Shown: positions 1 to 64,000, counted from the first letter of the stretch. The stretch: 64,000 bases of DNA from Monocercomonoides exilis PA203 (GCA_001643675.2 LSRY02000016.1:682001-746000), one strand, 5' to 3'. Notes: generated by a model not told the origin, from the letters alone. Numbers and translations are program-made.

Positions 1-1103
1 ATGAGAATAGCTTGGGACACTCAGAGTCATCAGAGCATTTGCTGAGTGAGAGTGGCTCGACAGAATATATCTTGGGAAAAGACTCGGACAAGATTCCTCA
101 ATGGATGCTGGAAAAAGTTGAAGAAGAAGAGACAAGGAAAAGAACTCCATCACCATCCATCTCATCCACTTCCACCACTTCAACGACTGATTCTGATTCA
201 ACATTTGTTCGAGGGGAGGAACTGTGCCCTACCACCTCATCGATGTCGAATCTGGTGGATGCAATGGCCTGTTCGTCTCCTCATGAGAAGCTGATCGTTG
301 ACTTGAGGGATTCTCTGTTTATGTTGCTTCATGGAAGGAATGAGAAGAAAGAAATGGCGATTGGTTCATTGAAGGAGAGGGAGCAAACAGCTGCTCAAAT
401 CCTGTTCTGGGTGGCTAATCTTGCACTCCACTCCTTTGATGAAATGAAAAACCCTCTTCAATCTTTGGTCAATCTCAGTCCTCACATTGTGCTGTTTTCT
501 GAGCATATGGTGATCTGCGTTGTGATGCACTCTGACTTTTCGTCTGATGATTCAGAGTCATCGTCGATCTCTTCATCAACAGTTGTAACATCTGCCAGTG
601 ATGATGATGATGATGATGATGATAGAGATTCTCTTCCATCTTCAGCTTTTGAGGATGAAGATGAATTCCAAAAAGAGTGTCTGAGGTGGAAGGCGCCCGA
701 GCTTCTGATCAACAAGAAGCTGGGAGCAACAAAGGAATCGGTTGTATTTTCAATTGGGATGATGTTGTGGGAGTGTCTGACACTGAATATTCCGTTTGGA
801 GAATATGAGGCAGAGATGGCTGGGCAGAAGATCCAACGAGGAGAAACGCCAAATCTTGATGGAATCAACGCATCATCTCCCTTCTTCGGCCAATTGATCT
901 CTGCGTCGATTTCGTCCCATTCATCGCAGCGTCCGAACCTCACCGATATGAAGCGCTGTCTTATTGGGCATTTTCCACCAGGAGCAGCAATATTGACAGT
1001 TTCAGATGCAATTGATCTTCAATATGCTTCAAATGGGAACGAAGAAGGTGGCTCGTCTTGCATTGGAAATGGAAGCGAAAGTGTGGAAAACATTTTGTCC
1101 TGA
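1..1103 (+). CDS. 3' part of a receptor-like pseudokinase (cytoplasmic tail); 5' end lies outside the window
   Basis: Open frame to TGA at 1103. Kinase C-lobe motifs RWKAPE, VFSIGMMLWECLT, PFGE and RPNL are present. It is nearly identical to the C-terminus of the 43080-51283 gene. Confidence 0.85.
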   Translation, partial: ENSLGHSESSEHLLSESGSTEYILGKDSDKIPQWMLEKVEEEETRKRTPSPSISSTSTTSTTDSDSTFVRGEELCPTTSSMSNLVDAMACSSPHEKLIVDLRDSLFMLLHGRNEKKEMAIGSLKEREQTAAQILFWVANLALHSFDEMKNPLQSLVNLSPHIVLFSEHMVICVVMHSDFSSDDSESSSISSSTVVTSASDDDDDDDDRDSLPSSAFEDEDEFQKECLRWKAPELLINKKLGATKESVVFSIGMMLWECLTLNIPFGEYEAEMAGQKIQRGETPNLDGINASSPFFGQLISASISSHSSQRPNLTDMKRCLIGHFPPGAAILTVSDAIDLQYASNGNEEGGSSCIGNGSESVENILS

Positions 1104-2600
1104 TGATGACGATGATGATGGAACTGATTGTGCTTCCTTTTTGTTTCGATGCGCTTGTTCGAATAAGAAAGAGAATTTTTGTCAATTTGATTTCTGACTT
1201 TTTTTTTTCATTTTTTGAAAATTCTGACAATTTGAAACTTTGTAGGCCTCTGTTTGTTGTTTGCTTGCTTATCAACATGCTGCTTGCAATTTTTTGGAGA
1301 TTTGTGGTGCAATGCCAGTTTCCCTGTTAATTTGCAAGACATGTGCGTGCAGACAAAATATATGATATTTCAAATTTCTGTATTTTGAACACCAAATATT
1401 CGATTTCTTTCTTCGAATGATTGCGAATTCCGAAAGAATATTGCACTGAAGAATTCATTTTCAGTAATGTCTCTCCTTTTAAAGATTCACTTTTCATTTT
1501 TCAACATCTTTTCTTTTTTTTCATCCAGTCACATTTGTTATATCTTTATTTTATCAATATTTATACATTCAAATTTAATTGAGATTGAACAATTAGGTTC
1601 AAATGTTGAATTTTTATTTGTCATGTTATGTTTTCAATTCACTGACAACTTTGTTATTCCGATTTGCAATGCATTTTTTAATGAATTTATTATCAGAGAA
1701 AACTGTACAAACATTTAATTTTCTTTCTTTTTTTAAATGGGTTATTCTTTTTGATGCAATATATCTTCAATATGAAATTTCGATTCAAACAGTTGCAAGA
1801 AATGCTTTGAGATGAATTCAATGTTTTTGTTTTCATCATTTAAAACTCTGCAATATCTCTTTTTTTATCGAAGTTGTTCTGTTTATAATTTCGATGAATA
1901 ACTGACTATGATATAGTAGTTCTTATCCACAACTGACAACAGTTCAAGGAAACGCACACCGAAAAAAGGAAAGATAAAAAAATTATCTCAAAAATCGTTT
2001 TCCATTTGGAGATGACGGTGATTTGCACATCAGATCTTTTTAATTATTCAAGAAATGAAAAAAACATCTTTTCAAATGCGTGATTATTTGAGAAATCATG
2101 CAGTCACTCACCGTTCAAGTTAATTGTTAAATGTTGCCAACGATAATTCTTTAATTATTATGGTTGTTTCAGTAAAGTATATTTGTATATTATTTTATTG
2201 GAAATGCCTTTCGTTATTTCAACTTTCAGTTTATCTTCGTTTGAAACAGTTTTAACAGGATTAATTCCAAAATTGGACCTGCACTTCATTTCATCATTCT
2301 TGTCGCGAAATACTTCAAAAACGAAAGTTTCATTAATTCGTTCCTTCTTCAACGCTTGCAAAATGAGAAAAGTTAAAATTCCTTCAAACGTTCGAATTGC
2401 AGAGGCACTCAACTGCACACCGAGCCTTGTCTGCCAGGTTAGAACCGGATATATAAGGAAAAAGGTTATTGAGAAAAAAAACATGTTGATGACTCGAAAG
2501 CAAGAAAAACGAGTCATGGATATTCTAAAAAATCTGAGAGATAAAAGAAAGCAAATCACACCGAAATCGCTAAGAGCCGTTGTTGCGAAAGTTTGTCATT

Positions 2601-4593
2601 AGATAAAATGTGAAATGAATTGGTCATTTAAAGTTATTTGTGTTATTTCAAGTTTCAGCCACGAAATTTGAATAAACCCAGTTATTTTGAAATAACCTTG
2701 AAAAACTTAAATCTACTGGCCGTTTTGAAAAAGCATTGAATATGCATTTTTTTGATTGAATAAATGGTTCCAACCATGTTCAGAATTATTTTCGCTTGAT
2801 TTGTTTTATCAAAGAAATCTGAGATTTATCGTTTTGGGATTTAAAGAAAATTGCTTTGGTTATTTTTGTTTGAAAAATTCAAAAATAAAAATTAAAATTA
2901 AAATAAAAATAAAAATAAAAATTGAGTTTTCAAAAGTTGAAATATTTGATGCTCTCAAATAACACAATTTGAATTAGATTTCTTTGGATAAAAATCTTTT
3001 TTAAAAGCTTTCACAAGATTTGCAATATATAATTAATCGAATAAAAATTGAAAAATTGACAAAGAATTGCAATAACATCTTTTTCATTTCATTTTCGAAT
3101 ATTCGGTTTGTCAAAAATTGTCAAGCAAATTGATTAGCAAGCTGTGTTAAATTGCGATGCTCCTGATCATGTCAGATAATCACTTTGACTTTATTCAAAT
3201 ACAGTTCTTTTTTCTCTTCCAATGCAAAAAAATGAAAATAAAATGCATTAATGAATTTATAAATATATTAACACACCTCACATTGTTTAATGTTGCTCAA
3301 AGCTGGTACGGTTATTTCTCCTTCCTTCCGAACTTTTTTTCTTTCCTCTTTGTTCAATGTGACTTTCACAAGGAATGACACGCACATCGGATATGGATCC
3401 AAAGAACGCAAGCCGTCAAGTGAAAATAAACACTCGAAAAGATCAGTTTGAAGCTTTTCATTCTTCTCTTCTTTTTTCATTTCTTCATTATCAATCATCT
3501 TCTCAAATCTTTCGTTCATCGTATATTTTTCTAAGCTTCCATTTCACTGGTTCAACAGCACATTTAAATAGCCAATGCACTTTAGTGACAAAACTGCATT
3601 TCCCGCTGATATTTTCTTTTCTTCAATCATTTTGAAAATTCAGTCAAAAAAAAAATCTTTTGTGAAAGCAGATTTGAATTCTTCTTTATTCATTTCATCA
3701 ATCACTCCATCCACTTCAAGGAATAACAGCTTTTGCAATCCTCATTTCAATCTTCGAAACAAAAAAACCAAATCTGTTTAAAAACAATGAAATAAATTTA
3801 ATCATCATGAATTCATTTCAATTGCTATTTCACTCATGTTATCATTATTGTTTTATTTGCTCTGCAGTATTTTCGCTAAAACTTTTCAACCAGAATGTGT
3901 TAATAAAATATTTTTTTAATTAAATGAAAGAAAGCTTTTGAAATGAAAATAAAATAACATGAGAACATTTTAAACAAACAAAAGAAATTGCTTTCAAACT
4001 TGTTTTAACTGCATATTTGTTTTCAATAAACAAACGTAAAGATGAAAAATAATTAAATTGATCATTTACATAAATAAATGTTTATCAATTCGAGTTATTC
4101 ATAATAGGTATAATAAATATATTAAGAAGTTTAATGTTGTTCAAAGATTAAAAAGGAACCAATCGTGAATGATTGTGTCACTGTTTTAAAGCAAAAACAA
4201 AAATTTCTAAATTCCAAAATTGTGTATTTTAACAAAAGGAAGATAAAACTGACAAATAAATAGATTCAATTGTTTGTTGAACGTTTATCTTCATGCTAAA
4301 ATTCATAATTATTAGAAAACGATTCATTTTCTCATTCGAAGGAAAATAATTCAAATAATTAAAAAACTCACAAAAAAAAGCTTTATTTGTGAAAAACATA
4401 ACATGATATTTAATATTGATGCGTTTTTGGCTTCAACATGAATTATAATGTTTTTTTGATAAATGCAAGACTTTCAGGCCACAATAGAAAAAAATTGGTT
4501 TTTCTTCAAAACACTGCCTTTTATTTAAAATTACAGGGGAATCTTGAAATAAACAGTTTATTTTGAAATATTTTTTTATTTCACAATTTATCT
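2601..4593. mobile_element. ~2-kb non-autonomous TIR element carrying a captured gene fragment
   Basis: TAGATAAAATGTGAAAT (2600-2616) and ATTTCACAATTTATCTA (4578-4594) are a 16/17 inverted match. ATT lies on both sides (2598-2600, 4594-4596); a TA duplication is an alternative reading. Removing the element rejoins the transposase frame. Confidence 0.7.
3060..3775 (-). pseudogene. Decayed, truncated copy of the helical-repeat family (paralog of 32853-34190)
   Basis: Minus strand reads VIDEMNKEEFKSAF, ERFEKMIDNEEMKKEEKNEKLQTDLFEC and FLVKVTLNKEE..ALSNI, then an intron, then ELYLNKVKVII*HDQEHRNLTQLANQFA*QFL. It is collinear with the intact paralog and has internal stops. Confidence 0.8.
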
Positions 4594-7500
4594 ATTAAAC
4601 GCCTTCTCATAATTTTCATTCTTCATTCATAAAAAGGCATAGCGAGGAATTGATGATCGTTCCTTCAAGCGTGAGAGAAGAAAAAAGAATGAAAATATCG
4701 GAACAAAGCATTATCATCTGGAATAATCATTTGGTTCAATATGTGTGTGGAAAATATACATCCATGATCTTCTGTGCTGATGAATCAGGTTATCACGCGC
4801 ATGAAGATACAAGAAAGATGAACCTTATAGTCGGAACAAATGAAAATTTCTGAATCTATCACACACATGTTGACGGTAGAGAGATAAGGACAGCATTGCC
4901 CCACTGCATTTCACTTGATGGAACTTTTATTCCTCCTTGTTTTCTGGTGCAAAAACCGTTAAACAAAAGATCCCTTCGGTCTCTAGGCTATCAAATAGGA
5001 ATTCATGGTTGTGTGGAAATCGGAAATTCGTCTTATTTCACAAAGGAGTTGTTTGAAAACTAGGTTGAGAAAGTTTTCATTCCTCATATCAACATCAAAA
5101 GAATGATTTTACCAGATAAGCATGCACAGGCTGTGTTAATGTTTGATGGTTGCAGAATCCACCTGTCAGATAATATATTGACTCGACTTGCAAATAAAAA
5201 TAATTTGCTTTTGGTTTTCACCCAAATACAAACATTTGTTTCAAACATAGGATTTATTAATTTTCTCTCTTTGGAAGCTGCAAATTCAACAGGTAAAGTC
5301 GGGTTCAACGTACAATAGCATGGAACAACTTTTATGGGTTGCTGTGAATGCGATATTACAAGTTTCTTCGTCGATTAACATTTTTTCTGCTTTTAAAGAA
5401 AGTGGACTTGTGAATGATTTTCACAGAGCTCCTTCAACAGCGCGGATCTTCGAAGAAAGCTTCCAAAAAGTGATTGAAATTGGGTGATTTTTTTTGATAT
5501 CATAAAAAATTCCGACGATTGATCAAAAAATTATTTCATGAAGGGTTGCTTCAAAAAGAGAAATTTAATTTGAAATTGTATAAAAACAAAGTATTATATA
5601 TTATTATTATTATTTATAAGTTGATTTTTATTTGTTTCTAATCGTTTTTATACAAAATTTGTGAAAAAATATAAAATTTTCTTTGAAAAAATATCAAATA
5701 TTCAATAAACAGAACAAAACTTTAGTTGGCTGGTTTTAAAAACATGATAACAATAATTACACTACATAATTAATCAATTTCTTAAACAAAAAACTGTTTA
5801 ATAATATTTTTAAAAAAAAAAATAAGTTGAAATCGATAAACATAAAATGAGAACATTCAATTTTCAGCGTTTAATCATCTGATTCCCCAACCATCCTTTT
5901 CAACAGCCTTTTCTCCATCAAATGCTTCAATTTCTTGCTCTTCAAAATTTTGTAATATTTGTGTTTTCTGTTTTGTTTCCATCTTTCTCGATATAAAACA
6001 GATTGTTTTCCCTCAGAAATTTACAGTTCTAATTCCCTTCTCAATTTACACATCATACACGCTTTCCATATGAATCTGCTGCCTCAATTCGATGATCAGC
6101 CTTAACAATGAGCTATTCAATTTTCATTCATTTCCGCCTCCTGCCCTGAAAACAACACAAAACATATCAACAGGCAAATATTCATTCAAAGAATAATTAA
6201 TAAATACCAAACTGTCCTTCGACTGTTTTTTTGCTACCAGGCGCATCTCCACAGCTATTATCATTCCAAAAATTAATCAATCTCATCATTTCAGTCTCAG
6301 AATGGTCAAATTGCAGCTTGGAATGTGTTTCCACAAAATACATCGTGTATCTCACTGGAGGGTCTTCTCAGCCCATCCACAGCTTGATGCCTGTCCAGAG
6401 GGGTTTTTTCTGTTTTTGTCATGATCATCTCCTTTAATAATATTCTCAACCACCAAAAGAAATATATCTCGTTTATTTCATCAACACCATGCATAGGAGG
6501 GATATGGGGCAGAGAAGAGATGGAAAATGATTATTTGTGGGAGAGGGTGAAAGTTGAGTATATTTTTGAATGTTAATATTTCGAGAGGGGTTTTTGAATG
6601 AAAGAAATTCTGAGACAAAAAGGTGGAGAAGAGTTGGTGGAGATTAATAGAAGAAAATGTAGTAAATATATATGGAAGTGGCTGAGGATGATGAAGAAGG
6701 TGATTATTGTTGATTGGAGAAATGGATTTTGAAAAGAAAGAAAAGAGGACAAAAGCTTGAATGAAGAGGAAAATTGAGAAATGTACAAATGGAAGAGAGG
6801 TATTTTTTATGAGAGGAGAATATTTTATGGAAGAGAAAGAGAATCTTGAAGAAAAAGAGAGATTGATATTTTCAGAGAATTTTGTGAGCTGAATGGAAGA
6901 TGGAAATGGAAAGGGAAAAAATTTGAGAGCAATTATCATTTTCAATTTTTGAAGAGAAAGGAGAGGAAATCGCAAAAAGTCAGTGAGTTGATTTGAAGAA
7001 ATCCAACTTGTTTGACTTCCACAATCTGTTCTTCACATATTTTGTGATTGAATTTTTTCGAACCAGTCAGAAGTTCATTCATCAAATGATACGTTTTGGT
7101 CAATCAACAACTTCACACAAAGCGTCCTCGTCATCTTCTTCAGAAATGTTAGTCAACTGTTTGCACATTTCTCAACTGCATCTTCTTCTTCGCCTTCTTC
7201 TTCTTCTTCTGATAATCCTCCTTCATTCAATCACCATCTTCCTCATTTCTCGATTTTCAAACACAAAATTCGCCTTCTCACAATTCACTTGCTTATTCAG
7301 CGACAAGCACGCCTGTTATGAATCGCATAGCCAAAAACACACAAAATCTTCTTCAGTCACATATTGCTTCTTCTTCTTCTTCTTCTTCTTCTTCTTCTTC
7401 TTCTTCTCCTCCTCCTCCTCCTCCTCCTTCGCCTTCGTCTTCGTGTTTTTCTTGACCTTCTTCACAATTTTTGCTATTAACCTCTTCAAATGTTTTGTAC

Positions 7501-10500
7501 ATTTATATTTTTTAATACAAACAGCCCAGAATCATTTTCTGTTTGTGGCAAGAATTGAAAGATAATCACTCAATAGCTGCTTAAGATTCGGGGATATCCG
7601 ATTTTATTGATAAGCTTAAATCTTCCTGATAATGATATTTTGTTTACAATTAACTGCTCCTTCGAAGTTTTCTTTTCAAACACAATATTTTGTCCAATCA
7701 ATGAAATCATATGAAATCATATCAGCATCTTCTTCGAAAATATTTAAAAATAATAAATGGATTTCTCTGTAACTGCATGCATTCACCTTCCTCCTCTTTT
7801 TCAATGATATTTCCTCTCACTTCGTATAGGATCATTCCATCTTCCTTGGAATGAATATGAGTTGTTCAATCAGCGACCAGATAATTCACCCTAATAAATA
7901 TTTCATTCAGTTTGCCTTCTCTCAACAGTATCATCGTCGATATCAAAGCCTTCTGTTAGATTGCAGGATGTGCATCTGAACTGCTTTCCTCTTCTGCAAC
8001 GGCACATCCCGCTCTGCTTCAGCGTTTCGAACGACATCCGTGCGCTGGCTGTTCAGAATGAGGTGAATGGGCATCGCACGATAAATGGCAGTGGAGGGGG
8101 GAAGGGGCTGCCAGCTACGTCGCGCTAATTCTTTCTTTGTGGCACCGCCAAGAAGCGAAGAGAGAGAAGTTCAAGTTCAAATGGAAGAAGCAAAGAAGGT
8201 GGATTTCAGAAGCAAATTAGGGGCAGAGCAGAGGAAAGGAAGACAGCAGGAAGAGCCAAAGGCGAAGACGAAGACGAACGAGAAAGACGAGTTTTGCACA
8301 TCACAAATTGATGCATTCGACACAAGGCTTCCACAGGCAATAACAGAAAGGAGGAGGAAGGACAGGGGAAGAGAAGAAGGAGGTGATGAAAATGACGACG
8401 AATTGCAGCAGACATTCTGCTTGTTCGATAGCTCACTCTTATCTTCCCTGTTGTGCACTCAACACATCACTGCCTCCTCGACAATTACCACTCATCATTT
8501 TTCCCCTTGCCACACACACAATTGTCTGCCCCTTCTGTTCTTGTTGACACTCCGCCGAAGCCATTCACTCTATCGTCTCTCACTGCGGACTCCTCTTCGC
8601 TAACACAGAAGTCATTCTGCACATCGAACATGTCATATCCTTTTTTATCTCCTTCTTTTTCCATTTCTTCTTTCTCACTACCATAACATGTGCGATTCTT
8701 GGGAAAAGCAGATTGGGAAATGAAGGTGTGTTTGCAAGCAGCAGCGTGTCAGCGACGAGGGATGTGTTTGAGCCACAGAGCATCCTTTTGAACTATGCAA
8801 CGTATGTGGCTTGTCAGGAGATTCGTGTGTGCTGTGGTGAGAAGGAGGGGAAGTGAGAGAAGAAGGATGAGAAGAGGAGTGCAAATGAGTTTGTGAGTGA
8901 TAAAGATGAAAAAGGATCGTTGAGTCTGACAGATAAATTCATCGATAATGAGAAAGAAGAAGAAGAGGAGGAGGAGGAAAGAAGAAAAAGAAGATGGATT
9001 TAATAAAGACATAAGAAAGACTCAGAAAGAAAGAGGAGCAAAAGAAAAGATGAAAACAACAAAAGAGAAGAATAAGCCTGTAACGATTCTAACTACGCTT
9101 TGCTCAGATTTTCTGCCTGAAATCAAAAATCGAAGAAGGATTCAGCAGCAAATTATCGAAACACCATTCCCTTTCCCAACATTTGCTTCTGCAAGCACAT
9201 CATCTTCATTCACTTCTTCTTCATTTCCCATTTCTTCTTTCTTCTTCTTCTTCCTTCTCATCATCTTTTTCCTCCTTATCCTCTTTTGCCTCTTCTCGTT
9301 CCTCAAGTTCTGCTGGCGTTATTGCTGCTGGTGCCAGAACCACAACCTCCATTGTTAACCCCACCTTTTCCATCCCCTTCTCTTCAGCTTCCTTCTTGCA
9401 AAACATTCTATCCCTCGCCCAATCACCTCATTGTCTATCTTCGTTTTAAACACTTTGGTGCTGTGTTAAACACTTCATCAACGCTATCGCAAATGGAAGC
9501 AGTTAAGGGATAAACAGATTATAACCTCCAAGAACTCATTCACATCCACTGCACAACAGATATTTGCTCTCCGATTTCGTTCACATCGAAGCAGCAAACG
9601 AAAGAATCTGCTCCATTTGCAAAACAGAAAGCATCTCCAAAGCGCCACATCACAGGGATGCGCAACAACCCCACTCAGCATATAGCGTATCACCACAACA
9701 TTCTCACGTTACGACAGCAGCAGCGACAGCGGCATGCGACTCAAATTCACCTCAGCTGCCTTCCGATATCGTCAATTACTGCTGCTAACACATTTGTTGG
9801 TGACAAAACCGATGCATCCGAAGGATCAATAACAGATACTGTTGATGAAGATGAAGATGGCAATGGCTTTTCAGCGCCTGCAACAATTTTCTCTTTGCAA
9901 CTTCTCCTACTGAATGGTGAAGCCGACAGGCACCCTGGTCCAGTTGGAAAATTAAAAAGAATGAAAAATGAAGAAGAAGAAGAGCATCTCTCAAAGTTCG
10001 AGAATAACTTGGAATTTTTTTGTTCAAAGCGAAGATTCCGAAAGATACAAGTGAAGATGTTACCAAAATCTGATAGATCCGAACATTTTGAGATAAAATT
10101 GAGAAAGACGATGCTTCTGTCAGCTCAATAATTGAAGGATCTTTCTGTTTCTTATTCTTCGCCAGCATTTCCATTGACCTATCTGTTTGTAACTTGCAAT
10201 AGAATGAATGACCTAAAATATTTCTATCATTTTTATTGGCAAAATATGCTATTTTTCCTTCTCCTTCTCTTTCTTCTTCTTCTTCTTCTTCTTCTTCTTC
10301 TTCTTCTTCGTTCTTCATTCTTCATTTACCTCATCAATAATACTGAATTAGCTAATTTTTATTTCAAGGAAAACATGTAATCTGCGGAAGTTTGCTGGTT
10401 TCTGTGTGCCAAATTTACGCTGCTCATGGAACAGCAGGTCTTATAAAAGAAGTTGAAAGAGAAGGGGTTTGTGAGAGAGATGAGGTGGAATATTGTGAGG

Positions 10501-11433
10501 TTGTTAAAAGTGAGACTCGCAATGAAGGAATGGTCGAGGAAGAGGGAAATGGCTGAGAGGAGAAGAAAATAAAGAAAATGAATGACACAAATTCGCAGAG
10601 AAAGCTTTTAAAGTTTTTCAGAGAGATAAGCAATGAAGCAGTATAACGAAAAATTAATTTGGAAAACATTGGAGATAAAAAAAAGACAATATGAGTTGCA
10701 TTTTCAAATGTGGGATAAAGATGAAAAAGAGCAGAAACTGAAGAAAAATGAATGGAGGATAAGAAAGAAGCTGAATGGGAATGTAATATGAAGAATAAAG
10801 AGAAAAAGAAGAGTTTTTGAAAGTGGTAATAATTAATTAATGTAACTCCTTCATTTTTTGAAACGATATTTGCTGAATCTGTTGAACTGCTCAGCTGAAG
10901 CAGAAAGTTAATGATTAAGTTTCAGCTCGATTAATATAAAATAAAATGCATGTTATTTGAAAGAAATGTTATTTTGTTCTTTTATATCCATCAACATTGT
11001 TCAATAAATTTAAATTTTCTTTATAAGTTTTGTTTTCACAATTATGATATTACTATTTTTCTTTGAGAAGTTTGAATTTTCTATTAAAAGAATTTTTTTT
11101 AATTGACTTGATCAAAAAAACCTTTTACACTTAAATCATAAAAGAGGTATGTTTTTTTGCATATTAAAATGAAACAAACATATATTACAGATATTTAAGC
11201 TGAATATTTGCAAAAAATCAAATTTTCTCTTTGATCAATAAATACCACTATAGATTTTATTTTTTTTCAATTTTTGATCTTTTTCATGATATCAAAAAAA
11301 ATCACCCATATATAGTTATTAGTGAATCAAATTTTTTTTGTCTTGTTCATAAAAAGCTTGAAAGTCTATATTTTCTAACCCTGGGTGACGTGAAGAAAAA
11401 AGCTCGCCACGTCCGTCACCTATTTTCCACTTC

Positions 11434-11464
<31 letters not shown>

Positions 11465-11539
11465 TAGTAGAAAATAAGAATTATTGGCATATTCACAGAG
11501 AACGGGGCAGCTTTGATCTGACCCAGTATTTTTTTATTT

Positions 11540-11699
11540 TTAGGGTAAAAATTTCAAAATAATCACTGTATTAATTGCTTGGTTTAGGTTTTAGGGTTAG
11601 CGTAACAGATCTTGGGTTTAGGGTTATGTTCCCGCTCTTCTTTTTAGGGTTAGCACTCAAAAAAATATGATCTTGTTTGGATTTTTAGGGTTAGGGTTA
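11540..11699 (+). repeat. Cluster of six dispersed telomere-type TTAGGG motifs (consensus TTTAGGGTTA)
   Basis: TTAGGG at 11540, 11591, 11618, 11644, 11685 and 11691, all on the + strand and directly upstream of the tRNA-like cassette. Confidence 0.8.
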
Positions 11700-11735
11700 A
11701 GCCAGGTTTAAGTTGAGTCATAAGAAAGTAAAGCT

Positions 11736-11832
11736 GGGCTTTGGCTCGAGTAGCGTAAGCGGTAGCTACCTCGACCATTGATATTCCGTTGGTCAAAGGT
11801 CGGGGGTTCGACTCCTGCCAAAGCTCTTTTTT
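11736..11832 (+). ncRNA. tRNA-like / tRNA-derived Pol III cassette (non-canonical; no anticodon assignable)
   Basis: A-box-like TAGCGTAAGCGG at 11751 and B-box GGTTCGACTCC at 11805-11815, preceded by a variable-loop-like AGGTC. A 10-bp closing stem pairs GGGCTTTGGC with GCCAAAGCTC. A T6 terminator follows at 11827-11832. Confidence 0.7.
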
Positions 11833-12626
11833 CTGTGTTTTTTAAATTTTTTTTCATTAAAATTTTTTTGCCCCGTTCTCTGTGAATATACCTAATTATT
11901 ACATATATTTGATTAACATAAATCGATAATTTAATTTTCTTTCTTTCTTTCTTTCTTTTTTTTGTGACGTGAAAAAATCTGTTAAGTCCGTCAAAAATCG
12001 AAAAAGTCACGTCAGAAGCCACCACGTCACCCAGGGTTAATATTTTCCCCCACATGTTCATGAAATTTTATTATCAATTTTGTTTATAAAAAATAATTTT
12101 TTTTAACAAAAGAATTTTAAATTACAAACTTCAAAACTGTTCGATCCATCAAAACAGTGAAATAAAAGTGTTATTTTAAAATAGCATGATTATTGCGTTA
12201 AATAACAATTTTTTTTGAAGAGTTGAAATGGGAAAAAATTTTTTCGTTTATGAATTATGTTCCACATAGTTCTTTCAAAGATTTTTTCTCGATTTTTTAT
12301 ATTTTTTTAATTTATTTTGAACAAAAATTTTAGAATAATAATCATACGATTACATAAAAAGTTTGGTACAAATCATTGAACTTTTTTTTAAATGAAATGA
12401 AAACTCTCCTTAATCTCTAATTGGGATAAAATTTTTTCATTTATGAAAGAAATAACGATTTGATCCAAACTTTTTCTCAAACCTTATCATTAAAAGTCCT
12501 TCATTCCCATGTCAAAAAAATACAGAAAAATACTAAAATTGAGAAAAATATTTGTTTGAGAAGAATGGAACAAAATTCATTAAGCAAAATATTTCGTCCC
12601 AATTGTTCATTTGGCCCTTAATTAAA

Positions 12627-19388
<6,762 letters not shown>

Positions 19389-20470
19389 CATGCACTTATC
19401 ACCCAAGGATTATACCTTTATTGTTTGTATTTTTTCATATTAATATCCATTTTTTGGGGTTTGTACTTGGCCAACTTTTGTTGGTTGATTTTGCCTTTTG
19501 ATTGTCTTTATTTTCATTATTTTTTTGATGCAATTGTTGCATTGTCGCTATGTAGAGTAAATATGTTTGACGAATCGATTATTTCTTAAAAAATTGATTA
19601 TATTTTAAATATGCATCTGGCTTTCTTTTCTTTCTTGCATACTAGTTTTTTTGTGATGATATTCAAAAAAATATAAATATTTCCATAGAAAGCTCATATC
19701 CAGTTTTTCTTTTTGCTTCATTTTTTTTAGTATTCATATTATAGTTTTGATTTTTTCATTATAAAGTATTATTATTCTTTAATATAATCATTATTCCAGT
19801 CTTTTCAATCAGCGTTCTTGCAATTTATATTGCATTTATTCATGTTATGAAGTATTTTTATTCAACTGTTTCTTTTTTGTTAATCAACCAAATAGTAGTT
19901 ATTTTACGAAGTTAGAATTATCAGTATTTTTCTTCCAATAAATAACACTCTTTCCACAGATATTATAGCTTGTTTCATTCTTACGAGTGGCTTGCTATTG
20001 CGTATGGACTTAATAAACAAAGAAAGCAAATGCACATGAACAGTCTTTCAATTCAGTATAATAAATGACTTATCAGTCAAATTTTGCATATTGACAAAAC
20101 CAACTCATCTGTTGATTAGTTAAAAACGACTGTTCATTAAAAGGCTATTTAAGTTGATGACTAATCAACCGAAAAATAAACTTTATTAAAAACTATTTTG
20201 AATCTGTTTTCTTAAATTATTTTTCATTGAAGCTAATTTTCTGATAAATTATTTGTGAACAATGTGAAAGTTTCATTTATTTACATCATGTTTTGTTGAA
20301 ATTATTTTATTCAATAAATACATAGACATTCAGATGTTAATTATTTAAAAAACCTTTGTAAAAAAACAAAAAAGTGTTTTTAAAAAGAATTCATGAACAA
20401 TTTTCAAAAAAATAAATACACCGAAATTAGGATGTTTGAAACCAAAATCACTTCAAATAACGAATAATTT

Positions 20471-23400
20471 TTACCACGAGTCTGTAATCATCTGCTTTTC
20501 ATCTGTCTCGATGATTCTCTTCTTCTTCTTCTTCTTCTTCTTCTTTCTTTGAATGTGTTCATCAGATTGCATTTCAGGAATTTTTTCATCAGATTTTTCA
20601 GGTATCTGTGCCTCTTCCTCCACAATATCATCATTCTTCACATTTTTCTGTTCTTTACCTGGCTTTGAACCTGATTCACTTCCTTTCGTCTTCTCGCTCA
20701 TCAACATAGTCAGCTGCTGATAATGTGAAGAATAAGTTGTTGCTCCGAATGACAATGCAAATGGATCAAACATGCTTGTTTTCGATGGAGACAGATCTGA
20801 ACGGCGAGTCGAACGAAGCTTGGCATTTGTGGCATTCAGCGAATCATCAGGCTTTCTGAGAGTTCCCTTAAAGTACTGAATTTGCTCTGTCTGATTGACA
20901 ATATGAGGCTCCGGTGCTGGTTCTGTGCTTTTCGCACGTTCAGTTGAAAATTGCGACAGAGTACCGCTTTGAAAGGTCGATGCATTTGCTGAACCGTCCA
21001 GCGATGAGCTGATTATTTTCTCGCGCTGATATTTCGGCTTTGAAAGACGTTCAAAAAGTATGTCTTGCTTTGACGATTGTGATGAGCTTGCTTTTTGTGT
21101 TGCTTCTGACTGGCTCGATGAACAGACTGTAGGATTTGAAGAATCTGTACTTGTTCGAGGAGAAAGAGAGAAATTGAATGAAGAAATAGAAGGAATGAAG
21201 GTGCATTCTTTTAATTCATTTTCCTCTTTTTCCATCCGCTTTTCATCTCTCTCGGCCATTTTTCTTCCGCCTTCTCTGTAAAGCATCTCAATTCGAGCCT
21301 GACGCTTTGACATATCATCAGAACGCTTAGAGCGAGAAAGCGCATTTGAAGCACTCGATTCATTTCCAGATGATTGAGTTTCAGCCAGCCCTGATTCTTC
21401 TGTTCCAATGCCTGTTATCTTTTGTTTCTGTTTAGCTGGTAGTTTTTGCTTCGTCTTTATTTTGTCCGTTCTCTTTTTGTCTGATTCATCAATATCGTTT
21501 GCTTTTGTTTCTTCAGATGAAATGTTTGCACGAATTCTGAGTTTTTGAGTTTGTGCAGGGGTTGTTCTTGCAATGAATGTTGGTAGAATAGAAGCTGTTC
21601 TTGTTACACGCTTAGTGGATGATGATGCATAAGATTGAGTTTTCTTTGAATTTGCCTGAGCAATTTGACTCTTTGATGAATCAGAAACTGATTGTGGTTG
21701 CTTTTGAATTGATGAACTTGAGGAATCAGAAGCAGAATTCTGTTCAGCTTCTGAAGGAAGCGAAGATGATGTAAATTGCATTTGATTGCTGTAAGCTTTA
21801 TCATTGCTCTTTTCCTTTGTTTTTGTTATCACCTCTTTTCGTTTTTCTTTGGCAAACGACATTTTCTTTTTTGCTTTTTCTTCATTATCTTCAAATAACG
21901 GGCAGTGAAGATGTGATGTTGCGAAGGATGAACGCTTCAGCAACTGAAGTGTGGACAGAAATGATGTGAATGAAAGATGGAACGTGTTTGGTGGATTGGT
22001 AAGTGAAGATGACTGTGAAGAAGAAGAAGAAGAAGATGATGATGATGATTGCTCAGATTTCTCTTCTTCGTGTGATGCTTTCAAAGCACGTGGTGAAGTG
22101 GATGATTTAGCAAATGATGCTTTGTCAGCAGCTTCCTTCGAAGGATAAGCAGAGCCTGATTCTCTGAAAGGTGACGGAGAGCGAAATGCAGACGAGCTGC
22201 TTCTTGCAGCAGGCGCAGAGGAGTTCATACTTCTTGAAGAAGAACGAAGAGATGTAGAAAAAGTGTTATAGGCAACGTTGAAAGATTGCTCAACTGCCTC
22301 AGAAGCTGTTGTGTGGATGAAGTAATAGACGTCAGAAAAGAATGGAATGGATACAGTTGGTTGAGATGATGAAACAGAGCCGCCTGAAGATTTTGGCTCA
22401 GCAGAAGATGCTGAAGCAGAAACAGAAGTTGGAGCAGAAGAAGATGATGCAGAGGCTGTTGATGCACATGTAGGAAGTTTTTGCGGAAGATAAATATTCA
22501 CAACTTGTAAAAGAACTCTGACAACAGCATCAGAAACCAACAGAAGGCGAAGAGGTGCAAACAAAGATAGATCGACATCTAAATACAATCCTTTTTGAGA
22601 GGAAGAAGCGGTTGAAGTGGAACGAGAGGTTGATTGATCATCTGAACTTGTTGCAGAAGAAGATGAAGCAGATGTTGATTTTTCTGAGAAAAATGACTCA
22701 TAACTTTCAGTCAGAATATCCCTCATTTTTCTGAGTGTTTCTTTTTGTTTGTCTTCTTTGATAAGTTCAAAAGACATAAGTGACTTCGAAATGGATGAAG
22801 ATGCTGAGTATGATCTTGTTGCTGTTGAAGAAGTGGATTCCTTTGAAAATACATCTGCTTCGAGTGAATTGTTCTCTTTCTCCTCTTTTCTATCTTCTTT
22901 CCCTTCTTCCTCTTCTTCCTCTTGCTTTTCTTCTCCTTTTGCAGCAGTCTCATTTCTCAGCTTTTCTTCCTTTTCGTCAGAACATACAGCCCAAAGCAAA
23001 CTCCACATTTCCAGAATTCTTTCTTTGCCTTTTTCTCTTCCAGTTTTTTCAATTTCCTTTTTCAGCTTTTCGGCCTCAGCTTCCATTTTTTGCATCTTCT
23101 TCTTTTCCAATTCCCTTTCCCTCTCTCTTTTCTTCTCCTTCTCCTCTTCTCTTTCCTGCTGTCTTTTTTTGATCTCCTCCTTCAGCGCTTTCTTCTTCTT
23201 CTTCGACATTCTCACAGGCTTCGGCAGTGTCGACTGAGGATACACTGCATCTAAATAAATCGAAGACTGAGAATTGTCTGAAGGAGCACCTTGGCCAAGT
23301 ATCTGAACAGGAAGAGGATTTATCTCTGGTGTGAAAGAGAAAGGAAGAGGCGGAGGATTCCGCTTTTGATACTCAATTTTCATGCCTTCTGTGTAAAGTC

Positions 23401-26400
23401 GGCTAAACACCTCTTCTTTTTCTTCAGAACTTGCATCACTTTCATCATCATTTTCTTCGTCCTCATTGCTTAATTCATCTTCTCCATCAAGTTCCTGCTC
23501 AACAGATTTTCTGTTGTTTTTAGCATTTGATGGATGCTCAGATCTTGAATCATCATAATTGTCAGCTTCCTTCTCTTCTGTTTGCCGTTCGCTTCTTTCT
23601 GTTCTTTTCAACTTCAATTTTGTTTTTGCTTCTTTTTCTTTTCTTTTCTTGATTTCTTCTGGAAGTTGAATGATCTGTGGTGCAAACGTTACTCCTTCCA
23701 TCTCTTTCTCCTGTTTCTTCCTCTGCTCTTCTTCATGCCATCTTCTTTGTGTTTGAACTGATGTTGTGTACAATCGATCAATCAAATGATCCAACTCCTT
23801 CGTCGAAAGCTGCTTTAACTTCCCTCTTTGGTTGGTTTGCGTTTCCAATAGTTTGGATTCTTCATTCACTTCGTTTGTATTCTCTGTATATTCAATAACA
23901 TTTTCTTTCTGTTTGTCTTTTGCATTTTTTTCACTTTTTTCTTTTCTTGCATCTTTTGCATTAATATTTTCTTTTCTATTCATTTCGGTTCTTTCTTCTT
24001 TCCCTTTTTTCCCTCCTTTTCCTTGTTTCTCATCTTTTTCGTGCTCTTCAATAATTTCTCTGGTATTCTCCTTCTCCAATTGCTTTGTTGCTATTGGTGA
24101 TGTCTGACGGTTAATTGGCACATAATTCAATATTTGCGGAGAAAAAGTGCTTTCTTCTTCTTCTTCTTTCTCCTTCTTTTCTATCTTTTCTCTTCTCAGC
24201 TGTTCGTATTCTTCTTCTTTCTTCTTCCTGATCATTATATCTTGTGTCATCCTCAGAACAACTGGAGAAATCTTTGTGCTTGCTAAAGGAGAAGAAAAAG
24301 GAGAAGAGGTCGAAGAGGCAGTAGAAGAAGCAGACAAAGAGGAAGATGTTGCTCTGTGTGTTTTCGAAGGTGACGGTGTTGCAGAAGCAGCTGGCGACGC
24401 ACCAAAACTGAACCGCGGAGAGGAAGAAGAAAACGGAAATGAGCTTTGTTTTGCTCGAATAGGAGATTTCCTCGAGTTTAGCGCTTCCTTTTGCCTTTCT
24501 TCGATTCTTCTTTTTCTCTCTTTTTCTTTTTCTTCTCTTTTCTTTGCAATTCGCTCTTGTCTCTTTCTTTCTTTCTCTTTTCTTTTCTGCCTTAAAAGTT
24601 GCTTTTCCAAAAGTTTATTGTCATAATCTTGAAGTCTTCCAAAGTCTTCTTCATCATTTTCTTCGTTTTCAAATTCTCTTCTTTCTCCGTCTGCAATAGG
24701 AGTTTCTAATGACGATGAATAATTCTGTTTTTTGTGTGAGTTTCTTAATGTCTGCTGCTTTGATGGTGAACAAAGTTTTGGTGAAGTCGATTCAGATTGA
24801 GAAAATGTCTGAAGAGGCTGTGGAGGTGTCATTAGTCCACTGTAATCGCTTTCTTCATCTGCTTCCTCTTCCTCATATTCACTTTCTTCCTCTTCTTCTT
24901 CTTCCTCTTCCTCTTCTTCTGTCTCATTTTCTCTCTCCTTTTTTTCTTTCATTTCTCTCATTCTTTTTTCTATGTCACATCTCAACGAATTCTTGATGAC
25001 TGTTTTGATTTTCTCTTCTTTCGCCAGAAATCCGTTTTGTTCGCAGAATTTGTGGATTTCTGAGTCAATTCGTTCTTCCTCTTCTTTTGCCTCTCTTTTT
25101 CTTTCCATCCTTTTTTTCCTTCTCAACTCATTTGCCTTCTCATCATTGCCATTATTTTCTCCTTCTTCTTCATCTTCTTCAACAGATGGAATTGTTGCAA
25201 CAAATGAAAAGATGACTGGAGAAGCAGAGGAGGGAGAAGAAGAAGACGCTGATGTGGATGTCGGCTTTATCACAACTTGAAAGAGCATCGCTGATTTGTC
25301 ATCAGCATCTGTTTTTGCTTTTTTCTTTTCTTTGGCTTTTTCTGCCTTTCCATTTTTAGCAGCTTCTTCTTCCTTCCTTTCTTTAACTTCTTTTTGTGCT
25401 TTGGATTTCTGAATTTCAGTCTTATCTTTTTGGTTTTCTTTCAGTTGTTTCTCTTCTTTTCTTTGATTTTCTTCTTCTTCTTCTTCTTCATTGCATTCAT
25501 CTGGTTTTTCCTTTTCTTTTCCTTGAGATTCTTTATCTTCAATGATTTGAGGTGCATTATCTTCATTTTCCAATTTCTTTTCAACTCCTTCCAACTTTTC
25601 ATTCTCTTCCTCCTCTTTCTCTTTCTCTTTCTCTTTCAATCCGATAATGCAATGTATTTTGCCATCACACGCATGAAAAACTGTTGGCTTTAATTGAGAA
25701 GACTGAGTTTCTTCTTCGAACTCCAACTGGTCTAATGCATTAGACTTTTCTATGTTCTCAAATATCTTCTCTGAATCGGTGCAATTCTCAAATACATTTT
25801 TCTCAAATTCGATCTCAAATCCCAAATTTGTGTTCACAAAAACCGTTTGCTTTTGTAATGATGCCATTTCACTAGAAGAAAGAAGAATAGATTTTTTCAA
25901 TTCACACATATCACTTGATTCAGAAGAAGGAGAAGAAGAAGAAGAAGAAGAAGAGGAAGAGGAAGAGGTTTGATAGAAGTCATCTTCCTCTCCAACACAT
26001 GCAATTTGAACATTCGTAAATGAAATATGTAAATTGTCGATTTCTCCGTCTTTCTCAAAACTTGATGGGTTTGCTAGCAGCAACCCATCAACAACATCTT
26101 TCACTTGAATCCGGAACAATAAGCTGTGCAAATCAACAATATCTTCCATTTTATATGGGCCAAATAAAAGTCGACACGGTTGATTATCTGGAAATGAAGA
26201 GGAAGAGGAAGAGGAAGAGGAAGAAGAAGAAGAGGAAGAGGAGGAAGAGGAGGAAGGAGAAGAAGATATTGAAGCTGCAGACGAAGATGAATTGCTAGTT
26301 ATCGATTCTGAATTATTCTTTCCAGCAACTGAAGATAAATGCCGATCAGCACTCTCATCACTTAAATCAGTTCTTTCTTCAGTTTCATGTGGTAAATCCG

Positions 26401-29297
26401 AAGAAGGAGATAGATTTAATATGCTTTTAATAATTTCCTTTATCGAAGTTTCTTTTGGATCACTTAGATCTTTTGCAGATTCATTGGAAGAAGAAGAAGC
26501 AGAAGCAGCAGCGGAAGATGAAGCAGCGGAAAATGGCTCCAAAGCTTCGACAAATAAATGCGATGAAACAGTTTCAACGTCCTCGCCAACTTCATCTTCT
26601 TCCTCTTCTTCGTCATCGTCTTCATCCTCACTTTCATCTTCATCTTCATCCTCCTCATCTTCTTCGTCGTCCTCATCATCATTGCTATCATCTTCAACCA
26701 TCACAGCTGCTCTAAATTTTTCGTCTTTGTCTTTCGGTTTTCCATTTTCTCCAAACAAGTTATCAACACCAGGATCTGTCTGTGCGATTGATGGCAACTC
26801 CTTTGATTCCTCTCTTTGTGAAGTTGCATTCTCTTCTTTCATTGCAAATGCTTCTGCTGAATGGCCAGTGCGTTCGTTTCTTTCGTCTTTTGCTTCTTCG
26901 ACTTTATCTTTTTCATCCTCTTTTGATTCTTGCAATTGAACTTTGTTTTCTTTATCAGAAGAGGTTCTATTTTTCGTCACGAATTCTTCTTTTCCTTCAA
27001 ACGACAAATAAAACTCTTTGAACATCCCAAAAAGATACTCAGCCCTTTTTGCCTCAATTTTGAACTCCAAAACATCATTCATGCTTTGCGAAGTCACCAC
27101 AACTTTGCCATCATCCAATGAAGAGTCATTTGAATTTAATGCTTTTTCCTCATCATTTTGATTTTCATATGAATGTTGAATTAATCGTGTTGATATCTTT
27201 TCAATCTCAGGATTGATCAAAAACAGACTCAGTCCTGTGTCTATCCATTCTTCTTCTGCTAAATTTGGAGAAGTTGAACCATTCACATCTTTTGACGACT
27301 CAGATTGCGCATCTTTGCTGCTGTTCGTTTTAATCCATATTTGCATTGGATGCACATTTCTTTGATTTTCTGTCTGTTTTTGGGCTTCTTCTTTCTTTTC
27401 TTTGTAATTATTTTCTTCTTCTTCTTCATTTCCAATATCTGTCTCAAACGTAACAAAAAGCTGATTATCTTTTCTTTCTTCTCCCACAATTTTTGCTTTG
27501 CGTAACTTGAATGCATCATCAACAACACAAATGTCTGTTATTGATAACGACTGCACACAATTAGAATTGTTTGGAGATTCATCTGCTGATGCTTCTGCTG
27601 GAGGATCAAAGAAAATCGCAAATGAATGCTGCATTTTCTCTTTGAAAAGAGAAATATGAAGATTAGGCGGCTGAGGAAATGGAAGCTGAAGTCCCAAAGA
27701 AGAAGTGAACTCCTCGCTTTGATTCTGATGAGAAGAAGAAGAAGAAGAAGCGGCTGCTGTAAATGACTGACTGTTTTTATTCCATTTGGCAAGAAGATTG
27801 AAACAATCTATTGGAATTGATTGCGGCTGGGCTGCAAGTTCTGCGGAACATTGCCCGTTTGTAGAAGAAATTGTGTTTGGCGAAGAAGAAGAAGAAGATG
27901 ATGATGATGATGATGATGATGATGAGATCGTAGACGATTCTGGAGCATTAAGCTGTAATTTCTCTTTGGTTGATCTCTTTTCATTTTCAACTTTGCTCAT
28001 TTTGTTGTTTTCATCTGAGTTTTCTTCAGCCAAGTTGAAAGGATTGACTTGCTCCAAGATTGAATGAAGTGACGAAATAATACCATGAAATGACAAAGAG
28101 GAAGAGGAAGAGGAAGCAGAGGAAGAAGAATTTGCTTGTGAATTGCTTTGCTGAAGTGTTTCCGAAGTGCGTTTTGGATAATAATGCGGAAATGACAAAC
28201 GCAAAAATGAATTGAAATTAGAGAAAAATTCGTGAATGTGATTGTCAAGATGATAATCAGAATTATTATCAATGTTATTTTTTGTGCAGGAAGAAGGCAA
28301 TGAATCATTTGAACAGCGGAAAGAAACGAGCGAAGTGCAACTGGAAGGAAAAGATGTTCCAGCATATTCATTCAGAAGACTTGATGTGGAAAGAAGGAGC
28401 ATTGGAGAAGGAATCGAAGAGCAGAAGATTGAAGATAAAGACGTCAAAAAAGGAGGAAGAGAAGAAGGAGAAGGAGAAAGAGAAGGTAAATCTGAAGCGG
28501 AAGTTGAAGCTGAGGCTGAAGAGGAAGGTGCGTTGTTTGAAGAAGAAGCATCAGAATCAATTCCATCCTGTGAATGCTGCTCTGAAGCTCGAAGTGATTC
28601 AGCTCTTTCTTGGCACAAAACGTTCTCTGCTGCTTGATGAAATGCTTTTAAATGAAACAAGTCATCTGCAGACAGCTTTTTCAGCTGGTTAAACACAGAT
28701 GCTACAAATATCATGACATCACATATTGGACATCCATCAACGCTGAAATTTGAATATTGCATGTTATCCCCTTCTTTCTTTTCTTCCTCTTCTTCTTCTT
28801 CTTCTATCGAATCTTGTTTATTCAACAATTTTTCCAAGTTGAGATGCGTATGCTGTTCAGTGTCTTGCTTATTCTTTTCTTCCACATTTTCTATTTTATT
28901 TTCTTTGTCATCATCACAATTACCTTCTGCTTCTGCTTCTCTCTCTCCCTCTGCTTCTTCTGTTTCGTCTGAGTTTTGCTGCAAACGGAACATATCGTCG
29001 AATATGTGTGTGATTTCTTTTTTCAATGCGAACAGATATTCGGTGGAGCAAAGTGGAAGAGGTGGATCAGAAGAACAAGGAATTGCAGAACAGTTCAATC
29101 CAGGTGATGCAGCAGAAGAAGATGAAGCGTCGAGATTACCATTTGGAAATGAATTTGAAGAGAGATTTTCTTGCTTCGCAAAATTCGCTTTCTGCACTTT
29201 TGATAAATAACCATAGGAATTATTTCGATTATTTTCCTCTTCCTCTTCTTCTTCTTTGTCCTCTTCTTCCTCTTCCTCTTCTTCTTCCTCCTCCTCC

Positions 29298-29329
<32 letters not shown>

Positions 29330-30958
29330 TTCTTCTGTATTTGTTTCTTTTGCTTTGTTTTTTACGAGCAATGAATCACATCTTTGCTCCCAAATGTTCA
29401 CAGTTCCCATAATTTTCAGAAGAAATAGGGAAAGAAAACGAAGAAGAGACGAACACAAATTTCTGTCTCTAAAAGCCGAATGCTCTGAACAATTGGCCAA
29501 ACTCATTAAACCTTGCTGAAATGATGGTGCTTCAGTTGAATTTCTGCATAAAAGAGAAGAATTCATTTCTTGTTCTTCAAATGTTGGAGATTGGTTTCCG
29601 TGAAGTCCCCCAAAACGACAAGATGCTTTGCTTAGCAGCAACGTTAAATAAAACGAATAAAATGACTCAGACGTGCGCAAATGGGTGGAAAGCGATGAAG
29701 AAAAGGTTGGGAAGAAGTAGCAATCGAGAGAAGACGATGCATCAGCACGATTTGAGTTGAGAAGATTGTGGTAGTCAGAAAGAGAAAGCGAAGGCATGTA
29801 GCTTGGCAGAAGGCAAGCATCCATTTGTATTTTGCGAGATGAAGTTGGACACTGCTCGATTTCATCTGCAGCAGAAGAGAGCTCAAACAGGATTTCTTTC
29901 TTCTCTCCAAAGCAGAACGTTCCCAGCGGAAATAAATACAGTTCCTCAACTATTCTGTTGGATTTCTCAGACAAATCAGAAAGAACTGTTTTTGAATCCA
30001 AGCCATCCAAGCGGAATTGGCTCAGATTCATGTTCATATCCTTTCCAGTTCCATAAATTGCTTCGAGGAATTTCTTTATGTGTTTTGAATCATCTTCTCC
30101 TTGTTCGTATTCTGCATTTAGTCCTGCATCCTTCATACTATTCAACATTTCCATATTTGCTTCGTTCGGATTGCTTGTTGCAGCACAATCTGCTATTTGT
30201 TCATTTTGTCTCTGATCTGATGCTTCTGAAAACATCGAAAGATTTAAATTTTTTCTATTTGGCTTTTCTTTAATACCAAAAGGCAACGAGGTTAAAAATG
30301 CTGAAGATAATAAGTTAACTTTCGTTTCTAACTGTAATTTGGGTGATTTGCTTGAATTTTCCATATCGATTGTAATTTCATCTATCTCCTTTTGATCAAA
30401 TTCTAATTGCTTCACACTTAAAAGCAGACAAGAATTACTTAATGCTAAATTCTTTAGTTTCCATTTTAATGGCATCAGCATTTGTCGGTAGTCTTTTTGA
30501 ATTGCGCAATGATAAAAAGGCGGGGGCTGGGAAAATAAACGATTTAGTTGAACGTTTACTGATTTTATGCATTCAGTTTGTGTAGAATGAAATCCACTGT
30601 TTCTCCAAAGAATTTCACAAAGAATACGACTTAGCTCCTTATTAAATGAGAAAAACTCAATGTGTGAAGAAAGAGACGTCAAGAGCGCATAGTTGTCAAT
30701 AAGCTGCATTTTTAAATATTCTGGTACGTTTTGCGTAAATGTGCACCAGGACCCTTCCACGATTATGACAACAGGAATATTTCCGCGTTTTCTGAGAAAA
30801 AAAAAATTAACATTTGGTTTCAAAAAAAGAGATATCAATGGGGGAAAATACTTATTTCCTCTTGCTTCACATTCAAATAAATTGATCTTCTTCGATGTCA
30901 TTGATATCAAATGTGATATTTCTGTTATCAGCAAGCAAACATCATGAACTTTTTTCAT
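20471..30958 (-). CDS. Giant low-complexity/coiled-coil protein with repeated RLY...FxPxI motifs; true start probably in upstream exons
   Basis: Stop-free ORF of more than 10 kb. There is a probable 60-nt in-frame GT-AG intron at 30792-30851, and more splice-like signals near 31030-31155. Confidence 0.85.
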
Positions 30959-31669
30959 GTGATTTTTCGTTTTCAGAGAATTCTTGATGACATCTACTTG
31001 ATTCTTAAAATGGTCGATGCAAATTCTCTGGAAAAGATATAGTTAAAGAAAAAAAGTTCAAATGATAAAACCTTTTCTTCATTTGATTGAAATGAATATT
31101 GCTCGAATGGAAGAAATTCGCTGGCAAAGCAAATAGAAGAGTTCTTGCAGCACTGATTTAAAAGTAATTACAACAATTTTACAAAAATCCGATTTATAAA
31201 CAATAAAATTGTTGAATGCAGCAAACTGATAAACTATCCAAAAGTTCAAAAAGAAACGAATTGAATGCAACTGATTCGCAGTTAAATGATGGAATTAATA
31301 TATAATCTAAAAATCATTGATTAAAATCAAAAATATTTTATGTCAATATTTATAACAAGGAAAAAAATTAAAAATTATCTATTTGTCAAACAATCATATG
31401 AATTCAACTGCTTTAATTCTCCTTTTCTTAATTTCAAAAAAGACATTGCTAAGGAACAATTCTTACTGTAATTATCGCATTCAAAATCTATTGCATTCAT
31501 CAACAGCGTTCTTTTGAACTTTTGAAAACGATCAATAATTACATTCTTAATTATTTCATCTTGTGAATAAAACAACTTATTTTTGATTAGGAATTTTACG
31601 GAAGATAAGCAATATTAGAAGAATTCAATAGTGATAAATAACCAGAGCAACGAAAAAGACAAAACCTTT

Positions 31670-32210
31670 TAAAGATTGGTTTACAATTTTTCGTTCATTC
31701 CTTCTTCTTATAAATATATTAAACAAGCTTAGAAAAAGAAAAGAATGATCAAAAGGAAATATAGATGGTTTTCTTTGTGCTGAATAATGCAATATATTTG
31801 AATGTGAATTTCTTTTGAATTTTGATTTTTATTTTTTTTATAAAAAAAATTTTTCAAGGGGGTGAATAAAGAACTTTATTTAAATGAGTGATAGAAATCA
31901 TCCAATATCATCAGGAACATCAGAATCAAACATGACTTGCCTATCAGTCTGCTTGGCAGTTTTTGATAAGAAGAATTTTATTTACTAGAAGCTTGGAAGA
32001 TGTAGTTATGAATGAACTGCATTTCGCAAGAGAGGCAAGAAGAGAATTAGAAGAGCTTTCAAAATGTGTTGATTGGAAGAGAACAGAAGAAGGAAAAGAA
32101 GGAAAAGAAACGAAGGAAGAGCGGATAATTGAGAGTTGGCTAATAATGTTGGGGTCTTTTATCTATGCATGCGAATTGTGGAATGAAGAATTTGTAACTC
32201 TTTTTGTTTC
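31670..32210 (+). pseudogene. Fragmentary pseudogene of the helical-repeat family
   Basis: KELYLNE followed by a frame disruption, then IEIIQYHQEHQNQT*LAYQSAWQFLI...ELHFAREARRELEELSKCVDWKR...ELWNEEF. It matches the adjacent intact paralog. Confidence 0.8.
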
Positions 32211-32852
32211 TGCTATTTTTTTCACTTTTAAAAACTTCATCGTCAATTTATCCATTTGTTTCAGACATATAAACTATACTCTATAAAACTGAAAACTAAA
32301 AGAACAGAATAATAAAAATAAATGAATATTTTTAGGTTTCATTGATGTCCTTCAAGTTTCATTATGCCGCAAACACTCTGACAACATTCAAAATCTAAAG
32401 TTGTGATATTTTATTAACTATTCAGTTTCCAAAATGTTCATTATATATTCCATCATCAATGAGCTACCTTATTGTCTGCTGTGACAACAGTAAGAAATAC
32501 TATTCATTCTTCAGAAAACATTCACTCACAGATCTCTCATCTAACTGTTAGATATTCATGTTCAAAGAAAAAAATTTGATCGAAACACCCATCTCTTCAA
32601 ATTTAAGAATCAATTTTATTGTTTTTTTGTGTTATCTGTTGTGGAAATGTTCATGGGTGATATAATGGTGTGGGTGCAGATACTTTCATGACTCTTTTGA
32701 GCTTTTTAATTCACAAATACGCTCTTGTGTTTTGGTTTCCATTTGAATGATAAAATAATTTTCAATCATTATTCATTAAATTATCAAATTATTGGAGACT
32801 CTTTGCACGAAAAGCTTTTCAAGTTTGCCAAATTGCTGCATTTGAATTATTG

Positions 32853-34190
32853 ATGATTCGATCATTTGTTTTTGAAGAATTGTTTTCTGAGCTTGAAGAT
32901 TGCAATGAAGACGAACAGAAAGTCAAAATCGAAGAAATGAATGGGCTTATGAATGAGATGGAAGAAGATGAATTTTTTTCTGTTTTCAACAAACAATTGT
33001 TCGATAGAATGAACATTTTAATTGACAAAAAGAAAATTGCAACGAAAGATTCTGTTTTGATGTTGAAACACATTGGATATCGCAAGGAGTTGAAAAGTAT
33101 ATGGATGTGTAACTTTGAAAATTCTTTATTGTGTGAAAGAATTGAGAAAATGATTGTTGATGAAGATATGAAGAAAGAAGAGAATGATGAAAAACTTCAT
33201 ATTGATGCTTGCGAATGCTATCTTTTCCTAAACAACACATTTTCAAATGAACATTTATCGATTTGCATTCCTTGTCTTTTGAAAGTTGCATCAGACAAAG
33301 AGAAAAACAAGGAAGCTCTAAAAGAAGTTGAAATGGCTTTGCTTGCTTTGAGTGGCATCAGCGACAACCATGTTTTGATCTTTTCAATTGTTTTCTTGCT
33401 TGAATAAAATTGAATAAAATTTATACAGATAATATGCCATGAATTATATTTGAATGAAATTGCAGAAATCTTGATATATCATCAGCATCACAGCAATCTT
33501 ACACGACTTGCGTATCAATCCGCTTGGCGGTTTTTGCTCAATAGATTGGTGGATGATGAAAGTTCGGAAGAAATAATTGTGAGCAAACTACATTTCATAG
33601 ATGAGGCAACAAAAGAACTAGAAGAACTTGCAAAGAATGTGAGTGGGAAAAGAAATGAAGAAGAGAGAAGACGACAAGAAATGATAGAATATGATATCAT
33701 TAAGAGATGGATCATTGTTTTTGACCATCTTTTTATGAACTTCAAATCGTGGAACGTGGAATACGCCGGGCTGGTTCGGTGCCTTGCTGGGTTAATCAAG
33801 CCTCTCAGAGACAATAAACAAGAAACATCAAACCTGCTAATTTACCTTTTTTACGTTATTGCACAAGATCAAATTGTCAGCGTCGATGAATTGCAAAAGG
33901 AAGGAGTTATTGATCAAATTTTGGAAGAAATAAATCAGAAAACAATAAATAAAACTGCCGTACGCAATTGTTTGAAGATATTTAGTGAAATTTCAAGAGG
34001 ATTGAAAGGAGAGCTAGATAACGAAACGAAAAAAGCAGAAAGAAATTTCATCAAAATGAAGATTATAGAAAAGATGGAAGAAAAAGGATTTGAAGATATA
34101 ATCATGAGCTTAAATGATATAACACAAAACACTGACGGAAGAAATTTTGAATTACCTTTTAATTACATTGACTATTTCGTTTTCGTTTAA
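32853..34190 (+). CDS. Two-exon alpha-helical (ARM/HEAT-like) protein of an expanded lineage-specific family
   Basis: ORFs 32850-33407 and 33450-34190 are joined in frame by a phase-0 GT-AG intron at 33372-33428. Signature: YHQHHSNLTRLAYQSAWRFL. Confidence 0.8.
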
Positions 34191-35186
34191 AGAACTGAAA
34201 TTCATTCATTTTTAATGAAATGATTTTCTTTTTCTTTTCTTTCTTTTGTCAAATCATTTCGCAATTCGGAGATTGTGGATATCAATAAACCAGGACATTT
34301 TGTTGTTTGGGAAATTGCAAAAAAATATATGAAAGGAAAGAAAAATTGAGAAAGGAAAAAAAACATAAATGGGTGATTATTTTTGGTTTCAAATTATTTT
34401 CATATAAAAATTTCGGTGCAAAAATATTTCTTGAATATCAATATAAAAAATTGAAAAGTGAAAAGGCTTATAAAATAAATTTTTATCTTTGATACTGCAA
34501 AACCATTTGTTTTTTAAAACAATTATGATATTTTTTCTGTTTTGAATAATAATTTTCTTTCAAAAAACAAACTATTTTTGAAAAATCAACACCACGAAAA
34601 AAGATATGATTTCAATAATAATCACCCAAATATATATAAGTGTTCAATTTATACCCATTTTGTTGGAAAAAATACATTACAAACATCAAATAAAAAGTCG
34701 AGAAAAAAAATTCGAATCAAAATGAAACCTTGTCTTCTATTTAATAAAGCAAGAGGCAAACATTTATGAGAATAATAATTATTGTAATCATTCTTCAGTA
34801 TTTGATCATAACAAAATTATGAATTTCAGCGGGGGTTTTTGAAAAAATGAGCTGCAACGGAAAATACAAGCTGTTTATGATATGGGATGAAATTTCAGGT
34901 TTTGTGAAAAAAACAAAGATTTGTTCCAAACTTTTTCTGAAATTATATCATAATAAGTCTAGCTATTTCATGCAAAAAATACCGAAAATCGTTTTAATTA
35001 AGAAAAACAAAAGAAATTATTCTGTGGAACAAAATTCAGAAAGCAAAAAACTTTGTCCCATATTTTTATTAAAGAAACACATTTTTTCATTTATTTTTTT
35101 CAAATGAAAAATTTACTAGAATTTTTATTTGAAGGACGATTTCAAAAAGGACCAGCTACACGACAAGATCGTTTTCTCAATATTCA

Positions 35187-36028
35187 ATTTATTATTCAAA
35201 ATTAATAAACTAATTATTCGAAGTTGTTGAACTAATTATTCAAAATTGTTAAACTTTTTATTCGAAATTTGTAAAACTTCTCATTCAAAATTAATAAAAA
35301 ACAGCATTCAAAAAAAAATTTTTTTTGTGAAAAATTGGTTTTCGGCTGAATGTTAGAAAGCGACTAAAATATTATATCGTTTTATTATTCATTAAAAGGA
35401 TGAGAAACAGAACCTCTGATATTATTATTTGTCGAAAAACATGAAATCTTTGATTTTTCAGAAAAAATCATCTTCATTGATATCGGATAGTTTTCAAATA
35501 AATTCTCCTCACATTGTTAAATATTGAACAATTCAATCATAAAATGCAATTTGAAATTGAAGATTTGAAGAAAAACAATAAATAACAAAAGAGGAATATC
35601 AATAAGGCAATTATGGATAAACGCAATTGTAAATTATTTTTTTTTCTTTGTAAAATTGATACATAAAAATTTTCCTGATAGAATTATTCATAATTTAACA
35701 ATGTGAGGAGAATTTATTTGAAAACTATCCGATATCAATGAAGATGATTTTTTCTGAAAAATCAAAGATTTCATGTTTTTCGACAAATAATAATATCAGA
35801 GGTTCTGTTTCTCATCCTTTTAATGAATAATAAAACGATATAATATTTTAGTCGCTTTCTAACATTCAGCCGAAAACCAATTTTTCACAAAAAAAATTTT
35901 TTTTTGAATGCTGTTTTTTATTAATTTTGAATGAGAAGTTTTACAAATTTCGAATAAAAAGTTTAACAATTTTGAATAATTAGTTCAACAACTTCGAATA
36001 ATTAGTTTATTAATTTTGAATAATAAAT
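35187..36028. repeat. Long inverted repeat (2 x 336 bp, 170-bp spacer), foldback-element-like
   Basis: 35187-35522 is the reverse complement of 35693-36028, with no mismatch seen by eye. The outer ends carry 4-5 tandem 22-bp units (TTATTCRAA...). Confidence 0.9.
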
Positions 36029-36298
36029 GGTAAATCATTGTCAAGCGTTAATATCTTTGCTGATGAATTTTGGTGAGTTGGAATGAAAATCTTAAGAAAA
36101 TATTGAATATGCATATCATTTGAGAATTAAACAAAAAGAATTTTTCAAATAATTTAGACTTATCTTTGTTTATTTATTTGAAATGCGAAAGTTTCATTTT
36201 TACATCGACTGAATGTTACAAAAAAATTATGGATATTTGAAGAAACATAAAATCCTATTTCTCTTTGATAATAAATATTTACACATTTTTTATTTGTA

Positions 36299-37446
36299 TA
36301 GGGTGGTCCTTTATATTTTGCACAAAGAATAAAAAATGGGTCAATAAAAAATGAATTATCAAAAATTTTTTGATATAACAGAGTTTTGCACTCTGATTGG
36401 AATGAATTCCGAAGAAATATATGAAAAACTGCAAATTGCGTATGGTTTAAAACTTCCGGATATAAGAACTATTCGTTCATGGAACATTCGCATTCAAAGG
36501 TGAGAAGAAATTGACAGGAGACATTATTATCGCGGAAAACCAACTAATGAAGTGTTGATAAAGAAGATACAACAAGCAGTGGAAGAAAATCCTCATATTA
36601 GCTCCCGAGCGTTGGCATAACAATTTAGTGTTGCAAAAACAACTGTTTTACGTATTCTTCATGAAAAATTACATCTCCATTCTTACAAAATTAGGTGGGT
36701 GCCGTACTTACTGAATGATGATCAGAAAAAAATCCGCGTTCAAACTGGCTTACAATTACTGGAGAAATTGAGAGATTTACGAAAAAGAAATTTTGAAGGG
36801 CTGATTACAGGTGATGAATCTTTTTTCTTCAGAAGGTATAATTTCGAATGCGAATGGAGAAAAGAAAAATCTGAAGTGTCAACTACAGCAAATTACACTT
36901 ATTCTGATAAGAAATTCATGTTCACAATTTTCATTTCAGTCCATGGGCTGTTTTTTCTTAATATACTACCAGAAAAAACAAAAATGAATTCAGAATATTT
37001 CGTGAATTCGATATTAAAGCCCATTAGCCAGATTCAAATAGACCTTTCTTCCGTTTCTCCTTTGGATTTTTTTATTCATTTCGATAATGCTCGTCCGCAC
37101 ACAGCAGCAATTTCAAAGATCTTTGCGGAGGAGCATCATTTAAATATTCTTCCGCATCCTCCTTATTCTCCTGATGTTGCGCCATGCGATTTTTTCTTCT
37201 TCGGCTACATTAAGCAGGCTCTGAAAGGGAAAAAAATTTCTAATTCTGAAGAATTAGAAATAGAAATAAGAAATATTTTTCTTACAATATCTTCAGACAT
37301 GATTATTCGTGCCTTTGAAAGTTGGATTAAGCGATTGGAGTTTATCACAACTCATAACGGTGAATATTTTTATGATTGAATTTTTATTCACATTAAATTA
37401 TGAAACCATATCAAATTTTTTTAACAAAATATAAAGGACCACCCTA
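36299..37446 (+). mobile_element. Full-length mariner (DD34D) element
   Basis: Perfect 22-bp TIRs TAGGGTGGTCCTTTATATTTTG (36299-36320) and 37425-37446, with TA on both flanks. An internal transposase is present. Confidence 0.95.
36351..37379 (+). pseudogene. mariner transposase with two in-frame stops
   Basis: Single frame from ATG 36351, with TGA at 36501 and TAA at 36618. Motifs WVPYLL, ITGDES, HFDNARPH and YSPDVAPCD, with 34 residues between the second and third catalytic Asp. Confidence 0.9.
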
Positions 37447-37959
37447 TATTATTCAGTGATGTGAAAATGATATTCTCGTATGACAAATGAGTTAGTAAAA
37501 ATAAGATTCATCCAGATGAAAATTATAAGGATTTATTCTTTGAGCAGTTTTTTGAGAAAGTGATCTTGTCATGTGTTTTGCGCGATGTCCGGTTGTTTGA
37601 ACAAAGTCGAAACAAAAAAAAAAGTTACTTTTTTTATTCGATTAGTCAAATTGTTTCACAGCTGTTAATCTGTTTTCAAGGTTTAGAAAAAATTTTGAAA
37701 TGAAAATGAAATCACTTTTATTTTGAAGAATTTTTGAAAAAGTTATTTGATAGGAGTGCTTATGAGAAATACATGGGTTTAATTTTCAATTTTGAAAATA
37801 TTATTTTTTCGTAATTTTAATTTCGAAAAGAGCTTTCAATTTATTGAAGTTAACATATATAAAGAATGCTGATGATAAAAAATAAATGATTAGAACTTTT
37901 CCCCTGCAAATCCCTTTTCTTTTTTTATTTTAGAAAGAATTAAAAGAAAATTGAGAACT

Positions 37960-41996
<4,037 letters not shown>

Positions 41997-43079
41997 GCAT
42001 TTTTGCGAGAAAAGTGCAATATTCAAGAGAAATTTCTAAAGTTTGTGCTAATTTTTGACTTAATCGCCAAATTTTTAATTTATTTAGAAAAATAAATTGT
42101 TAAATAGAAGTATTTCATTTTTGTTGAAGATTCATTCTGATGTTCTGTAGAAATTATGTACAATTATTTACAAATTTTATTGAGAGTTCAGAACTTTATT
42201 TTTTAAGATGGAAAGAACAAAACATTGACTTTTTTGTTATTTCTAGCAACGAGTGTACCATTTAAAAAAATTTGTATTTTTATAAGTTGCAGCAAAAATG
42301 CTTTTAAATCCAAAATTTTTTAAAAGTTTAGAAAATTCGAAGATTAAAAGAATATTTTGTTACAACTGTGAAAATTTTTAAAAAATATAAGTATCAAATA
42401 AAAACGACAAAAAAAAAAAAAATAAAAAATAAGTGTTATGGAATTAAACAAAGAGCAAATAATAATAATAATAATACATACACACATTCATTCGACAATA
42501 ATGTGAAAAATCAAGAATATACTTTTTTGAAGTATTTAAAAAAAGGTCAATTAATTGTAATTTTAGAGAAATGAATAAATACAAAAAATCTTCACATAAT
42601 ATTTTATACTCAACAAAACATAAATACATATATAAATTCAAAAAATACACATACCAATACATAAGGAAAAAAAAAGCTGTTCAAAGATGAAAAGTGAAGC
42701 TTGAAAAGAAGAGACATTACTGAAAATGAATTCTTCAGTGCATTATTCTTTCAGAATTCACATCATTCGAAGAAAGAAATCGAATATTTGGTGTTCAAAA
42801 TACAGAAATTTGAAATATCATATATTCAGTCTGCACGCACATGTCTTGCAAATTAACAGGGAAACTGGCATTGCACCACAAATCTCCCAAAATTTGCAAA
42901 CAACATATTGATAAACAAATAAACAACAAACATAAGCCTACAAAGTTTCAAATTGTCAGAATTTTCAAAAAATGAAAAAAAGTCAGAAATCAAATCGACA
43001 AAAATTCTCTTTCTTATTCGAACAAGCGCATCGAATCAAAAAGGAAGCACAATCAGTTCCATCATCATCATCGTCATCA

Positions 43080-46000
43080 TCAGGACAAAATGTTTTCCAC
43101 ACTTTCGCTTCCATTTCCAATGCAAGACGAGCCACCTTCTTCGTTCCCATTTGAAGCATATTGAAGATCAATTGCATCTGAAACTGTCAGAATTGCTGCT
43201 CCTGGTGGAAAATGCCCAATAAGATAGCGCTTCATATCGGTGAGGCTCGGACGCTGCGATGAATGAGACGAAATCGACGCAGAGATCAATTGGCCGAAGA
43301 AGGGAGATGATGCGTTGATTCCATCAAGATTTGGCGTTTCTCCTCGTTGGATCTTCTGCCCAGCCATCTCTGCCTCATATTCTCCAAATGGAATATTCAG
43401 TGTCAGGCACTCCCACAACATCATCCCAATTGAAAACACAACTGATTCCTTTGTTGCTCCCAGCTTCTTGTTGATCAGAAGCTCGGGCGCCTTCCACCTC
43501 ATGCACTCTTTTTGGAATTCATCTTCATCCTCAAAAGCTGACGAAGGAAGAGAGTCATCATCATCATCATCACTTATAGACGTCGCAACAGTTGATGAAG
43601 AGATGGATGATGAATCAGAATCATCAGACGAAAAGTCAGAGTGCATCACAACGCAGATCACCATATGCTCAGAAAACAGCACAATGTGAGGACTGAGATT
43701 GAGCAAAGATTGAAGAGGGTTTTCCATTTCATCAAAGGAGTGGAGTGCAAGATTAGCCACCCAGAACAGGATTTGAGCAGCTGTTTGCTCCCTCTCCTTC
43801 AATGAACCAATTGCCATCTCTTTTGTCTTGTTCCTTCCATGCAACAGCATGAACAGAGAATCCCTCAAGTCAACGATCAGCTTCTCATGAGGGGATGAGC
43901 AGGCCATTGCATCCACCAGATTCGACATCGACGAAGTGGTTGGGAAAAGATCCTCTCCTCGAACAAATGTTGAATCTGTATCTGTGGTTGAAGTGGACGA
44001 GATGGATGGCGAAGGAGTTCTCTTTCTCACCTCTTCCTCCTCTTCCTTTTCATCAATCTTTTCCAGCATCCGTTCAGGAATCTTGTCTGAATCTCTTCCC
44101 AAAATGTATTCAGTTGAGCCACTCTCAGAAAGAAGATGCTCAGACGAATCCGAATGCCCCAAGGTTTTCTCATACACCCTCTTCTTCGTCCTCTCTTCAT
44201 TCTTCTTCTCTGCCCCTCTCTCTGCTCTTCGCCACTGCTCCTCAGGTGACATTTCCATAGTCACCATCTCAAACGCCTTAGAATCCTTCTTCACTGTATC
44301 GTTCACAATTTCTTCAAGTTCTTCTGTTCGTTTTTTTTGCTTTCTCCATCGAATCGTCACAACAATGGAAATAATAAGAACAGCCAATAACACAACCAAA
44401 ATAATAACAATAACAATCCACAATGAACTTGTTTTTGCTTCTCCTTCAACGATTTTTCCATCTCCTTTTACTTCTGATTCACTTTCATTCTTCAAGGTGA
44501 CTGATTTTGTTGAAGAAGGAGCATCCGCATTTCCAAAAAGAATTTTTATTTCTAACTCTTTTTCTCCACATGCAAAAATGTTTGTAGAACAATGAATTAC
44601 ATGCTTCATTTCATTCTCATTTATGAAATCATCATCATCAAAATAATATCTTTCTGTTTTTGTTTCCTCTTCTTTTCTTGTTATCTCGAATGAGAGGTTG
44701 CATGGGAGGAGCAGTGATCCATTGAACAGCAATTGCACATCATTTTCTGATTTTACTGCCCTAACAGAATTAAGCGATGGAACAAAGAAAGGTGAGTGCA
44801 TTCCAGATCCTATCCCAGACAGATTGCATCCTTCATTCAAAATCCACAATGATTCATTTTCACTTTCTGTTCCATTTCCAATCGAATCAAGAATATTAAG
44901 TCTTGCTCCTCCTGTACATAAAATATTTCGACAAATAGAATTATAATTAGGAATTCCAGGTGAGTTTCCTATAAATTCCCCATCTTCAATTAAAACATCT
45001 CCACTTGATACAGAGAGTGCTCCGACAGGCGAATTTGAAAATCTTGAACGTTTAACTTCTGCCGAACATCTATTGACTTCAACAAGTGAAGAGTTCCAAC
45101 TGCATATCTCAGATTCAACAGATTTTGCTACAACTCTTTTTTGCAAAATAAAATTTTTGTCAACAATCTCACTCAAATACTTATTTAGAAAATGTTCTTT
45201 TCTGCTAAAGTTCGCATTTGAAATGCAGTTTTCACTCTTTCTCCAATTCCCATCAAGCACACACAAATCCAATAATAGATGAAACCTACCAGAAAAGGAG
45301 AACACTTCTCCCCTATTTTTCGAAGAGCAACATCCAATACAGCTGCAATTTAGAATCTTCGTATCTTTTCCTTTTCCATTCATATCAAAAACACTTGATT
45401 CGTTCCCTTCGCTCGAAATATTTGTAAACAAACAATGCTCAACTGTCAGCCAATCCAATCGTTCGCTAACTTCCTCTTGCTCTCTTTCACCAAACGAGAT
45501 AATGCTTCCCCTGTTCATCTTGACGTTATTACAATCAATCCGCTCAAGAGTAATATTTTTGTTTGCTTTTTTTCCTTCAAATGCAAACAATGAATTAAGG
45601 CACAAAACAGATGTGACATAAAGACGACACACTTCAATCAAGTTCCCATCCTTGTCCTCCAAAAAAGAGTAATCAAGAATAACGTCTTTACATGTAAAAT
45701 CTCGAATGCAAACTCGACCAAAACCAGTGCATGATATGCACTTGCTTTTGCATTGTACTTCTTCCAAATCACATGACTCAATAATCCCAGTAGACGATTC
45801 AATCAGGATCAGAGAGAATGGAATTAGTCCATAAGTGGAGGGGTTTATTTTGTTTTCAGTATCATCACTTCTACGAACAGATTTGAATTGACATAGCCGG
45901 AGAGCAGCCTCTCCGTGGTGGAAAAGAAACAAGACGTCATGATCCGAACTAAAAGTTGAATCAAACTCAAACTGTTGCCTTTCAACTTCAACATTTCCTT

Positions 46001-49000
46001 TGCAATCAACCAGCCACTCTCTAGTGCGATTAATGTCGCAATTGATACTAATTATTGATAGCACTTTTGTCATGCTCTTTAAAACTAAATCTTCCAGGTT
46101 GCACTCCTCATCAATCCAACTACTTCCACTTACTACAACTCGACTGTCAAACGATTTTTCCAGATGCGTCAGGCCAGAATTCACGCTCAAACATGGCATC
46201 GTTGAGCTCCCGCACATCTTTGAGTTTGTTCCGCCTGGTGAATCGCCGCTCACAAAAATTAGATCACTGTAAAACCCCAATATTAGATCAATTATGTTCA
46301 CATCATCTTCCCCTTCTTCCATCTGATGATCCTTACCATAAATCGCGTTCTTTGTGTTGTATGTTGCCTCTGCAATTTCAAAGTCAAACAGTTCCTTTCT
46401 GATCTGCGTTTCAAAACTCCAGCATTCCACGAATATATCTCGTCCTCTCTGAGCATCATTTAGGATAAAAATATCATCCAAAAATTTAAATCCAGCTGCA
46501 CCCTCTCCAATATTGTTCACGTACACGCCTCCCCCTTTTCCTCTCAGAGCCTTGCACATCATCATCGTTGTACATTCAATCCTCATGCTCGAACCTTCAC
46601 AGCACTCCACATACAATCCTCCTCCTTTTAATGAACTCTGTGTTTCACATCTCGAAATATTTGAACAGTTCACAAGCAAATTCACTCCAGAAGTTTCTAT
46701 GACTTCATTTATGTTGTTGATATTGTTGAATAAGCAAGGACTCAAATCTTCATCTTCGTTTCTCTCTTCAATTTCTCTAACATCGCATCCTTCAACTTTC
46801 ACCACACTTTCACCATTCTTCACTTTCCTTAAATTTGATGTTTTAAGTGTTAAAACGCTTCCATTTTCCATCGATATCCTTTCCATTGTGCATCCAATCA
46901 TTTCAACTGTTGCTCCTTCCTCAAAAGCTACTAGCCCTGTACAGCATGCATTTATCCAAACAATATTCAAATTGCTTATCTCAATCTTTCCCTTTTCATT
47001 GACTTCAAACAAACCTTTTGAACGATCAAATACAATCCCTCCAATCCACCCTGATTCCAATACAAGTTCCCCACATAAAACACTTGCCAACCATTGATTC
47101 CAATATTTTTGTTCAGCTCCCAACTTTCTTCCAAATATGCAACTCCTTGCTCTCACATTTCCCTTTTCAATAGTTATTAGGCTTTGTTTGCATTCTGGTT
47201 CATCGCACCCGCAAAATTCCACACTTTCAACATTAAGTTTTCCGCTTTCGTTCTCTTCTCCAATCTTTAGCTGTCCATGTTTTGATACCACAATTCTCGA
47301 TCCTTTCTCTTCTTTTCCTAACAATTCCACAGTTTTTCCAATTACCGCAACTGTGTTTGAAAGTGCAGATTCTGCTTCAATTACCATCCTTTCCATACCC
47401 ACTCCCATCTGTTTATATCCGCATTCAATACTCAAACACTGAACAGCTTCCCATCCGCAGCACTCAAAATCGATCCCAGTTCCGCCAACATACACACTCC
47501 CTTCCGTGGGCTTTTCCAGATAATAAACCAAGCTAACCTCTCTACTCCGAGCAATTGTAATATCTACCATCCACATCCTTTCCTTTTTCTCAATGCTTCG
47601 CGGTGTTCCTTCCCACAATTCCCGCTTCACAATCTTTTCAGGCTCTGGGCACGTAAGACAAATATCTGCTCCCCGTGAAGCAGTATTCATTTGAAATATT
47701 ATTTCTTTCATCGTCAACTCAGCCACGTTTGATTCAATTGTCAAATCCATTCCTCCTCCACTTCCATCTTCCTCTGATACGAAGCTCTTGCACACACTGC
47801 AGTTCTGCCAGAATACGCGAACTCCTCCGGCAAAATGCCCATTCACTGCTCCTCCTCTGCTTCCTGCTCCTATGCACCCGCAGTTTTCAAATGAGCAATT
47901 TTTCACTTCTATCCCTTTGCCTTCTCCAATTTCCAATTCAATTGCCCCACCGTTCTGGTTCTCCCTCAAAATGTTTGCAAAAGAGCAATTTTCAAAGGAA
48001 ATAGTGCACTGATTGTCAAATGCCATTAGTAAGTAAAAATGAGGATTTGGCGATGAAAATAAAGAATTTGCCAAAGAAAATTGATTAGCGTTTGTTACAG
48101 AAACAATTCCATTTGTGGAAGTAGTAGAAATGTTATCCAAGTTTATTTCTGAGATATTTACTGTTAACATCGAAGCGACAAAAGCAGGGCAATTTTCAAA
48201 AGCCAGGCTTGACATTGAAACCGTTTTCATAATAAGATTACCTCCTGTTGCAGACAGAAGCGAATAAGGAAGAACGTGAGATACTGCTTCTTGTGCAGAG
48301 AGAAGAAATGTACATTTACTGAGAGAAAGAGTGGAGGGATTGGACAAATCAAAAGAGGAGCGGATTAATGAAGATCGATGATTGAGAGAAGATGGAAGAA
48401 CAAAAGAGATTCCACACATCGAAGTTGAAATAGAAGCAAGCAGTAGTTCATCAGACTGCTTTTGTGAAATTCCATTCGCGCTTATTGAAACTGGCAAATT
48501 CTCATCTCCAATCATATATTCGTAACCTTTTAGTTGCGTTTCATGATCAATAATAAATCCAGATCCCAATACTATTATCCTCTTCTGATCATGAAAGCGC
48601 AATGCAGCTGCTTCAATTGTTTTGCAAGGACAATCAATATAGCCGCAACCACTGAAATCTGTTCCTTCGCTCCCATTCACATGCGCTGAACCGCTCCATT
48701 GGCGAAGGAAATACACAAGAGAAAATATGATATCTGAGCCTGCTGATCTTTCCATCCCGCTCAACGCTGACAGGTTGTTCATGTCAAGAGAAAAATTAAA
48801 AGTATCATTGCTCACAATTTCATTCAAAACATTTCCATTAATGAATATGTCCGAACCCGCCTCTGCATAGCACTCTTCAAATGAAACATTTGTCAATGAA
48901 ATTAAGTGAGATGAATCAGAGAAATAAACATAAACACCTCCTCCATATCCACTTTCTCTACTTTGTCCATTCTGTGCTTTACAAGCTCTGCATTTTGAAA

Positions 49001-51283
49001 ATTTTGTGTATTCTGTTCCGTTAACTTCAACTTTACCATCATCTTCCACATAAATGCTCAATGCCCCTCCATTACCATCTTCGCACACACTTTCTTCCAG
49101 CATGCAATTTGATACAATTATCTTTCCTCCAGAGGAAAGTCTTCCTTTAGCTATAGACCCATCTCCATTTGTTCGTGTTAATTTGCTTGAGTTTGTCGAA
49201 ATGATCTCCAAGACACATGTCTCAGCTTCCTGTTCAAAAGAAATTGTACAGCAGCTGGAGAATTTCATCTCAAACATTCTCACTTCTTCCAAAAGGGCAT
49301 ATCCTGTATTCACTTTGAACGCACTTGAATGAACTTCGTTCTGTTCATCAACACAAGAAACATCACATTTCTTCACTGTTGTTTTTCCATTTCCACTCAT
49401 CACCAGAAAACAATTGGATGTACCATTGACTCCATCCATGTGCTTCAAGTGGCAGTCATTAATATCCAAAGTGCCCGTATTCACTGTAAAAACACTATTT
49501 CCTTCAAGTGATCTGATAATTGTTTCTTCTCTCGAAATTCCAGCGATAGAAGCAAGTTCTGAACCAACTTCAATTGTTTCTTCACAGAATACGCAGGAAC
49601 CAGCTTGCACTATCGCATTTGTGTTCGTAGTTAATCTTGTAAGCGAATGCTTCAAAGTTTGGCATAATGGTGCAAAACCACATCCATTATTATCAACACC
49701 TTCATAAAAGTTTGCCCTTATACGGAAATCATCATGGAAATCTGGTAGCCAATATAATGGCATACTCGTTTCACATTTGTAGGTACTCTCAGTGATGCAG
49801 CGAACAACCCTTGTCCCTTCGGACAAAGAATAACATTCAGTAAAATTATCAATCGTCAAAGAATTCCAACCACTATTTAGCGTAATGTGAACATCCATTC
49901 CTCCATCCTGTGGAGCAGAATTGTTCTTGAAGAAACAAAACGAGCATTGAAATACTACAATATCATCAACATTTTGTTCTCCCAGTAAAATGCAAGGTGC
50001 AAAAGTTCTTGCGGTGTTGAATTGAAAAGCATTATTTGAAAGATAAATAGTGGAATTTATGTGGAAAGTATGAAAGGCTCCTGTATATTGTTCACTAGCT
50101 GATCCATTCTCAAAAGTATTAGAATAAAAAACATTGGTTCCAAGCTGAATTGAATATATAATTACATGCCCCTTTCCCTTTGCACTGCTCAATGAAAACA
50201 AAGAAGATTGAGTTTTAGTGTTTGTGAAATTTCTGTAGCAAATAGAACCACCTTCGTTAGCCGCAGAGCAATTCATAAACGAGCAATGATCACAAAAAAA
50301 TTCTCCAGTTGATGAATTTAAGAAAATGGCTCCTCCGCTTTTTGAAGAGTTACATTTTTCAAAAATGCATCTAACAATTGTGAGCGAAGCTTCAGAATCA
50401 CAAAAAATAGCTCCCCCGAATTCTGAATTATTTGAAGAAAAATAATCATCCGTAAATGTGTTATTACCTTGTGAAAAAGTTTGATTCGAATTGTGTTCAA
50501 TGCTGCATTTTTCAAATGAGGAATTACTGCAAATAAAAGAACATGAAGCTGGAGTTACAATTTCTCCGTTGTAAGGGCGTACGCACCTCGTCATTTTTGA
50601 AGAAAACAATTTCACATTTTCATTTCGTCTATTTAAATTATCATGTTTTATGAATTTTGTTGAAAAATTGTCGAAGTTGCAATCTTCAACATTCAACAAA
50701 GATAGGCTTTTGGAACATATAAATGGAGGCGACAAAACTGTTAATGAAGAAAAGTCAGAATGAATCAATGAGACTGTGCCAAGAGCATAATCAAAATGTA
50801 TGTCTGACGAACTTGACACTAGAGATGGAAAATGATTAAAAATTAGTTGTTGGCAAAGTGAGATATTGTTAAAATTGATGATTCCTCCGTAAGATATAAA
50901 AGGACTTTTGCGAAAAACAATTCCATCAATAGAGCAAGAATTCATGTACAGCTTTGATGAAGAGCAAATAGATGCAATGCTGGCGTCCTTAATGATTAAG
51001 AAGTGAAGAGAACTAAAACGAACAGAGCTGTTGGTGAATTTGAAATTATTCTTAAAAATCGATGGACTAAAAATTGTGGAAAAATCATTCATTCTGAACT
51101 TTGTTTTCAGGCTGTATTCATGCTGAAACGAATCTTTTAACATATTTTCGCTGTAATCTTCAAAGTTAAATATGCAACAAAAAGCTAAATTCCAACTTCC
51201 TCATGTATCAAAATATACAAACCTGTTTTTGAATTTATCAAAACAGCACGCATAAATAAAAAGAAAATTATATAAAAATCCAT
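43080..51283 (-). CDS. Type I membrane protein: signal peptide, beta-helix/Pmp-like (GGAI) Cys-rich ectodomain, TM helix, cytoplasmic pseudokinase
   Basis: Exon 1 (51223-51283, MDFYIIFFLFMRAVLINSKT) splices through a GT-AG intron at 51158-51222, in frame, into the 2687-aa ORF. GGAI/GGG and F..C repeats and repeated CG...PC modules follow. TM helix LWIVIVIILVVLLAVLIISIVVTI is followed by RWRKQKKR and C-lobe kinase motifs. Confidence 0.9.
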
Positions 51284-51739
51284 TTTAGTTGAATAATAGT
51301 AATGCTCTATGCAAAGCAAGGGGCAGAAAATCGAATGATCAAAAATTAACACTTAAAATTAAATAATAACAATTGCTGATTTTAATATAAAGTTATGGGG
51401 ATAAGAATAATGATTGAGACGTTTGTTAATTTAGGAATGCAAAATATGCACAATAATATGCTTTAATATCATATTTGTTTAAAAAGCCCATTATGATACA
51501 CATAACTTAATTTGAAGTGGAAGTGTTTAAAACTTCGAGAAAAACCGCTGAATAAAAGTTGATATTCAAAAACAATTTTATATTCATTAAAAAATAGAAT
51601 GAGACAAAAGGCTGAAGATATTTAATTGAATAAAAATGCTTGGGAAAATAACTTTTAACTCAATTGTTTGCATATTCATTTTTCTCAAATTATTCAAGCA
51701 TTTTTTTATGGATGTTTTTTTTATTAGTGTAATCAACAA

Positions 51740-56041
<4,302 letters not shown>

Positions 56042-56656
56042 TTGTTTGAAAGAAGGAAATGGTTAATTTTTTATTTTTATTTTTAAATTTTATCTGACAG
56101 TTAGCTCCTTTCATTTAATTAAGTGGCAAATGTGTGGATTCTGAAATTCATTGTGCATTTTTAGAAGCTTACGTAATAACAGTTCATATGTACTCTTTTT
56201 TATGTCAAATCTCAAATTTTTATTTCTTTCTGTTTTTGTTTGTTTTTTGTTTTTATTTTTTATCTAACTTACAATATATTCAGCTCTTTCATAAAAACCT
56301 TTCCTAAGAAAGCACAAAAAATACATGAAATGCACAAAATCAACGCTTTCAAAGCTGGAAGCATAAAATGCATTTCAACAAAATTGTAAACTAAACCAAT
56401 AATACACTTTTCTAAAGAAACAAACAACAAATAAATAAATAGACTCAATCTACAGTTTAAGATAACCCTCATATCACAGATATTGAAGTGGAAACTAAAC
56501 AAAACTTAAATGAAGAAATTATGAAAAATAAAATCTTCTTTTTGAGAAGAAAATAGCACTTTCTATTTTATAATAACATGAAAAAAGGATAAAAAATTTA
56601 TTAAAAAAACATTCTTGAATTGTTTAGAAATCACAAGTTTGTTGCTCAGAATGATT

Positions 56657-59600
56657 CTACATTTCAATGCTGTCCATCGCATCAAGCATTTGTGCAGCAA
56701 TCTTTGGAGTTCTGTCTGCCTTCAATTCGTGCATCGCCTCAAGCAACTCCGAAAACTTCTCTTTCATCGCAGATGATGCAATGCGGTTGAGCACTTGCAT
56801 TCTGAAAAGAGGAGGCGAAGGATCGTCGGCTGTTGGCATCTCACTCATCTGCATTAGCTTCAGCAGACACGCCACAGCAATTGTCAGCTGGTGCGTGGAA
56901 GACGGATCACCAAGGGCACATTTGATAGAGATCGGTGTGATGGTATCCAGATTAATGGAAGGAGTGGTTGTGTCAGTCGAGTTGCTTTGTGCTGGAAGAG
57001 CGGAAGATGCTTTCTCTTTGGCTGCCGCTGTGCTTGGAGGCGCATATGACTTCACAATTAGCATCATTCTGGTTATTAACGAGTCCACAAGATAGTCCAC
57101 GTCATTCACAGACGCATCGCCAAACGAGCAAAACGTTTCTTCCCTTCTCAAAATCTCTCTTCTTTCGCACAGAGCCATCTCTGCACTGATCTCCATCCGC
57201 TTCCTCTTCTCCTTCTGCAGCGGCGTTTCCTCCTTCACTTCACTCTCTCCTCCTTCACCTCCCTCTCCAGCAGCTGCTGATGCAGATGAAGCAGAAACAG
57301 AAGAAGAGCCCCCCAAATCATCAGGCCCCAGAAGCTTATTAATCGCTCCAAGCATCTTTTCTGTCTCTTCCGCTGTCGTCTCCTCACTCTGCAGCAGAAC
57401 CGATAGCCTTCTCAAGGCGCCCAGCTCCTTCGCCTCTCTTTTCGCCTCCTTCAGCGACGACACCGTCCACAGCAGCTGTGCAGCGCTGGTGATGACTTTG
57501 TCACTCTGCGGCAGCCCAGGAACAACAAACATCCTCAGAGAACTCACAGCCACAGACACTCCCCCTGCCACAAGTACCAGAAATCTTCCTTCGGGCGAGG
57601 CATCTGCTACCAGACGCAGAATCTGCAGTGCGCACGAAGTGACCAGCTCGTTGTGTCCGTGGCATAGGGCAACAATTGCACTCACAAAAGGCGCTGTGCA
57701 AAGCGAGGCCTTCGCATCGATGTTGGACGAGCTGATGTTCAGCAGGCAGCGCAGCAGGGAAAGCAGCGTTGGGTCGTCAATGTCTTCTAATGGAGTGATT
57801 GGTGTGAATGATGGATATGGTAACAGTTTCTCATAAGAAGCTGAATCAGAAGAGAAGGAGGAGGAGGAAGAAGCAGACTCTCCGCTTTTCATATTGTCTC
57901 TTTCTCTCTCATCGGGATTCACCGCATTCTCATCCTCAAACTCTTCAGGAATGCGGCAAAAGATCCCTTCGCCGCTCAGAAACAGCCTCAGCAAGTTCAG
58001 AACACCTCCTTCGCCCAGCACAAATCTGTTTGAGATGTTCAAAGCCAACCTCGCAATGATATCTGCTATTGTCGCCACCAGACGCCGATTGTACTCTCTG
58101 GGCGATGCTAACACAGCGCGGATGAACGAAGGCTTGTGCAGCGAGCGGGCAGACTGGCTATTTTGAGAGGAAGTGGAAGAACCAGACGATGGAAGAGAAC
58201 TAGAAAGAGTTGAAAATGGTGTGTTAGCTGCTGAGTAAGTGGAGGAAGTTGACATCATCGAAGGAGATGAAAGAGGAGGTGAGGATAAAGGAGAGGGTGC
58301 GGGTGTAAGTGTAGATGCAATCGATGAAGAAGACTTCGCAAGTGCATTCGGATCAGAGGAAGGTGTTTGAGGAGAACCTTCAGGATCCGCCTTTGGAATA
58401 TCCTCAATATCAGCCATCTCTTCAAGCGCATCCACATTTTCCGACTCTTCCATCACAGAAATGTCGTCCTCCACGAAATTCACTTGGAACAGCGCTCTTC
58501 TCAGCACAATGCACAGAAACTGCACAAACGCCGGTGAGATGTCACTCGGCACCTCTGGCTGCACAGGCGATATGTTGTCGTTGACTGCTTTTGTCGCCTC
58601 CGCCAGCGCCTTCTGCGCCGCAGCCCCTTTCGGAGTGTGCGCAGGATAGATCTTCGTCGCCTTCTCAAACTGCGCCTTTTTCTTCTCTTTCTCCTTTTGG
58701 ATCTGCGACAATGTCCGCACACAGGTCTCTGCCACCATTGGTGATGTGTATTGCTGGAAGCAACCCGACTTCAGCAGCGCAATAAACACGTCCTCGTTGC
58801 ACCGAAACTCGTTCACTTCAGAATCTGAGTGCTTTCCCGACATCAGCATCTTCACCACATCCCGCAGGCCACGTTTCGAGCGATAGGCGGTGCCTGGAAT
58901 ACGCAAATGCAAGAAATACCCCAAAAGACGTGACGCCACATCAGCTGCTTGAAGCTGATCGTCCTTCTCAAACCCATCAAGCAGCTTGAATGGCAAATCT
59001 ACTGGTGTAAATAACATCCGCTTTGCCTTTTCAGCTTCTCCGCCTCCTGCTTTGCTCTTCCTCTCTGCAGCTTCCTTCGCTTTAAGCTCTGCTCGCAGTT
59101 TCTTCTCTCTCTCCCTTTTCTCCTTCTCCTTCTCCTTCCTCTCTGCCTCCTTCACCATCTCCTCGTTGCTCTTCGGTGGCCTCCTCAGTTTCGGCGCTGA
59201 CACATCCGGCGGCAGAATGATCGCAGCGCTAACTTTGCCTGAGACCTTCTTTGAAGGCCCACCTCCTCCCATCCCCAGTGCATTCGCTTTGTCTGCTGAC
59301 TCCTGCATAGACGTCTGTGACAGAAACATTGCGCCGGGGATAAGCGACGCTGCGTCTTGTGCTTCGTCAGCGCTCGACTGCTTCATCTGTGCAGAAAGAT
59401 AAGGGTTGTTCTTGTTCCGCCTAGACTGCCGTGCTAAGCGCAGCTGCAGGTCTTCTGGATCAGTCAGAGCAAGTTCTTCAGTCACAGCTATGCAGATCAT
59501 GTCGAACAGAGTGACTGTGTTATTCTCTGTGAAAATAAGAATAAATTGAATGAAGACAAACAATAGAGCACATAAGTTGTATTAAACAAGAAATACAAAA

Positions 59601-62600
59601 ATCGCAAATATTAATTGTGTTCAATAATTTATATCTGAAACTTAAAAGTCTGCAAACCTTTCTCAATCACATTCACTAGATATCTTGCAAGTCTCTCTCC
59701 CCAAATCTCCCTTTTCTCTGCCTCGCTCACATCAACGCAGAACACTCTTCTGATCCCGCAGTCGCTTCCATCGTTTCGTGTGGTGTACTTCAGCACGTGC
59801 TTCGCCATCAGTTTGCTCCTTCTCGACTTCCTCTTCCACGGCTTCATCTCCTCCACCCACGCCGACGCCTCATATGCTGATCCATCGACCCCTCCAGGTG
59901 TCTCCTCCAAGTTGCTGATGACCACAAACGGGTCTGTCGCTTTGCTCAATGAGATGTCTTCCTTCGATCTTGTCTCGGTCACCGCACTCGCCACGCTCTT
60001 CACAGCAGACGAGGCTGAGGAGAAGACCGACCCGACGCCAGACATCAGCCCCGATGCCAGTGACTTCATTGAGAAGTCTTCGAATGCATCGTCGGGGGGC
60101 ATCTCAAATCCCTGTGAGTCGCCAGATGTGGATGAGTTGACCAGGCCAAAGAGTGAGAATATTTTGGAGGCCATTCCAGCCGGCTTCTTCTCCAGAGACT
60201 CTTTCTTTTCGGTCTCGTTTCCGAAGTTGCGGGCGAGCGGGATGGGAATCGCGTTGTTCAAAGAGAAGATTTGCGAAGAGCCAATCACTTTGCGGCTGTA
60301 AGGCAGCGCTTTCTTCAAAGAGGTACGGACACTTATCAAAGAAAGAAAGGTTAATGAAAGTGGAATATACGAAAGAAAATAAGAAAATATATGAATGAAA
60401 AATTGAACAAAAAATAATTCGGTGAATAATTGAATCATGATCAATCAAATATTAACGCAACAAATAAGAAAAAATATGGCAGAAAATTGTGTCAAATATA
60501 AAGTTTCAACCATCTTTCCCTGCTCAACGCTCACACACGTTTTCATGAAGTGCTCCATCTTCCACGCAAACGACGGAGTGAGCCCCAGTGTTGTCTTGTG
60601 CCACAGCGTGTGTGTGGGTGGGATGTACAGCCAGTCGATCAGCGCCTTTGTGAAGTGGGGGTCGATTGCTGTGGAAGAGTACAGTGGATGGCAGGAGCTG
60701 GCGACTGTCTCAGCAGACAGAAAGAGCTGCTGCGAGAGGACAGACGGCGTCGAGGAATAGTTGAAGGCAAAGGACTGCATATTCAATGCAGATGAACTGG
60801 ATGAGGCATCGCTAGCATCTGATTGTGGAATTGCGGTTGATTCTTTCGCTTTCTGTTCTCTTTCGCTGATATCTTCGTTTCTTCCTTGGGATTCTCCACT
60901 CTGCTGCTCAGTTCCTGATGCAATGTCGTGTTCTGCTTCATTTGGAATAACTGAACTGCTGTCGGTAGATTCATCTGGCTCAGGTGAATGTGCTTGAAGT
61001 GGAGTTGGTGCTGACGGTTCAGGCTGTTGCTGTTCAGACGAAGCTGCTGAAGAACTCGTTGATTCGTTTTCAGTTTCTGATTCCTTCTTTTCCTTTTCTC
61101 CGTCTCTTTCTTCTTCTTCTTTTCCTCCTTCTCCATCTTCATTCTTCTTTTCGATTTCTTCCTTCACCTTCTCCACAGTTGTTGTGGTGATGTCTTCATA
61201 CTCCACAAGCTGAGCCTCAAAATCTGAGTCGCTGTCTTCTTCAACGCTGAGCATGCCTCTTTTCGCTTCTGCTTCTAGCTGTGCCTTCCGCATCCGCTCA
61301 ATCGAGCGTGCAGTTGCCGAAAGTGGTGTCTGGCTCTTCGTCTCGTTGCTTCCCTGCTCCTTCCCGTCCTTCACTATCCCCCCAGAAATCGTGGCTGGTG
61401 TCGGGTATTTCGCGCCGAGTGCACCGAACGAGATAAACACGATGTCCTGCGTCGCCAGTGCAAACGGAGGAATGAACGATCGCCGCATCAGCACGACACG
61501 GATGTCTCTCCCGGGCACGTACGCCCGCAGCTGGCACTCCCACAGAAGGCACGAAGAAGGGTCGTTAATCGGGTTCTGCTTCCTTTTGAAGTCGTGTGTA
61601 TAAATGATTGCAGCTGGCGCAGATTGTTGGCACCCTACGGCAGATAAAGGAAGCGGTTGTTTCTTTTCTCTCTTCACTCGATCTCGAAGCGATGTTTCAA
61701 TTTCCTTTAAACTTGGCTGCTCGTCTCTGGAAAATAAACCTTCTCCAATTTCTGCTATTTTAAGTTCTGTGTAATGCCTAAGTTGGAGTGAGCCATTAAT
61801 ATAATGTGAAGCAGTTGGAGGTAAAACCCAGATTTCCAAGCATTCGCCTTCCTCAGCCAAAAATGATGTGCATTCGGCAACATGAAAATCACTTTCATAT
61901 GCGCTACTATTGCAAGACTGGCTGTTGCCTAGAAGGTTTTGCTCCGATTGAGAAAGAAATGGAGGAATCGATTGAAAAGGAGTTACAGTAGATTTTACCC
62001 ATGGCTCTGGTTTATCACAACGAAGCGATGCACCAAAGAATGGTGATCCCTTTAATGATTTGAGAATAATAAAAAGAAAAAAAGAAAGAAAAACATGAAA
62101 CAAACTGAAAATGGATATTTCTGACGAAGATGAAACTGTGGAACAAAATATTGAGGAACATAAAAAACATGCCCCGCAAATGTAAGACGATGACATCTAT
62201 AGAATTAGTACAAAAAACAAAAAACAAAATGCCAAATGTTAATTTGAAAAATAAAATAATTAACAACTGAAATGATTTTTTTAATTGCATACGCTCTTGG
62301 TGCGCGAGGCATTAAAACTGGAATTGATGCGCGTTTTCCTTCAACAATGCTCGGTGAAGAACGAAGCGGAAAATCAATTCCCATCATTGTGTCATAGCGT
62401 TGTATTGTTGAATATCGAACGGCTAACTCTCGAATAAACTCTTCTCTTTCCTGAGTAAACACAACAAATGGTTGCCCGCTTGAAAATTCTAGCTTCATTG
62501 CGCTTTCATCGTTCAGATCAATTGTGACTGCTCGCAGTTTTCGAAGTGAAAAAGAAACATTTCTTGGTGATGGATAAACCTGAACAAAATGAACGTTGCA

Positions 62601-62784
62601 CCTAGAAATGCCTATATAACACTTATCGTGCAATGTCGATGCGAGAACAGCATAAACAATACGATCTTGGACAACGGCACTCACAAATCTGCTCACAGCA
62701 AACATGTGTGATCTTTTAACCGCAATGAATTTTTTCTTCAAACAACAAAATATTGTATAAAACCTCTTTATCCAAATTGGACAT
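56657..62784 (-). CDS. Multi-exon protein with an N-terminal PH-like region and C-terminal armadillo repeats
   Basis: ATG at 62784 (MSNLDKE), then exons within ORFs 62205-62741, 62015-62290 region, 60445-62196, 59629-60444 and 56657-59563, separated by GT-AG AT-rich introns. ARM-like text includes NRFVLGEGGVLNLLRLFL, AGGVSVAVSSL, AAQLLWTVS and ELGALRRLSVLL. Some junctions are not resolved. Confidence 0.7.
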
Positions 62785-63838
62785 TTTATTTGTAATAGTA
62801 ATATGTAGTTGAAAAGAAATGGTTAGCTTTTTGTTTTATGTGAAAAATGAAAGTCTTGTATTTTGTTTCATTTTTATTTTTTTCTTAAAATGAAACAAAT
62901 TGGTCTCATTTTTAATTGTTCTATAATTGTTCATTGATTTGTTATTGCAAAAGATGAATATATATCAAAAAAAAAAACAACAATCAGTTTTTACAACTTA
63001 TATAACACCTCATTTAAAACAAAAAAAATTCGAAATATGGGTGATTTTTTATGGGATCATTAAATTCGACACATCAAATGTGACAGATTGAATTGGAGAA
63101 AAAAAACAATTTATTTTAATAAAAACATTTATAATAAAAACAAATGGGTATTTTTCTTTGAAAAGTTACATGATTTTTATTTTATCCCTTAAAAAAATGA
63201 TTTTTAAATGTTGATCATTCCGTTCCCATCACTAATTTTTGTGAATTCCTCATTTGTATTTATTTCACATATCATCGAATATAAAGTTTCAAAAAGATCT
63301 ATTTCACAAAGTTTTTGAATTCACTTTTCATATTTTATTTAAAAAATAAACTATTTGTTGTTATTTGTTGCAAACACTTATTTCCATAAATTTTTGCCTT
63401 TTTTGTTTCATCCATTTGAAAAGACATTTTGATTTTTTGAACTTTCATAAACATTTCATTATTTCAATGAATTGAAAAAACGAAAAGGTGAAAAGTCGTA
63501 TGTCTTGTGTTATTTTTTGAAAGTTAATGATAACGAGAATTCAAACGTAATAATACTCATGAAATAAAAATTGTATTCAAGAATTAAAGCAAATTAATTG
63601 ATTACTTATGTTTTAAAAAAATCTAATATTATCTGCAATATCAACATCAAAAGACCTGAAATCAAAAACTCAAAATGATATAAATCATTTTTCGAATCGA
63701 ATGACGAATCACATCTTTTGTGGATGAAATTATCTCTTTTGCTTTTTTCTCACCTTTTTTTTCCTCTTTTAGATATTTCAAGGAGTATTTATTGTTAAAA
63801 AGTACTTATCACACAAAAACGGGAAAATTGGCGGATGA

Positions 63839-64000
63839 TTAACATTTCTGATCCTGATGCGAATGCGTTGGTCCTGTTATTGGAAGAGCTACGGATAGAC
63901 GTTTTGTGGTATCTGAAAAATCTTCCAGAGGTTGATCCTTCACTGAAGTCTTCGCTTCACTCTGCGCCTTTATCATTTTCTCCATCCTCATCTTCTTCTT
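63839..64000 (-). CDS. Probable 3' end of a gene extending beyond the window
   Basis: Open frame from the window edge (KKKMRMEKMIKAQSEAK...DQKC*). GC content is higher than in the flanking intergenic DNA. Confidence 0.4.
   Translation of the reverse strand, partial: KKKMRMEKMIKAQSEAKTSVKDQPLEDFSDTTKRLSVALPITGPTHSHQDQKC

Follow-up and report, generated by a model that had tools for sequence, protein, structure and literature searches.

Retroposition, in the form of SINEs, is usually regarded as the way in which small RNA genes of the Pol III type multiply. A locus in the genome of Monocercomonoides exilis PA203 raises the question of how such a gene can travel inside an element bounded by TIRs, and of what use it could be there. 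The locus lies in a stretch of 64,000 nucleotides, all of which was analysed and which is called here the window. A sequence-only reading of the window had described the locus as a nested MITE that carries a Pol III tRNA-like gene and a telomeric-motif array. We compared its parts with the genome (82.3 Mb, 101 contigs) and discuss below what kind of elements they are, where the tRNA-like unit comes from and whether it is likely to be recognized as a Pol III gene.

Two nested cut-and-paste transposons

The 664-bp unit at 11376-12039 is composed of two nested non-autonomous cut-and-paste transposons. Its parts, in positions of the window, are the following:

11368-11375, no strand: left 8-bp TSD of the outer element, ATATTTTC, identical to 12040-12047
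11376-11485, plus strand: left arm of the outer element, probably hAT and non-autonomous, including the 17-bp TIR at 11376-11392; 86% identity to the left 105 bp of copy L090
11478-11485, no strand: left TSD of the inner Merlin MITE, GAATTATT, a 7/8 match to TAATTATT
11486-11892, plus strand: the inner element, a 407-bp MITE of the Merlin superfamily (family 1) bounded by TIRs at 11486-11509 and 11869-11892, known from its other insertions, their TSDs and its parent
11510-11700, plus strand: TTAGGG-motif cassette with six motifs, its core (about 11516-11672) common to three MITE families
11738-11832, plus strand: Pol III-type structured-RNA unit ("tRNA-like") with stem, A-box-like motif, B box and T6 run
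11893-11900, no strand: right TSD of the inner MITE, TAATTATT
11901-12039, plus strand: right arm of the outer element; it contains GTGACGT/CACGTC subterminal motifs, has the TIR at 12023-12039 and is 88% identical to the right 100 bp of L090
12040-12047, no strand: right 8-bp TSD of the outer element, ATATTTTC

Every sequence feature on which the claim of nested TIR pairs was founded is present. The outer pair had been described as 17 bp and perfect, with a perfect 8-bp TSD, and in it TAACCCTGGGTGACGTG (11376-11392) recurs as an exact reverse complement at 12023-12039, with ATATTTTC on both sides. The inner pair, given as 23/24 with a 7/8 TSD, has arms of 24 nt (11486-11509 and 11869-11892) that are 96% complementary and stand between GAATTATT and TAATTATT. 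The proposed tabulation of copy number and TSDs showed both elements to be multi-copy with 8-bp TSDs of their own, and not the single copy without relatives that was to count against the reading. The insertion of the 407-bp Merlin MITE took place in a member of a large, probably hAT, family that is reduced by internal deletion to 249 bp.

A genome search that allowed at most 2 mismatches gave 180 places for the outer TIR (89 + 91), often in facing (+/-) pairs 2.8-3.4 kb apart, and 3 (1 + 2) for the control. A 2.9-kb member of this family, L090, possesses its own perfect 8-bp TSD, ATTTTTAG. Similarity between it and the outer element of the window is confined to the terminal 100-105 bp of each side, from which it follows that the latter is a 249-bp internally deleted derivative; its right arm is in addition 85% identical to L023:1929-2007. 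The 8-bp TSDs (ATATTTTC in the window, ATTTTTAG in L090) together with short TIRs (17 bp) are as expected of hAT elements. Long ORFs are absent from three copies of about 3 kb (L090-L092), and two wider TIR pairs (C2:1489118/1498121 and C8:56422/68659) enclose matches to PF05699 (Dimer_Tnp_hAT) in frames of 900-924 aa. Because of the 8-bp TSDs and these hAT dimerisation-domain matches within the wider TIR pairs, hAT is probably the superfamily of the outer element, the part of this assignment that concerns autonomous members being drawn from coordinates only.

The inner element and its autonomous parent

The inner element is a MITE of the Merlin superfamily. Hallmarks of Merlin are TIRs with terminal 5'-GG, a TSD of 8 or 9 bp and a single DDE_Tnp_IS1595 transposase, and at least seven Merlin families were previously reported in M. 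exilis (PMC8101967). GG TIRs, 8-bp TSDs and an autonomous partner with the same TIRs were all found for the inner element. At least eight further full-length insertions of family 1, with 88-96% identity, each have their own 8-bp TSD, which is perfect in L002, L003, L005-L009, L031, L032 and in the autonomous L017, and 7/8 in the window copy. Almost every copy begins with GGCATATT and finishes with ATATACC, so that the termini read GG...CC, while single-base deviations at the tips are seen in a few older copies.

The search for autonomous elements with the same TIRs, which had been suggested as a check, was successful for the inner element. L017:187-1694 is a complete autonomous Merlin of 1,508 bp with the TSD TAACATAA and with the same TIRs as the MITE. 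Its intact ORF of 355 aa is a DDE_Tnp_IS1595 transposase (86.7 bits on PF12762), and homologues of this transposase also carry PF12762. The genome contains at least 575 candidate places for PF12762, one of which (C10:33224-33604) falls at the locus of L017, and a second, interrupted copy of the parent is situated on C21. The long forms L031-L035 were also considered as autonomous parents and were rejected; they proved to be family 1 copies in which a single spot harbours other, nested transposons.

The order of parts in the parent is the ORF, the tRNA-like unit (L017:1539-1634), a T7 run and the right TIR. The unit lies 220 nt 3' of the transposase ORF and on the same strand, and its T-run ends about 36 nt before the right TIR. 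The MITE consists of the first 43 bp and the last approximately 195 bp of the parent, with the TTAGGG cassette in place of the ORF. It has kept both ends of a 1.5-kb autonomous Merlin, the 3' end including a putative Pol III type 2 gene of about 90 nt. The tRNA-like unit is thus, as had been proposed, cargo of a cut-and-paste element, but it was not newly captured by the MITE, being inherited from the 3' subterminal region of the parent.

Altogether 18 copies of the unit were found in the genome, all of them within this one Merlin family. All 18 are situated inside Merlin TIRs with 8-bp TSDs and none shows signs of retroposition, so spread as a SINE was rejected, and the earlier suggestion that a Pol III-like unit moves here in a TIR element is borne out.

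A Pol III-type unit that is not a tRNA

The unit is closed by a terminal stem of 7 bp, in which GCTTTGG (11738-11744) pairs with CCAAAGC (11818-11824). An A-box-like motif, TAGCGTAAGCGG, is located at 11751-11762, a B box, GGTTCGACTCC, at 11805-11815 fits the consensus GGTTCGANTCC, and a T6 run (11827-11832) comes just after the terminal stem. The sequence elements of a Pol III type 2 gene, i.e. a B box, an A box and a terminator of at least four T after the stem, are all present; in real tRNA genes of M. exilis, too, a T-run follows within a few nt. On the other hand, ARAGORN detected 0 tRNA genes in the window, and the Rfam tRNA model gave no match to the unit even at E<=10 on 131 nt, as against 58-71 bits for the real tRNA genes of this genome. 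On these two results the unit was rejected as a tRNA. Of the A-box/B-box tRNA-like cassette with a T6 terminator that had been claimed, the B box, the A-box-like motif and the T6 run stand, with the qualification that the unit is tRNA-like only.

Likeness to host tRNAs is modest: the best global match to 13 sampled tRNA species is identical at 56 of 87 positions, compared with 50.4 +/- 1.6 for shuffles, and is found mainly in the T arm. The predicted fold of the unit has -34.8 kcal/mol (z=-3.6). Across 17 distinct copies 93% of the pairs are formed in a rod and 92% in a cloverleaf-like fold, with 2-3 compensatory pairs each, and covariation in these copies does not separate the two folds.

The TTAGGG cassette and sister MITE families

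Six TTAGGG motifs in the inner element had been reported and six are there, starting at 11540, 11591, 11618, 11644, 11685 and 11691. All five matches to TTAGGGTT in the 64-kb window fall within the element, where about one would be expected by chance, and none of 100 shuffles reaches five. All motifs have one orientation, in the TTAGGGTT(A) form, and they correspond to the host telomere repeat; the contig ends carry (TTAGGG)n plus some TTAGG units.

The core of the cassette is 85-90% identical in two other MITE families, family 2 (L020 and others) and family 3 (L093-L100), and approximately 51 genomic candidates for the cassette apparently all belong to these three families. Family 2 has different TIRs, 8-bp TSDs and, in the same position and orientation as the family 1 unit, a structured unit of another sequence (L020:1814-1901), in which a B box, a terminal stem and a T6 run are again present. 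This second unit has nine copies in the genome and is likewise no tRNA; its predicted fold is a rod of very high stability (-42.9 kcal/mol, z=-5.1). A candidate long form of family 2 was noticed at C38:95125-97121. Family 3 has TIRs of about 110 bp and 8-bp TSDs and carries the cassette, but a Pol III-type structured unit is absent from it, and hence not every Merlin MITE needs such a unit. The cassette takes the place of the transposase ORF in the MITE and is probably a module exchanged among the three Merlin MITE families.

The units of families 1 and 2 both give weak alignments to Vault RNA (RF00006) that cover the T-run and the regions of the A and B boxes. Their scores of 12.2 and 13.0 bits, respectively, compared with a gathering threshold of 34, are at the level of noise, and neither unit is a member of that family.

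Conservation of the cassette is fairly even over its length, with no concentration at the motifs: 4 of 36 motif sites vary and 18 of 155 other cassette sites (p=1.0). Both the cassette and its motifs are absent from the autonomous parent L017. A selected telobox array was therefore rejected, the motifs being no better conserved than their surroundings, and a functional role for the TTAGGG motifs, as had been envisaged, finds no support in motifs that vary like the rest of a cassette which the parent does without. The same two observations speak against a mobile telomere seed, as does the location of the window copy, which is chromosome-internal, approximately 693 kb into a contig of 1.74 Mb.

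Transposons that target tRNA genes also target the unit

The evidence that bears most directly on the nature of the unit comes from other transposons. Three families of DNA transposons are found 0-9 nt upstream of real tRNA genes, and members of all three are also found at the 5' edge of the unit, where 6 of its 18 copies have such an insertion. The Merlin copies that host these nested insertions have different TSDs and are thus separate Merlin insertions.

The first of the three is a pogo-like DDE_1 element nested in L032. Between its end, CCCCGACT, and the A-box-like motif there are 13 nt, and the corresponding distance from the pogo-like end to the A box of real tRNA genes is 10-15 nt. In the genome almost all of the 13 places with the CCCCGACT end have a tRNA gene 3-8 nt downstream, compared with 2 for the control, and the subterminal repeat architecture of the elements with this end agrees with that of the L032 insert.

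The second family is Harbinger-type. L033 and L034 contain a 3.2-kb element with a DDE_Tnp_4 ORF, and L035, L031 and L019 (the C21 copy) contain three different short elements, one of them in the opposite orientation. At least four different inserts or orientations (L033/L034, L035, L031, L019) are hence found at one and the same site, which precedes the terminal stem by 7-8 nt. The Harbinger-type end motif stands ahead of a tRNA-type B box at 15 places, the figure for the control being 2. The majority of the 15 can be recognised as real tRNA genes; one family 1 unit (C21) and one family 2 unit (C37:392296) are also included, the latter having no sequence in common with the unit of family 1 beyond the B box.

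Element X, a TIR element of about 4.3 kb that is also carried by L031, represents the third family. It is 84% identical over 1.5 kb to elements that end 7-9 nt before tRNA-Lys and tRNA-Arg genes. Its last 13 nt have 11 exact copies, and in four cases, three of them real tRNA genes and the fourth the unit, a B box comes next at the distance typical of a tRNA. The ORFs of element X gave no Pfam match. For the pogo-like element and X, the transposon end is 13-14 nt from the A box in the unit, and 10-16 nt at real tRNA genes.

These observations support the view that transposons specific for the upstream region of tRNA genes treat the unit like a Pol III gene. Insertion of Ty3 at the Pol III start site needs TFIIIB and TFIIIC on the promoter (PMC5911963). 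Since targeting of the Ty3/TRE5 type has this requirement, the unit is, by analogy, probably loaded with TFIIIC/TFIIIB, the Pol III initiation complex, and is probably also transcribed by Pol III. The DNA transposons described here could, however, choose their targets by reading the DNA sequence alone.

Constraint on the unit and its possible function

The comparison was one among only six related copies, the youngest: 2 of 85 sites of the unit vary in them, while the remaining, non-TIR part of the element varies at 33 of 274 sites (Fisher p=0.006) and the TIRs vary at 1 of 48. GC content is 55% in the unit, 33% in the cassette and 10% in the spacer, and the low variation of the unit could come in part from its base composition. 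In older copies the unit decays as does the rest of the element, which indicates that there is no selection at the level of the host. Conservation among young copies followed by decay in old ones would be expected of a unit that is of importance for the transposon lineage but not for the host. Neutral decay of both the tRNA-like part and the TTAGGG motifs had been named as an outcome contrary to the sequence-only reading. It is seen in the motifs, which vary like neutral sequence, and in the old copies of the unit, but not in the young ones.

The Pol III-type unit is a heritable, constrained part of this Merlin lineage and not a chance capture, and its recognition as a Pol III gene is supported. 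We infer that it serves the transposon, candidate mechanisms being a chromatin barrier, an RNA product and mRNA end formation. An intact unit would help the Merlin lineage to propagate, and it might do so by holding the transposon end in open, insulated chromatin or by acting through its RNA. The explanation as a whole, with a MITE nested in a probable hAT derivative, a Pol III-type unit derived from the parent, a benefit of that unit for propagation and a cassette exchanged between families, is in our opinion likely to be correct. A further-reaching version is that the Merlin lineage needs an active Pol III gene in cis and that its insertions plant TFIIIC/TFIIIB sites that act as landing pads for the three tRNA-targeting families. 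This we regard as tentative and rather doubtful; if true, it would mean a layered transposon ecology around Pol III promoters.

The low variation and the insertions have to be weighed against the idea that the unit is an inert relic, such as a tRNA-derived fragment or an old SINE head which was present in an ancestral Merlin and has been hitchhiking since, binding nothing and giving no RNA. A relic would be no recognisable tRNA, would show only a modest likeness to the 13 sampled host tRNA species, would decay in old copies and could be dispensed with, as it is in family 3. It would hardly be expected to attract at least six independent insertions, from three families specific for the upstream region of tRNA genes, to its 5' edge, or to share this attraction with the unrelated unit of family 2. 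The B box, terminal stem and T-run are moreover retained in both families, and among young copies the unit is as invariant as the TIRs. We therefore find a relic unlikely.

It is known that tRNA-like 3' processing occurs in some Pol II transcripts, and this precedent suggests that the unit could instead work in RNA, as a 3'-end processing signal of the transposase mRNA that is cut by RNase P or RNase Z and merely inherited by the MITE. Its location in the parent, on the coding strand, 220 nt past the stop codon and just before the TIR, is in accordance with such a signal, and so is the stable fold. However, an oligo-T run together with A and B boxes is better suited to an independent Pol III gene, the fold is no clear cloverleaf, and the tRNA-targeting insertions point to occupancy by a promoter complex. 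Young MITE copies, which have no ORF, still conserve the unit, and we consider an mRNA signal improbable. Least credible is that the likeness to a tRNA is incidental and that the Merlin transposase, or an architectural protein of the host, recognizes the 3' subterminal block as DNA: TIR-like conservation in the amplifying lineage and a subterminal position (the T-run ends about 36 nt from the right TIR) would fit, but the left end has no matching copy, the corresponding place in family 2 is taken by another sequence that shares these Pol III features, and the tRNA-targeting insertions would be left unexplained.

Relation to known systems

As in other Merlin transposons (PMC8101967), terminal 5'-GG, 8-bp TSDs, TIRs of about 24 bp and a DDE_Tnp_IS1595 transposase are found together in the lineage described here. 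What the M. exilis lineage adds is a Pol III-type unit beside the right TIR, and its MITEs share a TTAGGG cassette; the words tRNA and MITE are absent from PMC8101967. Merlin in M. exilis is thus known, whereas in the literature searched we found no description of a built-in Pol III unit, of a shared TTAGGG cassette or of the link with tRNA targeting.

With tRNA-derived SINEs the unit shares the internal A/B-box design, the T-run terminator, a length of about 90 nt and the multi-copy state. It differs from them in that it moves inside a TIR element with 8-bp TSDs, all 18 copies being in one Merlin family. In yeast, tDNA and TTAGGG (the Tbf1 site) form chromatin barriers, and the element likewise combines a putative Pol III gene with repeated TTAGGGTTA-type sites. 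An insulator or barrier role of the element, as had been suggested, would be a possibility; the TTAGGG motifs of the element are unconstrained.

A link between DNA transposons and small Pol III RNA genes also exists in Dada, the DNA transposons that, reportedly in work of Kojima and Jurka from 2013, insert inside tRNA and snRNA genes. Here, by contrast, the unit is supplied by the transposon itself, and it is upstream of this unit that other transposons settle. Targeting of the region upstream of tRNA genes is documented for retrotransposons (PMC5911963): Ty3, Tj1, TRE5-A and DGLT-A insert a few nt upstream of tRNA genes, as do the elements at the unit. In M. exilis the targeting elements are cut-and-paste transposons (pogo-like DDE_1, Harbinger-type DDE_Tnp_4 and X), and the genes that they target include one that travels on a different transposon.

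A Pol III-type unit built into a DNA transposon and its MITEs would represent a second route by which Pol III promoters and TFIIIC sites are dispersed. Three cut-and-paste families that settle upstream of tRNA genes, together with a target borne by a transposon, bear on target-site choice and on "safe haven" strategies in compact genomes. Unclassified repeats make up 35% of the M. exilis genome (PMC8767320), and a part of these is now assigned to defined families. The nested insertions are at the same time a natural assay, in which the positions of transposons homing to tRNA genes mark the sequences that the cell takes for Pol III genes.

Merlin copies and their neighbours

The autonomous parent of family 1, the Merlin MITE family nested in the outer element of the window, is an intact copy with the same terminal inverted repeats (TIRs) and tRNA-like unit, of whose transposase the public annotation (P0001) covers just 231 aa.

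L017:187-1694 (G000:C10:32740-34247), autonomous Merlin, 1,508 bp, intact, 355-aa transposase

Two other loci, L033 and L034, share a composite of 3.6 kb in which a Harbinger-type element is nested in a family 1 Merlin copy. The nested inserts are 88% identical between the loci and the target site duplications (TSDs) of the Merlin copies differ; either the composite moved as one whole, or one site was struck twice. Two more family 1 copies are inverted relative to each other, with about 6 kb between them:

G000:C30:603813-604232 (L003), family 1 copy
G000:C30:610239-610658 (L004), family 1 copy

Their flanks are identical; the pair is an inverted segmental duplication, not two separate insertions.

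In family 2, the sister Merlin MITE family, one member lies beside another copy of the outer-type element, the large, probably hAT family that hosts the MITE in the window:

L023:1522-1945 (G000:C30:1025579-1026002), family 2 Merlin MITE

Only 5 bp separate its end from the terminus of that copy, which makes this a second close pairing of a Merlin MITE with an outer-type element. On one strand of G000:C38:95125-97121, 1.85 kb separates a TTAGGG cassette from a family 2 unit. Either the two belong to one long family 2 element, possibly autonomous, or the unit has taken another insertion on its upstream side. As for telomeric tracts themselves, those at the starts of contigs C2 (L039) and C3 (L041) mix CCCTAA and CCTAA units, while the start of contig C9, unlike these two, is nearly pure CCCTAA.

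Long open reading frames of the window

Very long uninterrupted ORFs (1,433-3,495 aa) are present in the window:

20471-30958 (-), long ORF
43080-51143 (-), long ORF
14844-19388 (+), long ORF
51740-56041 (+), long ORF

In a Pfam scan of three of them, 43080-51143 was the sole one with a match, a C-terminal kinase domain, and 14844-19388 and 51740-56041 gave none. The long ORFs probably belong to the expanded kinase-type families described for the Monocercomonoides exilis genome.

Transposon ends upstream of tRNA genes

Members of three transposon families are situated immediately upstream of tRNA genes.

L079 and L086, Harbinger-type elements upstream of tRNA genes
L034:1188-2357, DDE_Tnp_4 ORF of a Harbinger-type element
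L031:651-4978, on the minus strand of the locus, element X, about 4.3 kb; other copies at L072, L073 and L085
L076:1430-1499, example of the pogo-like (DDE_1) DNA transposon family, terminus CCCCGACT with TA duplication

The Harbinger-type terminus, AAGTTCTAWT, is found 2-8 nt upstream of genes, most of them recognisable tRNA genes, in 15 places, compared with 2 for the control, and the genes downstream include tRNA-Thr, Gln, Arg, Ser/Leu-type and others. Element X, which gave no match in a Pfam search, is bounded by imperfect TIRs (AGTGTGTAAAAAAACCGGGA and its partner), its TSD is probably 4 bp, and genes for tRNA-Lys(ctt) and tRNA-Arg(acg) begin 7-9 nt past its end. Ends of pogo-like elements precede a wide variety of tRNA genes by 3-8 nt, in 13 places in the genome against 2 for the control, and Pol III start sites look like the target of this cut-and-paste element.
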